A DNA stretch of 64,000 nt, taken from Antechinus flavipes (taxonomy: Eukaryota). Below are positions 1 through 64,000 of this stretch, piece after piece. The position numbers and the translations under genes were made by a program. Every line of letters starts with the position of its first letter. Within the stretch, counting starts at the first letter, position 1. The stretch is from assembly GCF_016432865.1 (NCBI RefSeq), contig NC_067401.1, positions 11,904,001-11,968,000 on the forward strand, in the 5' to 3' direction. The notes below the pieces were generated by a model. That model was not told where the DNA came from, did not search any database, and saw only the letters and a program-made list of their open reading frames with translations.

Positions 1-85
1 AAGTCCTTCCAGGCTTTTCTGAAATCAGTCTGCGTATCTTTTCTTGTAGAACAATTATATTCCATTACATACATTACAGCCATAC
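1..85 (-). mobile_element. LINE-1 3' region fragment
   Basis: 'ccaggcttttctgaaatc...tcttgtagaacaattatattccat' resembles the antisense marsupial L1 3' segment seen elsewhere in the window (e.g. ~3420-3480). Confidence 0.65.
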
Positions 86-429
86 CCGAATCGATGGTTA
101 TTCTGACAAGAATATGTTTGGCATAGGAACAATGCGGCCAACCTATCAGAACTACGCCCTCCACAGGTTAAAAAAAAAGACTATTTTAGCACAGTTTATA
201 CCCATTTGGAATGCCTGTTCTGGTTCAATGATCCAGTGATCCAGTACCAGACAGCTTTGATAATTGCCACTTTTTAGTAGATTTTAAAATCTTACACAGA
301 GAATCCACCATCATTGTCTTTTTAGAAAGGTAATACAAAATCTAGTTGATTATTCTTGCCTCCCATCTTTCTTCCAGATATATTTTACTGCACATTCGTT
401 GAAATAACAACTTCATGGGCTTTTAAATT

Positions 430-631
430 GTTATTGCTTTGCATTCCTATATTGATTGGGAGGGAGGGTTAGTCATTTTTTCAAGATTTAGTCTTTCTAG
501 ACTCAAGTTCTCATAACTTCCTCTGGTAGGGTATGAACCCTTAAGGTTTGGAATTTTTTCTTGAAAAAACTTAGCTCCATACCAAGTTCTTCCCTAAAAT
601 TTAGGGAGTTGTGACCACCAAATTCTTCACA
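430..631 (-). mobile_element. possible LTR fragment
   Basis: Right end '...aaattcttcaca' reads TGTGAAGAA on the minus strand, similar to the terminus of the LTR-like element ending at 10087. Confidence 0.3.
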
Positions 632-689
632 GTGATGCTAGCTGCCATGGCTCTTCTAAATCTCCACTGCCTTTGTGACTCTACCGTAG

Positions 690-850
690 GAGTCTTCATA
701 TTCTCTATTCATTCTTCTCGCCATCACTCACTCTCACTCTTACATTCTCACTCCTGACCTCATCATTCTACCCAAACTATCTTCTCCAAAGTCACCAATC
801 ACCTCTTCATTGCCAAATTCAGTGGCCTTTTGCTAGTCCTTATTCTCCTT
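690..850 (+). mobile_element. LINE-2 fragment
   Basis: 'ctccaaagtcaccaatcacctcttcattgccaaattcagtggcctttt' matches the typical L2 ORF2 segment. Confidence 0.75.
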
Positions 851-929
851 TCCCAGCCTGAGGCTCATCACCAATTTGGTTACAGGATGAGGAATCATGT
901 CTCAGTGACAATTTATTTAGGGGTTTGGG

Positions 930-1020
930 GGGTCATGGTTTAGTGGAAAGATCTCTGAATTTAGAAAGTGAGAAGACCTAAGGTCAAAGATCTGTTCTGC
1001 CTTTCCCTACCAAAAATCTT
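930..1020 (+). mobile_element. MIR/CORE-SINE 5' fragment
   Basis: 'ggtttagtggaaagatctctgaatttagaaagtgagaagacct' resembles the tRNA-derived MIR head. Confidence 0.5.
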
Positions 1021-1164
1021 TGAAGTATTGCAAAGAAAAGTATTATCTAATATTAAGCATTTTCACTATGTGAAATGGTATCTTTTCTCCATTGTTTTTT
1101 CTGTCTCCATGTATAGGGATCCATTTTATTTTGGTGGATATATTTTCTATCCTGACCAACTCAT

Positions 1165-1335
1165 TCATTCTTTTTTTTTTTTTTAATAATAGCCTTTTAT
1201 TTTTCTACACTCACCTTTGTAAAACCTTGTATTCCATTTTTTTCTCCATTCCTCTTTCCCCCCGCCCTCCGGTAGCAAGCAATCCAATATAGGTTAAATA
1301 TGTACATTTCTCTAAAATGTATTTCTGTATTCATG
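1165..1335 (-). mobile_element. LINE-1 3' end
   Basis: Poly-T followed by 'aataatagccttttattt...agcaagcaatccaatataggttaaatatgtac', the antisense marsupial L1 3'UTR. Confidence 0.75.
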
Positions 1336-1339
1336 GGAT

Positions 1340-1947
1340 ATGGAAAATGTTCATCCATCCAGCTAGCAGATAGGGCCTTCTTTATTCTCCAAAAAATCCT
1401 TTAAAAAACTTGAGCTCACTGGCCTTTATTTTGCATTTTTGCTTCATTATGTTCGTCCTCTGTTTTCTTAACATGAGACAAGTGTCTTACCAAGAAGTCT
1501 GCAGACTCGCTGATGAAGCCAGGAAAAGATTTTTATTCATAGAATAGGTGTCCAAAAGAATAGACACATACCTTAAAGGACCAAAGAAGCTTTTGGTACC
1601 CTGTCCTGGAACACAAGTTCCTCCCCTGATTCCCTATTAGGTGGGTATCACAAAGATTACAGCCTGTCCAGAACACTTAATTCTCCCACCTGAACTAGAG
1701 TCCTCATCCCTGATTACATCTCCCATTGGCACTGATCTTATTTGGTCCTAGTTTCCCATAACCACTTCCATGTTCTCTATCATCTAGTGTTGGCAAGTGG
1801 CTTGTTATGTACACATTCCCCTCCCCCCATACAGAAGCGACATTTTCACCCAAATTTTCTACAATCTTCCCTTTTCTTTTTATTTACACTCTGTTGCGCC
1901 TGCATTGTATTTCATCATGTCATAAAAAGATTCTAATCTTAATAACA
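1340..1947 (-). mobile_element. 3' LTR of a class I ERV
   Basis: Directly downstream of the env remnant. On the minus strand a purine-rich tract (aaaaagaaaagtgaaataa) precedes TG at 1947, and AATAAA (plus-strand tttatt at 1381 and ~1425) lies near the far end. The left boundary is uncertain. Confidence 0.55.
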
Positions 1948-1971
1948 TTATTTCACTTTTCTTTTTATAAC

Positions 1972-2565
1972 TAGGGTTCCCCTCAATCTCTATCTAGTAG
2001 AAATAGATTATTTGGTTGAGTGCTCATGGGTATTTGCTTAGTTGTTTCGATTAATCTCTGTACCAGCCCTCTTATACAAGGTATTATACATCAGCCTATC
2101 CCTGTCAATGCTCCAGCAACTACTATTAAGGAAGTTAAAACAGAAAGCCATACCTTTCTATATTCCAGACAATGACTCTAACCACCCAATCAATGAATTG
2201 TCGATCCCTGAATTTTCTCCCAGTTCTTCTGACAGGACCATCAGGCCTTGTAAAGCTTTGGTTGTGATCTCATCTGGAGCAATATTTTTAGGAATGAAGG
2301 TATAACTGCTTCCAATCATGACACATACCCCTCCTTTTTCCACTAACATGTCCAAAGCCAGTGGCATCTAACTGTCCTGCTACTTCCTTCACTGTATCTT
2401 TGGTGTAATTATCTTGATTTTATATATAGTTGGTCCAATCCATGTTTTTGTTAATAAAATTTCCCACCAAAATAGGAATTGCACAAATCCAGAGGCTACC
2501 TGATTCCTAGCCTTAAATTAGTCAGGTACTCCCCTGTGACCCCTAACCTGTCTAGATAAATTTTA
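1972..2565 (-). pseudogene. decayed ERV envelope (TM subunit), HERV-I/HERVIP10-like class I
   Basis: Minus-strand pieces translate as GVPD*FKARNQVASGF..FWW, INKNMDWTNYI, KEVAGQLDAT, LALDMLVEKGGVCVMIG...TFIPKNIAPDEITTKALQGLMVLSEELGENSGID..GWLE and LIVVAGALTGIG*CIIPCIRGLVQRLIET. These are collinear with the HERV-I-type env TM as I recall it. Stops and frameshifts are present. Confidence 0.85.
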
Positions 2566-2949
2566 TTTCTCTAGACCCAGCCTGGTCAGTGCTAGATTCA
2601 CAGGAAAAAAGTCAGGCCGTTTTTCTTCCGTCCCACTAAGTAAATGTCTTTGTTTAAGGGAGAAAATTCAGAACATAGGCAATAGCTAAATAATTTTGGA
2701 TGAAACTCTACAGAACTTTCTTATAGCATATGTTCAGCAGGACTGACAGAATTTTAACATCATTTATACTTTTTTTTTTTTTAACAAATTGCACAATATA
2801 TAATTCAGAAAACAACATAACACTTTAAATAAATTACATCTAATTAAAGGAGATACAAACATGTGACCAAGTTAGGTTGAGAGAAGTTTCCTTATATAGA
2901 AATTTTATATTTCTATTAATAATACTTCAATATTAAAAATTGATGGACA

Positions 2950-3560
2950 TATTTTTTAAATAATAGCTTTATTTTCAAAATATATGCAAAGATAGTTTTC
3001 AATACTTACCCTTGAAAAACCTTGTATTCCACATTTTTCTCCCTCTCTTCCCTCCCACTCTCTTCCCTAGACAGCAGCAAGTAATCTGCTATATATTAAG
3101 CATGTACAATTCTTCTATACATATTATCACATCATGCTGCACAAGAAAAATCGGATCAAAAAGGAATAAAAGAAAAAAAAAAGCAAGCAAACAACAAAAA
3201 AGGTGAAGATACTATGTTGTGATTTATATTCAGTCTCCATAGTTATCTCTCTGGATGCAGATGGCCCTTTCCATCCCAAGTCTATTGAAATTGGCCTAAA
3301 TCACTGCCTTGTTGAAAAGAGTCCATCGAGTTGATCATCACATAATTTTGTTGCTGTGTACCATGTTCTCTTGGGTCTACTCATTTTACTTAGCATCAGT
3401 TGATGCAAGTCTTTCCAGACCTTTTTGAAATCATCCTGCTGATCGTTTCTTGTAGAATACCAATATTCCATAACATTCATGTTTCATAACTTATTCAGCC
3501 ATTTCCCAACTGATGGGCATCCATTCAGTTTCCAGTTCCTTGCCACCACAAAAAAGGGCT
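2950..3560 (-). mobile_element. LINE-1 3' end
   Basis: Antisense marsupial L1 3'UTR/ORF2 end ('cttagcatcagttgatgcaagtctttccagacc...gatgggcatccattcagtttccag'). Confidence 0.85.
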
Positions 3561-3759
3561 TCAACTCTTTTAATCGCACATTTTGTGTCCAGATAAACAA
3601 TTAAGCTCACAATTTTAGTACTTATCAGTTAAATGTGATTCTAGTCCTATAAAAGAATTAGATTTCAGATAACAAATTTATGTTACACTTTGGGGAGAAA
3701 ACTCTTCCCTTTTGTGAATCGGGAGAAATGTTAAATATGCCAGTTTTGATTTCAAAAGG

Positions 3760-4440
3760 TGCCAGCCTCATCTGCAAAAAAATGTTTGTAATAGCCCTTT
3801 TTGTACACAGGCAAAGAATTGGAAATTAAGTGGATGCCCACCAATTGGAGAATGGCTGAATAAGTTATAGTATATCAATGTAATGGAATATATGCTATAA
3901 AAAATGATGAATGAGCTGATTTCAGATAAGCCTGCAAAAACTTACATGAACAGGTGCTAAGTGAAATGTGCAAAACCAAGTAATAAGATTATGTGACAAT
4001 CAACTGGGATGGAGTTGGCTCTTTTCAGCAATGAGGTGATTCAAGGATATTCCAATAAACTTAGAATGGAAAGCACCATCCACATCCAGAGAGAGATACA
4101 GAGACTATATGTGGATCAAAGCATAGTATTTTCACCTTTTTTTTGTTATTGTTATTGTTAGTTTGTTTTTTTGTATTTTCCCTTTTGATCTGATTTTTCT
4201 TATGCAGCATAATGAATGTGGAAATATGTTTAGCAGAATTGCAAATGTTTAACCTACATTGGATTGCTCACTGTCCTGGGGGAGAAAGGGGAGAAAGGGG
4301 AGGAAGGGAGAAAAATTTGGAACACATGATTTTGCAAAAGTAAATATTGAATTATCTTTGCATATATTTGGAAAAATAAAATACTATTAAAAATAATAAA
4401 TTAAAATGAAAAAATAAATATTTATGAAATGGTTAAAAAA
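3760..4440 (+). mobile_element. LINE-1 3' end
   Basis: Sense L1 end ('ggatgcccaccaattggagaatggctgaataagtt...') ending in an A-rich tail. Confidence 0.85.
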
Positions 4441-7400
4441 AGGTATAAGTCCTCACCCCTTGAAACTATCTGACATTTAAATCCATTTTCCTGGATCCCC
4501 TAAATTTTTAAGGTGGCAGTGAACTATTTGAGACATGAGGTGATGGCCCAGAATCTGAAAGATACAAGCTCAAAGTTTTTTCAGATAGCCCCTTAGGGCA
4601 AAAATGGCAGCAGCTCATGGCTCTCCAAGGGCTTATTTTTAAACTTTAAGGTTCTCTTTTCTCTATTTCTTCCCTTCATTCCCCTTTCCTCCCCACCAGT
4701 TAGGGATGGAGGGAAGTTGGAAAGAAAAACTCCTGCTTGGTAGCCACTGGAATCTCCCCAAACTACATGGAAGACAGTCCGCTGTTTGGGGGATTGGAGG
4801 AAAGACTGCTCAATCTCCATCTAGGGAAAACTAAAAAAAAAAAAAAATACACCCTTCTACACACATGAAGACCCCTGGGGAGGATTTTAGAATTTAGGAT
4901 CATGGGGAATGAGGAGATAAGGAGTCCTCATCTCAAGAAAAGTTGTGGGTTGGTATGCAGGGGCCTAGAACCAGTAGCTTTAGGAAAATGGCATACTTCA
5001 GAACCTTGGTTTTGTTTTCCAGGTTTTGCAAAGTCCAGTAATTTTGGAGGGAAATAAGCTGCTGCCAAGGCATGGTGGGCAGGGATCTTTCTAAGGGAGC
5101 CCTAAAGGAGGGTTTAGCTTACCTGACACTGGAGAGATGTCAGAAATACTGAAAGCCACAGGCATTAGCTGGGTCAGGTTGTTTTGTTTCTGCTTTTGCT
5201 TCATTTTTACTGCCAAATAGGAAACTTTACATATATTATTACTGAGTTCTTATTCTTTCATTTAAAAAAAAAAAGTGTTGCTTTAGTGCTTTTTAAATTA
5301 CATCATTGTGATTTCCATCCTACTTTACCCACATACCCATAAAATTGTCCCTTTTAACAGTAATACTGAGCTCAGCAAAACAGATTTATGCAGTGGCTAC
5401 ATCCAGTGGTATATTTATTATTGGGCATCTTTAGCTTTAGGGCTTTCTGATGGAAGGAAGCAGGTTCTCTCTGCATGGTGACTGGTGACCAAGTTTTCAG
5501 GACTCTCCTTGTTCTTTCCATTTACTTTGTTGTTTAACATCAAAGCATTTTAAAGCACAGCTGTTTTTCTATCATGAAGAAGGGCCAGTCCTGTCATCAG
5601 TGTGAGGAGCTCTCGGTGTAGGGAATTCAGAGGGGTCAGTGCTCAGGAAACCGAGCTGCCCCCAATGCAGTTAGATGTTCTGGTGGGTTGATCTGATCTG
5701 GGAGATCTGAGAGGTTCCCTGGCTATGTCAGTAATCACTATTAGGGGCCACACTTCAACTCAGACTTTGTTATTTTTAAGGCCTGACCTTGGGGCTATAT
5801 GGATTGTTGTTTATTAATGAAAATAACCCTTGAACTATATTCTCAGGGCCATGGGGTGTCCATCTGCATCCTTTAGCTCTCTTCCAGAATGATTTTTCCT
5901 ATTTCAGCAATCTGAAACCACTGGTGCAAGTTTCTGTTTATATCTTGCAGTTCTCTCAAAATGTTTACTTTGATTTTTAACTGTGCCCTGATTAAATTGT
6001 TGCCTCTTCCACCAGCTACTGGAGCTCCAGCTGTAGGGTTTTGTGAACACATAGTTTCAAGTCCTTTTTGGGGGGGAGAGACAGTGGGAGGGCAGAGTGG
6101 AGAGGAGACTCTTCATGTGGGGAGCAAGTGTGTGGGAGAGATGAGCTCCCCATCCACAGAAAAGGGCCTTTGTAGGCACCTAAGGGACACTTTGTAGCCA
6201 TGGCTCCTTGTGCTGATAAAACGGAGGGAATTCAGGATGATGCAGAGACAAAGGGGGTAGACAGGTTCTCATGGTGGTGGTGGTGGGAGGGTTCCATTTC
6301 TCTCCCTGCCCCTTGTCTTGTATCTCAAAGTGAGCTCTGCTGTTTCCCTTTCTTTCTCTTTCCCATGAGCTTAGAGAAGCCAGACCAGATCCTAACAGAG
6401 AAGCACTATATGCTAGTGGCCTGTGCTGATCAGGAAATGAAGTCAAGGAAAATCTAAGCAGAGAAGACCCCTCAGCCTTCTGTTGTCCGACTTGATTAGG
6501 TTTTGGTGATGGCTCTGGGTTTGGAATCTGCCATCTTCCTTTGGTTCTGGTCCCTATCTCGGCTCCCAAGACAGGATTGCCTGAAAGATACACGTGAATT
6601 GCTCAAGGTCACAGTCAGTGCGTCAGAGATAGGGTTTGAACGCAGGTCTTCCTGGTACATAGTCCGGATTCAAAGTTGGCCCTTTTCCACCATGGCATAC
6701 TGGATCGGTTCTGGTCTTTCTTGCCCCTCACTTCAGGTCTTCAGAAGCCCTCTGAATTCATCAACAAAACAGCCTGAGTTGGATAATATATGCATTTCTC
6801 CCCACCCAGGGTCCTCTACCCTCTCCTAGGAAGGGGCAGAGACCCATGGAGTGGCCCATTCCACGTGACATCCTAGATAATCTTAAAAATCCCTTCCCCA
6901 AAGCATGAGGAGCAGAATTGGTTTTCTCTGTCCCAGTCACTACTGCTATTGTAATATAAGGACCAAGTCTTTACTGCTTGTTGAGAGCCATCAACTGGCA
7001 TTAGAGTCGAGGTTTTTGTGAGTTCTTTCTCCATTGGATTTGTCTGCATCCTCAGGGTTATTATACTTGGTAACTTATGCCAGCATTTGGGATGGATTCT
7101 TGTGTGTTTGTTTAAAGATATTGCTTTTAAAGCTTCCCTTCCTGGCTTGTGCTCTGTTTACCGGGGTCTATTATACTTTGAGGGGCTGTTTCTAGAAGAT
7201 GAATTATTCTGAGAGCATTTCTCTTGGTCATCTTCCTTGAACATCAGAACCTAAAACCTGGAATACAAGGATATTATTCCTAAGAGAAGGGACATGGCAT
7301 AATTGCTGAAGTGGAGGAAATTTCTTTGGATTTTGATGTTGGAACTTGAATTCATATCAGGGCTTCGGTGCATTTGTGATCTTTCTAATGGGCCCTTTCT

Positions 7401-7699
7401 CCAGTAGCACGGATCCCCGGCTAACCATGCTGTGAATTGATTTTCTGCTAACCAGACTGCCGGTAATAAGCCTCTCCATTGCTAGCTGGACTGATCCTTG
7501 GAAAACAAATGCAGTCCATTGTCTGAACTACTGGAAGAGCTAAGCCATAGATCCATTATCCATCTTATGTTTGTGTTTAACTGGCTTAGACTTTGTGGAC
7601 TCATTAGCAATCACTTCCTCAATGTGGTTTGAGTCTAAATTGAGGCTAATTTTCCAGGTCTCTGGACTATAACTTAGGTTTTAATACCATCTCTCATGC

Positions 7700-7975
7700 T
7701 ATTCCTTTGGGCAAGATAATAGTACAGGTGAATGTAGAACTAAGTGCATGGCTAGACTCAAAAGAGAGGCTGTCAAATTATTCCTTGTCATCTTGGAAGA
7801 GTGCCACAGGCTTTATGCTGCTTAATGTTACTTTTTTAAAAATTGGTGACTTTGAGAAAGACATGGATGACATGCTGATCAAATGTGCAAGTGACACAAA
7901 AATAGGAAAGATAATTAACAAATGGCATAGCAGTCAGAAATCTCCAAAGTGAACTTGATAGGCTATAATGGTGCT
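7700..7975 (+). mobile_element. L3/CR1 reverse-transcriptase fragment
   Basis: ORF 7707-7952 contains 'DFEKDMDDMLIKCASDTKIG', a decayed form of the CR1 RT motif DLD...LIKFADDTKLG. Confidence 0.75.
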
Positions 7976-7984
7976 GAATCTAAG

Positions 7985-8500
7985 AGAATATCAAGGAGGA
8001 GTGAGTGATCAGTAGTGTTGTCAGAGGCCACAGAGAAGTCGAAAAGAATGAGGGGTGAGAAAAAGCCATTGGGTTTGACAAGTCAGATGATTAGTAACTT
8101 TGGAGAGAACATTTTTGGTGAATGATGAAGTAGGAAGGGTTAAGAAAAGAAAGAATAAGAGTGGAGACTCCTACTGTAGAATACCTTGTGTAGAAATGGA
8201 GCTACAGAGGGCAGAAGAGAAGCGGAAGATGGTTGGTAGGGATATGGGCATGGTTCTCGGCAATAGGGAAGGTGCCCAGTATACAAGGAGAGATGGAAGC
8301 TAAATGAGAAAGTAAGGATAACAAAGGGTCAATCTGTTCACTTGAGCAGTAGAGGAGTAAGTACATGTCGATTTATGAGACCAAGGTGAAGGAGGAGACA
8401 GTGGCCAAAGGCTTCTGAGGGATGGGACGGGAAGAGGAAACAAAGGATGTTCACAGCTAATGGGCTCCATTATTTTTGGTAAAAGAAGAGACGAGGTCTT
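7985..8500 (-). mobile_element. LINE-2 fragment
   Basis: 'gccattgggtttgacaag...attagtaactttggagagaac' is the reverse complement of the L2 segment seen at ~780-840. Confidence 0.7.
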
Positions 8501-8509
8501 TGCCATCTG

Positions 8510-9010
8510 TTATTTGTCCTTTGTTCTAGAAAAGGACCATGATGTCGGGGAGGTGATGCCATGGCATACTAGTGAATTGGATTTAAGGAAGTAAGGACTG
8601 GGCAAGGGCACTTTCCTCACTTTCCCCTCCAGACCTGTCTGGACCCATCCAGTGACTAGATATAGATTAGGAGGACTGGAGACCACCCTAGATGGGAGAC
8701 CTTGGCCTTTTAAAGATCAAGTCTTTAATAGGTCTCAATTTGACTGAGGTCACCCCCATTTTGTGATTAGGGCTAGGTAAAGATTGAGGCAAAAAAATCC
8801 TTTCATCTATTCCTCTCTTCCCCCCCCCCCAAAAAAAAATCTAAATAAATCAGTCTGGGAGGGGGAGACTCTCAGGATTTCTGGCCAAAACAGAAATGAA
8901 TGTTTTTTACATTCAATCTGAGTCGATCAGGATTCAAGCAATGACCAAATGGGGCTTGGCCTGGTACCTATTGGTAGTCAATCAATGAGAATCAGTGATT
9001 TTGGTTTTTC
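8510..9010. repeat. marsupial interspersed repeat (MdoRep1-like, tentative)
   Basis: 'tttgtcctttgttctagaaaaggaccatgatgtc...agtgaattggattt' resembles a common marsupial repeat head; the family name is from memory. Confidence 0.4.
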
Positions 9011-9077
9011 TGTTAATATGATCTCCCTCTTTACTTTCTGTTTATAATATTATCCCATTGTATGTTTTTATTAAGAA

Positions 9078-9080
<3 letters not shown>

Positions 9081-9122
<42 letters not shown>
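9081..9122. repeat. (TC)n microsatellite
   Basis: Seen directly. Confidence 0.95.
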
Positions 9123-9127
<5 letters not shown>

Positions 9128-9305
9128 TTTCTATTCCCAGCACCTAGCACAGTGCCTTGCATATAATAGTTGCGTAAATTTTGCTGTACTGTCAAATAGC
9201 ACCTTTCAGAAGACTTGGGAGCATCCTTGTTTTCAACAGCTGTACTATCCTTGTGATGAGGTCAGGATAGCAATAGATAGAAATAAAGGATAGAAATAAA
9301 CATGT

Positions 9306-9483
9306 AGGGGGCAGCGAGGTGGCGCAGTGGATAGAGCACAGGACCTGAGTTCAAATGTGGCCTCAGATACTTAACACTTCCTAGCTGTGTGACCCTAGGC
9401 AATTTGCTTTTAACCCCAGTTGCCTCAGCAAACCAAAAAAAAGAAAAAAGAAAAGGAAAGAAAGAAAAAAAAGAAAAAAAGAA
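9306..9483 (+). mobile_element. WSINE1-like CORE-SINE with TSD
   Basis: A-box 'ggtggcgcagtgg', B-box 'gagttcaaat', core region and A-rich tail. Flanked by the direct repeat agaaataaacat at 9292-9303 and 9484-9495. Confidence 0.85.
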
Positions 9484-9496
9484 AGAAATAAACATT

Positions 9497-10087
9497 TGAC
9501 AAAATCACAACAGTCATTCTTTTCACCAAAAGTCATATTTGTTTAATTGATGGGGTTACAGACAAAATAAAAGGTTAAAAAAAAAAAAAAAGACACCAGA
9601 AGTGGCAAATATGAAATTGGGAGAACAATTGGGTTATAAAGGAAAGGATTTTGGAAGAATCCATTAAAGGAATAGGCCATGAGGTCTAAGCATGCCGCTG
9701 ACTGGCAGGTTAGATCTATAGAGAAGTTTAGCAGACTAACCAGAGTTAGCTAGAATAAGAAGAAAGCCACCATTAAATATGAGGAGGGGGAGGAGAGTAA
9801 CCTCATAGTGACCTTAGGCCTAAAAAGAACTTAGCAAAGATCTTCATCATAACTAGATCTTTTATAGGAGAAATACCCTCTTGGGAGTTTCTCAGGACTA
9901 AGGAAGAATTTGGTAGCTTAGAGTGAGAGGTCCGGAAGGAGCCGAATGTAATAACTGATAGATCAGATCCCAGACCTGAAGATAAAAGACCTAAAAGATA
10001 AGCTAATCAATATCTCAAAGGTTGTTTAAAGATGCCCAGAGGTTGGGGCACTGGACATGGAGGCTGATAAAGAATTCCATCTTCACA
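9497..10087 (-). mobile_element. probable solo LTR
   Basis: Minus strand begins TGTGAAGATGG (10087) and ends ...TTGTCA (9497); ~590 bp, with ATTAAA near the 3' end. Confidence 0.45.
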
Positions 10088-10199
10088 ATCCCTCTATACA
10101 AACAGGATAGTTTGGGAATTGGTTATACCTGATAAAAGCCAGATGGACTTCTTCCTGTCTGGGGAAGAGAGTAAGTCCATATCATTTGACTTGTAATCA

Positions 10200-12490
10200 T
10201 TTTAAAATATGTTTGCTGATTAAATAGAGATTCAATTTATTCTCTATGTTGGTAAATTTATTAATTTCTTTGGTTATTCGGGAATTTGAGTAGTTGTTCA
10301 ATCATGTTGATGATTTGTGTTCTTTTGAGAACTCCCTGTTCTTTGGCCTTAATTTCCATTTGGAAATAGGTATTACTCTTATTAATTTGTCAGTTCCATA
10401 AATATTTCAGATGTCAGTTTTATTAAAAGTATTTCTGCCAAAGATTTTCCCCCAACTTGTTATTGATTGTGGAAAAAATTCTTTATTTTTATGCTTATCT
10501 TCATCTTACTATTATTTTATCTTGTTCATCTTACCATTTACTTGTTGAATTTAGATAAGAATTCTTCTGCAGCACTGTGATTATTTTCTTTTCATTTTAA
10601 ATTTACAGTCTCCTTCAAATTTGGTGACATTCCAATCCATTTCTTACTTATTTCTTTTTTTTTCTGAGATAATTGGGGCTAAGTGACTTGTCCAGGGTCA
10701 CACAACTAGGAAGTATTACATGTCTGAGTTCAAATCTCTGGTGCTCTATACTGCGCCACCTAGCTGCCCCATTACCTTGATGTTTTTGATTGTCTTTTTG
10801 GTTTTTTTCTTTTGCATTCATCATGAGATTTCGTTTTATCATTTGCAATTTTTAACCTTAATTTTCCTCATTCCCCTTTTTAACATTATCAGAAAAGAAT
10901 AGTCACTCTACTGGATAAATAAATTACATTCAAATTTTATCTCTGCTACTCACTAGCTAAGTGACTGAACAAGGAATTCTACAAGGATAGTAATACTTGA
11001 AGTATTAAGCTTAAGGGCTACAGGAAAAAAATCACAGGAGGTGATGTATTTAAAGCATTTGGGAAACGTGCCATATAAATGTCAGCTACTTTTCTTCACT
11101 GTTTATTTTATTTTCATAATTCCCTTTTTATCCTTTTGGTTTATTCATTTTATTTTCTAATTTTTTAGTTGCAAGCCTAACTCATTAATTTCTTCTTTTT
11201 GTTGCTTGTTAATATGAGTTCTTAGGGATATGAAGTTGTCTCTGAGTACTGCTGCCTGCATCTCATACATTTTAATGTGTTGTATTTATATTGCTACTTT
11301 ATTCATTACAATCTGTTACTGTTTCTATAATTTATTCTTTTACCTTAGCAACAAGTTATTTGTAGTTTCTGTATAGCCTTGCATCACTTGATAATATTGT
11401 CTTTATTTACTAAATGTAGTGTTTAAAATATCTGCCTTTCTGAATTTACCTCAGACTTTATCTTGGTCAATGGTCAATTTTATGAATATTCCATGTATAT
11501 TTGAAAACTATTCCTTTCTATCAATTCGGTATTCTCCATATATCTAATTTCTTTAGTACTCACATTTGTATGTCTTGGTTATCTTTATCAGACTTATCAT
11601 TTTCCTTGCATATATCAGTTACCTGATACTCTATACATTTAAGTTACATACTACTAAACGCTAGAAGTGAAATATTGTTCAGTAATCGTCAGAGGTCATC
11701 TTTTAAGTTCCTTGACCTGGAACTGTCTTTTACCTCTTTTTATCCTCAGTACTTCGCATGTTACCTAGTTCTCATAATAGATACTGATTGATTGGTTAGA
11801 AAATACATTGAGTGACTCACTTCGGTTTTATTCAAATGTTATCGTGGCAATTCCAGATTTTCTGCCTTGTTTAGAATATGGTAAAATTTAGTCCATCCTA
11901 TTTTAAATTTTATAATTTTTTTTAGATCAAGTTTCTTCTAGACAGAATGTTTGAGGAATATATTTGGGATGTGTTTTTCATCCACCTGTTAATCTTTTCC
12001 CCCCCCCCCTTTTTTTTTAAATGGAAGAATTTAGTCAATTTACATTGAAGGTTATAATTACACTTGTCCATGCCATTGTGTTTGCTAGATTATTCATTTT
12101 GTAATATTACTTCCTTTCCAAAATTTATCATCTATAAGCCAAATTCTTTTGTGTAGGGCTGCATTGCTACTCTCATTTCCTAGCTTCTCCACCGCCCCCC
12201 CCCCTAATCTTTATACCTAAAAGTAGCCATTTGAACTCTTCTCTTCACTTTCCTCATTTCTAAATGTCAAGATTTGGCTTCAAATATTTTCATCTTTCTT
12301 GGAAATTTGTTTTGCTCTCAATCTTTTATCTTGTGGTGTATCATATCTGTGCTGTTACTCACTTTAGAAGAAAAATCTGCTGAAATTCTAATAGGTTTGT
12401 TTTTCATAAGTCGTTATTTTAAATCTCTTCTTGCTACAGTCTATAAATCCATCACTTTTGTCTATTGTTTCCAAACTTATTTCTAGTTGA
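10200..12490 (-). mobile_element. old fragmented LINE-1 with nested SINEs
   Basis: T-rich stretch with antisense L1-like pieces; carries a WSINE1-like copy (~10650-10770) and a MIR-like piece (~10900-11090). Confidence 0.55.
10650..10770 (-). mobile_element. WSINE1-like SINE
   Basis: Poly-T + 'aagtgacttgtccagggtcacacaactagg' + 'gcgccacctagctgcccc'. Confidence 0.8.
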
Positions 12491-12830
12491 ATGTGTGGAG
12501 AAAGAAAGTAGGAAAAGGTTTGAGACAAGGAGACTTTGATTTGGAATCTATGCAATATAGTCCATTTAAGATGGGATGAAGTCTTGGTCTATGTTGGTGG
12601 TTCTATCAGTGGAGAGAAAGGGACAAATATGGGAGCTAATGTGAAGGCAATGACAAGATTTGGCAACAGATTAGGTATGTGGAGCTAGTAGGAGTGAGGA
12701 GCTGGGGATAATGTTGAGGTTGCGCACAGTTAGTGATCAGAAAAATGGCGATGCTCTAGGCTTAAGTTTTGAAAAGGATATATTTGTAGGGAAAGGCTGA
12801 GCTCTGTTATGGATATATTATATTGCGGTC
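12490..12830 (-). mobile_element. LINE-2 fragment
   Basis: Purine-rich antisense L2 pattern ('atgacaagatttggcaacagattaggtatgtgg'). Confidence 0.6.
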
Positions 12831-13068
12831 AGGATCCATAGTGTGATTTTCTCAGCTGGTTTATCTCCCTATTAGCAAGTAACAGACAATGTTTGCCTAA
12901 ACACATAAGAAAAAAGATGAGTTTTCTGCCTTAGATTAGAGACCTAAAGAATTGTAGACTCCTTCCCAACATAACAGGTGTTACATAGGGAAGATAAAGA
13001 GGGGAAACCAATAAAGGAACTGAATCAGGAAGCCAGTGTGACTTGCTACCTTAGGCCTGAAGTACCCA

Positions 13069-13217
13069 TTTTTTTTTTTTTATCCTGAGGCATTTAGGGT
13101 TAAGTGACTTGCCCAGAGTCACACAGCTAGGAAGTATTAAGTGTCTGAGGTCAGATTTGAACTCTGGTCCTCCTGACTTCAGGGCTAGTGCTCTATCCAG
13201 TGTGCCATCTAGCTATC
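13069..13217 (-). mobile_element. WSINE1-like SINE
   Basis: Poly-T + 'ttaagtgacttgcccagagtcacacagctaggaagtattaagtgtctgagg...gtgctctatccagtgtgccatctagct'. Confidence 0.85.
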
Positions 13218-13299
13218 TCGGCTGTCAGAAACCTGTTGAAAGCTTAATCCCTTAATATGATAGGAAGCTGAGGGAATTTCAGTCTAGCCCTGATTGGAT

Positions 13300-16200
13300 T
13301 GGGAATGGGAGGGGGAAGATCACTATCTACCAGAAGAAAAAGAAAAAAAGTGATAGGGCAATATAAGGATTTCAAGAAGAAAATTAAATAAAAACCATGT
13401 ACAAGTAATTATGTCAACAAGGAATCCCAAAATTAGAAGGAAAAATGAATATTAAATCTTCAAAGAAAGCACAAAGCTATCTCACTCAAACATTTCAAAA
13501 TAAGTGAGTCAGTGTCTAATGAAATGTAGGATCCTATGGAATACCAAAAAAACATGGAATAATAAAGAGATTCTAGAATAGTTCAAAAGAAAAATGAAGA
13601 CTACAAGAGAAGAAATGAGGAAGGAATATATATATTTCAGAATTCACAGCTTCAATGCAGAAATTAAGAGAATAAAACTAAGCAGGTTCTTCAAAGAAGC
13701 TAAAGAAATGAACATGGATGAAAAAAAAAATACTGAATTGGAGAAAAAGCTGTCAGAAGAAAAATAAAGGACATAATGTTAAAAGAGCACATCATTTCTA
13801 TATTACTCAAAACCACTGCCTCTGTATACACAGCAGCAGCTTAAGGACCATAGGTCTCCTGGAAGAACCAACTAATTATAGGAAATCAAATTAACAAAAT
13901 AAATGAAATAGTAAACAAAACAAAACAAACAAAAAAGTTCCAAATTGTTTGGACAGTTCACAGTGCCACCAATAGTGCATTAGTGTGTTTTTCTATATCC
14001 TCTCCAGCATTTGCATTATTCTTTTTACATTTTCATTTTGGCCAATTTGAGGGATATGAGGTGTTCTCATCAAGCTAATTTAGCTTGCATTTCTTTAATT
14101 ATTACCTAGAACATTTTTCATATGAACCAGCAATTTTTAAATCAAAGCCACACTTATCAGTTAAGGAATGGTTCTTAAACTTATAAATTTCATTTAGTTT
14201 CTTCTATATTTTCAAAATGATCTTTATCAGATAAACTTGCTCTAAAGATTTTTCCCAGTTTCCTTCTTTTCCTCTAATTTTAGCTGCCTTGGTTTTGCAA
14301 AAAGTGTAACACCTTTAATTTTTAATTTTACAAAGATTAATTGATTCCAACATGGTGAAAGCATATATAGGGAATTGATGGCAAGGGAAGGAAACTTTGA
14401 TTTGCCAGGTCACAAGGATGTTGTACAGAAGAGAATGCTGACTACTAAGACCATAATAAGAGGTAGAAAAGGAGCTTCATTTCAAAAGCCCCATTTTGAA
14501 GGATTTTGGTTTCTCTGAGGGAAAAGAACCTGTAGTAGAGGCTCTGAGGAAGAATTTAGAAGCTGTCCCTCTGGGTCCTAATGGATCCTCTGGCCAGGAT
14601 CATTTTACCCTATCAAGCCTTTAGAAAGGATCAACAACAACAAAATTCTACCAAATTTTCATCACATATAGAGAAATATTTGACAAATTTGTCAGGCCAA
14701 ATCAGATTGAAGTCTACAATGTGCTAAGCAGCAGCACCAGTTACTCAGCTAGACCACCTACCATCCCAGAGAATCTGAGACCCAAAGGACCAGGTTTCAT
14801 TTTTTTTTTGTTACATGGAGTATATCCCAGTTCTTCTGTCATTACACAATTGTAGCCTGTCAAGGGACGTGGCAATTAACCTGCATACTGGAGGCCTTCA
14901 TTCTCAGGCAGGATGCAAAGAGTAGCCTGTTAATTAGGACCTGGAAACACATGGGAATGGGTCCTATGATCCTGAAAAGGACAACTGGAGACTGCAATAT
15001 TAGAGTCGAATATAATCCCAAAGAATTAAAAACAGACTTATTAAACCATCTATTAAAGTCTAGAGGACTTTCAGGCATTCCTGATGAAAAACCAGAGCTG
15101 AGTAAAATCTTTCAAATGTGAACCCAAGAGAAAAAACCTAGAGGAATAAATGCATTTGAACATTGAAAAGGAGCTATATGGTTATGAAGTGCTTACATTC
15201 TAAGAGGGAAAAGTTTCTTTTCAGAATCTCACCAGCTTCAGGGTCACAGATGAACTAAAGAAAAACAAACAGAATAGAAGATGGGTTTGTTCTGTTTGGG
15301 AGATTTTAAGAAAGGAAAAAGGGAAGGGGTAAAAACACAAATAAATTCTGGACTTGGTAAATAAAGTATGAATAGATGAATTGGAACAAATCGGATAAAA
15401 TAAAGATTACTCTTGTGCATCAGATTCCTTTTCTATATTATCCACCCCTTCTTGGTTAAAAAGAAGGCTAAGAGAAAAAGGAAAAAGCATGAGGATATAA
15501 GAGAAAATAAGTGAATAGGAACATATTAGACAGCAGAATGCAGAGTTTTCAAGGAACACATTTGAAACAAAGATTAATGCATCAAAAAAACCCTCAAAAA
15601 AGAAGCCTATCTCAGACAAGGCAATAATATAAATAGACCTGATTAAAGGAGATAAGCAAGAAAACTATAATACAAAAAGGTATGATGAATATTGAAATAC
15701 TATTAACATTATTATATATATACCAAATGGCATAACATTTAAGTACTTTAGGAAAATTTGCAATGTATTCCTTTCAGACCTTAACAAATCTAACAAATAC
15801 ATAAATTAAGGATCTGAATGGTATTTTGGAAAAGTTAGATATGATGGGTCAGTGGTTATTACTGAATGGAAAAAGAAAGGAATATACATATTTCTCATTT
15901 GTACATGCAGAACTTTTACTGACAACAATGCAATAAAAATTCAGCAAAAGACATTTGCAGAAAGGATCCAAACATACATGGAGATAATTTGATCTTTAAA
16001 ATTGATGGGTCAAAGAACAACTCTTAGAAACAGTATTTCAGCTGTGAATGACTTTGCTGTTCTCAGCAATACAATGATCCAAGATTATTCTGAAGGATTT
16101 ATGATAGTGCTATTTATGCCCAGAGAAAGGACTGATTGTATCTCAATACAGATTGAAGTTTAACTTTATTTTTCTTGAGAATGTTTTTGGGGAGAGATGT

Positions 16201-17600
16201 ATGTTTTCTTTCACAATGACTTGTGAAAATGTTTTGTACATGAGCCTTAATGTGAAGGGAGGAGTGAGGAGGAAGGGAGAGAATCTGAAACTCAAAGTTT
16301 TAAAAACAAATGGGAAAACAATTTAAATTAAAAAAAAAAATTAGAAACAAAACAGTAGATATTTGATAAGTAAAAATAGACTAAAATTTGGGATGCAGCC
16401 AAAATAGCAAAAAGTTATATGTGTATGTGCTTGAATAAAATAAAATAAAATACATATAAACACGTAGCTGTACATGTGTGTAAATATACATGCATACATA
16501 TGTATATGCACATGCATTTACACTTCAAAAGAGAAGATTGATGAATTGAATAAAATAAAATAAAAACTAGGAAAGCAACAAATTTTAAAAACTAAAATAA
16601 CACAAAAATAGAAATTATGAAAATAATTGAAAAGAAAAATGAAAAACAAAAATATATTTAATTGATGAAAGTAGGAACATTTTTAGGGGTAAAGGCTAAA
16701 AGCATTATCTATTTTGTTAAGTACATTACACTAATTTTTTTTTTTTTAGTTTTATATATTTTATTTTAAAATAACTTTATATTGACAGAATCCATGCCAG
16801 GGTAATTTTTTTGCAACATTATCTCTTGCATTCGCTTCTGTTCTGATTTTTCCCCTCCCTCCCTCCACCCCCTTCCTTAGATGGCAAGCAGTCCTATATA
16901 TGTTAGATATATTGTATACACTAATTTTTAAAAACAAATTAGATAATGTATGATAATTAGATAACTATGCCAACAAAAATTAAAACTTGACATACACAAA
17001 TATTTGCAAAACTTAAAATAGCCAGATTAACAGATTAACAAAAGAATTCATCAAATAATCTAACCTCGGAAAAAGATATTGACCAAGAGAACTTTTTAGA
17101 AAAAAGAACTCAAAGGACAGATGAATTTACAATTGAATTCAATCAAACACTCAGCAATTCATTCCCAATTATATAGATAGAACTCCTCTAAGACAAATAT
17201 AATTCTTATACTTTAAACCAGGGGAAGATAAGGGAGAAAAAGAAATCCTATATATTACATATCTTATGATTATTGATGTTAAATTAATATTGATGTAAAT
17301 ATAAAATAAAATATTAACAAAGTGCCTTTACTATATTAGATTTATACCAGCCATGTAGGGTTGTTTCATTATTAGGAAAATAATAAACATAATAGATTAT
17401 GTTAACAACAAAAATTGCATATCAATAGATGCAGAAAAGGTTTTTAACATAATGACCTTTTACATTTAAAACACTAGAAAGCATAAGAACAAAGGGATCT
17501 TAATGGCATCCAATTATCTAAAACCTAGATCTTCCACACTTGGTGATGCAAAAGCACTAAAGGCATTAAAATAAGGACTAAAGGTATGATGTTCATTGTC
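13300..17600 (+). mobile_element. old degraded LINE-1 (ORF1 end, endonuclease/RT remnants)
   Basis: A-rich. ORF1-end-like 'gaggactttcaggcattcctgatgaaaaccagagctg' (~15065), EN-like 'atctcagacaaggca...atagacctgattaaaggagataag' (~15610) and RT-like 'atcaatagatgcagaaaagg' (~17420). No long ORF; interrupted by other inserts. Confidence 0.65.
16740..16916 (-). mobile_element. young 5'-truncated LINE-1 with TSD
   Basis: Poly-T then the young L1 3' end; 13-bp direct repeat tacactaattttt at 16727-16739 and 16917-16929. Confidence 0.85.
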
Positions 17601-17869
17601 ACCATTGTCATTTGATATATAACAATGGTGGGGAATGTCCTGCCCATGAAATCATTTGATCTGGCCCTACTAAATCAACCTCTGGTGACAGCTATCTCCC
17701 ACTGCTTCAGTTCTTTTAGCTGACAGAAGAGAAAAATTCCCTATTTCTGCTCTAGAAGCACTAGCTATTGAAGTAGAAAAAGAAACAAAGTGAGGGAATA
17801 AGCAAAAGATGAGTAAGAAATGATCCTCATTTTCACAGATAATATGACTGGAAGAACTGCAAACACACT

Positions 17870-18860
17870 TTTTTTTTTAAATAGTACTTTATTTTTCCAA
17901 ATACATACAAAGATAATCTACAACATTCACCTTTATAAAACTATAAAAATTGTTCCAAATTTTTCTCTCTCCCACCTCTCACCAAACAACTCAAAATTAT
18001 GTTAAACATGTGCAATTCTACACCTATTTCCACATTCATCATGCTGCACAAGGAAAACCAGATAAGATTTGAAAAAAAGCAAGCAACAACAAAGAAAGGT
18101 GGAAACACTATGCTTTGATCCACATTCAGTGTCCACAATTCTTTCTCTGGTTTCTGCTGTGTACAGTGTTCTCTTGATTCTGCTCCTTTTACTTAGCATC
18201 AGTTCATATAAGTCCCAGGTTTTCTGAAATCAGATTGTTCTTATGGAGCAATAATATTCTGTCACATTCCTATACCATAACTTTATTTAGACACTCTCCA
18301 AATGATGGGCACCCAGTCAGTTTCCAGTTCCTTCCTACAAACATTTTTGCACACGTGGGTCCTTTTCTTTAAATCTCTTTGGGATTCAGACCCACTAGAA
18401 ACAAAGGGTATGCAGAGTTTGATAACTCTTTGGCCATAATTCCAAATTGCTCTCCAGAATGGTTGGATCAATTTACATCTCCACCAACAATGTATTAAGT
18501 GTCCCAGTTTTCCCACATCTCCTCCAATGTTTATCCTTTCCTGTCATTTTAGCCAATCTGGTAGGTATGTAGTGAGTTGTCTTAATTTATATATCTCTAA
18601 TCAATAGTGATTTAGAGCTTTGTTTTATATGACTAGGTATAACCAATTTCTTTTTTCTGAAAATTGTACATATCCTTTTGGTCATTTATCAATTGGGGAA
18701 TTGTTGTATTCTTATTTATAAAAATACAAGAGTCAATTTTCTATATATTTAGAAATGAGGCCTTTATCATAAACACTGGCTATAAAATTTTTCCTCAGCT
18801 TTCTGCTTCTCTTCTAATCTTGGCTGCATTGATTTTTGCAAAACATTCTTTGCAGAAATA
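17870..18860 (-). mobile_element. LINE-1 3' end (ORF2 C-terminus + 3'UTR)
   Basis: ORF 18283-18516 'GKLGHLIHCWWRCKLIQPFWRAIW' is the L1 ORF2 Cys-rich C-terminal motif. Confidence 0.9.
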
Positions 18861-19538
18861 AGAGCACAAATTGGTGAAAGTTAATTGCTTGTGGTTGAAT
18901 CTTGCCAATAAGACTCAATAAAATGACAAAACTTCCTTAATTAATTTAAAGATTTGGTGTCGTACTCAAACTACCAAAGGATTACTTTATATTACTATAT
19001 AAAATAATAACAATTCAATGGGAAGAATAAAGCTTAAGAATATCAAGGGAAATGGGGGAAAAAACCTAAGGTGAAAATTACAGTTTATGAGAGATTCAGA
19101 GAAACCTAGGAAGAGTTATATGAACAGATACAGAATCAAGAAATCAGAACCCAGGAGGTATTTATGCAGTGACCGCAGCATTTTAGTATTAATCAACTTG
19201 GAAAAAATTAAGAATTCTGATTAGTGCAATGATTGATCAATCAGGACTCGAAAAGACTTAAGATAAAGCACATCTCCCACTTCTCCTAGAACAGTGACCG
19301 TAGGTACAAAATTCATAATCGGACCAATGGAACACATTTGTTTTGTTACAAAAGAGATCTTTATGGAGCTGGGGGTGGGGAAGAAGTTGTCAGAAGGGGA
19401 TTGTCATAAAGATTATTCTCCCTTCTCCCCCACCCCCCTGCCAAGGACAGTAATTGAAACTTTTTTTTAGACTCAGAAAAAAATAAAAGTTCGGAGGGTG
19501 ACACAGTAGCAGAACAATATTGGTATTACCATGTTAAA

Positions 19539-19544
19539 TTTAAT
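19539..19544 (-). terminator. candidate polyadenylation signal ATTAAA of the ADAM retrogene
   Basis: Plus-strand tttaat gives ATTAAA ~150 nt after the stop, followed on the minus strand by GU/U-rich sequence (tattgttctgctactgtgtc; ttttattttttt). Confidence 0.45.
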
Positions 19545-19695
19545 TTGTGTATATATATTTGAAACAAGAAAGAAAAACAGGAAAAAAGTGGCTCTGGGAT
19601 ACTGGACATCAGGCAGGGGGGCCAGCAGCTTAAGGCAGCCCAGGGTAGCCCGATGCCAAGTGTGACTGAGATTCCTAACACTTTCCCTCCTGTAA

Positions 19696-22215
19696 CTATT
19701 TCTGGGCGGGGGCTTCCTCTGTGACCGGCTTCCTTCCCATTTTCCACTTGTAGAAGATAAATAGCAGGATGGCGATGGCCACCACCAGGGTCAGGGACAC
19801 CAGCAGGGCCACCAGCACGTTCTTGACCCTTACGTGGAGCGGGACATTGATCCTGCGGGCCAGATTGAGCCTGTCTGCGTCCAGCAGGTCCTCCCTGAGC
19901 ATGGGGAGCTTCTTCTGGCAGTCCGGGGGCGCCCAGCCGGGGTCGCAGTGGCACTCGCGCTTGTGGTCGCAGACGCCCCGCTGGTGGCACTTCTGGGAGC
20001 AGTTCTTGGCGCCGTAGACGCTGAGGTCCTGGCAGCTGCTGTGGAAGCACACCTTCTTGTTGTCGCACTTGGTGCCCGTGGCCACCGTCACGAAGGGCTG
20101 GTGGTACTCGCTCTGGGTGATGGCCAGGTCGCAGCGCTGCTCCTCCAGGAGGAAGCTGCACAGGTGCCGCAGCGTGGGCCGGATGTGGCTGGGCCGGGAG
20201 CAGAACAGGTGGCCGCACATGTCGAGGCCCTTCCGGGAGGGGTAGAAGGCCTCGGTGCAGCCCTTGGCCAGCTTGAGCAGGAAGCACTTGTCCTTGGCCA
20301 CGTCGGCGCCCACGCCCCAGAGGGCCTGGCACTGCTGCGAGTAGGTGGGGCAGGTGCCGTTGTAGCAGTAGCCCTGCCAGCAGGGGGTGCCGTTCTCCTT
20401 GTACACGTTCTCGGGACACTTGGCCTGCTTGCCGTCGCAGTACTCGGCCAGGTCGCAGGCGCTCTGCGCCTCCCGGCAGACCTCGCCGGCCTGCAGCACC
20501 TGGCACGCCTGGCAGCACTCGCCCTCGGTGCACTCGGCGCCCGCCGCCAGCCGGCAGCTCTTGGCGTTGCAGCACTGGTTGGAGCACTCCTCCGGGAAGC
20601 CGCAGTCGCACTCCTCCCCCTTTTCCAAAAACTTGTTCCCACACACGGGCTTCTCCTCCAGCGTCTCCAGCACGGGGAAGTTGTTGAGGCAGCTCGAGGA
20701 GAAGATGTTCCCTCCGAGGAACTTCTGCAGGTTGTACTTGCTGCAGCTGCTGAACTTCTTGGGGAGCAGGGTGCCCGACTTGGAGGTCATGACGCAGCCG
20801 CCGTTCTGCGCGTTGTCGCACTGGCAGTCCTTGATGTTTTCGTCGTGGTCCATGCCCAGGTTGTGGCCCATCTCGTGAGCCAGCGTGGTGGCCACCCCGA
20901 AGGCGTTGGCGCTGAAGTCCTGGCTCACGCCGCCCGAGCCCTCGGTGCACATGGAGGCCAGCCTGGCCAGCCCCATGGCGGCGCCCCCGAAGCTGACCCC
21001 CGAGATGAGCTGCGCGTTGTCGTGCTGCTTCTTCCGGACCAGGTCCTTGACCCGCCACTTGAGGAAGCTGGACAGCGTGGTCTCGATGTTGGTGTCCACC
21101 GGGGCCTTGTTGCCTTTGTCCCAGATCTCCAAGCCGGTCAGAACCACCCGGAAGTTGATCTCCTGATAAAGCCGGTCCACGTGGTTGATGATCTCCTTCA
21201 CCCGCTGGCGCATCTTCTTGAGGCTGTTGTACTTCTTGTACTCCACGTTGTCCACCACCACGAAGAGCTCCACGTAGTGCGTGTCCTTCGGGGCGGAGCC
21301 CGGGATCCAGTTCTGGGGCAAAGGCACGGCCGCCATCATGGTCTCCAGCTCCCCTTTGAGGCTGACCTTGCCCACGGCGCAAGTCTTTTTTTTCTCCTTG
21401 AGGTCTTGCTGCCTGTAGATGGCGTGCTTGCCCTGGTCGCTCCGGTGCCGCTTCTCGTTGCCCACGTACCGGCCCTGGGCGCTGCTGCTCCTCTGCTGAC
21501 TCTCCGTGGTGCCGGGGCTCTCCGGACCGGTGCCCTGTCGCTCTCGGGTGCTGCCCTGCGTGGTCTCGGTGGTGCCCGGGCTTTTGTGGGCCCTGCCGGG
21601 TTTCTCCTGCTGCCGCTCGTAGCCCTGGTCGGTGCCGTTGCTGCGTCTCTTGGGAGAGCTGTCATGGCGCCCCTGGATGACGCCGTGTTGTCCCTGGGCG
21701 CCGCCCCGTCCCTCCTGGGAACTGCCGTGGTTCTCGTGGTCCAGGGGCTCGATCAGATGGACGGTGGAGCCGGTCTTGAAGAAGCCCCGGATCCCTCGGC
21801 AGATGCTGATGCTGGCCACGGAGCTCTGGTGCCCTTCCACGTGGCCCTGGTAGAAGCAGGGCTGCCCCGCCTGCGGCTTCTCGGTCACCTCGGTGCCATT
21901 GGCCAGGGTGTGGGTCTCCGTGTAGTCGGACCCCACCAGGTGCCGGTTCCTGCGGAGGAGGAGGGTGAAGTTGTTGCCCCTCAGGCCGAGGAGGTAGCGG
22001 ATGGTCTCGGGATACAGAGTTGGGCTTGAAGAGAGTTCGTTCAGGGCTCCCGAGATGGGTAACCGGAGAGGCTGGACCACTTCGTACCGCTCCACATGGG
22101 GAAGGCGGCCCGTGGGCAGGGGAGGGGGCGCCGAGAAGCCCCGGCACTCCCTGAGAATCCTTCCCAGGCAGAGGAGGAGGAGACAGCCCCAGAAGCAGCG
22201 GCCACCGGGAAGCAT
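19696..22215 (-). CDS. ADAM8-like: intronless ADAM8-like disintegrin and metalloproteinase (probable functional retrogene), 839 aa
   Basis: Single uninterrupted ORF: signal peptide; prodomain (YEVVQPLRLP, NFTL, YTETHTLANGTEVTE, CFYQGHVEG); cysteine switch (KTCAV); reprolysin domain with HEMGHNLGMDH (aa 447-457, nt 20845-20877) and Met-turn CVM; disintegrin, Cys-rich and EGF-like domains; TM helix aa ~800-822; short tail. The motifs HEMGHNLGMDHDEN, QxINFRVVLxGLEIW and GYCYNGxCPT, and the N-glycosylation sites NFT/NGT/NCS, match ADAM8 specifically as I recall it. ATG has A at -3. Confidence 0.95.
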   Translation of the reverse strand: MLPGGRCFWGCLLLLCLGRILRECRGFSAPPPLPTGRLPHVERYEVVQPLRLPISGALNELSSSPTLYPETIRYLLGLRGNNFTLLLRRNRHLVGSDYTETHTLANGTEVTEKPQAGQPCFYQGHVEGHQSSVASISICRGIRGFFKTGSTVHLIEPLDHENHGSSQEGRGGAQGQHGVIQGRHDSSPKRRSNGTDQGYERQQEKPGRAHKSPGTTETTQGSTRERQGTGPESPGTTESQQRSSSAQGRYVGNEKRHRSDQGKHAIYRQQDLKEKKKTCAVGKVSLKGELETMMAAVPLPQNWIPGSAPKDTHYVELFVVVDNVEYKKYNSLKKMRQRVKEIINHVDRLYQEINFRVVLTGLEIWDKGNKAPVDTNIETTLSSFLKWRVKDLVRKKQHDNAQLISGVSFGGAAMGLARLASMCTEGSGGVSQDFSANAFGVATTLAHEMGHNLGMDHDENIKDCQCDNAQNGGCVMTSKSGTLLPKKFSSCSKYNLQKFLGGNIFSSSCLNNFPVLETLEEKPVCGNKFLEKGEECDCGFPEECSNQCCNAKSCRLAAGAECTEGECCQACQVLQAGEVCREAQSACDLAEYCDGKQAKCPENVYKENGTPCWQGYCYNGTCPTYSQQCQALWGVGADVAKDKCFLLKLAKGCTEAFYPSRKGLDMCGHLFCSRPSHIRPTLRHLCSFLLEEQRCDLAITQSEYHQPFVTVATGTKCDNKKVCFHSSCQDLSVYGAKNCSQKCHQRGVCDHKRECHCDPGWAPPDCQKKLPMLREDLLDADRLNLARRINVPLHVRVKNVLVALLVSLTLVVAIAILLFIFYKWKMGRKPVTEEAPAQK

Positions 22216-22364
22216 GCTGGAGAGCGGACAGCGTCTGCCCCCTCCCGGGGAGGAGGACCTTCAGTCAGCGGGGCTCCACCACCTGCTGGGCAGGGATGTG
22301 GCCGGGAGGGGCATGCTGTGCCCAGCTCCCGTGTCTCTGCCTGGGCCTCCGGACCCCTCATCCC

Positions 22365-22387
22365 CTCCCGCCCCGGCAGTGACGTCA
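22365..22387 (-). promoter_or_regulatory. GC box + perfect CRE upstream of the ADAM retrogene
   Basis: TGACGTCA at 22380-22387 and GGGGCGGGAG (minus strand) at 22365-22374, 150-172 nt upstream of the ATG. Confidence 0.6.
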
Positions 22388-22589
22388 CAAAGGGCTTTCC
22401 ACCTAACAGTCCTGTGAGGGGCCCGGCCCTTCTTCTGCTCGCCCGACTGGTGCCCAATGTCTCCCCAGTTCTGAGGAACAAAGTGGGTGCCGTCCTCCCC
22501 TGGTGCACCGAGCAGGCCTCTGTAAATCCTGGGATCAGTTAGATGCCCTTGTTTTTCCTCAGTGCTATTCCAGCCTTCCAAACGTGTGC

Positions 22590-23180
22590 AAGACCCTGTA
22601 AGACCCTGTGTTCCAAGTTATTCTCCCTCCCTCCCTGCCCTTCCCCATCCCCAAGACAGCGATCAACCTCATACAGGTTAAACACATTCAGCCCTCCCCA
22701 ACACACCTCCATATTTGTCATTCTGAGCCAGAAAAATAAGACCAAAAGGGAAAAATCCATGAGAAAGTGAAAAACACACACCAAAAGGGGAAATTCTGTG
22801 CTCTGATCCAGATTCATTCTCCATAGATCCCTATCTCGGTGTTTTTAGCATTTTCTATCCAGTTTATTGGACTTGTCTTGGATCACAGAATCGCCTAGTT
22901 GGTGAGCACACAGCCCCGTACAATGTTTTCTTGGTGCTGCTGCTCCACCAACATCAGTTCATAGAAACTTTTCCGGGTTTTTCTGACATCGAGCTGTTCA
23001 TTTTTCATGGAACAATAATATTCCGTTATATTCCTATCCCATAACTTCCTCAGCCGCTCTCCAGCTCCTGGGCAGTCACTCAGTTTCCAGTTTTTCGCCA
23101 CCACAAACATTTTGCACACGTGGATCCTTGTCTGTCTTTCATGATTTCTTCTGTAGCAGAACTGCTGGATCCAAGGGTAT
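22590..23180 (-). mobile_element. LINE-1 3' end
   Basis: 'ccaagacagcgatcaacctcatacagg...cagtttccagtttttcgccaccacaaacattttgcacacg' antisense L1; ORF 22895-23119 resembles the ORF2 C-terminus. Confidence 0.85.
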
Positions 23181-24299
23181 TGTGCAAAACCTTTTTAATT
23201 CGAAGAAATAAACATCATAATGGATCTTGTCAATAAAAAATTATTTAAAAAAAGAAGAAAAAATCATAATGGATGGCGTTGTTGCGGTCTATTGATCTAT
23301 GATGATCCCTTCAAGAATTCTGCCAGTATTTGCCCGCCAATCTCTTCGGCTGTCATGCTCTCAACAGAGAAACTCTGTTAGCTTGATCTGCTCCCAGGGG
23401 GTGACTCAGACCATTGGTTTTTTCTGAAGCCCAGGGGATTATGGGACCAGAGAAGCCTGAATTTAGAGATGGAAGGGATTTTAGAGGCTTCCAAGTCCAC
23501 CCCCCAAGTAGAGTGACTTCAGGGACTCACTCCCCTCTCAAGATCATGCAGGCCACGGCATGACACCCAAAGGGCAATGCTGCTCGGTGGAAGGAGCCCT
23601 GGTTCTGAGAGTGCCGTGCCGGAGTTCATATCCTGGCTTTAGCTATGCTACAGCAGACAGCTCACTTCATGGCTCCACTATTTTGTTTGTTCTGGAAAAC
23701 GGAGGTAGAAATCCTTGTGGATCCGTGTGTTTTATAAGTTGTTCGAAGGAAATCTCTCTGTAGACCTTGAAACCACATGGAAATTCATTTATCATTAAGC
23801 TCAAAGTCTGTTCCCACACACATCAACTCACAAAAGGTACCAGCTGAGGGAAGTTCCATGTCTGCTGCCTTCTATCCTCTATACTCCCCAGAACTGTCAG
23901 AGTGGGTCTCCTAGAGCAGACTCTTGCCCTGTTCCACAGTTCCCATGGCTCCCTAGGGAGCAACACCGATCCCTCGGCCACCATTTGAAAACCCTTTACA
24001 ACTCGAGCTATCTTTTCCAACCCTTTTCTCATACTTCCCTTCTTAAGTATCTGTAATTTATCAGGCCAGTGGTTGGTTTTTATCTTAGCATGCAGTGTCC
24101 CCAGAGTCTCTTATCTTTGTAGGCTTCCCAACTGCCTGTAGGCAGTAGGTGCTCAGTAAATATTTATTGATCTCCCTCCACATGCCCTGTGCATTTTGCA
24201 AACCCTTTTTTTGCATCCTAGCATGTTGTCCCTTCACTATTTCTGCCTCTCAGGATCCTAAGCTCTCTCCAAGAATCAGTGTATATGTCATTTGATCAG

Positions 24300-24640
24300 C
24301 TGATGTTGTAACTTGTTTCAATCCTGTACTTCTTAGGGTTTTCTTGGCAAAGATATTGAAGTGATTAGCCATTTCCTTCTCCAGCTCATTTTACAGATGA
24401 GGAAACTGAGGCACACAGGGTAAAGTGACTTACCCAGGGTCACCCAGCTAGGAAAGTCTGAGGTTGGATTTGGTTTTTTTGTTTTGTTTTATTTTTTTCC
24501 TGAGGCAATGGGGTTAAATTTATTTGCCCAGGGTCACATAGTTAGGAAGTCTTAAGTGTTGGAGACCAGATGTGAACTCGGGTCCTCCTGACTTCAGGGC
24601 TGGTGCTCTATCTACTGTACCACCTAGCTGCCCCCCCCCA
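24300..24640 (-). mobile_element. Mar1-like SINE followed by WSINE1-like SINE
   Basis: 'gggttttcttggcaaagatatt...gccatttccttctccagctcattttacagatgaggaaactgagg' then poly-T + '...gtgctctatctactgtaccacctagctgcccc'. Confidence 0.8.
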
Positions 24641-25293
24641 GGTATTAATATGTTTGTGATTATTTTATGCGTCTATATCCATCGCCCTCCCCTCCCCTTC
24701 CTTAGAATGGAAGCTTGCTGAGGACAGCTTTTATTTTTTTTTTTTATGTTTTTATGTTTTAATTTTTGTCCGTATGTCTGGTGTCTAGCACACAGAGCCT
24801 GATGAGTAGCTGGAACAAAATTAAAACTTAAATTAAATTTAATTGTTTTTCCTGGTAGTAATAAGGAATCACAGAAGAAGAGGGAGATGGTATGATTTGT
24901 GTCTTGGGAAGATCAGTTTGGCAGCTGTGGAGCAAAGAGTTAGGGAAGAAGGCAGAGGTCAAAGAATAAATAACCTGAACTAGAAGAGTGGGCTGGATCC
25001 ATCAGCATGGAGGGTGGGACGGAACCCCAAGAGGGATATTGTGGAGGTAGAATCAACCATCAGAGGTTGGCAACCAACTAGCAGGAGGGTTGAAGGTGAA
25101 AGAAGAGACAAGTGGCTGATAAACCATTTTAGAACTGGAAGGGACTGTAGTTCAGCCACCACTGGTGATAGTTTCTAAGGGAAAAGCAGCCATGATTGGA
25201 GAAATTGGTTGGGGAAAAGATATTGCTTTCTGTTTTGGGGACATCCTAGCAGAGGAGATGGAAATCTGCCAATAAGCATCTGGGCTGCCACAT

Positions 25294-28200
25294 TTTTTTT
25301 AAAATAACTTTTTATTGACAGAACCCATGCCAGGGTAATTTTTTTACAGCATTATCCCTTGCACTCACTTCTGTTCCGATTTTTCCCCTCCCTCCCTCCA
25401 CCCCCTCCTCCAAATGGCAAGCAGTCTTATACATGTTAAATAGGTTACAGTATATCCTAGATACAATATATATGTGCAGAACCGAACAGTTTTCTTGTTA
25501 CACAGGGAGAATTGGATTCAGAAGGTAGAAATAACCCGAGAAGAAAAACAGAAATGCAAGCAGTTTATTTATATTCATTTCCCAGTGTCCTTTCTTTGGG
25601 TGTAGCTGCTTCTATCCATCCTTGATCAATTGAAACTGAATTAGCTCTCTTTATCGAAGAGATCCACTTCCATCAGAATACATCCTCAAACAGTATTGTT
25701 GTTGAGGTATATAATGATCTCCTGGTTCTGCTCATTTCACTCAGCATCAGTTCATGTAAGTCTCGCCAGTCCTCTCTGTATTCATCCTGCTGGTCATTTC
25801 TTACAGAACAATAATATTCCATAACGTTCATATACCACAATTTACTCAACCATTCTCCATTGATGGGCATCCATTCATTTTCCAGCTTTTGGCACATACA
25901 GGTCCCTTTCCCTTCTTTAGTATCTCTTCGGGGTATAAGCCCAGTAGAAACACTGCTGGATCAAAGGGGATGCACAGTTTGATAACTTTTTGAGCATAGT
26001 TCTAAATCACTCTCCAGAATGGCTGGATGTGTTCACAATTCCACCAACAATGTATCAGTGTCCCTCATGCCCTCCAACATTCCGCATTATCTTTCCCTGT
26101 CATTCTAGCCAATCTGACAGGTGTGTAGTGATATCTCAGAGTTATCTTAATTTGCATTTCTCTGATTAATAATGATTTGGAGCATATTTTCATATGTCTA
26201 TAAATAGTTTCAATTTCTTCATCTGAGAATTGTCTGTTCATATCCTTTGACCATTTATCAATTGGAGAATGGCTTGCTTTCTTATAAATTAGAGTCAGTT
26301 CTCTATATATTTTGGAAATGAGGCCTTTATCAGAACCTTTGACTGTAAAAATGTTTTCCCAGTTTATTGTTTCCCTTCTAATCTTGTCTGCATTTATTTT
26401 GTTTGTACAAAAACTTTTCAATTTGATATAATCAAAATTTTCTATTTTGTGGTCATTAGTTATCTCTAGTTCTTCTTTGGTCATAAATTCCTCCCTCTTC
26501 CACAGGTCTGAGAGGTAAATTATCCTATGCTCTTCCAATTTATTTATAATCTCATTCTTTTTTTTTCCCCCTCTGGCAGAATTATGTTTTACTCTGGAGT
26601 TCCAGAGATTCTTTTTTTTTTTATTTTAATATCTTTTTATTGATAAAACGCATGCCAGGGTAATTTTTTACAGCATTATCCCTTGCACTCACTTCTGTTC
26701 CGATTTTTCCCCTCCCTCCCTCCACCCCTTCCCCCAGATGGCAAGCAGTCCTTTACATGTTGAATAGGTTACAGTATATTCTGGATACAATATATGTGTG
26801 CAGAACCAAACAGTTTTCTTGTTGCACAGGGAGAATTGAATTTAGAAGGTGTAAATAATCCGGGAAGAAAAACAAAAATGCAAGCAGTTTATATTCATTT
26901 CCCAGTGTCCTTTCTTTGGGTGTAGCTGCTTCTATCCATCCTTGATCGATTGAAACTGAATTAGCTCTCTTTATCGAAGAGATCCACTTCCATCAGAATA
27001 CATCCTCAAACAGTATCGTTGTTGAGGTATATAATGATCTCCTGGTTCTGCTCATTTCACTCAGCATCAGTTCATGTAAGTCTCGCCAGTCCTCTCTGTA
27101 TTCATCCTGCTGGTCATTCCTTACAGAACAATAATATTCCATAACATTCATATACCACAATTTACTCAACCATTCTCCAATTGATGGACATCCATTCATT
27201 TTCCAGCTTCTAGCCACTACAAACAGGGCTGCCACAAACATTTTGGCACATACAGGTCCCTTTCCCTTCTTTAGTATCTCTTTGGGGTATAAGCCCAGTA
27301 GAAACACTGCTGGATCAAAGGGTATGCACAGTTTGATAACTTTTTGAGCATAGTTCCAAATTGCTCTCCAAAATGGCTGGATGTGTTCACAATTCCACCA
27401 ACAATGTATCAGTGTCCCTGTTTTCCCACATCCCCTCCAACATTCCCCATTATCTTTCCCTGTCATTCTAGCCAATCTGACAGGTGTGTAGTGGTATCTC
27501 AGAGTTGTCTTAATTTGCATTTCTCTGATTAATAATGATTTGGAGCATATTTTCATATGTCTATAAATAGTTTCAATTTCTTCATCTGAGAATTGTCTGT
27601 TCATATCCTTTGACCATTTATCAATTGGAGAATGGTTTGATTTCTTATAGATTAGAGTCAATTCTCTATATATTTTGGAAATGAGGCCTTTATCAGAACC
27701 TTTGATTGTAAAAATGTTTTCCCAGTTTATTGTTTCCCTTCTAATCTTGTTTGCATTTGTTTGTTTGTACAAAAACTTTTCAATTTGATATAATCAAAAT
27801 TTTCTATGTTGTGGTCAGTAGTGATCTCTAGTTCTTCTTTGGTCATAAATTCCTCCCTGTTCCACAGGTCTGCGAGGTAAACTATCCTATGCTCTTCCAA
27901 TTTATTTATAAATTCATTCTTTATGCCTAGGTCATGAACCCATTTTGACCTTATTTTGGTGTACGGTGTTAAGTGTGGGTCAATGCCTAGTTTCTGCCAT
28001 GCTGATTTCCAATTTTCCTAGCAATTTTTGTCAAATAATGTGTTCTTATCCCAAAAACTGGAGTCTTTGGGTTTGTCAAACACTAGATTATTAAAATTAT
28101 TGGCTGTTTTGTCCTTTGAAATGTTGGAGTTCAAATGTTGGAATTCTTGTTCTTCTCAAAACACAGCTGGTTTAGCTTAGAGCCCTCCGAATATCTCCAA

Positions 28201-28952
28201 ATCCAAAGGTTCTGTCCTTCAGCCTCTGCCTCTGCTTTCTTCTGCCTCCAACCAGCACAAAGATGGAATGAATCTCTTGTCTCCTTCACTTGGGGCTCGG
28301 CTAGCTTTCTGGTGAGTCTTTCAGACCAGCTTGGTCTCAGTGGGGGAAGTGCAGGAGCCCAGCCACCAACTCCTCTCCAATGCAGCTGAACTCTCTTCTG
28401 CGACCAGCCAGTCAAGTGGAAGCATTATCTGAGACATTTCCCTTGAAGTTAAGAGAAAGAACCAGTGGCAATGTTTATTCCAAGGTATTCCAGTTTGCCT
28501 GGGTACCCCAAAGTGATGCTCTGTGCTTGCCCATGCTTCTGGCTACCCACATATCCTTCATTCTTGACTTATTTTTGTTGTCTTTGTGTCTTTGTTCACC
28601 TATTTTCCCATTCCTGGAATACTCATTCTTTCTTCTCAGCCCTGCCTGTGAAGTACCCTTCCAGACGCAGGGCCCTGAAGACACTTCCTTCCCCTTTCCC
28701 AAATCTTTAATTTATAACTGTTGGAATTCAAATGTTGCCAAATCCAAGGGTTTTGTCCTTTAGCCTCTGCCTCTGCTTTCTTCAGCCTCCAACCAGCACA
28801 GAGATGGAATGAATCTCTTGTTTCCTTCACTTGGGGCTCGGCTAGCTTTTTGGTGAGTCTATTCCATTGATCAACTAGTCTATTTCTTAGCCAATACCAG
28901 ATGGTTTTAGTAACTGCTGCTTTATAATATAATTTTAGATCTGGTACAGCTA
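25294..28952 (-). mobile_element. composite young LINE-1 locus (two tandem 3' ends + captured patch) bounded by a TSD
   Basis: Direct repeat tgggctgccacat at 25281-25293 and 28953-28965. Copy A 25294-~26560, copy B 26612-28120, L1 resumes 28859-28952. ORFs 26065-26538 and 26993-27772 encode the L1 ORF2 C-terminus (IREMQIKTTLRYHYTPVR...CWRGCGKTGTLIHCWW). Confidence 0.9.
28121..28858 (-). mobile_element. patch with two partial LTR-like copies inserted in L1 ORF2
   Basis: A ~120-bp block (ccaaatcca...ggtgagtct) occurs at ~28197-28320 and ~28739-28860, each preceded by tgttgga(g/a)ttcaaatgttg, which reads ...CCAACA (LTR-type 3' end) on the minus strand. Confidence 0.6.
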
Positions 28953-30742
28953 TGGGCTGCCACATCTTTGGCAAGACCCAGTGTTTCCCTTTGCATGAGA
29001 CTTTCCAGGGCTGAGATCCTTGGGTTCACCTTCTAAGCTTGAGTTTTTTCCCCGCAGTCTTTGGGGTGGCCAGTGGAGAAGCTTACAGTGAAATAAATCT
29101 GTAAAATACTCCCATAAGCAGAAGTAGGCATTGTTTGAGCAGTCTTCAGGTTCAAAAGAGTGAGTTTGTTTTTTTAAGGCTGGAGGGTACTGAAGAGATT
29201 TTGTATCAAAACATTTTTGGCTAGATAGGCCCAGGCCAGAGAAAGCACAGTGTTAGGTTTGGGTACAGGGGATCATTGAACCAGTGGCTTTACTCAAATC
29301 GATGTAAATAAAATCAACCTGGACAAGTTGAGGAGGTTGAATCAGGAGAGGCCTTGGTGTGAAAAATCTGTGGGCTGTTATACTTGGCTGTGTCTCCTAG
29401 TGGGCAAGCAGGGCCAAAGCACATTGCTGAATCTAAGAAAGGGCTTTGGGGGCCGAGCCAATAGCTGCAATATGCCTCTCATTCTGGGGATGACTGATTT
29501 TGGGGGACCCTTAAAGAACTGCAGAATTGTAGAAGAGCAGGAAGATGGCGGTTGGCAGGTGCTCCAAAGGAGAAAGGTCTTGTTTGCCTGCTGCTCTCTG
29601 TAGGTTGGGTTAGATTCTGGAACCTGCCTTGTGAGCCCCGGAAACCAGGACAAGTTTGTGTAGAACAAACTGTACCCAACTCAACACAGATCCTTTTTAG
29701 ATACTAGAGAAGGAGCCTGGGGTAATCTAAGATGTCTGGCTTCCAAAATGAAGGTATCATAATGCAGCCATCTTCTACCAAGTTAAAATGGTAGCCATTG
29801 TGACCCGGTAGAAACCAAACTTGGAGTTGCTGACTTCAGGGGGGATCCTCCGCTTCTTTTTGCCTGTAGGACATTGAAGAGGTTGGCTTCGAATGACCTC
29901 TGAGATCCCCTCCCACGATCCTGTGTGGCCATTGAATGCTTGTACCTCAGTTATAAATTTACTATATTGTGTTTCACATTGTAATTGTTCATATTTATTG
30001 TGTATCAGCCCTATTAGACTTAAAATCTTCAGGTGGAAAGCTGCTATACTTTCCTTGTATCTCTCTTAGTATCTGGCTCATAGTGTGGTAACTAAGGGTT
30101 TTTTTAGATTGAATTGGTTCCAGTCCCATAGAGAAATTTCACACTAGATGCTCTATTACAAATGGCTTAGGAACCAACTGCTTGGATGAGTATTGGAAGA
30201 GCATGGCAGGAGGCCCATGACTGGTGTGCTCCAAGCTTCTGGGATCAGTGGTTCTGGTCATCAAGGACATCAACTGACAGGCAAGGTAGTATAGTTGAAA
30301 AGGTCTTTAGAGATCTGGATTCAAATCCTGCCTTCAGTATTAACTAGCTGTGTGATTTGGGGCAAGTTCCTTGGTCTCAATGGTTTCCCTATACAATGCG
30401 GGTCCGAGCTAGATGTACTTGAGAGCTCGTGAGGTTGAGCAACTTAATTTGTGGAAGAGCTTTACAAACTATGGGAATATCAGCTGTTGTCATGGAGATG
30501 TGGACATGCTCATTATTTGTCAAATAATGAGACCGGGGTCCAAAAAGACTCTTGCAGGTGGCTCAGGCTCAGAACCGTTTGGGGTACTTTCTATAGCCAG
30601 CACAAACTAGGGAGGGTCACCATATTATGGTGTGAGAAAAACTCAGGGGTCTCAGTGGATGGCAAGCTCAGGGAGTAGCAGTGTGATCCGGTCACTCCCA
30701 AAGCTCTTTCTTTCTAAGACAATTCAGTAATGCATCAGTCCT

Positions 30743-31172
30743 GAAAGGGACAGAAAAGCTTGAAGATACTGAAAGAAATCCTCTTATCTGGCCTTTCTCG
30801 AAGGGTTCCTTGGCTTGATTGGAGGCAGGAATGACATGGGAAAGGTTCTGGAGCAGCCTTTCACACGAGGGCCTGGGCTGACACCCCGGACTAGGACAGC
30901 CTCTTGATCCCCACACACTTGAGTTAGGGATCAGCCTCTCCAAACAGGGATAACCTGAACCTCCTCACAGCAGGGTCAGCCCTGACGTGTCTTAGGTATG
31001 TGGCCTCAGCATTGCAGGGAGAGGTAGGCCATAATGGTCTTGGGTTCTTGCTTCAGGGTGTCTAGAGCAGCTTAAAGTTTAGAGATGTTGGGGTGATTCT
31101 AGCTGTTTTCGAGGGATGGGAAGGGGTCAGGGACAAAGGAGATCCCTCTCCCCTGAGGAAGTGGCTGGGCCT
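30743..31172. repeat. inverted repeat, left arm
   Basis: Reverse complement of 32233-32668; the paired ORFs 30692-30943(-) and 32468-32692(+) share 56 of their first 67 aa. Confidence 0.9.
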
Positions 31173-31499
31173 GAACAAGGAGAGTCATCCAGATGCCTGT
31201 GACAGGTCCAGAGAAGAAGGGAGGCCCTGGGAATCATTATACATGCAAAAGTTTGTGCTCTGTCCAGGTCAATGAGTGGATCTTCCATGGATTCTTTAGA
31301 TGGCCAGGATGTCCAATGGATTCAAAACCATGGCTTCTATGGGCTGAAGGAATGGCGGTTAATTAACTTAAAGGGAAGAAATATAACATTTCCTAGTTGT
31401 GTGACCCTGGGAAAGTCGCTTAACCCCAATTTTACCTCAGCAAAAAATTAAAATAAAAAAATAAAATAAAGGGAGGAAATATGAGGAGACAAAGGAGAG

Positions 31500-31760
31500 A
31501 CTTAAGGAGACATAACAGTTGGTTTTGAATATTGGAAAGCCTTCAGAAGCTTAAGGTTATTCTCTATGGTTCCAAAGGGCAGAATTAGGAACAGTTCGAT
31601 GGAAGTTTTAGAGAATTGGGTTTCTTCTTAGTGTCGGAAGGACTTGCTAACAGAATTGGAAAATGCTTTGTTAGTGAGTTCCCCATCACTGGAGATGCAA
31701 AAGCTGTTTTGTTGGTGATGGTAGAAAAAAGCAATTTGTGCTTCAGGTAGAGATTTTACT
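31500..31760 (+). mobile_element. L3/CR1 3' fragment
   Basis: 'tctctatggttccaaagggcagaattagg...gtgagttccccatcactggag' is the typical L3 3' end. Confidence 0.6.
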
Positions 31761-32232
31761 ACTAAATCATGAATAAAAGAAAATTCATACTAGGACTAAA
31801 AACCAGGAGCTACCTTAATGGGCTGCCAGAGGTACTTGACCCTTAAAGCACACATCAGCTCAAAGGAAAGAGGAACAACAGACTTTCAGGCAATGCTGAT
31901 CAAGGAATATTCCATGGTCAGTACAACTTCATCTAGTCCCAGGGCTTCCCAAAAGACACTCTAACATGCATAGCCACCTGTTTGTTATTTACGGGGCCGC
32001 TTCATTGCTCCAGCCTTATCCGTGAGTACTTCCACCGAGGGGAATGCAAGGAACACAGATACAGGGAAATTTGTGCTCCTTGCTGGTAATCCCGAAGGAG
32101 TGTTTGTCGGAAGAAGAATGGAAATACTTGGCTTTAGCAAAGTTGGGGATTAACGGTGAATTTCAGCTGTCAAGACCACTGTGATCTGATACTGTGACTG
32201 AGTCCAGCACAATTATTTCTGCCAGTCTTGGG

Positions 32233-32668
32233 AGGCCCAGCCACTTCCTCAGGGGAGGGGGATCTCCTTTGTCTGTGATCCCTTCCCATCCCTCGAGAAC
32301 AGCTGGAATCACCCCAACACCTGAACATCTAATCTTTAAGCTGCTCTAGACACCCTGAAGCAGGAACCCAGGATCATTATGGCCTAATCTTCCTGCAATA
32401 CCTGAGGCCACATACCCAAGACACATCAGGGCTGACCCTGCTGTGAGGGGGTTCGGGTTATCCCTGTTTGGAGAGGCTGGTCCCTAACCCAAGTGTGTGG
32501 AGATCAAGAGGCTGTCCTTGTCCAGGGCGTCAGTCCAGGCCCTCATGTGAAATGTGGCTCCAGAACCTTTCCCATGTCATTCCTGCCTCCAATCAAGCCA
32601 AGGAACCCTTCAAAAAAGGCCAAATAAGAGGATTTCTTTCAGCATCATCAAGCTTTTCTGCCCCTTTC
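32233..32668. repeat. inverted repeat, right arm
   Basis: Reverse complement of 30743-31172, including a 55-bp perfect match (30800-30854 vs 32557-32611). Confidence 0.9.
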
Positions 32669-33199
32669 TGTCTTAGGCAGAATGATCCCTGAATGTCATT
32701 TTTCCAAATAAAAAGTAGATCCTGTTTGAGACGGGGCAGGAGTGAAAGCTCAGCATCTTATTTCCAGATCCCAAACCATAACTAGGAATGGGGAGGGATG
32801 CGTGGAAAGAAGAGCTTCTGAGAGGAAATTGTCCCCCGGCTTCAGAATATATAATCTTCAACCCTCTTGTGATGAGGGCATGGCTTCAGAGCTATTTCTG
32901 CCTATGGAGGGAAAAGGGTACCAGAGAAATGGGGAACTTTACCCTCTGGTTCTAGTTTGCCCCCCTTACCTTTCATACTTTCTCTAGTTTGTCCAAATTG
33001 TATGTGGCAAGATTAGTCCAAGACCCTGTTTTTTTTTCTGTCCCTGAAATTCTGAAGATCAGTGAGCGATTTGGGCTTGTAGAAGGAGCATCATTTAAGG
33101 ATTTCTGCTTACTTGTTGCCACACAATCTGAACAAACAATTTCAATTCTGAATTGATTAAGAAGTGTGAGCCTCCATCAGCTGCTAGATTTCCATCTAT

Positions 33200-33720
33200 T
33201 TATTTCAATGATAATTGACATTGATCAGATGCTTTAAGGTTTGCTAAGCAACTTATGTTATCTCATTCGAGCCTCATAGCCACCTTGGAAGGTAATAGTA
33301 CAATTATTATCATCCCCGTTTTACAGGTGGGGAAACTGAGGTTCAATGATCAATTAGCTAATTGCTCAACTAATGGCGATGAAGGGAGCTTCAAGTCTCC
33401 CCTGATTCCAAGATCCAACTCACTTTCCTCCGTGCCAAGTAGATTCTCTGATAATAGATCAAATGTTAGGGTTCTTTAAGAGAACCCAAAATGCTGGAGA
33501 GGCCATGTGCCAGAGGATCTCCTGAATTCGGACATCAGAAGATTTACATTAGAATTCCTGCCCTGTTTCTTGTTGTGTGACTGTAAACAGGTCACGGCTT
33601 CCAACTTCTCATTTTGAAAAGGAAGCTCACCCACCCACCCATATGGTTGTTACAAGACAAAGTGAGGTCAGATATTAGAAATGCTTTGTTAACTCTAATG
33701 TCCTCCGAGGACGTTATTGT
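33200..33720. mobile_element. two MIR fragments in opposite orientation
   Basis: 'atccccgttttacaggtggggaaactgagg' (antisense core) and a sense MIR-like stretch at ~33480-33720. Confidence 0.55.
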
Positions 33721-34059
33721 GATCGCCATCGCTGATTGAGCCTCCATCCTTTAAAAGTTTACAAATCTAATTTGTCTGGTTCCTCATTGATAGCCATCTG
33801 GAGCTGATTGTTGGGTACCTCAGATAGACCGACCACGCCTTATGTCCCTGGCCCCTTCCCTTCCATTATGGAAACATAATCAAATGAATCCTGCCAGTAA
33901 GCTACAAAGCATCACACGTGGCTCGACTCGCCATCCTTTCTTGGCCTTCATACCATATCTAATTTGTCATCTCCAAATGGAAGGTGTCAACAGACGATCA
34001 CAATTTTACAAAACTTGGGCTTCTTCATTGCTACTCATATGAAAAAAATGCTCTGAATC

Positions 34060-34925
34060 ACTAAATTCAAATAACTCTAAGGTACCATCTTATGTCTCAG
34101 ATAGCTAAGATATCAGGAAAAGATAATGGTAAATGTTGAATGGTTTGCAGGGAAAACTGGAACACTGATGCATTGTTGGTGGAGTTGTGAATGAATCCAG
34201 CCATTCTGGAGAGTGATTTGGAACTATGTATCAAATGGTATAGCCTTTGATCCAGCTGTGTTTCTTTCTATTGCATCTGTATACAAAGAGATCATAAAAG
34301 AGGGAAAGGGGACCACATGTGCAAAAATTTTTGTGGTTGCAAAGAACTGGAAACTGAATGGATGCCCCTCAGTTGGGGAACAGCTGAACAAGTTCTGGTA
34401 TATGAATGTTATGGAATATTATTTTTCTGTAAGAAACGATCAGCAGGGGGATTTCAGAGAGGCCTGGAGAGACAGACAGGAACTGATATTGAGTGAAATG
34501 AGCAGGACCAGGAGATCCTTGTACACGGCAACAAGATTATGTGATGATCAATTCTGATGGACGTGGCTCTCTTCAACAATGAAATGATTCGGGCCAGTTC
34601 CAATAGATTCGGAATGGAGAGAGCCGTCTGCATCCAGAGAGAGGAGCATGGGGACTGAAAGTGAATCACAACATAATAGTTTCACTTTTTTTGTTGTTGT
34701 CACTTTTTTTCTTTCTCTTTTTCCTTTTTGATCTGATTTTTTTCTTGTGTAGCTTGATAGTTGTGGGAATATATAGAACTGTACATGTTTAACAGATATT
34801 GGATTTCTTGGTATCTAGGGGAGGGAGCTCAGGAAAAGGGAGGTAGAAATTTTTGGAACATAAGGGTTAACAAGTGTGAATTAAATTATTTTTGTATGTA
34901 TTTTGAAAATAAAAAGCTATTAGTA
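34060..34925 (+). mobile_element. LINE-1 3' end
   Basis: ORF 34213-34557 'FDPAV...CAKIFVVAKNWKLNGCPSVGE..WYMNVMEYY' is the L1 ORF2 C-terminus; 3'UTR and A-rich tail follow. Confidence 0.9.
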
Positions 34926-35277
34926 AAAAAACTAGGCTTAATTTTTTTTAGTAAATAGTCATTTCATTTTTTCAATTACATATGAATATTTTTATAAGAT
35001 TTTGAGTTCCAAATTGTTCTTCCTTCCTCCCCACGTCCCTTCCCCAAGACAGCAAACAATCTGATGTAGTTATACATGTGCAATCATGGAAAACTTAAAA
35101 TTTATTGCGAGAGAAATGAACAGGCATGTGGAGCCCAAGGAGTTCACCATCCATACAGAAATTAACATTTTTATAAAAGCTCGACTAAGGAAGGAGGTGC
35201 TGGGAATCTCACCTAAAATGCTGTAGCATGAGAGGGAAGGGTAAAGTAAAGGTGGGAAAAGGACAAGAAGCCTCCCA

Positions 35278-35417
35278 GGAGGCAGCTAGGTGGTGCAGTG
35301 GATAGAGCACCAGCCCTGAACTCAGAGGACTTGAGTTCAAATTTGATCTCAGACACTTAATACGTCTTGGTTGTGTGACCTTGGGCAAGTCACTTACCCC
35401 CAGTTGCCTCAGAAAAA
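35278..35417 (+). mobile_element. WSINE1-like SINE
   Basis: 'ggcagctaggtggtgcagtggatagagcaccagccctg...gagttcaaat...ttgggcaagtcactt...gcctcagaaaaa'. Confidence 0.85.
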
Positions 35418-36639
35418 TATTTTTAAAAGTCTCCCAATAGGGAGGAGCAAGGAAAGGGCAAAATCCACATTTCTTTCCCTTGAGGAACTGTTGACCACAA
35501 AGATAAGATGGTGGTCTTTTCTTCAGGGTTCCCAGTTGCATAAGCCTAGTGCAGACTGTCTAGCACCTGTCTTGATTGCCAAGGACACACAGGAAGTCCA
35601 GTTCAGGATGCTGTGTCATCTGAGGGAGAGGGGCAGGGCTTTGTCCCCAACACATCCCTGGCCTCCTGCCTGCTCTGGGCCCTGTTTCTGAAAAACAGGG
35701 CAACTCAAAAAGAAATTTCAGGGGACCCTAAACAGCCTTTAACAAGCGCAGACTCCTCCAAAGCAGCAAACTTCTCTCTTCTCTACTTGTCGTCAGAGAG
35801 CCTGGCACATAATAAGTTCATTTCACTAGTTCATAACAATAAGTATGGACCATATGTTTTCTATCCTTTCATAACATTAAGTATGAGCCATATGTTTTCT
35901 ACCCTCTCAGGCATCTAGTGCCATGAATATGGGGATATGACTCTTAGCATGCATCCCATGGTGCTTGGAGTCATGGGAAGACGTTTCCTTGCATTCTAGT
36001 GTAAGAAAACAAGGTTTTGTTTTGACCTTTTGTAGTCCAAGCTCCATTCGGGGAAGGGGTCCTTGGCCATTTGGCAGTGGCTACTTTGTTCAAGTCTTTT
36101 TCTTGTTGGTTGTTTCAGAGAGAAGACTCCCGAAGAGCTTCGTGTGTGACTGCAAAAAGATGGCTCCCTTCTCCTGACCTCATGGGGAAGCACACGGAAG
36201 ATGAAGGATGTGGGCTCTCCCTGTTGCTGGAAACAATGAGATCAGGTGCCTCTTAGAATTTCTATTACACTCTTTATTTTTAGAAAAGTTTTTATTTTAA
36301 ATGTAAATTTAATTTGTACTTTCACCGACAAATACTAGTACTCATATATTTACTAAGGTGATAATGATTATAGTAATAATAATAAGTACTGACAGAGGTT
36401 TAAGGTTTGCAAAATGCTTTATAAACTTCCCATTTAATCCTCAGAATAATCCTGAAAGGAAGGTGCTATTATTATGCCATTGTCCAGATGAGGAAACTGA
36501 GGCAGACAGAGGGTCATGTGACTTGCTCAGGCTCATACAACCAGGTTTAAGCTCGGTCGGGTCTTCCCGACTCCAAGCCCAGCATCTATCCACATAGAAA
36601 CAAGACTCTAAGAAAAGCTGGCGTCTTCACTGCTGCCAG

Positions 36640-37930
36640 CCAGTGGGCAAAGGGCCAGGAAACTGTCCTCGTTCACACACATGGCAGTCACTTCTACTGT
36701 TTACTGAACACCAGCCCCCCCTTTTCCTCCCCAGCCTCAAAAATCCTCCCTTGCTCCAGCCATCCCATTGTCTGCCATCCCACAGCTCTCCCGCCTTTGT
36801 GGCCAGACTCCTGAGGAAGGTCCCCGCACTCCTTCCTCTTCTACCACGCAGCTTCCAGCCTCCCCACTGACCCTGTTCTCTCTCATAAGCTCTTCTTGCC
36901 AAACCCAAAGGCCTTTGCCTGGGGTTCGTCCTCCAGCTCTGTCCCCTCTTATCTCCTTTGCTGGGTCTCATCCAGATCGGCCCCACTAAAGGCGGATCTC
37001 CCCAGAGGCCCACTTTGGGGCCCTCTCCTCTGCCCTCATCAGCTCCTCCGGCTTCAGTTAGCATCTCTCTGCTTCTCCAGCCCAGCTCCCCTCCTGACCT
37101 CCACTCTCTCACCTGTAATTGTCCATTAGACATCCCAAAGTGGACATCTTAACCTTGACCCGTCCCAGATGCCCAGCTTATACCCTGGTCCCTCTCTTTC
37201 CCAGACCAATCAGTGGTTCAAGTTTCTTCTTTCCTCCCTTCTGCCGTTGGGATGGGCCCTCATCTTCCCATCTAGATCATTGCAATCACCTTGATTGATC
37301 TTGATTAATCTGCTTGTCCCAGGCCTTCCCAGGCTACTCCATCCTGGACAAACTATCAAATCAACTTCCCAAAACAAAGGTCTGACCATGTCACCCCCTC
37401 CATTCAATAAACCCCAGCAGCACCCAGTCACTTCCAGAACTGCCTCGGTTTCTTCATCTGGACCATGGAGATAATAACAGCACCCACCTTTCGGGAGTGT
37501 TCTGAGGAGTAAATGGGATATTTGTAAAGCATTTTGCAATAAATGCTCTGTTTGCCATCCAAGCCCTTTGTACCCTGCCCCTGCTTGTATTTCCAAGCTT
37601 CTTGCACCTTCCTCCCCTCTCCTGGCTCTTCCTCCAACAAGATGCTCCTTCTCCTGACTGGACATTTGCTCAGGCTGTCCTCCCTGCCTGGAAAACCCTC
37701 TGCCTCCTGATTTCCTTCAATCCCAGCTAAAACCCGGCCTTCTACAGGAGGCCTTTCCCAGTTGCCCTTATTCCTAGAGCTCCCCTCTGTGGAGCAGCCC
37801 CCATTTATCTAGTCTGCAGCGCTTTTGCTCATCGTCTCCCCCGCTGGAAGCCGGGGCCGACTTTTGCTTCTCTGTATCCTCGTCGCTTAGCACAGTGCCA
37901 GGCACAAAATGGTCCCTTCAGAAATGCCGC
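36640..37930 (+). mobile_element. fragmented LINE-2 with nested MIR
   Basis: C/T-rich L2 pieces through to the 3' end 'gcttagcacagtgccaggcaca'; MIR core at ~37440-37560. Confidence 0.65.
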
Positions 37931-38479
37931 TGGAGGCATTCACCACCGTGCAGAGAAAATGAATTTGCTTTTAACCGTATGATTATTGTGCTCTAGCCTC
38001 TTGCTCTTGGACTTGTCTTTTTTTCTCTGCCTTTCTCTGTCTTTTCCTATTTCTTGGAATTCTTATTAGGGTCTGTTTTAATGGTCATATAATAAAATGA
38101 TCTTCCATGTAATAACAGGGCTTATCCAGCGGGGAGCAGGACAGAGGAGCCGGGACTCCCCCACTGGGCACGATTATTTTCTCGGGTCCCCCTGGTCCAA
38201 TGCCGTCCCAACACCATCATGGCCCAGGGAAGATGGAGCCTGCTTTGCTGGCGAGCTTCCGAACAGGGAACTATTCCATCTCCTTTCCCCTTTTGGGGTT
38301 CAGTCTAGGGACCCCATCCACTGAATCTGCCATGATGGCTGTGTCCCCAGCACAAGACTTTTGATTTCTGGGCAGCCTCTCTGTGCTCCCGGATCCCATG
38401 GTCCGGCCCATTGGCTTCCAGGAAGCTATCGACGGATCCCTGGGATGCTTAGTTAGCTGGTGAAGGTTCATAGTGGACA

Positions 38480-39530
38480 GAGAGCAGGACAGGCAGCCCC
38501 GAGTTCTGAACTGGGCACACCCTGACTGTTCTCAGCCTCAGTTTCCTCATCTGTAAAATGGGGATAATAACAGCACCCACCTCCCATGGTTTTCATAAGG
38601 ACCAAAAGAGGAAGAAGAATTTGAAAAGCCCTTTGCTAATCGTCCGGGGCACAGTCAGTGTTGGATATTATTATTAAATGCAAATTGGACTGAAGCCATG
38701 TGGCAGGTGCCCAATTGTCTTGAATGGCAGAAAGCCAAGATGAAGCACCCGTCACACTTAATGCGACAAGATCAGGGGCTCTCTCATGTTCTCCTCCTGT
38801 GCCAGGAACACCAAGTTCCTCAAGGATGGTTATTATTAGAATTTTAACCCAATTCTCTAGGCTTCTTGCACTTTGTTAAGCCTTTGTTAAGGCTTCTCTA
38901 CAAGGCTCTGTCCCAGTGTTAGAACCAAAAAGAGGGAAAGGTGTTCCTGCCCTCAGGGAGCTTACAGTCCCCTGGGGAATGGGCCCAATATGCTGAAAGT
39001 GAGATCATTTGAAGGAGGACTGAGCACCAATAACTAGCAGGATCCCAAAGAGCTTCCTGGAGGAGGTGGCCCCTATGCTGAGCTTGGAACAGGCAGAGGG
39101 GAGAAAAGGGTGTTTTCTGGGCATGGGAGGGGAAGGAGAGGGTAAAATCTGTCCTAAGGCCTGGGGGTAGGAAATGGGAGTGCAGGATCAGGGATGAGAA
39201 GGAAGGTGATGCAGAATCCTTGAGAGCACAGACTGTTCCTGCCTTTGTAGTTATGTCTTCAGTGTCTAGCACAGTCAGTGCCTGACACACAGTAGGTGCC
39301 TCATAAAGGCCCAATGACTGATTAAAATGTAAATGGCAGGTTGAGTAGCCTACATTTTGTCCTGGACGGACTCGGGAGCACCCGGAAAGGAGGACAGAGC
39401 CTGGTGCACAGTAGGCACTTCATAAATGACTGTTGATTCATTGATATAATGTGAGATCACCGAGAGCTTTTTTGGCTTCATATCCCAAGATAGCCCAGTC
39501 TTTAGCATGTAGTAGGCACTTCATAAATGC
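38480..39530. mobile_element. MIR and several L2 3'-end fragments
   Basis: 'cctcagtttcctcatctgtaaaatggggataataacagcacc' (MIR) and repeated 'gcacagtaggcacttcataaatg' L2 tails. Confidence 0.6.
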
Positions 39531-41638
39531 TTGGGGCTTGCTTGCTTGAACGAATCTGTGCTTTAGGAAGATGGATTGGCTAGGGCAGAACCTGGAAGCA
39601 GAGATCCCCGAAGGCGAAGCTCCCATCATGGCCTTCCCGCCTTTGTCTCTAGCGGTCCCTTTATGTCCACGCCACTCTTGCTGTCCCTTCTATGTCCGTC
39701 GGCCTGTCTTCCCCTCCACTGGTTCTCCAGGGTCCAGGCTATATGGGCTACCTCTTCCATGAGGTCTTCCCTGAGTAACCAGATGCAGCAGAGCCTTTTT
39801 CCAGGCCTCTTGGGAGGCCTCCTGGGCACCCCAACCTCAGTATTTGGCTCAATTATCTATGATTTTGTGGGACTGCGGCCTTCCTCCAGCCAAACCTAGC
39901 ACAGGAGGTGGGCTTTCTAGTTTCTCCCCTCAGGCCGGACCCCCCGCTCTGTCCTTCAGTGACGGACACATGACAGGGCTCCTACCTGAACTTTTCCTCT
40001 ACTTCTAGCTGTTGAGGTTAAACAGGGTCACCCGGTACCACAATGAGGTCTGGGAGCCGGTCCTCTATTCTTCCTTGCTTCCTTTCTTTCCTTTTTCTTC
40101 TTCCTTTCATTCATTCTTTCTTTTTAAAAACTTTATTTAGTATACTCTAATTTACTGTTTGTAAACTAACTGAAATGTAACCAAGTTAAGGTTAGGGTTA
40201 GGGCAAGGACTGTTCTCTAGTGTCTCTAGTGTCTAGTGCAGCTTCCTTCACGGGATCCAAGTGAGCCTTTTAAGTTGGTTAAACACATTGCTTTGTGCAG
40301 TGCTTTTCCTTCATCATTCCTGGCCATTATTGCCAGCTAGAAATAACAATTTTCCTGCCTCAGGTACGGTGACCACCCAACCAGAGATAAGTCACTCACA
40401 CTCTCAGGGCCCCCCCTCAATTCTCTGAGATGGAGGAGCCGAGCATCTGCAAGGAGGGAGTTTCCTCACCTGGGAGTGCCACTGAAATTCTAGGTCCTGC
40501 CTTTAAAATGACGTATGAGGCAGGAAGTACCAGTTCTATTAGCTCCCTTCTACAGATGAGAATTTGGCTGCGTAAGGATGAGTCAGGATTTGAACCCAGT
40601 TCTTCTGAAAGCAGGGCCTTCCTCTTTCCACACAGCACGGTCTTTCTTTTGGAGTATTTGCCCAAACCTAAGTTAAGTTGGTCTTCTTGCAGATGGGCCT
40701 GACATCCTGAGGGATCTGCTCTAGGCTAGAGCAGTTTGATTCAGACCTCCTCAGAATTAACCAAGCGATGGCTTTCGTTGAGTTAAAACAAAAATACTTT
40801 AGGGCTTGGCTAGTTTTTTGAAGTCTCGGGTCTTTAGCTCCTCCAAGTGCTTTGGGAGGTCTGGGATGGAACTTTTCTGCTTTGGAGAAGCTCCTTGCAC
40901 ACAGTCCATGTGAGCCTTCCCTGAGCTCCCAGGCCAAAGGCCGCATGCTGGAAGGAGGCCAGCAGTGAGGCCTTGGGAAGAGCCGCTGCTGAGCCTCCTG
41001 GTCCCAGCGATGGAGACTGGCAATCTGTGGACGTTCGTGTTCTTCCTCGGATAATGAGAGTACCCAGCTGCAGCAGAGGGCACCCGCTCATTTAGATCAA
41101 AATAGAAAGGAAATGGAAAGTTTTAGGGAAACTAAATTGTATTTTTGGAGCTAATTCAGGTAATACAAATACAAACACAAAGGAAAACTCTCTGCCTTCT
41201 GGGAGCTTATATTCTAATGAAAGAGACCCATAAAGTCAGTCTTGGGGCCCTTCTCAATCTGTGGTCCTGTGGACATTTAGGGTTAGGCTTAGGGTTACCA
41301 CAGAGGGGCCAGATTTGGGAGGGCCCTGGCTCCATCTTCCTTAAGAGAAGTAGCCCTGTTCTTCCTTAGGGGTTTGCCTCTTTTCCCCTTGAGTTTGTGG
41401 GCACGACCTGTGGGGGCTCATCTGTGTTGACAGCTTGAGCCATAAGGGAAATTGGAACAATAATAGTTGATGTCCAGTGGCAAAGGGAAATTGGGAGAAG
41501 GGACACACCATCGAAAAGAGTAGGAAGGACATTCTCAAGGTCTTTATTTTGTAAATATCCCCAAATTCCATTAAAAGGAAAAAAAAAAGGCAAAAGATCC
41601 ACGTGAAAAAATAAAAGGAGGCATGAAATGTCAATTAT

Positions 41639-41954
41639 NNNNNNNNNNNNNNNNNNNNNNNNNNNNNNNNNNNNNNNNNNNNNNNNNNNNNNNNNNNNNN
41701 NNNNNNNNNNNNNNNNNNNNNNNNNNNNNNNNNNNNNNNNNNNNNNNNNNNNNNNNNNNNNNNNNNNNNNNNNNNNNNNNNNNNNNNNNNNNNNNNNNNN
41801 NNNNNNNNNNNNNNNNNNNNNNNNNNNNNNNNNNNNNNNNNNNNNNNNNNNNNNNNNNNNNNNNNNNNNNNNNNNNNNNNNNNNNNNNNNNNNNNNNNNN
41901 NNNNNNNNNNNNNNNNNNNNNNNNNNNNNNNNNNNNNNNNNNNNNNNNNNNNNN
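41639..41954. other. assembly gap (316 N)
   Basis: Run of N. Confidence 1.
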
Positions 41955-44900
41955 TTTTCAATACCCCAGCCATGGCTTCCATCCAAAAATAGATGTTAGA
42001 GAAAGGGACATTTGGGGGAAGTTGGGTATTTTATTAATTTAGAGACCCATTTACTTTTGAATGGATTAGTGCATTAGCCATCTTCCTGAAAAGGAAGACA
42101 CAGCCCTAAGCGCTTAAGGATTTTCAATCGCTTGTAACTAAGCACTCTCTGTTCCCTAGCTGACAAGCCAAGCCGGCTTATTCTCTTTAATAAAAACATT
42201 GGCTAAGTCAACTTTGTTAACAAGTAGAAGTTTTCTTCACAGTCCCCAGGGTTTCAAAATCTTGGAGAAGTGTTCAGGGAGGGGTTATTGGGAGTTTTTG
42301 TTTTTTTTTTTTTTTTTTTTTTTAATCACAAGGATCATTCAGTCAACAAGCATTTATTGAGGGCCTGTTATATGACAAGCCCGGCCTTAGCCTTCCAAGA
42401 ACCACTAAGACGAACAGTTCCTGTCCTCAGAGAGCTTCGCTTGGAATTGCCGGGTGAGACATGTACATGGAGAGCTATCTGCAAAATAAATTAGGACAGA
42501 GGGACATTGGAGGGGAGGGGGGCTTCTAAAAAATTCCAAGACGAGGAGGGAGGGCATTCTGGCCTTGGTACAAAAGGCCAGTTGTGAGAGATTGCAAACA
42601 TTTATTAAGCACTTACTGTGTGCTGAGAATATAAATAGTGAAAGAAAGGCAGTCCTGTCCTCAAGAAGCTTACATTCTAATGGGGGAAGGTGATACATAA
42701 AAGAGGGTTGTCCGGTGGTAGGTGAGACTGTCTAGGAAAGTCAGAAACTTGGACAAGACTAGCCTGTGACCTCCTGAAATGCAGGGTGTGAGAGGAGCCA
42801 TCCAGTCCTAGGAAGAGGGTCCTGTGGATTCCGGGGCAGGAGGGGGCCCCTCTTGGGGCCTGGGAGATAAGGTCTGGAGAGTAATGAGTAGGAGGTGGTT
42901 CCCCTATGTGCTGAAGAGTTAGAAGGCTGCTTTGGATGGACCTGAGGGGAGAGCAGGAAAGAATGAAAAAAAGTTTGCTAAGTGCTTATTATTAAAATCT
43001 GGGAGTATAAACAGAAAAGCTCCACAGTTGTTTTCAAGCTCTCTTTTCTAATTAGGGAAGACAACACCTTTACTGTAGGCAAATTCTGATGCAGAGCTAT
43101 GCAAATGTCCCAGGACTTCAGTGTTGGGCTGATGGGGACCCTTAGGGTGCTTCTGCCATGCAGGGAAGAGGGGAAGGGGCTGAGGTTCTGAGGACCCTGC
43201 TGGGCAACCAGGACTGGTCTCCCTATGGGCTCTGGGGTTGCCTGGGGGAGGGGCCGTGAAAGGGAATAATGTGGAATAAATCATAAGGTCAAGTTGACAA
43301 GGGATAAAGTTAACCCTAGAGGTAATAGGGAGGCGTGGTTAAAATGCCAAGAATATTAGTTGATAATATTTGTTTTTCATTCTTGGTTCAAAGTTCAGGA
43401 TTTTCTTAAGCACTTCCTTAACATAGGGAGGTTTTGACTTTGGGCTTATTTTGTTTTATTTTTAATTTATTTCTTTGTTTGTTTATTACTTTTCAGTGAA
43501 ACGAGCTCAGCTGGCTGGCTTGTTTTCCCCCTTAAAGACAAAGGGAATCTTTTCAGTCTGTGAAATACTTTCTTGGTTTCCTTGATCATTATTCCTTTCT
43601 TACTTATAGGAGCCAGTGGACTGTGTCCTCCCTGATCTGGCTGTTCTCTTCCATGCTGTAGATCGTAGCCCACGTGTATCTGCTGCTCATCTCTGTGTCT
43701 TTTGTCCATGGCCTCCCATGAGTTCCACACCCAGAATCCAGCAGGGGCCCTTCTTTGCTTTCCGGTGACATCCCAGGGAAACCTGGGGCTGTCCACTCTG
43801 TCATCCCTCATCCTTGCCTCAGCCCATAAAACAGAGAATCCTTTTCTTAAAGACTCAGTTAATCTCAAAGCAAGCAAAGTCTGGACTATTTTTTTGTAGT
43901 GGGGGCTCTAGGCTTGCTTTTGCTTTGGGCTCCCAAGGCCGTAGTTCACAGGATCCCAGATGGATCTTATCATCTCCCTCCTTTTACACTTCCCACCGGC
44001 TATGAGACCTCTTGCTACCTCTTACATCAGTAGAACGAGTGTCCAGAGGGCAGCTGAGCACTTGTCCTCTCAGGGTTTCTAGTTGGGTCACTTAAAAGTC
44101 CAAGTATTCTTCCCTTTGATAATCAGCCTTAATTAGCTTTGGTGAAGTGTATTTATTTCAAAGCAACAGTTATAGTTACAACCACCGCCTTTTACTTCCA
44201 AAGTCTGGGACACTCTTACATGGTGGGAAACATTAGATGCCTCTGAATCACCCGTGTAGAGGGCACACATGGCTGAAAGGGCATTCACTAGTCTTGGCCA
44301 CTAGAGCTCTCTCCCTCTGAGGAGCCCTCGGGGATTTCCCTTTACGTGTACCCAGGTCTCTTACTGAGGTCTGAGGGTTTGGGCCACTGTAGAGTCCCAG
44401 GCTCTAGAGTCGCATTTCAGGCGGCAGTCTAAATGCATCTGTGCTGTTCAGTGTCCCACCTCAGTGAGTTTCCCTCTGATCCAGCTGGATCCATGGTCTC
44501 CTACTGGACCAACTTCTCCAATGACAAAGTCAAAGGGGGGAGGGGGGAGTAAGCCAAACCCCCCACAAAACCATCTCTTTCCTCTTCTCCCCAGAGATTC
44601 TCTTCTCTGTGAGAATTAGAATCCTCCACAGTAGAGGCCTTCCACTGGTAGATTAAACCCCCTGATTATCAGATTGCCAAATGCAGGTTAGAATAAAGGT
44701 GTTCACAAGGTGTAGACCATCTTGTTTACACACGTTTAGAACCTGATCTGCCATTGATTGATTGGATTAGGGTTAGGGTTAGAGAGATGAAGGGACTTGT
44801 ACAGGACTGCACAGGAAACAGTGACAAGTTTTTGAAAATACACTGGCAAGATCCTTCTTGTTCTGGCCACTGTTTCTATAGCATTTGCTGTACACACATC

Positions 44901-46819
44901 TCAGTGTCATGAACCCTCGTTTCCTAATAATCCTGGGAAATGGTTCCTTATGGCTCTAGAACATAAGACTCGCTCAGACATGAGCCGGATGCGTCTGTCA
45001 GGGCAGACTGGGCAGGAACGGCCTTCCTGACTTCAAGGCTGACCTTTGCCCACTCCGCCATGTCTGCTGTCCTCCTAATGCCTGACGTTCATAGCTTCTC
45101 TAGATGACAGACTCCTCCCAAGAGGAGTCTTTCAGCTTTCACAGTCTTGGTAGGAATGTCTCTCTTCCTAGCAGAGACTTTTGCCCGTCTAGCTGACGGT
45201 CGTCTCCTTCTAGCACTGAGTGAGAGGAGGGAAAGGGTTAGTAGCCAGCTGCAGCCTCCACGGCCCTGGAGTGGGACAGTTCCCGTGGCACACTGTGTCC
45301 ATTGTGGGGTGAGCTACAGGGCCCTGGACAGAGTCCTAAAGGGGGTGTCCAGGAATACCAAAGCCTGAGCTGGTATGTGAGGATGGGGCAGGGGAAGGAG
45401 CGTGGTGAGAGAGGAACCAAGAGGGGCCACAGAAGCCGGCCCGGAGGCCCCTGAAACTGTCCGAGTCCAGCTTGCCTTTACCAAGACTTGGGACTCAGGA
45501 ACCAGGGAGGCGCGCCATGTGGCAGCACCCCCGACCCCCACAGTACAGGGGAGGATTCCGGAGCCCCAGAGTAATGGGGTGCAGCCTCTACTAATCAGCA
45601 GCGGTCAGAAGCTCCTCTTGTCACCATGAAAAGCCCTTAGGGAGGAAGATTCCGGTCCAGGGCCCAGCTGATCACAACTGTTTCTTAATGACCACACCCC
45701 CACCAGGAAGTGGCTGTGTTCATGTCAACCCTGCTCCTTCCAGGTAGGGTCTGACCGGGGTAATCTGATCATTCTGTCTGATCCTCCCCACATCCTGAGC
45801 ATGCTGGGTAGTTCTGGCCTGGGGAAAGCAATGAACTGTGCGCTCCTGAGGGCTCCTGGGAGCCTCGGAAGGAAGGAGCCATTTCCCCAATGGGTTCACA
45901 CCCTGACACTGCTCCAGGGAAAAGAAACCTGGTCCTTTCTATTACTTGTGTGACCTGGAACCTCAGTTTCCTCTTCCGTTCAATGAGGAGATTGGACTCG
46001 GCTGCTTAGATTCCTACCAACTCTAGTGCTGGGATCCTTAAGTTCCCTGAGTGTAAGTGTCTCTAGTGGGAGCTTGCTGGCCAGCACTTGTGTGCCAGAG
46101 GCGGTGGGGGGGTGGGGGGTCTGGGAAGAGCTTTTTGGAGGTAACGATTACTAGGAAACAGGGCCCCCACCCAGACTTGTGTCTGAGAACATGGTCGGGT
46201 CTGCAGCCCATCTCCGGGGCTGAGGAAGAGCAGGGACATAGACTTGACTGGTTAGGGCTTATTTTGGGACGGGAGGGGTTCCCTAATCGCCTGTGGTCCT
46301 CTTTGAACAATGGGATTTGGGGGGGGAAGGGGAGGAGTGTTTTTAATTAGGCCAGACACTCCCTCTTTTTGTTCAGAACAAATGAAATCTCCTGAGGAAG
46401 CGAACTCTGACAGTTCATGGCAGATGCAGCCTTCTCCCAGGCTGACTTGTCCTGAGACATTTTAGCAGACAGGACAGGAAATGCCGCCTGCCTGACTTGG
46501 GGTCACCTGCTCTTACCGACCTGGATTCACCCACTCTTACCACTCTGCTCCCACCAAGCTTGCTAGCCAGCCCCATGTTCCCCTATAGTGCCAAATTTCC
46601 TTCTAGACTCGGCTCTGGCAGCACTGGGGCTCTCTCCTGCCCTTCCCTCCCCTCCTCTCCCTCTGCTGCTCCCTAGTTACCTTTTATAAACACTTACGGG
46701 CCAAATGGATAGGCGACCAGTCTTGGATATTTACTAAGTTTGTGACTGAGAGGAAGTCCTATGCCTAAAATAGGAATAAGAATGTCACCTGGATGGGGAG
46801 AAGTTGAATTTTCCCCTTA

Positions 46820-47195
46820 TTTTATTTATTTATCTATCTATCCATTTATTTATTTGTTTATTATTAAAGCTTTTTCTTTCAAACCATATGCACAGATAAT
46901 TTTCCAACACTGACCTTTGCATAGCCTTGTGTTCCAAGTTTTCCCCCTTTTCCCCAACCCCCTCCCCCAGATGGCAAGCAATCCAATATATGTCAACATG
47001 TATACAATGTTCTTGCTGCCCAAGAAAGATCAGATCAAAAAGGAAAGAACGAGTGAGAAAACAAAATGCGAACGAGCAACAAAAAGAGTGAGAATGCTCT
47101 GTTGTGCTCCTGCTCGGTTCCCTCCGTCCTCTCCCTGGGGGTGGATGGATGGCTCTCTTCATCACAAGATCATCGGAACTGGTCTCAACCTTGAT
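46820..47195 (-). mobile_element. LINE-1 3' end
   Basis: (TTTA)-type tail followed by antisense L1 3'UTR ('ccagatggcaagcaatccaatatatgtc'). Confidence 0.8.
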
Positions 47196-48099
47196 GCAAT
47201 ATTAGTACTGCACTTCCCAAAGCCTGAAGCTCCAAGCAAATGCTCAGTATTATTACTCTGTGTATTCCTTTATGCACGTACTGCTCGTCTCTTTACAATA
47301 CTAGTTTCTTGAGGTAAGAGTTTGTTTTTGCTTTTTCTTCTGGATTCCCCGGGGCTTAGTAATTGAGGCCCTTTACCCAAGGAAGAAAATGACTTTAAAA
47401 TAGGCATGGCTTTTCCAATGTCTCTTTGATTTAAATTCACGTGGGACTAAGGTCCTTTCCGACCGGAATTCTGGGATCTTCTTCTCTCAGAGGGAAATCA
47501 GCTAGACGACTTTGGGTCGACTTTGTCGGACTAGGGCTACTAGAAACTGGCAGAAGGTTCTAATGGGGAGGGGGTGGGGGGCGGATGTTCCTGCAGGGGA
47601 AAGAGCCAAAGGCTGGGATGTTGCCTTTGTCACAAGTGTGACTGAGCTAGTCCCCGAACCTCCCAGGGGCCTCGTTCCTCAGAAGAGGGGATCGGACTAG
47701 GTGGCTCTTTCCAGCTCCAGATCTGGATGCTCTCGTTTCTCTGTGGCTCAGTTTCCCCATCTGTAAAACCAGGGATCGTCCTGGCATAATGGGAGTAAAT
47801 GCTGCCTGAAGTCGAAGGGTCTGGCTCCCAAGCTCCCTTTGGGGCCGACTCCCTGCGTGGACGAGGGCAGGGCCCTTTGCTTTCTTGGGCCTCAGTCTCC
47901 TCTGTAAATGTGGGGGGCCGTCCCACGTGACCTCGGAGCCCCTTGCCGCTGAATCGAGGAGGTTCTAGAGAGCTAGTCCTGGAGATACAGCCCAGAGGGT
48001 GGCTAGCATCGATCTGTCTGCCCCAGCCAACTTAGATCTCTCGCTGCCTGATTCAGCAATGGTAACAAACGCCAACGCGATCACCCCCCTCCCCGCCCC

Positions 48100-49400
48100 C
48101 CAACACACTCACCCAGGCGCGCGCGTGCGCGCGCACATCCATACACACACACGGGCGCACGCAGGCGCGCGCGCGCGCACTCCCACTCCCGTGCGCGCTG
48201 CCAGATTCTGTCATCGCCCTGTGTCAGAAGCCCTGTGGCACAAGCCTGATTGGCGGGCTTTGTTTATTCTGTACCCAGATTCCTCGTCCCGGCAGGCAGG
48301 CCACGGCGGAGGGCCGCTGATTGGCCGCTCCTCCTGGCGGACCCTCCCTCCCTCCCTCTCTCTCGCGTGGCACACGGCACAGCCAGGGCTGCGCGGAATC
48401 CTAAAGCGGCCCGATTTACATCCATTCATGAATCCGTGACGTCAGCCCCGGCTGGGGCTCCTTTGCAGTGGGCTGGCTGGAGGACCGCGGGGGTGCAGGT
48501 CCCCGGCTTCGGCCTTCCACCGTGCCCGGCCGCCGGCCTTCCATCTTCTCCGCAGCCCGAAAATGGAGCGGCGTGTGTAGGAATCCCTCCCGGCCGTGAG
48601 TATTTCGTGGGCTTTCTCCGTCCCGCTCGCATCTGCCTTTATTCCGCGGGGCCAGATGGCTGGCCGGCTGGGGCGTGCGCGCCCGCCAGGCTCCGGAGGC
48701 TGGGCGCAGGGACGCGGCTCCGGGAGAGGAGCCGCGCTCCCCGAGCCCGCTGACAGCTGCTCTGCCTCTGCCCGTCTGCGTGCTCGCCGTGGACATTTCT
48801 CCTTTCCCATCCCGCACGTTATCCCCTGACGCTGCCCCTGCAGTCCCGAGTCGGGGCTGAACTTCCCCGAGCCCGTTCGGGTCTGTGGAGGGCATCGGGG
48901 GCAAAGCCCCGGCCGGCGCTGGGGAGCCGGCAGCCTGCAACCTGGCCGATGGTCTCCCTTCCTTCCCCAGCCTTCCCTTCGGGATCCGCTTGCGTTTCGG
49001 AGAAGATGGGGGCTGCTCCTAGGAGCTTGCTTTCCGGGTCTGGAGAGGAAGCCACTGGCATCTCTTTGCTTCTTCTGGCCGTCGATTTTACTTAAATTTG
49101 GATGGAAAAAACGGGAAAGCTTAAAGTTCAATCAGAAAGCGCAGGGAAAGGGGGGGGGGGCAGCCCTGTGAGTGATAACCAGCGCCTACTGTCCCCGGGA
49201 AAAGCTAGCGAGGCGGTGGGCTCGGGTCCTGAATTATCGCAAGTCGAGCCGTCCCCAAAAGGCATGATGTTTCTCTTTCTGGTAGAAGCTGGGGCGGCAA
49301 GAAGGCTTTCGGATCTGTTCTTTTATTGGCAGCTTTCTGTGTGCTTCAGTTCAGAAGCTTTTCTCCGAGGATCTTAGGTGCCCAGGGCTATTTAAAGTGG
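48100..49400. promoter_or_regulatory. CpG-island promoter of an unidentified gene
   Basis: CpG-dense. Two CTGATTGG NF-Y sites (ATTGG at 48249 and 48320), a perfect CRE TGACGTCA at 48437-48444, and a YY1-like AAAATGG at 48560. Confidence 0.8.
48450..48595 (+). other. probable non-coding first exon (TSS approximate)
   Basis: Lies just downstream of the CRE and ends at a good donor CC|GTGAGTA (48596); contains only a 5-codon ORF, MERRV*. Confidence 0.45.
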
Positions 49401-50300
49401 CCGGGAGAAAGGGAAGTGGGGGCACACTCTGTGCTGGAGACTATTATTTAAAGCGCAGGCTTCGGATATGGCAGCGTACTTAACGCGTGCACTGGGCTCC
49501 CTCCCAAGAGAATCTTCCTTATTTTCCAAATTGATCCTGTTTACAAAAGAGAAGCAGGGGAAAGGATGTTATCAAAAAAAGATGGGCTGGTCACATGGTG
49601 GGAATGGGGAATGACTGATGGACAGCCTCTGGGCTCCATTGAGAGCCTCACAATGGCAGGAAAGGAAAGCCCGCAGCACTTAGGGTGGCCCTCCTGTGGC
49701 AGATCGATGGGAGGACATTGGCATGACTCACCCGGGATGGTCAGGTATGGATGGGCTGCAATCTGTGCCGTTGGAGGGATGAGATCACACCCTGAAGTAA
49801 GGAAAGTCAGCGTTTGCCTTAGTGATCAATTATTTAGTTTTCAAATGACCTCAGTGAGATGATTCTCTCTTCCGAATATGTTTCTAGGATGTGGAGCTTA
49901 CGTTGAAAGTTTTTGATTTGTGGTTGCAAAGCTTTCAGATATTGCCGGTGTCTTCCAACTGCACATTCAGGGTCGGTTTGTCAGCATCATCAGGTATTTG
50001 AAATAAATTCAGCAAGCCTTAGGAGTTTTTCTTAAGCACCTACTATGTGCTATTAGGTGCTAGGTATATAAAGGTGCTGGCATACAAAAACAAAACCTGG
50101 CTCCTTAGGGAGAATCCAACCCACACACAGAGAAGTAAATCAAAAGCATGACAAAATAATACAAAGTGATTTCAAGAGGTAGAGAACGTTAACAGCTAGA
50201 GGATGGAGAGGAAAAGGAGGGAGAGAAGGGAGAAAATAGAGAAGAGACAGATAGGGGGAAGTGGGAGGGAGAGGCAGAGAAAGGGGAGACAAAGAGAGAA

Positions 50301-50374
50301 AGAGAGAGAGAGAGAGAGAGAGGACATGTGCTTCATTTATGTCAGGAACAGGGCCAAAAAGATGAGAAGAAAAC

Positions 50375-50414
<40 letters not shown>
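50301..50414. repeat. (AG)n at 50301-50322 and (TG)n at 50376-50414
   Basis: Seen directly. Confidence 0.95.
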
Positions 50415-50415
<1 letters not shown>

Positions 50416-51989
50416 CTTCAACACCAAGGAAAAGGTCAATCTACACAATTTGTAGAGCATAGCCACTTTATCCCTGTTTCCACCAATAATCCCTATCCAA
50501 TTTTGAGGTGAAACGATTTGAAAGTGTGAAAAACGTCAACGGCAAGAACTTTTGGTTCTGGATATTCAATTGTTGTAGCTTCCGAGGAAGAAGGGTTTAG
50601 AGTCCCTCCCAAAACATTAGATTGGGGGCACTCCTTCCAGGGTTTGCAGGCTGAGTATTTTGAGAGTGTGAGCCCTGCCAAGCCCAGGGCTTCCTTGGGC
50701 TCCCCTCCCCATTCGTAACGGTCAGTAGCTGATATTGATGACAATGTGAAGAGTGAGCCCTTCTTTTGTCATGATTGCTTTCCTCACTTACAGAGGTTAA
50801 GGCTGGGCTGGGAACAGGGCTATCCATCCCAGGGCCACTGATGTCCCAGTGCTCGTGGGTTCAACATCCTGGCTATCTCCACCAGTATCTGAGGAGAGCT
50901 GACAGTCAGGCTGCTGATTTGACTCAGCTGGCACATGCTGCCTTCCATCTCTCCTTCAGGGTAGTTCAGAATGAAGACCTGCATTCTGGATCTCCATCCT
51001 GAATCCAGAAATTTCTCAGGATCTTTCAGCATTTATGCTTTCTCACTTTTTTTTTTTGTTTGTTGTTTTGCTTATTTGTTTGTGGCTATCTCTCCATAGC
51101 TAATTTCAGCTACTTTTTTCGCAATTCAAATCCTTGTAGGCCTCAGGAACTATATGCCACGTATGGTGCTAAGGGCTGGGGGCTAAGACACAGCTCTCAG
51201 TATGGTAGGCGAGGTATGGTACATATACAGATCACATCAATAATCCTTTGCATTATTGTTTGGTTCTCTCTTCAAACCTGGTATTCTCTGGACGTACTTT
51301 TAAGACAAATCTTTAAAATGGCACTCATGATTGTAGTCTAACTTTCTTAGGTTATTCTTTTGTTCATGCATTCTAATAGGAGGTTGCTTTATTAAAACTT
51401 TTTTTTTAAAAAAAAAATCCTTTGCATTGACTGGAGCAAAAGACAAAGGACTTCTTAAAATCCCTAGTTTGCTAGAGTCTGTAGTGGAGAAAATGCAATG
51501 ATTCCAGGTTCAAATTTTGCCTCTGGCAAGCAATAGTTACATACTATATAAGAGCCCACAAAAATCCTTTAACCTCTCAGTCTGAATTTCCTGACTTGAA
51601 ACACGGAGACTTCCTTTAGTCCTTTTTTAGGGAAGTACTGCAAGACCATATGGAAATGAGAGTTCACATTGAGGATACGATGAGCAGAGTGGTGCCGGAG
51701 AAGACATGCTGATTATTAATTCGAGGCTGGGAGTCAGATCCTGGCTCTCATTTTGTCCCATATGATTGCGTAGTCTCCTGATTGCTATAAAGTGAAGAGA
51801 CACTAGCCAAGTAATATCCTTCCTCTGGGCCTCAGTTTCCCCACCTGTGAAACAAAGACCTTATAATTGATGGCCTCTAAGTTCTTTTTCAGCTATAAAT
51901 CTATGATGATATTTAAAAGAAATAAAAACCTGTCAGGGTCAGTACATTCTCCCATGAGAGTTTTTCTTTGTCATGGATGAAATTAATTC

Positions 51990-52155
51990 ATCACAGTGGG
52001 TAGAGTGCTGGGCCTGGTGGCAGAAAGACTCATGGTCATAGCCACTTTCTGGTTGTGTGACCCTGGACAAGTCACTTCATCCAGTGTACCTCAGTTTCTT
52101 CATCTGTAAAGTGAGCCAGAGAAGAAAGTGGCAAACCACTCCAGTATTTCTAGCC
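51990..52155 (+). mobile_element. Mar1-like SINE
   Basis: MIR-type core followed by 'gagaagaaagtggcaaaccactccagtattt' (RTE-derived tail). Confidence 0.75.
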
Positions 52156-53158
52156 CTTAAATAGGATCACGGAAAATAAGGCACAAAAACCACCCCTCTA
52201 AGACACAACATCTCCTTTCTCTCCCCCACACCTGGTATTTTTATTTGGGGGAAATGTTTTGTTTTTGTGGAATGGACCCTTGAGGGGAAGCATCTTTCAT
52301 ATCCCCAGGGTCTAAACTATAGGTTCCTAATAATTTTTAAAATTTAATTCAATTGAAAATATATTTATTTCCATGTCTGTGGTGCCTGTAGAAAAGCAAA
52401 ACAGCAGACAGTAACTCTCCCACTGTTTAATAGCAAACAATAAAATCCAGTGTAGCAGCAGCTCTCAATGGATGGCATTCTGTTTAAACAAAACAAAACA
52501 AAACTGAAGCTATTCCAGAAATTGGAATTAATTTATTTTGTAAATAGTCAAGCCAATGTTGAATCCTTGAGAACTGTCACGGGTATGAGACCCTCAAGCC
52601 AGAAATCAGTCAGTAAACATTTAAGCGCTTTAGTGTGAGATTTATGCCAGATTCTGGGGGTACAGAAAAGAGGCAAAAGACCATCTCTGCCCTCAAAGAA
52701 CTTATAATTTACCACTTTGTGGCTAAAACATGTCTGGCAAACCAGCCTTAAATATCTGCCCTCTTGGATAAATACCTACCACCCCAAGCAAAGCAGCTAA
52801 CATCACTGATCTTCAATTTCTCAATGGGCACAATGACACCTGAAATTTCTCTCAGTTGCTATCAACTCGTTGAAATCATCGAAGTGCCACATGGCAGTGA
52901 TGGCATTTCTAGAGCAAAGAAAATGCTTTCTCCCTAACTTTGGTAGTGCAAGGATGATGATGCTCCCGACTTGGCAGATGAGAAAGGTCAGAGAGGTTAA
53001 GTGACATTTCCCAAGGTCACACAGTTAGGACATGTCAGGAGCCAGATTTCAAAACCAAGTTCCCTGATCCCAAAACTCATTCTGAGAGGTAGACCATGCT
53101 GTCATTCACTTTGGGTGGCATGGAGAGCAAACAGTGGCATTTGAAAAATTGAAAACTT

Positions 53159-53161
<3 letters not shown>

Positions 53162-53193
<32 letters not shown>
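53162..53193. repeat. (TC)n microsatellite
   Basis: Seen directly. Confidence 0.95.
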
Positions 53194-53195
<2 letters not shown>

Positions 53196-54129
53196 ACCTT
53201 TCTTCCTTTTTTTCTTTACTCTCCTCCCTTCCTTTCTTTTCTTCTTTCCTCCCTTCATTCTTTCCTTCCTTCCTTCCTTATGACACTCCAGTTCTCACTG
53301 TTGTGTCAGTTTCCCAGAATGTTGATACTAGCTACCTTTGGTACTCTAAAAGAGTTCTTATGGGTTGTAGGGTGATTTCCCAATGTCAGAGTTTATTGTT
53401 ATCAGTCAGCCAGAGTTGATTAGCTTGTAGCAAGTGATATAAAGTGAGCTCCTAGTGAAATTACAGAGAATGTCAGAAGACACCCTCTCTCAAATCTGTG
53501 ATCCATTCTTCCCCCAAGAGTCTGTCTGGTATTAGGGGGAAAGTAAGCTCTGACTTAGAGAGCTAGTATGCCTAAGGCATAACCCCCTGCTCTAGAAGAA
53601 CTTTGACTGAAGCTCTTTAGGTCTACGGCAGCTTTTCTGCTGGGTCTCAGGTAAAGGCTTGAATTGGCGGCCCTCCTCATTTTCTTTTCTTTGTTCCTGA
53701 GGCAGACTTCCTCAGGACTTCGGACTGAAGTCCAAATTACTCCTATATGACCAAGTCCCTCCAGTAAATAGAATAGACACTTCTCTTTACCTGGGAAGGT
53801 ACCCAGGTCTTGTTCACTTCTACTTGACTAGCATGATGTCAAAGGTCACACCTCAGTTCCTGGGATTCTAAATCTGATTCATTGCTTTTTAAAGAAAGAA
53901 ATTAGCCCTATTTGTATGGAATTTATGTTTCTCCTACCAAAAGAGCAGGAGTAAAGGCATCAGCCTTGAAAAAGAGGCCTTCATTTTTGTATTATGAGAG
54001 CAAAGACAAGAGGACCTCTCTTTGAGGCGTGGGAAGGGAAAGATGAGGGCAAATAAGACTTCTCAGTGAGGTGAGCCTGAGGTCCTCAGCTGAGAGAGAA
54101 AGTGATAGTCATGTCCTTAAAGAGAAAAC

Positions 54130-56520
54130 CAAAGGTTTGGAGTAGTCAATAAGCATTTATTGAGTACCTACTATGTGCTAGGTAGTGTCCTGGGAACACT
54201 CTCTGCCCTTAAGGAGCTACATTTCATTTATTTATTTATTTATTTGTTTATTTATTTAATAATAACTTTTTATTGACAGAACCCATGCCAGAGTAAATTT
54301 TTTTACAACATTATCCCCTGTACTCACTTCTGTTCTGATTTTTCCCCTCCCTCCCTCCACCCCCTCCCCTAGATGGCAAGCAGTCCTATATATGTTAAAT
54401 ATGTTGCAGTATATCCTAGATACAATATATGTATGCAGAATCAAATAGTTCTCTTGTTGCACAGGGAGAATTGGATTCAGAAGGTAAAAATAACTCGGGA
54501 AGAAAAACAAAAATGCAAATAGTTTCCATTCATTTCCCAGTGTTCTTTCTTTGGGTGTAGCTGCTTCTGCCCATCTTTGATCCATTGAAACTGAGTTAGG
54601 TCTCTTTGTCAAAGAAATCCACTTCCATCAGAATACAGCTTCATACAGTATTGTTGTTGAGGTATATAATGATCTCCTGGTTCTGTTCATTTCACTCAGC
54701 ATCAGTTCATGTAAATCAAGGAGCTACATTTTGAAGGGAAAGGGGGAACAACATGCAAGTAATTACATGTATACGTGACATGAATGGTCTCATGATTACC
54801 AGGGGAAGAGGTTGGAAGGTACGTTTTGAGCAAAGCCCTGAATGAAGTTGGGAGGTGGAGATGAGGAGAAAGCATCTAGGAATGAAAGCCGATCAGTGAA
54901 GTTGGGTCAGAGAGTCCAGGGAGGGAATAAACAGAACAGAAAGGCCAAGCATTTCATCCTGCAGGTTGTTCAGTTTAGGGGACTGGGAGAAGACAGATGG
55001 ATGACGTGGTCAAAATGCTTAGGAAAATTACATTGAAAGCAGAGTAGACAATCTACTAGAGTGCGGAAGGGAATCCAATTAGCAGGAACTTATAATAGTT
55101 CAAGAAAGTAGTCACCAGGCCCTATACAAGTAGAGAGAAAAGGACATAGGTGAGATTATATCATGGTAAAAGAGACAAGATTGGCAGTGGGTGGGGTATA
55201 TATGGCATGCATGGGAGTGAGAACAAAGTGGTGAGCCTGGATGACTTGGAAGGACAGATGGACCCTCAGCAGGAAGAGGAGAGTGGAAAGAGGAAGGAAA
55301 GAGAATAAATCTTGCTTTGGTTCTATAAGTTTGAAATACTTAAGGGACATTCAACTTGAAATAGCCAAATAACAATTGTGGTAGGGGAGTGGAACTGAGG
55401 AAGCAGTGGAACTGAGGAAGCTTAAATATACAGGGAATCCCAAGGGTTTACTAAGTAATGAAATCCTAATGCAGTATAGAAATTACGGAGAGGGTTTCAG
55501 GAAAACCTGTATGAACTGATGCAAAACGAAGTGAACTGAATCGGAGAACAATTTATATTATAATAGCAATTTTGACAAAAACTTTGAAAGACTTAAGAAC
55601 TCCAGTCCACACGATGACCCATCACAATTCTGCAAGGGTATCTGATGAAACATGCTAGAGAACTGACAGACTCAGAGGGCAGATTGAGGCATATTTTCTT
55701 TGTTCATTTGGCTTTTTTCTTTCTTGCTTTCTTTTTGGATGTAGTTAAAATTTGTTTTGCATGATTATACACATTTGAAAAAGATTTTGTTTTTCTTGCC
55801 TACCCTATAGGTAGGGAGAGGAAGAACTTGGAACTGAAAATAAAATGGAATTTTAAAGTAAATAATATATATTGTTAAAAGCTTATTAAGTTTAAAATTG
55901 CACTAAGGCAATTGGTACACCCTGTACAGATCTGGGAACCATCTGCATAGAGATAGTAATTTAACCCTTGGGAGTTGATGAGATCATCAAGAAAACTGGT
56001 ATATAGAAGGGAAAGAGAAAAGGGTAGAAGTGACTATATAGAGATATCCAGTAAAGGAGGCCAAGGGGTGGAAGGACAAATAGAAGAAAAACCTCAAGGA
56101 GAAACTTTTCCTAGATGGGAAAGTGACATTGTCCAAGATCATCAAGAGGTCCAGAAGGATGAGGACTGAGTGAAGGCCATTAGGTTTGGTGATTAAGGAA
56201 AAACCCCTGTGAAGAGTAAGATCCAGAGTCCTTCTGCCAACAGAGAATTTTGTATTTGCTCCTGGGGGCAATGGGAAGCCGTGGAGTTTATTGAGGCATA
56301 GAGGCACATAAGACCTTCCTTTAGGAAAATCACCTGGAATGAGGAGAGCTTTGAGACCAGCAGCTGAGCGCCTGCCCTGGGATGGGGGCAGTGCAAAGAG
56401 CTGGTGCAGAGGGAGGGTAACAGGCCTTGCCACCATATTTCATAAAGGATGTTGAGAGAGAAGGAAGAATCCAGGATGACTCCTAGATTGGGAACCGGGG
56501 AAGAAGGAAGAAAGTGTTTT
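54130..56520 (-). mobile_element. fragmented LINE-2 interrupted by L1 inserts
   Basis: L2 3' end 'caataagcatttattgagtacctactatgtgc' and further purine-rich antisense L2 pieces; an older sense L1 3' fragment at ~55420-55870. Confidence 0.6.
54225..54717 (-). mobile_element. young 5'-truncated LINE-1 with TSD
   Basis: (TTTA)n tail; 14-bp direct repeat aaggagctacattt at 54211-54224 and 54718-54731. Confidence 0.9.
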
Positions 56521-57684
56521 AACATGTTATCTCATCTGTTCTGAAGCAATGGAAAGCATCTGGAGATTACTTTGTATCCAGCACTGTGCTAGGTGCTAGG
56601 GATGCAAACACAAAATTTCAAGGAATTGGCGAGAGGATACATAGAGATACTGTTGCCTAGAAATCAAATTTTCACCTAGGAAAATCCAGGGATGGTAAAT
56701 GGAATATTTTACTATTCCAGTTATCCTCCACATCTGAAGACTGTGTGAGTGGGGGTTTGTTTGCACTTCTCAGAGGTGATACCTATAGGAACACTGAAAC
56801 TTGGCCCCTGGGTAAAGAGGAGGTCCTAAAGAATAGGGAGCTATAAGGCTTAGCTTCTCTCTGGCATGATCTCTAGGCCCCAGTTTGAAGGGAATGCTAG
56901 ACTTGGAGTCCTGAGACCAATATTTGAACTTTGTTCCAGATGCTTCTTAGTTAAAACCTGTGGCCAACTCATTTAACCTCTGTGAGTTTTAGTTTCCTCA
57001 TTTATAAAATGGAAATAATAATTGTATTACCTGCTTCACAGGAATTTATAAATTTTGAGTCAATACTCTTGCTATTATTGCTGGAACAAAATGGAAATAG
57101 AGATGTTGTTTGAAAGACTCACAAGAATCTCACCCCATTAAAAATTCTAGACCAAAATATATGCTTAACTCTAAACCAATCGAAGGATCATAGACTAAAA
57201 GCTTAAGGGACAGGAGGGGTCATTGAGTCTACCCCCATTTTTTACAGAGGAAGAAATTAAGATATTGTGACTTGCTAAAGGTTATACAACTAAAATGTTT
57301 TGAGCAATTTAGTCCAGTACACTGCCCTCCCTCCATCCCTACAACCCCCCCCCCACACACACACACGCACACAATAAATTTGAAAAAAGGACTCGAACAA
57401 CTTGGGTTCAAGCCTCAGTTCTAGGATTGAATGTGTGCTTTGGACAAGTTATATCATTTCCCTAAGATGCAGTGACTTCTTGAATGGGAATCATTTCTGG
57501 AAGAAGCATCTGATATCAAATGCATTCAAAAGAGCTCTGAAGGCTATTTAAATTAACCAAACTTTGTTAGATCTGAAGCTATTCCTTTCAATCAGGATTT
57601 GACAATTTTTTTGAGTGGAAGCAAAAAAGTGTCAACTACTGCCTTGGTATAAAATAGATTTTTAAACTTAACTATTGATCTATA

Positions 57685-57800
57685 TGCCTCAGTTTCCTCA
57701 TCTACAAAATGAACTGGAGAAGGCAATAGCAAACTATTCCAATATCTTGGCTAAAAAACCCAAATTTGGTCAGAGAAAGTTGGACATGACTGAATTAAGA
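57685..57800 (+). mobile_element. Mar1-like SINE 3' part
   Basis: 'cctcagtttcctcatctacaaaatgaactggagaaggcaatagcaaactattcc...ggacatgactgaa'. Confidence 0.75.
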
Positions 57801-58324
57801 AAAACTATTGGGTGCTTGTTATATTCGATTTAAATACGAGGAGACTTTTACATATTCCCAAAGAGGATTCCCATGAGAGAAGTAGCATAAGATTTGTGAA
57901 GGACATGAGTGACCAGAAAAAGAGACAAACAGAAAGAGGGAAGGCGAGAGAGGAGGAGAAGGGGGAAAAGAAGGAGAAAAAAAATGAGAATAGATAGACA
58001 TCCTAAGTATGCCTTGGTATCCACAAAAAGATCATAAGGTGGAGGGAAAAGATCTCCCATAGATCCTTTGTGGGAGATTTAAAAAGCCCTAAATCAGAAA
58101 TCTAGAAGGCCTGGCTGGGCCTTAACTGTTTTAGCAATAATAAAACTCAAAATATTGGGTTCTTAACTGCCTTTACCTTCCTGTTTATTAAATAATTTTT
58201 AAAAATAAATAAATATTCCTACTTTTTAGTTTTCCAAATAATCTGATATTTAGTATAAGTTTGTCTAAAAGAAAAAAAAAAAAACACGAGTAACTGTTCG
58301 TTACTCGTTACTGTTAAAAAGTAA

Positions 58325-58955
58325 ATTATCTGAGGACATATAGGTGACACAGTGGACAGAGGACCATCCCTGAAGTCAGGAATTCGAATCTGAACTCAGA
58401 CACTTAACATTTCCTAGCTGTGTGTCCCTGGGCAAGTCACTTAACGCCAATCATTTTTCCTGGCTCTGTATACCTAAGGAATTTCTGTTAATTCCTTTTT
58501 TTCATGACTTTTTTTCAAAAGTTGTCAGTTAACATGATTCTTTTAAAAATTTCATAATAAGTTGGAAACAACTAACAAAAGCAAACAAAATAAATAGAAA
58601 GAAATTTTAAAACCCAACACGACTATATAATCAGGACTACTGATCATAACAATATAATTTAACTAATAGCAATAACAAAAAAAAAAAAGAAAAGAAAAAA
58701 TAAAAATAAAATAAAATAAAAACTAATAGCAATAACAACCATTCTGTATCTATCCTCTTGTGATCACATTTTTATCCATTTCCATCTGTTTACTGGGAAC
58801 ATTTGCAAATATATATAGGCAAGACAGTTGGGATAAAGTGACTTGTTCAAGTCACACACCTAGTAAATGTTAGCTGTCCAAGACCAGATCTGAACTCAGG
58901 TTCTTCTGACTCCAGGGCTGGTGCTCTATCCATTTCACCATCCAGCTGCCCTTGC
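58325..58955. mobile_element. two WSINE1-like copies (+ at ~58325-58450, - at ~58810-58955)
   Basis: Diagnostic head and core sequences in opposite orientations. Confidence 0.7.
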
Positions 58956-60054
58956 AAACATATTTTTCAAAAACATTTTACCTTAGTCCTGCAACTTATG
59001 GTCAGTATCTCATGGAAACATTGCTAGATTTCCACATCATGGTCAACTCCAGTTTTGCAGCTAAGAATTGTTCAATATAATAAACATATTGGTCTTTATC
59101 TTCAGCTTACACTCCAATTACCATACAATATTTGCTGCCTTGTTTGACTAAGTATAAAATGTGAATACTGGCTTCAAATCAGAGGCGAACTACAAACTAT
59201 CAGCAGAGAAACAAAATTTCTCTTGATTTTTCTGATTCTGCCAATTGTCCATTTGACTACCAATTTTCTGCTGCAGAAACCTATATTCCCTTGGCATGGT
59301 TTACAATCTGTAAAGTCCCAATAGCAAGTGACCTCAAAAGCCACTAATAGGAGCAATGTGGGTTCCCAGAACTCGACCATCTGGACTTTACAGTCAGGTT
59401 CAACCTCTGTTCTAACAGGTGCAAATGAGAACTTTCCTGCTCTGCTCCAATCTCAAACCAATGTAAATTTAGCTATGGCAAGAGCTGTAGCCTTTGCAGG
59501 AGACCTTTGTTTCTTGGTATGCTTATCACCTGATCCAAATGCTTTTTTTTTTCCTGGCTCTCTTCCCGGGATCACTAACTGCTCTGCTGTCGTGTGTCTC
59601 CAGAATTACCCTGCAAGGTTGCGGCATAAATTGAATATCCCAGGTTGGCTAGCTCAGACACAACAAGCCTTTCTGGCCCAGGATCTATTTCGAGCCTGTC
59701 TTTGAACACCGCAGCAATTTCCGATGACTCTTTTATGACTTTACCTGTTTCTCTAGTGCCCACTATCTAGGGACAGAATTTTTTCAGTCTTTGCTACTTC
59801 CTGCTCATGTATGACCTTACTGAAAAGTTTGTCTTTCGGTATCCCCTGCCAACTCTGCTGCCACACTGCCACCCGAGCATGGGCAGGCCTTCAGGGATGA
59901 TCAAGCAGTCATTTGACCAGCATCCCCAAGGCTCATTGCTGATAATGATAATTGGCATTTTTATGGCACTTTAAAATTGCCAACCCTTTTACCTACATAA
60001 TCTCATTGGAGCCTGACTGAAACTCTGTAAGGGAGGGATATACTTATAGTTATT

Positions 60055-60270
60055 TTTGTTGTTCAGTGGTTTCATCCATGTCCAACTCTTTGTGACCCTA
60101 TATGGGGTTTTCTTGGCCGAGAGACTGGAGTGCTTTGCCATTTCCTTCTCCAATTCATCTTACAGATGAGGATACTGAGGCAAACGGGCTTAATTGACTT
60201 GCCCAAGGTTGCATAGCTAATAAATGTCTGAGACTGGATTTGAACTCAGCTCTTCCTGGCTCTAGGCTCA
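60055..60270 (-). mobile_element. Mar1-like SINE
   Basis: 'ggggttttcttggccgagagactggagtgctttgccatttccttctccaattcatcttacagatgagg'. Confidence 0.8.
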
Positions 60271-63200
60271 GTCATCTCTATATCTCCCCATTTCACACAT
60301 GAGGAAACAGGTCACACATCTTATAACTATTTGAGGTGGGACACACATCCGGGTCTCTGCTGACTCCATACCCACCACCCTCTTTCTCACTAGCTACTGA
60401 TTGCTTTATTGTGGTCTTTGACTACCCCTTGCTACATTCTGCTATGGTCAGAGATTAATTTGTTGAAGCTCTTGAAAGTACTGAGGATATTTGGAGATCT
60501 TTCAGTGACTGCCTGGTATTCTCTATGATTTTCCCAAGTTAGGAAATTACCTAATTAAATGATTCTGCCTTTTAGTTGCAATTTTTTTGCATCTGTTGTG
60601 TTATTTCCTGTTAGAGATACGTAGGGTGTTTAAACATATACATACATTATATATTTAATGTATTTTATGATATAGAATCTAAGTACATTTAATATATTTA
60701 GATGCAAATTTGTATGGCCAAGAAAAGGGAAGATAAATCATGTAGTGAGAGTAAAAAAGAATCTGCTGGTAAGTGGTGGTGGTAGCCACACTCATGTCAA
60801 GAACATGGTCAATGGAGCCGCCTCCTCCAGAGTGTTTATGGAAGAGTGTGAACAAGAGGTGCTCTGGACAGATGGTGGGCAGGAGTGAATGGAGTATGAT
60901 GTGCCCCACTGGGGAGAATATCCTCAATGATGAGGTCCCAGAGTCCTTGAGGCAAACCCTCACTTTATGGAACCCTTGGACACCTTGTCATTTCATTGGT
61001 GATCTCTTTCAATTCTTTCTGTGTTCATCTTTGTCTGGTGTCCCAAGTGTCTTTCCCCTCCTGCCAGAGCTGTTAGTGACTAAAAGGCCTTGTGGTGACC
61101 CAGGAATAAACCCCTTGAAGGAAACACGTGGTCCAGCTGAAGAGCCCGAAGGCATTTCAGCCCCTTTGTGAGAGGCATTGTGTTTGCACAATTGTTTGCA
61201 CTAGTCAGCAGTGGCAACCTTGCCCAAGACAAACAGACAGGTACTGGGCCTGCCATTTCCTTGGTGACAAGCACTCAACACATGCTGCAGTATTTTTGGG
61301 GACCTCAGATTTAGAATTCTTTGCTCTGGAACCACAAACTTGGTTTTAAGAAATATTTCACTCGCTGAATTTCCATTTAATTGACTTACTTTGGAATCCG
61401 CTGTCGTTTACTTTATACATTTAAAGACATGATTCCGAGCTTGCTCAGAAAGCTGCTCAGGAGTATGATACACAAATATGGCTAAGAGCCCTTGCTAGAG
61501 AGTTAAATGCAAATGAGTTAGAACCTGAGTCCTCCTCTCTGCCTTCTCTCTGAGTTCAGATTGAAAAGGAACTCTTCTAAGCTTCCTGTTAGTAATCAAA
61601 CTCTCACGTTGTACAATCAAATGAATTACTTCTGTCATAAATTCCCTCTGATATCCATATTTTCCCCCAATATTGATATAAAAGATCTCTATTTCTTTAA
61701 ATCCAAGTGGCCAAAGCATGCTGTATTCTCCATTCACTCTCCTACTCATTTGTCATCTTCAAAATGAGCAAATGCTGGTCTCAGAACTCACAGTGAGACT
61801 AACTGCTTTCCTTGTAAATTGAGCAGACCTATGCCCCACACAAGTTTATCAAAGCAGATTTGTCTGAGTATTAGCTTTTCTCAAAAACTCCAGCCAAGTG
61901 AATGGTCACTCCTTTATACCAGATAAAGATAATTAGGAAGACTGAGCGATAACTGTTGGGGAGGGAGAGCAGCAAAGATTTTCTGTAGAAGGGAGTGCTG
62001 GAGGTGTGTCTCAAAAGAAATTTAAAGAATTCCTTGAGATCAGAAGAGAAGAAAAGACATTCTCTGTAATTCCAGGGATGGGGACAAGAAATGCAAAGAC
62101 ATTGAGACTGAGAGATGGAACATTGTATGTGAGGAACTGAGGACAGTTTGGCTGAGGAAGACAGTAAGGCTGATAAGTTAGGTTGGAGTCACTTTAAGAT
62201 ATAAACACAGGCGTAACAAGCCTGATTGGGGACAGGGAAAAGTTGGAGGAGAAAGCCTGGGCATTCATCTCATTCTTAAATATCTATCAGTTCAGGGAAG
62301 CCCAGACCCTAGTGAACAGCTCTAATTATTATCCAATTCCCACAGGAGTGTGAATTTAAACTCAAAGGGGCTTTAGAAGTTGCCTGGTATAACTCTCCTC
62401 ATTTTCCAGATGTTACCCCCTTTGTACAATTTATGGGGAATCTGAGGCCCAGGGAGTAGGTTAAGTGAATTGTCCAGATTTCCAGTCAATACCAGAGCCA
62501 GTATTCTGCCCCATCTAGAGACAGAACTAGTCAACCCAAACAGTTATTTAATTGAAAAAATTGTTAGAAACGTTAAAAAATGTTGCCTAATACTAGTAAT
62601 AATAATAGTAATTTCATCCTTCCAAGTGCTGTGACGTAGCATATAATCTCGATTCACTCTAGATCAAAACTGACCTGTTTTTCCACATAGAAATTCTCAT
62701 AAACATTGTTCTTTAATTTCCTTAAGGAAGTTCATTAATTTGGGGGGAGCACGGCATCTGAAGGAAAGGACAAATTGAAGCTTTTTTCATTGATTCTGCC
62801 TTGATAATGTACAGACTTAATCTACCCAAGGTTGCTGTTACTTCATTTTGCAGTAATAGGGGATGTTTATTGCATTAGGATAGTACTCTGAAACTCCCAT
62901 AATGTCCAAAAAAGCCTCCAGCCATTTATGGCCATTCATGTCCTCGATCACCTAGAGAATCAGCAAGGGGAGATTGCATCAGTCTTCTGCCATCCCTTTC
63001 ATTTTCAGGAGATCAGAAATCAAGAGATGGCTCTGAAAAAAAAGGAGCGCTGTTGAGTTTGGAAAGGGTGGGAGGAGATGATTCCTGGGGGAAGGGAGAC
63101 CAAGAGAAATGAGAGCTAGCTAGTAAGATTATCAGAGAAAGGAGAGTGGGAAGAGCGCAACGTCACTCCCCTCCAAAGGGGGATCCAGCTTGTCTGTCAC

Positions 63201-64000
63201 CCGGTGAGAACACAAGCTAAATCAGGTTGTGTTGGATGGGGAACAAACACTTCAGTGTGTGTGTGGTACTCCAGGGAGGCGTGGGTTTGGAGGCAAAGGG
63301 CCTGGGGATGACTCCTGCCTGAGTCCCATCCTGCCTGGGGGAACCTTGGGAGATGCACTTAATTTTTCTGGATTTCTTTCTGTCTAGAATGAGAGTGTTT
63401 GACTAGACCGCCTCTGAGGTCCTCTCTAGTCCTGCAAATAGCCCTTAGTCATGATCTCTTTACATGAGCTTTCTCTTTCTTGTCCTTGTTCCCAAGTGGT
63501 CTTGGATTCTGCAGTCCATAGGCCCTAATAACTTAGCCTCCCGTCATACACAATCCACCAGCCTGGGCTGAGCTTTACAATGTGTTTCCACTGGTGTGGA
63601 TGGGCTCCCATGGATTCAGGTGCTCCTGAAGACCCAGAGGGCCCATTCCTGAGAGTCCGCCGCAAGCTCCTGTCCTGTATCTGCCTGTTGGACATTTGGC
63701 CCTGGATATCTACTAGAGAGGTTCTGTTTTAAACATGCTGAGTTTGCGATATCTTTCCCTCTAGCTCTGCTCATCTCCCAGAGTTCCCCGTTTCTGTCCA
63801 GTGCACCACTGTCCTTGGCTCACCCAGATTCTTAACCTCAGAATTAACAAATTTTTGTTCCTTTCTGCTCTCCTGCATTCAGGGTCCAACTCCTTTCCCG
63901 TTAGCCTCTTCCTTGCTGGCTTAGAAGGTAAAAACAGGCCTAATTATTTTCTGTCCATAGTGAATAGCTTTTGGGAGGACTGAGAAGGTCATGTCTGTCC

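What the first reader, a model, noticed from the sequence alone, without database searches (positions are those of the whole stretch)
19696..22215. Intact intronless ADAM8-derived retrogene, an apparently unusual marsupial metalloprotease
Seen: 2.5 kb of uninterrupted ORF with all ADAM domains, an intact catalytic HExxHxxGxxH motif and conserved cysteines, despite heavy divergence elsewhere. Known: ADAM8 is a gene of more than 20 exons. The well-known intronless mammalian ADAMs (ADAM20/21/29/30 group) are ADAM9-related testis genes, and I do not recall an ADAM8-derived one in eutherians. Inference: an old retrocopy (no clear poly-A or TSD left) kept by selection and remodelled, plausibly male-germline expressed.
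Basis: partly seen in the sequence, partly recalled or inferred. Interest (0 to 1): 0.85.

Follow-up and report, generated by a model that had tools for sequence, protein, structure and literature searches.

The report
Marsupial intronless ADAM8-derived protease gene
This is an intact, intron-free copy of the immune-cell protease gene ADAM8, made from an mRNA in an early marsupial and kept by selection in opossums and Australasian marsupials; databases list it only as "ADAM8-like", and the one systematic ADAM survey apparently used it as the opossum's ADAM8.

Summary
Window 19696-22215 (-) is one 839-aa ORF. It has a signal peptide, prodomain with cysteine switch, a reprolysin domain with an intact HEMGHNLGMDHD zinc site and Met-turn, disintegrin, Cys-rich and EGF modules, and a TM helix.

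- The ORF nests inside mammalian ADAM8 as sister to canonical marsupial ADAM8 (100/99 support). An origin before the marsupial/eutherian split is rejected (AU p=0.0065).
- It runs uninterrupted across about 19 parental intron positions.
- Intronless orthologues sit at the syntenic site in Sarcophilus and Dromiciops. The Monodelphis, Gracilinanus and Trichosurus models have gene spans that leave little or no room for introns.
- Multi-exon ADAM8 persists elsewhere in Antechinus and Dromiciops.
- dN/dS is 0.19 against Dromiciops, about 0.1 in the protease and disintegrin domains. All 42 invariant ADAM8 cysteines are kept.

The copy is remodelled. It has a roughly 100-aa disordered prodomain insert, and the proline-rich cytoplasmic tail is cut to 17 aa. 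The Cys-rich and stalk regions evolve fast within dasyurids. GC3 is 92.5% in a 34-44% GC neighbourhood.

A second intronless paralogue without a TM exists in other marsupials. Testis expression is untested.

The gene is auto-annotated as "ADAM8-like". The 2015 ADAM survey listed its Monodelphis orthologue's accession as opossum ADAM8 and reported no such retrocopy. I rate it a new member of a known kind, of moderate interest.

The parts
19696..22215 (-). Complete single-exon CDS of the ADAM8-derived retrogene (839 codons plus stop)
   Evidence: ORF. Full ADAM domain set. Single tblastn HSPs to the orthologous loci in Dromiciops and Sarcophilus.
22138..22215 (-). Predicted signal peptide (about aa 1-26, hydrophobic core CFWGCLLLLCLG)
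   Evidence: Read from the sequence; helix 6-24 in the model; conserved in clade A orthologues. The cleavage site is inferred.
21433..21738 (-). Lineage-variable, disordered Gly/Gln/Ser/Thr/His-rich insert in the prodomain, about 20 aa upstream of the cysteine switch
   Evidence: Absent from canonical ADAM8 (tblastn break; alignment). Length varies among orthologues and is hugely expanded as heptad repeats in Trichosurus. pLDDT is about 30. dN/dS is 0.4 to 1.1. No DNA-level tandem repeat is left here.
21379..21381 (-). Cysteine-switch codon (C279; local motif TCAVG, where the other intact orthologues (Sarcophilus, Dromiciops, Trichosurus, Gracilinanus, Monodelphis) and canonical ADAM8 have CGV)
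   Evidence: Alignment; motif scan; the A280G difference from Sarcophilus.
20674..21279 (-). Reprolysin-type metalloprotease domain (aa 313-514)
   Evidence: Pfam PF01421, E 1.5e-62. The model superposes on the solved human ADAM8 catalytic domain 4dd8 with TM 0.94-0.95 and rmsd 1.6-1.7 A. dN/dS is 0.12 against Dromiciops and 0.06 against Sarcophilus.
20842..20877 (-). Zinc-binding catalytic motif HEMGHNLGMDHD (aa 447-458); the Met-turn CVM follows at aa 474-476
   Evidence: The HEMGHNLGM(D/N)HD motif keeps its three zinc histidines and catalytic glutamate in the full-length clade A and B proteins and the canonical ADAM8 shown (Trichosurus A has N at the tenth position; the partial Vombatus model has HEIGH).
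20407..20625 (-). Disintegrin domain (aa 531-603); the integrin-loop position reads AQSACD
   Evidence: Pfam PF00200; alignment; dN/dS 0.07-0.10.
20011..20394 (-). Cysteine-rich domain including the hypervariable region (aa 608-735), fast-evolving within dasyurids
   Evidence: Pfam PF08516. Window versus Sarcophilus gives 13.5 non-synonymous and 2.5 synonymous differences. Pooled with the stalk/TM/tail and contrasted with the protease plus disintegrin domains, Fisher p is 1e-7.
19918..20001 (-). EGF-like module (aa 739-766)
   Evidence: Weak Pfam EGF_2 match, 19.9 bits, just under the cut-off. All six cysteines are conserved.
19750..19818 (-). Transmembrane helix (aa 800-822)
   Evidence: Hydrophobic run in the sequence; helix 797-826 in the model; aligned with the TM of canonical ADAM8.
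19699..19749 (-). 17-aa cytoplasmic stub; the ~135-aa proline-rich tail of ADAM8 is missing
   Evidence: Alignment. Clade A tails are 14-27 aa in all species with a full model.
22216..22425 (-). Conserved GC-rich upstream block (putative core promoter and 5'UTR), with a palindromic CRE TGACGTCA at 22380-22387 and an E-box
   Evidence: About 85% identical to Dromiciops over ~210 bp, against synonymous divergence dS 0.85. GC 63-71%. A function as promoter is inferred.
19505..19560 (-). Conserved 3'UTR block holding an ATTAAA polyadenylation signal (19539-19544) followed by a GT-rich element
   Evidence: About 55 nt are nearly identical (one C/T difference) in the window, Sarcophilus and Dromiciops. 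Use as the poly(A) site is inferred.

Best explanation
The stretch is a functional retrogene. An ADAM8 mRNA was reverse-transcribed and inserted on the marsupial stem lineage, after the split from eutherians and before opossums and Australasian marsupials diverged. It has been kept as a protein-coding gene ever since. It encodes a type-I membrane zinc metalloprotease with the whole ADAM8 ectodomain (shown). I infer that the protein is made as a zymogen latched by the prodomain cysteine switch, is activated without furin as ADAM8 is, and then cleaves cell-surface or matrix proteins. Compared with its parent it has three differences. It has lost the SH3-binding cytoplasmic tail through which ADAM8 signals, so it should act as a protease and adhesion module only. 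It carries a variable disordered insert just before the cysteine switch, which may change how it is activated. Its substrate-targeting Cys-rich and stalk region evolves quickly. Transcription probably starts from a conserved GC-rich promoter about 100-200 bp upstream of the ATG and ends at a conserved ATTAAA signal about 150 nt after the stop. The tissue of expression is unknown.
For: Identity and origin:
- The best hits are marsupial 'ADAM8-like' proteins, then canonical marsupial ADAM8, then eutherian ADAM8.
- The ML tree puts clade A (this gene) plus clade B at 100/100, sister to canonical marsupial ADAM8. The marsupial group has 100/99 support, inside mammalian and vertebrate ADAM8, with ADAM28/12/19/33/15 as outgroups.
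- The AU test rejects an origin before the therian split, p=0.0065.

Processed copy:
- Parental ADAM8 has at least 20 coding exons over 22-24 kb.
- In the window, blocks homologous to successive parental exons abut directly.
- About 19 intron positions are spanned by one ORF.

Orthology:
- The window is collinear with the Sarcophilus locus at 87-92% identity and with the Dromiciops locus.
- The ORF is a single HSP in both.
- The Monodelphis gene span of 2805 bp equals 935 codons exactly.
- Gracilinanus has 2958 bp for 939 aa, and Trichosurus 4186 bp for 1109 aa.

Selection:
- dN/dS is 0.19 (CI 0.15-0.24) against Dromiciops, with protease 0.12, disintegrin 0.10 and EGF 0.06.
- All 42 of 42 invariant cysteines and 197 of 238 invariant ADAM8 columns are kept.

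Catalytic competence:
- The zinc motif and Met-turn are intact.
- The modelled protease domain matches solved ADAM8 (4dd8) at TM 0.95.

Transcript signals:
- Upstream and 3'UTR blocks are conserved more than synonymous sites.
- GC3 is 92.5% against 85.5% in the Antechinus parent and 34-44% GC in the flanks. This fits the reported rise of synonymous GC in functional, but not dead, retrocopies (PMC7181179).

ADAM8 biochemistry used for the inference (autocatalytic prodomain removal, multimerisation, tail-dependent signalling) comes from PMC9995898.
Against: - There is no expression or protein evidence of any kind. No transcript-derived fragments of this clade turned up, and no paper mentions it.
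- No poly(A) tail remnant or target-site duplication can be tied to the insertion.
- No UTR homology to the parent is detectable, so retroposition rests on the loss of all introns and the new location.
- The window species has Ala instead of the otherwise conserved Gly after the switch cysteine.
- The disintegrin domain is poorly modelled, pLDDT 33-45.
- Within dasyurids overall dN/dS is 0.51, and it is above 1 in the Cys-rich and stalk parts. That could be relaxation rather than adaptation. With GC3 near 100%, dS may be depressed, which would inflate these ratios.
- The koala, wallaby and bilby orthologues were not seen in the searches, and the wombat model is partial, so retention may not be universal.
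Confidence: 0.85

Rival explanations
1. It is a dead processed pseudogene whose reading frame is open by chance, helped by the GC-rich composition that makes stop codons rare.
For: GC3 of 92.5% does create long spurious ORFs in other frames of the same stretch. There is no expression evidence.
Against: The frame is open in seven species across four marsupial orders. dN/dS is 0.19 overall and about 0.1 in the catalytic and disintegrin domains. All 42 invariant cysteines and the zinc site are kept. The Dromiciops orthologue keeps the frame at only 69% GC3.
Confidence: 0.02
2. It is a DNA-level (segmental) duplicate of ADAM8 that later lost its introns, not a retrocopy.
For: No poly(A) remnant, TSD or parental UTR homology survives.
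Against: About 19 introns are all missing, with exact exon-exon joins. No orthologue examined at DNA level or by gene span leaves room for a parental intron. The copy lies on another chromosome from the parent in Dromiciops. No flanking homology to the parental locus was found.
Confidence: 0.03
3. The protein is made but works mainly as a non-proteolytic adhesion or decoy molecule, for instance one permanently latched by its enlarged prodomain, like the catalytically inactive ADAMs.
For: The prodomain is enlarged next to the cysteine switch. The tail is lost. The disintegrin and EGF modules are at least as constrained as the protease domain.
Against: The zinc motif, catalytic Glu and Met-turn are conserved across clade A, allowing D/N at the tenth motif position in Trichosurus and M/I at the third in the partial Vombatus model. 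Protease-domain dN/dS is 0.06-0.12. Inactive ADAMs usually lose these residues (general knowledge of the family; PMC9995898).
Confidence: 0.08
4. On where it acts: it is a testis or sperm gene like the ADAM9-derived intronless ADAMs, rather than a myeloid or immune gene like its parent.
For: Many retrogenes are first expressed in testis (PMC4550289). There is a palindromic CRE in the conserved upstream block. The Cys-rich and stalk regions evolve fast, as is common for reproductive or immune surface proteins.
Against: No expression data. CRE sites are common in CpG-rich promoters and are not tissue-diagnostic, and in Dromiciops the site reads TGAGGTCA. The whole CDS behaves as a CpG island (o/e 0.67), which says only that it is probably unmethylated in the germline.
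Confidence: 0.35

Closest known systems
ADAM8 (CD156a), the canonical multi-exon gene next to TUBGCP2
   Same: It shares the whole ectodomain architecture, the zinc site and the cysteine framework. It has 53-57% protein identity to marsupial ADAM8, and its protease-domain fold matches 4dd8. It has no furin-type RX(K/R)R site near the prodomain/protease boundary. The only such motif, RRNR at aa 88, lies in the prodomain core.
   Different: It has no introns and sits at a different locus. A prodomain insert of about 100 aa has been added. The proline-rich SH3-ligand tail is replaced by a 17-aa stub. The disintegrin loop reads AQS rather than the KD-type loops of the human and rat sequences in the alignment (human KDM, rat KDK). 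GC3 is even higher than in the parent.
Group I testicular ADAMs (ADAM1, 4, 6, 20, 21, 24-26, 29, 30 and others), intronless genes derived from ADAM9/9-like
   Same: They are intronless ADAM genes thought to have arisen by retroposition, which later duplicated and were retained for tens of millions of years (PMC4550289).
   Different: The parent is different: ADAM8, a 'somatic' ADAM, as shown by nesting inside mammalian ADAM8. This gene is marsupial-specific, and its expression site is unknown.
Opossum Adam9b, a young ADAM9 retrocopy (PMC4550289)
   Same: A marsupial retrocopy of a somatic ADAM.
   Different: Adam9b is ~99% identical to its parent, keeps a poly(A) tract and is frameshifted by an ERV insertion, so it is a pseudogene. 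The gene here is ancient, intact and under purifying selection.
Clade B 'ADAM8-like' paralogue (Sarcophilus L002:10001-12058; Trichosurus P0007)
   Same: It is intronless and sister to clade A at 100/100. It shares a short insert at the same prodomain position and about 35 nt upstream of the ATG.
   Different: It has 685 aa and ends after the EGF module with no TM, so it is predicted to be secreted. It is on another chromosome from A in Trichosurus and in Sarcophilus. GC3 is only 51%. The Sarcophilus copy has lost 4 of the 42 invariant cysteines.

Membership tests
ADAM / adamalysin (MEROPS M12B) membrane metalloprotease-disintegrins | Domain order: propeptide, reprolysin, disintegrin, Cys-rich, EGF-like, TM | tested here: met
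   Pfam hits in that order. TM helix 797-826 in the model. EGF_2 is just under its cut-off, but all six cysteines are present.
ADAM / adamalysin (MEROPS M12B) membrane metalloprotease-disintegrins | Catalytic consensus HExxHxxGxxHD plus Met-turn (active subclass) | tested here: met
   HEMGHNLGMDHD at 447-458 and CVM at 474. Enzymatic activity itself was not tested.
ADAM / adamalysin (MEROPS M12B) membrane metalloprotease-disintegrins | Prodomain cysteine switch | tested here: met
   C279 aligns with the TCGV switch of ADAM8. The window has CAV.
ADAM8 subfamily (as paralogue derived from ADAM8) | Phylogenetic nesting within the ADAM8 clade, to the exclusion of other ADAMs | tested here: met
   (100/99 with marsupial ADAM8; mammalian ADAM8 100/99). 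The alternative placement is rejected by the AU test. ADAM9 and the testicular ADAMs were not in the tree.
ADAM8 orthologue (the gene ADAM8 itself) | Conserved multi-exon structure and position next to TUBGCP2 | tested here: not met
It is single-exon. The Dromiciops orthologue is on another chromosome from the true ADAM8, with an EHHADH-like gene (ECH/3HCDH domains) about 83 kb downstream.
ADAM8 orthologue (the gene ADAM8 itself) | Long proline-rich cytoplasmic tail with SH3-ligand motifs | tested here: not met
   The tail is 17 aa with no proline-rich motif. The feature is described in PMC9995898.
Functional retrogene | Lacks all introns of a multi-exon parent, with exact exon-exon joins | tested here: met
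Functional retrogene | Located away from the parent | tested here: met
   Different chromosomes in Dromiciops. The window flanks share nothing with the Antechinus ADAM8 locus except repeats.
Functional retrogene | Poly(A) tract and target-site duplications | tested here: inconclusive
   A short A-run about 225 nt after the stop is shared by three species, but it cannot be tied to the parental 3' end. No TSD was found. This is expected for an insertion older than the marsupial crown.
Functional retrogene | Intact ORF in several lineages and dN/dS well below 1 | tested here: met
Functional retrogene | Transcribed and translated | not testable with these tools
   There are only indirect signs: conserved upstream and poly(A)-signal blocks and high GC3.

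The most novel reading that the evidence does not exclude
Marsupials evolved their own pair of ADAM8-derived, mRNA-born proteases: a membrane-bound, tail-less form (this gene) and a secreted form. The substrate-recognition region of this gene is under recurrent positive selection because it acts at a conflict interface, such as sperm-egg interaction, pouch-young or mucosal immunity, or pathogen contact. Its near-saturated GC3 is maintained by selection for expression of an unspliced mRNA. That would make it a natural test case both for lineage-specific sheddases and for the 'intronless genes need GC' hypothesis.
Probability: 0.25. Interest if true: 0.65.

Novelty: new member of a known kind. 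Interest (0 to 1): 0.45.

Why it matters
First, it corrects the record on ADAM family evolution. The only systematic survey states that all mammals have a single Adam8 and that no somatic ADAM other than Adam9 was retroposed in the opossum (PMC4550289). Its accession for 'opossum ADAM8' (XP_007486259.1) belongs to the record whose current version is the intronless clade A orthologue, so paralogue and orthologue appear to have been conflated.

Second, it gives marsupial biology one, probably two, lineage-specific and probably active cell-surface or secreted proteases derived from an immune-cell sheddase. The signalling tail is removed and the targeting region evolves fast. These are candidates for marsupial-specific immune or reproductive functions.

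Third, a CDS with 92-100% GC at third positions, embedded in 34-44% GC DNA, has a sister copy that has drifted to 51% and is losing cysteines. This is a clean natural contrast for the debate over why functional retrogenes are GC-rich.

Tried and rejected
- Expression evidence: a domain-sized protein search meant to catch short transcript-derived fragments found no marsupial clade A fragments. Exact-protein contig look-ups for the Ensembl Sarcophilus model and the older Monodelphis record found nothing. So nothing can be said about expression.
- Literature: no paper holds 'ADAM8-like' or the accessions. Searches pairing ADAM8 with retrogene, marsupial, opossum or marsupial species names found only the 2015 ADAM-family survey, and the listed marsupial papers do not mention ADAM8. 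The retrogene catalogues I could open hold no ADAM entry.
- Parental UTR homology, poly(A) and TSD: blastn with word size 7 against both parental loci found only CDS homology.
- DNA-level tandem repeat in the prodomain insert: none is left in this species.
- The bacterial-type promoter/terminator scan is irrelevant to a mammalian gene and was empty.
- Rfam scan of the window: empty.
- Pfam on ten other long ORFs of the window: no domains, so the neighbouring genes were not identified.
- DNA of the Gracilinanus, Trichosurus and Monodelphis orthologues could not be fetched because the files were too large. Intronlessness there rests on gene span against protein length, and codon analyses are limited to three species.
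- Rejected: ADAM28/SVMP affinity, suggested by the top full-length PDB hits. That ranking arises because only the catalytic domain of ADAM8 has been solved. The tree settles the question.
Full report
OBSERVATION

The minus strand of window 19696-22215 holds one ATG-to-stop ORF of 839 codons. Pfam places, in order, the M12B propeptide, a full reprolysin domain (E 1.5e-62), a disintegrin domain, the ADAM Cys-rich domain and a weak EGF-like match. The zinc motif HEMGHNLGMDHD (aa 447-458), the Met-turn (CVM, 474) and the prodomain switch cysteine (C279) are present. All 42 cysteine columns that are invariant across 23 canonical ADAM8 proteins are retained here and in all five other full-length orthologues.

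An AlphaFold model built on a 35-sequence alignment is confident for the prodomain core and the protease domain (pLDDT 80-96). It predicts a C-terminal TM helix (797-826).

WHICH ADAM

A search of 5.8 billion proteins returns, in order:
- a Sarcophilus protein of 843 aa (89% identity);
- 'ADAM8-like' proteins of Trichosurus, Dromiciops, Gracilinanus, Monodelphis and Vombatus (58-74%);
- a second 'ADAM8-like' type of 685 aa in Trichosurus and Sarcophilus (about 60%);
- canonical marsupial ADAM8 (49-57%);
- eutherian, sauropsid and amphibian ADAM8.

I named outgroups through cluster look-ups (ADAM28, 12, 19, 33, 15 and a lamprey protein) and built an IQ-TREE LG+C20 tree of 42 rows.
- This gene and its orthologues (clade A) form a group whose internal order mirrors the marsupial tree, with didelphids against Australidelphia.
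- Clade A joins the 685-aa type (clade B) at 100/100.
- A+B is sister to canonical marsupial ADAM8 (marsupial group 100/99), inside mammalian ADAM8 (100/99).
- Sauropsid, amphibian and fish ADAM8 lie outside.

Forcing canonical marsupial and eutherian ADAM8 together, which corresponds to an origin before the therian split, costs 19.4 log-likelihood units and is rejected (AU p=0.0065). That group was named after I had seen the tree. So the copy arose on the marsupial stem, after the split from eutherians and before the marsupial crown.

RETROCOPY

- Canonical ADAM8 spans 21.9 kb in Antechinus flavipes and 24.3 kb in Dromiciops, with at least 20 coding exons.
- At nucleotide level the window's blocks of homology to successive parental exons abut each other directly.
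- About 19 parental intron positions fall inside the single ORF.
- In Dromiciops the intronless copy and the multi-exon ADAM8 are on different chromosomes.
- The window is collinear over its length with the Sarcophilus locus (87-92% identity) and, in conserved blocks, with the Dromiciops locus. In both, the ORF is one uninterrupted tblastn HSP.
- The Monodelphis gene spans 2805 bp for 934 aa, exactly 935 codons. Gracilinanus has 2958 bp for 939 aa and Trichosurus 4186 bp for 1109 aa.
- No poly(A) remnant, TSD or parental UTR homology can be shown, as expected at this age.
I did not verify the species. It fits the roughly 10% divergence from Sarcophilus.
- The window's exact protein is not in the 15-billion-protein collection.

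SELECTION

Nei-Gojobori estimates with bootstrap intervals:

Against Dromiciops:
- overall dN/dS 0.19 (0.15-0.24; dS 0.85);
- protease 0.12;
- disintegrin 0.10;
- EGF 0.06;
- Cys-rich 0.22;
- prodomain insert 0.40;
- stalk/TM/tail 0.30.

Against Sarcophilus (dS 0.097) the picture is sharply heterogeneous:
- protease plus disintegrin: 5 non-synonymous and 20 synonymous differences;
- Cys-rich plus stalk/TM/tail: about 30 non-synonymous and about 4.5 synonymous (Fisher p=1e-7).

The catalytic core is therefore strongly constrained. The half of the ectodomain that in ADAMs holds the hypervariable, substrate-targeting region is changing fast. Ratios above 1 there are not significant on their own, and they may be inflated because dS is depressed at near-saturated GC3.

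REMODELLING

1. A roughly 102-aa Gly/Gln/Ser/Thr/His-rich insert (window 21433-21738) lies about 20 aa before the cysteine switch. It is absent from ADAM8 and present as a stub in clade B. Its length varies in clade A and is expanded into dozens of heptad repeats in Trichosurus. It is modelled as disordered. NCBI's Dromiciops model splices it out as a false intron.
2. The roughly 135-aa proline-rich tail of ADAM8 is replaced by 14-27 residues in every clade A protein, 17 here. In ADAM8 that tail carries SH3-ligand motifs and is needed for integrin/ERK signalling, while the prodomain is removed autocatalytically after multimerisation (PMC9995898).
3. The window species alone has Ala for Gly after the switch cysteine.

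COMPOSITION AND TRANSCRIPT SIGNALS

- The CDS is 65% GC with GC3 92.5%, reaching 100% over codons 601-700, and CpG o/e 0.67. The flanks are 34-44% GC with CpG o/e 0.12-0.30.
- GC3 of the Sarcophilus orthologue is 93.5%, of Dromiciops 68.6%, and of the Sarcophilus clade B paralogue 51.5%. The parents are 85.5% (Antechinus) and 68.8% (Dromiciops).
- Where both dasyurids differ from Dromiciops at synonymous third positions, 126 sites are G/C in dasyurids against 7 the other way.
- The GC island starts about 300 bp upstream of the ATG and collapses within 100-200 bp after the stop.
- This matches the published pattern that functional, but not dead, retrocopies are GC-richer than their parents despite AT-richer surroundings (PMC7181179). 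I cannot separate selection from local biased gene conversion.
- About 210 bp upstream of the ATG is roughly 85% conserved with Dromiciops, more than synonymous sites. It holds a palindromic CRE (22380-22387; TGAGGTCA in Dromiciops) and an E-box.
- A 3'UTR block of about 55 nt with ATTAAA (19539-19544) is nearly identical (one C/T difference) in the three species.
- I read these as a core promoter and a poly(A) site. That is inference.

WHAT IS KNOWN

Databases already carry the gene under automatic names, 'ADAM8-like' or 'ADAM metallopeptidase domain 8'. I found no paper describing it.

The 2015 survey of vertebrate Adam genes states that a single Adam8 was found in all mammals examined. [quoted passage not shown] Its Table S1 lists XP_007486259.1 as 'Opossum ADAM8'. 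XP_007486259.2 is the intronless clade A protein. An older 934-aa database record differs from it at 2 of 934 residues. The retrogene therefore seems to have stood in for ADAM8 in that study. That version .1 is the same locus is likely but not proven here.

VERDICT

The male-germline idea is untested. The thing is a new, or at least undescribed, member of a known kind: a conserved functional retrogene in the ADAM family. It is notable for its somatic-ADAM parent, its age, its tail loss, a secreted sister copy and its extreme GC3. Interest is moderate.

Noticed in passing
window 19750-22500: The CDS and about 300 bp upstream form a sharply bounded GC/CpG island (GC3 92.5%, 100% over codons 601-700, CpG o/e 0.67) inside 34-44% GC DNA. 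The Dromiciops orthologue has GC3 of only 69% and the Sarcophilus clade B paralogue 51%. At 126 synonymous sites against 7, dasyurids have G/C where Dromiciops has A/T.
   Followed up: partly
window 19834-22029 (+) and the other long ORFs: A 731-aa antisense ORF and several other long ORFs overlap the gene. In the antisense ORF, first codon positions coincide with sense third positions (both coordinates are 1 mod 3), so stop codons are rare. This is a compositional by-product, not a second gene.
   Followed up: yes
window about 48143-48864: A GC-rich block is 92% conserved with Sarcophilus. A GenBank Sarcophilus model (KAM9003121.1) starts there with a 42-aa first exon and splices into codon ~20 of the retrogene at an AG inside the signal-peptide sequence. 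That removes the signal peptide. It is either a prediction artefact or a recruited 5' exon or promoter; Pfam finds nothing in the ORFs there.
   Followed up: partly
L002:10001-12058 (Sarcophilus) and P0007 (Trichosurus): There is a second intronless ADAM8-like paralogue (clade B, 685 aa). It ends after the EGF module with no TM, so it is predicted to be secreted, and it is on a different chromosome from clade A. The Sarcophilus copy has lost 4 of the 42 invariant cysteines (three Cys-to-Tyr changes) and has GC3 of 51%, so it may be decaying.
   Followed up: partly
L001:10001-93136 (Dromiciops, NCBI model P0003): The annotation splices out the prodomain repeat as a false intron and joins the ORF to exons about 80 kb downstream, giving a spurious C-terminus. 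The uninterrupted ORF of 845 aa is at L001:10001-12538. An EHHADH-like gene (ECH/3HCDH domains) lies at about L001:96065.
   Followed up: yes
P0021 (Monodelphis canonical ADAM8), disintegrin loop: The canonical opossum ADAM8 reads RGD at the disintegrin loop (CREARGDCD), where the human and rat sequences in the alignment have KD-type loops and the other marsupials QD or RD.
   Followed up: no
window 9305-9454, 13069-13214, 24470-24635, 35281-35417, 58322-58451, 58822-58951: Copies of one SINE-like element of about 145 bp, with dozens of 75-89% identical copies in the Dromiciops locus and others in the Sarcophilus and parental loci. LINE-like segments at 25292-26318 and 26609-27681 are duplicated.
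   Followed up: no
window 41639-41954: A run of 316 N (assembly gap or masked stretch), left untouched.
   Followed up: no
window 5270-7129: A 1.9-kb non-coding block is about 70% conserved with Dromiciops (L001:33266-35204), the longest conserved flank block. No Pfam domain was found in its only long ORF (6180-6593).
   Followed up: no

What the first reader, a model, noticed from the sequence alone, without database searches (positions are those of the whole stretch)
21433..21738. ~100-aa QG/Ser/Thr-rich repeat expansion inserted in the prodomain just before the cysteine switch
Seen: between EPLD (aa 159) and GKHAIY (aa 262) lie 102 residues with seven xQG motifs and a duplicated SPGTTE at 21-aa spacing. 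Units such as AQGQHGVI, IQGRH, AQGRY and DQGYERQQ echo the native DQGKHAIYRQQ that follows. From memory, human ADAM8 has only a few residues here (EPLDEGGEGGRHAVY). Inference: serial in-frame duplication of the QGxH segment built a disordered loop. It could be O-glycosylated, alter autocatalytic activation (ADAM8 has no furin site, and none is evident here), or act as a Gln-rich transglutaminase substrate, as in seminal coagulum proteins (speculative).
Basis: partly seen in the sequence, partly recalled or inferred. Interest (0 to 1): 0.7.

Follow-up and report, generated by a model that had tools for sequence, protein, structure and literature searches.

The report
Decayed heptad repeat in ADAM8 retrogene prodomain
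A marsupial-only, intron-free copy of the protease gene ADAM8 carries a roughly 100-residue floppy loop built from a decayed 7-residue repeat just ahead of the enzyme's safety catch; the loop varies from 99 to 307 residues among marsupials, and its function is untested.

Summary
Window 21433-21738 (minus strand) encodes residues 160-261 of an intact 839-aa intronless ADAM8-like ORF (19696-22215). The 102 residues lie between EPLD and GKHAIY. They hold 7 QG motifs against 2.3 expected (P about 0.001) and SPGTTE twice, 21 residues apart.

- The insert is a degenerate 7-residue (21-nt) coding tandem repeat with consensus H-G-x-x-Q-(G/E)-(K/R). Autocorrelation gives z = 5.3 at lag 7.
- The same site holds clean arrays in orthologues: brushtail possum 307 aa, Gracilinanus 213, Monodelphis 171, Dromiciops 99, Tasmanian devil 104.
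- A sister paralogue has two units. Canonical ADAM8 of marsupials, placentals and human has none.
- The gene is a marsupial-stem derivative of ADAM8 under purifying selection. The array itself drifts: omega about 1.1 against the devil, with in-frame indels that include one 7-aa unit.
- AlphaFold2 predicts disorder between two confident strands.

Function is untested. My best reading is a slippage-prone, largely neutral disordered loop, which may affect autocatalytic activation.

Another note of this scan flagged the retrogene itself on this same window. I found no paper describing the gene or the repeat.

The parts
19696..22215 (-). Intact intronless ADAM8-like ORF of 839 aa plus stop (RG1 retrogene)
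   Evidence: ORF list. Pfam: propeptide, Reprolysin, Disintegrin, ADAM_CR, EGF. 89-90% identical to the Sarcophilus orthologue P0001. It is the only copy in the window.
21433..21738 (-). The finding: 102-aa insert (aa 160-261), a degenerate heptad (21-nt) coding repeat of about 14-15 units
   Evidence: Coordinates and motif counts. Lag-7 autocorrelation z = 5.3. Heptad layout against the possum unit profile. pLDDT 26-33 with no secondary structure.
21739..21750 (-). EPLD (aa 156-159), the end of the conserved prodomain strand that borders the array on its N-terminal side
   Evidence: E156, P157 and L158 are invariant in 17 sequences. Strand E151-157, 10-residue block means 82-85.
21415..21432 (-). 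GKHAIY (aa 262-267), the native ADAM8 segment that borders the array and looks like the template of the repeat unit
   Evidence: Aligns to human GRHAVY. Strand E264-268, 10-residue block mean 85.
21565..21582 (-). SPGTTE, copy 1 (aa 212-217)
21502..21519 (-). SPGTTE, copy 2 (aa 233-238), 21 aa (three heptads) after copy 1
   Evidence: In Sarcophilus the two copies are 28 aa apart because of one extra 7-aa unit.
21631..21639 (-). N-G-T N-glycosylation sequon inside the array (aa 193-195)
   Evidence: Regex. Also NGT in Sarcophilus, and NST in a similar part of the Trichosurus array.
21370..21384 (-). Cysteine-switch segment T-C-A-V-G (Cys279). It reads C-A-V here but C-G-V in every other sequence aligned
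   Evidence: C279 is invariant in 41 sequences.
20842..20877 (-). Zinc-binding active-site motif HEMGHNLGMDHD (aa 447-458)
   Evidence: Invariant H447, E448, H451, H457 and D458.
19738..19824 (-). Predicted transmembrane helix (about aa 798-826), followed by a cytoplasmic tail of only about 13 aa
   Evidence: AlphaFold2 helix 798-826. The alignment shows loss of the long Pro-rich ADAM8 tail.

Best explanation
The 306 bases encode a decayed coding minisatellite. On the marsupial stem, an ADAM8 mRNA was retroposed to give an intronless gene. In that gene, the few codons for the turn between two prodomain strands (...HLIEPLD | E/Q-G-R/K-H | AVY...) began to duplicate in frame as a 21-nt unit encoding H-G-x-x-Q-(G/E)-(K/R). 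Replication slippage or unequal exchange then expanded, contracted and homogenised the array independently in each lineage. In the dasyurid lineage of this window the array stopped being homogenised and drifted into a Gly/Gln/Ser/Thr/Arg-rich sequence of about 14-15 units. Its outer units are still recognisable, and one internal 21-aa (three-unit) duplication remains.

The product is an intrinsically disordered, hydrophilic loop. It is tolerated because both flanking strands are kept, and the reading frame is held by selection on the downstream catalytic domain.

Its position is notable. It ends 9 residues before the residue that aligns with human ADAM8 Glu158 and 18 residues before the switch cysteine. 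So it lengthens the tether between the prodomain body and the cysteine-switch segment.

Shown here: the repeat nature, homology of the site, age, disorder prediction and near-neutral drift. Inferred: the slippage mechanism. The loop's present role is most likely that of a sequence-independent spacer. Any effect on autocatalytic prodomain removal or glycosylation is secondary and untested.
For: - Exact coordinates and QG excess.
- 7-residue periodicity in the window (z = 5.3, 2.5 and 3.4 at lags 7, 14 and 21), and likewise in Gracilinanus (5.8), Monodelphis (6.6) and Trichosurus (22-29).
- The same insertion point in all RG1 orthologues. Canonical ADAM8 has 2-5 residues there, and the RG2 paralogue has 15 residues, equal to two units.
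- At DNA level, Trichosurus has a 21-nt-period array of about 810 bp with a 147-nt higher-order unit repeated 5.5 times. Dromiciops has 21/42-nt periods. Gracilinanus has a run of 7 HGGTPER units, 5 of them consecutive and identical, with one variant and a 4-residue interruption.
- The outer units are conserved. HRSDQGK is identical in the window and Trichosurus, and the first two or three units are alignable in all.
- A 7-aa indel separates the window from Sarcophilus.
- All five loci are single uninterrupted ORFs.
- Tree: RG1+RG2 has 100/100 support and is sister to marsupial ADAM8 within therian ADAM8.
- Gene-wide dN/dS is 0.16-0.40, and 0.06 for the catalytic domain against Sarcophilus. 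The insert has omega 1.12, 67% aa identity and 12 gapped columns.
- AlphaFold2 gives insert block-mean pLDDT of 26-33 with no secondary structure, flanked by strands 151-157 and 264-268 in blocks of mean 82-85.
- RG1 and ADAM8 lie on different chromosome-scale contigs in Trichosurus, Dromiciops and Gracilinanus (contig lengths).
Against: - Tandem Repeats Finder finds no repeat in the window's own DNA. Only one weak 34-nt pair is seen. The repeat reading for this species therefore leans on protein-level periodicity and on orthologues.
- Only 6 of the roughly 15 window units score positively against the possum unit profile.
- All six RG1 lineages keep at least 99 residues, and three independent lineages sit at 99-104. 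That could mean selection for a minimum loop length rather than pure neutrality.
- Expression of the gene, and retention of the array in mRNA, are not shown for this species. Annotated models in Dromiciops, wombat and Monodelphis (Ensembl) omit the array.
Confidence: 0.8

Rival explanations
1. The array is a functional regulator of zymogen activation. By lengthening the disordered tether just before the ADAM8 pre-processing site and cysteine switch, it sets how easily the prodomain is cut and released. Unit number is then the evolvable parameter.
For: ADAM8 removes its own prodomain autocatalytically rather than by furin (PMC9995898; PMC7815795). No furin site exists in this protein. The array ends 9 residues before the residue aligned with human Glu158 and 18 before the switch Cys. 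From my memory of Hall et al. 2009, whose title is confirmed in the reference list but which is not held, Glu158 is the pre-processing site. All six RG1 lineages retain at least 99 residues over at least the age of crown marsupials. Dibasic KRR (aa 189) and KR (aa 255) lie within the loop.
Against: The central sequence drifts at omega about 1.1. Length varies threefold among species with no visible compensation. The dibasic motifs and His periodicity are not conserved between lineages. No experiment bears on it.
Confidence: 0.15
2. The stretch is not part of the mature mRNA or protein. It would be removed as an intron within the exon ('intronization'), as several database gene models suggest.
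For: The NCBI Dromiciops model P0003 omits 94 aa of the array. The Gracilinanus model P0004 omits 46 aa. Ensembl models for wombat (P0006) and Monodelphis (P0009) skip the region.
Against: The omitted stretches in Dromiciops and Gracilinanus have no GT...AG within 6 nt of either boundary. They are flanked by repeat-unit identities, as expected from collapsed or misaligned repeats. The NCBI Trichosurus and Monodelphis models and the Sarcophilus UniProt model keep the whole array. The frame has stayed open through the array in five species. Two small runs of organism C hold 0.91-0.95 of the sampled words of 19600-22400, more than the 0.89 possible if the 306 nt were missing, but whether these runs are RNA is unknown.
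Confidence: 0.05
3. The loop is a substrate module. One version is a Gln/Lys-rich transglutaminase cross-linking site, as in seminal coagulum or cornified-envelope proteins. The other is a mucin-like O-glycosylated stalk.
For: The ancestral unit carries Q and K/R in every heptad. The window's insert has 13 Q, 22 S+T and an N-G-T sequon. Intronless ADAM copies in placentals are typically testis-expressed (general knowledge, not tested here).
Against: The window has only 4 Lys in 102 residues. Ser+Thr is 22% and Pro 5%, which is weak for a mucin domain. The loop sits in a prodomain that is normally discarded. There are no expression or tissue data. Composition differs strongly between lineages.
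Confidence: 0.05

Closest known systems
ADAM8 (CD156a), the parent gene
   Same: Best non-marsupial matches are ADAM8 throughout. It has the same domain order, the HEMGHNLGMDHD zinc site, a cysteine switch, no furin site, and the conserved EPLD...G(R/K)HA(V/I)Y frame around the insertion point.
   Different: The coding sequence is intronless and forms a separate clade. It lies on a different chromosome in three species. The cytoplasmic tail is cut to about 13 residues, so the Pro-rich SH3-binding tail is lost. The prodomain carries the 99-307-aa heptad array that no canonical ADAM8 has.
Intronless ADAM genes of placental mammals (ADAM20, 21, 29, 30 and others)
   Same: These are also ADAM genes with single-exon coding regions, generally taken to be retroposed (recalled general knowledge).
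   Different: They derive from other ADAM lineages, not ADAM8. I know of no repeat array in their prodomains. Testis expression is not shown for the marsupial gene.
Coding minisatellites (VNTRs) in proteins, e.g. involucrin 10-aa Gln-rich repeats and the prion octarepeat
   Same: Short in-frame units expand and contract by lineage. The centre is homogenised, the edges are degenerate, and the product is disordered and hydrophilic.
   Different: The location is inside a metalloprotease prodomain, next to the cysteine switch. There is no sequence homology to those repeats. Within-species length polymorphism has not been examined.
O-glycosylated linker of MMP-9 and upstream prodomain cleavage sites of ADAM9/10/17
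   Same: These are flexible or cleavable segments of metzincins that influence activation or domain spacing (general knowledge).
   Different: They are of a different protease family or in a different position, and they are not repeat arrays. The resemblance is functional analogy only.

Membership tests
ADAM (M12B reprolysin) proteases | Propeptide, reprolysin catalytic domain, disintegrin, cysteine-rich domain and EGF, in that order | tested here: met
   Pfam hits are all above their curated cut-offs except EGF_2, which scores 19.9 against 22.1. PDB matches have E-values as low as 1e-88.
ADAM (M12B reprolysin) proteases | Catalytic HExxHxxGxxHD zinc motif intact | tested here: met
   HEMGHNLGMDHD at aa 447-458. 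The residues are invariant in the alignments.
ADAM8 orthologue (the ADAM8 gene proper) | Groups with ADAM8 of the same taxon in a tree | tested here: not met
   The window groups with the RG1 'ADAM8-like' proteins. RG1+RG2 (100/100) is sister to all marsupial ADAM8.
ADAM8 orthologue (the ADAM8 gene proper) | Long Pro-rich cytoplasmic tail with SH3-binding motifs | tested here: not met
   The tail ends about 13 residues after the membrane helix.
ADAM8 orthologue (the ADAM8 gene proper) | No proprotein-convertase site, with autocatalytic prodomain removal | tested here: inconclusive
   No R-X-K/R-R anywhere. Autocatalysis itself is known only for ADAM8 and cannot be tested with these tools.
Processed retrogene | Coding region uninterrupted where the parent has many introns | tested here: met
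   Single ORFs in the window and in four other marsupials. The multi-exon structure of ADAM8 is established knowledge and was not re-derived here.
Processed retrogene | Located away from the parent gene | tested here: met
   RG1 and ADAM8 are on contigs of different length in Trichosurus, Dromiciops and Gracilinanus. No second ADAM copy is in the window.
Processed retrogene | Poly(A) remnant and target-site duplications | tested here: inconclusive
   Only an ATTAAA near 19545 and an A8 run near 19465 lie downstream of the stop. That is expected for an insertion this old. The GC island (60-68%) in a 25-40% GC background fits a foreign origin.
Coding tandem repeat (minisatellite) | Head-to-tail units of constant period | tested here: met
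   TRF is positive in Trichosurus and Dromiciops. In the window TRF is negative, but the protein has lag-7/14/21 periodicity.
Coding tandem repeat (minisatellite) | Copy-number differences between lineages in whole units | tested here: met
   Arrays of 15, 99, 102, 104, 171, 213 and 307 aa. A 7-aa indel separates the window from Sarcophilus.
Coding tandem repeat (minisatellite) | Length polymorphism within a species | not tested
Transglutaminase substrate or mucin-like domain | Demonstrated cross-linking or O-glycosylation | not testable with these tools
   Only composition is available: 13 Q, 4 K, 22 S+T and 5 P in 102 residues.

The most novel reading that the evidence does not exclude
The heptad array is a copy-number-tunable latency element. 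It would be a slippage-prone disordered tether placed immediately before the autocatalytic pre-processing site and cysteine switch, so that gain or loss of units shifts how readily this marsupial-specific ADAM8 derivative activates itself. That would give a protease zymogen whose activation threshold evolves, and perhaps varies among individuals, by VNTR length.
Probability: 0.12. Interest if true: 0.7.

Novelty: new variant of a known kind. Interest (0 to 1): 0.45.

Why it matters
ADAM8 is unusual among ADAMs in activating itself, and the segment around the cysteine switch is where that happens. Marsupials have run a natural experiment on this segment. The same loop is 2-5 residues in ADAM8, 15 in one derived paralogue, and 99-307 in the other, all with intact catalytic machinery under purifying selection. 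That gives a ready-made series for testing how tether length affects prodomain release.

It is also a clean example of the birth, homogenisation and decay of a coding minisatellite inside a conserved enzyme. It carries a practical warning as well: current marsupial gene models handle the array inconsistently. If the loop proves neutral, the finding is a tidy but ordinary case of repeat drift in a tolerant loop.

Tried and rejected
For the record, a local tblastn in the closed script used the whole window file as its subject, and composition_profile covered 15000-27000.
- The exact window protein is not on record in the contig index, so no transcript contig could be fetched.
- TRF on the window's insert found nothing.
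- The Hall et al. 2009 paper on ADAM8 pre-processing is not held, and full-text searches for Glu158 with ADAM8 found nothing. That detail rests on memory. I checked only that human P0103 has E at 158 and C at 167.
- Literature searches for a marsupial ADAM8 retrogene or 'ADAM8-like' returned no relevant paper.
- I rejected the idea that the model gaps in Dromiciops and Gracilinanus are introns, because they lack GT-AG.
- I rejected a His-dependent metal-binding role for this species. His periodicity is largely lost in the window, with 6 His in 102 residues against one per unit in the possum.
- The human ADAM8 protein returned by the search tool (P0103) was used only in protein alignments. No human contig was handled.
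Full report
**1. What is at the coordinates**

The minus strand of the window holds one uninterrupted ORF, 19696-22215, of 839 codons plus stop. Pfam finds a reprolysin propeptide (aa 63-127), a reprolysin catalytic domain (313-514), a disintegrin (531-603), an ADAM cysteine-rich domain and a weak EGF. The best solved relatives are snake-venom P-III metalloproteinases. Among mammalian enzymes the best is the ADAM8 catalytic domain.

Translation shows EPLD at aa 156-159 and GKHAIY from aa 262. The 102 residues between them map exactly to 21433-21738.
- There are six QG inside the insert plus one straddling the 3' border. That is 7 against 2.26 in shuffles (P = 0.00125), and only two QG occur in the other 735 residues.
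- SPGTTE occurs at aa 212 and 233. This corresponds to a 34-nt DNA pair at 63-nt spacing with 76% identity.

The window protein has no R-X-K/R-R site anywhere.

**2. The gene**

A word-based protein search shows that the closest relatives are marsupial proteins annotated 'ADAM8-like':
- Sarcophilus, 843 aa, 89% identity
- Trichosurus, 1109 aa
- Dromiciops, 917 aa
- Gracilinanus, 939 aa
- Monodelphis, 934 aa (identified)

A second, shorter group of about 685 aa occurs in Trichosurus, Sarcophilus and Vombatus. Behind these come the canonical ADAM8 of marsupials (52-57% identity) and of placentals (about 47%).

I fetched the loci of Dromiciops, Trichosurus, Gracilinanus and Sarcophilus. In each, the coding region is a single open frame.

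A maximum-likelihood tree, built with the array cut out, puts the long group (RG1, including the window) and the short group (RG2) together with 100/100 support. That pair is sister to all marsupial ADAM8, inside therian ADAM8. In three species, RG1 and ADAM8 lie on chromosome-scale contigs of different length.

So this is a derivative of ADAM8 with an intronless coding region. It formed on the marsupial stem and then duplicated.

The gene is kept by selection:
- Pairwise dN/dS outside the insert is 0.16-0.40 among four species.
- Against Sarcophilus it is 0.36 overall and 0.06 for the catalytic domain.
- The zinc motif HEMGHNLGMDHD and the switch cysteine (C279) are intact.

The gene stands out as a 60-68% GC island in 25-40% GC surroundings. 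The window holds no other ADAM copy. Another follow-up note of this scan names the genome as the yellow-footed antechinus. I did not check that, but 89-90% identity to the devil fits a dasyurid.

**3. What the insert is**

The alignment shows that every RG1 protein has extra sequence at exactly this point. RG2 has 15 extra residues. Canonical ADAM8 has only 2-5 residues between EPL(D/E) and the G(R/K)HAVY-type motif (one more residue, 3-6, counting to the His itself).

In the brushtail possum the extra sequence is 307 residues of an almost perfect 7-residue repeat, H-G-(I/S)-(T/P)-Q-(G/E)-(K/R). At DNA level it is a 21-nt-period array of about 810 bp with a 147-nt higher-order unit repeated 5.5 times. 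Dromiciops has 99 residues with 21/42-nt periodicity detectable by TRF. Gracilinanus has 213 residues, including a run of seven HGGTPER units. Monodelphis has 171 and Sarcophilus 104.

In the window itself TRF finds nothing. A BLOSUM autocorrelation against 500 shuffles gives z = 5.3 at lag 7, 2.5 at lag 14 and 3.4 at lag 21, with no other positive lag above 2. Both opossums show the same pattern.

Laid out against the possum unit profile, the window reads as about 14-15 units. The first three or four (HGSSQEG, RGGAQGQ, HGVIQGR, HDSSPKR) and the last (HRSDQGK, identical to the possum's last unit) are clear. The middle has drifted to a Ser/Thr/Gly/Pro-rich sequence. Conserved edges with a variable centre are what a slippage-prone array is expected to show.

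The last unit runs straight into the native ...QGKH-AIY. RG2, with QGR-YGSIQER-SGNAQGK-H, looks like the two-unit early stage.

**4. How it evolves**

Against Sarcophilus the insert is 67% identical in protein and 82% in DNA, compared with 93% and 96% elsewhere. It has dN 0.21, dS 0.19 and omega 1.12. It has 12 gapped columns in four indels, all in frame, one of which is exactly 7 residues. The two SPGTTE-like copies exist in both species, 21 and 28 residues apart, so that duplication predates their split.

In this lineage the centre of the array therefore drifts about as fast as silent sites. The frame is kept because everything downstream is needed.

One point speaks for some constraint. All six RG1 lineages keep at least 99 residues, and three of them sit at 99-104.

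**5. Structure**

AlphaFold2 with a 41-sequence alignment gives mean pLDDT 62. Confidence is good for the prodomain sheet, the catalytic domain and the cysteine-rich domain. Residues 161-257 have 10-residue block means of 26-33 and no secondary structure. Directly adjoining are predicted strands 151-157 (TVHLIEP) and 264-268 (HAIYR), in blocks of mean 82-85.

I read this as an expanded loop between two strands of the prodomain. I did not check that the two strands pair with each other.

The insert has only 8 hydrophobic residues in 102. It has 16 K+R, 12 D+E, 6 His and 22 Ser+Thr, plus an N-G-T sequon at aa 193.

**6. Bearing on activation**

ADAM8 removes its own prodomain instead of relying on furin, and an active-site E330Q change blocks this (PMC9995898; PMC7815795).

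From memory, Hall et al. 2009 (Biosci Rep 29:217) reported that human ADAM8 is first cut at Glu158 within the prodomain, ahead of the switch Cys167. The title appears in the reference list seen, but the paper is not held. I could check only that the human sequence has E158 and C167.

In the alignment the array ends 9 residues before the position of Glu158 (window Q270) and 18 before C279. The loop is thus placed where it could change access to that site. Nothing here shows that it does.

**7. Is it in the mRNA?**

This could not be settled.

Indirect points:
- The gaps that the NCBI models leave in Dromiciops (94 aa) and Gracilinanus (46 aa) have no GT...AG within 6 nt. They are bounded by repeat-unit identities, so they look like repeat collapse rather than introns.
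- The Trichosurus, Monodelphis and Sarcophilus models keep the array.
- Two small runs of one organism hold 0.91-0.95 of the sampled words of 19600-22400, more than the 0.89 possible without the 306 nt. Their kind (RNA or DNA) is not on record.

**8. Comparison and novelty**

The protein works like, and descends from, ADAM8, but it is not the ADAM8 orthologue. It is in a separate clade, its coding sequence is intronless, and its tail is truncated. The databases already list the genes as 'ADAM8-like'.

I found no paper on a marsupial ADAM8 retrogene or on a repeat in an ADAM prodomain in the searchable library. That library omits most subscription journals.

I rate it a new variant of a known kind: a coding minisatellite, which is common, in an unusual and mechanistically interesting place.

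**9. Verdict**

- The origin by serial duplication is supported.
- The functional ideas are open, with near-neutral drift as the default.
- Interest is moderate (0.45).

Noticed in passing
window 21376-21378 (codon of aa 280, within 21370-21384): The cysteine switch reads T-C-A-V-G in this species. All 16 other sequences aligned, including the devil orthologue, have C-G-V. This is a Gly-to-Ala change next to the zinc-ligating Cys.
   Followed up: partly
window 19699-19905 (aa 771-839): The stalk, membrane helix and short tail have dN 0.113, dS 0.038 and omega 3.0 against Sarcophilus over 69 codons. This is the fastest-evolving part of the protein outside the array. The long Pro-rich ADAM8 tail is absent in all RG1 proteins.
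   Followed up: partly
window 22380-22387: A perfect palindromic cAMP-response element, TGACGTCA, lies about 165 bp upstream of the start codon, inside the GC island. Dromiciops appears to have TGAGGTCA at the matching place, inferred from ORF translations and not read directly. This could bear on where the retrogene is expressed.
   Followed up: no
window 19500-22500: There is a sharp GC island (55-68% GC) coextensive with the ORF plus about 300 bp upstream. It is set in 25-40% GC DNA, and the high GC has been kept despite the gene's age.
   Followed up: partly
L001:2716-5538, L003:1992-4958: Public gene models omit part or all of the array without canonical splice sites (Dromiciops 282 nt, Gracilinanus 138 nt). 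Ensembl models for wombat and Monodelphis skip it as well. The array is probably mis-modelled in marsupial annotations. The Dromiciops model also joins a far-downstream exon, giving an 83-kb gene.
   Followed up: partly
P0007, P0008, P0124, P0125 (RG2 paralogues): A second ADAM8-derived paralogue group carries only two heptads. Most of its models end before the membrane helix (about 685 aa), and one is flagged LOW QUALITY. It may be a secreted form or a decaying copy. No opossum member was seen.
   Followed up: no
L002:3503-4314: The possum array has a 147-nt (seven-unit) higher-order repeat, 5.5 copies at 82% match. This points to recent block-wise expansion.
   Followed up: partly
L004:3001-22919: The GenBank Sarcophilus model P0121 replaces the signal peptide with an exon about 17 kb upstream. 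The plain ORF at 20388-22919 equals UniProt P0001 and keeps the signal peptide.
   Followed up: no
window 41639-41954: A run of N (assembly gap or masked stretch), left untouched.
   Followed up: no
L001:89065-89136: In Dromiciops the next called gene downstream has enoyl-CoA hydratase / 3-hydroxyacyl-CoA dehydrogenase domains (EHHADH-like). It could serve as a synteny anchor for RG1. I did not look for it in the window.
   Followed up: no
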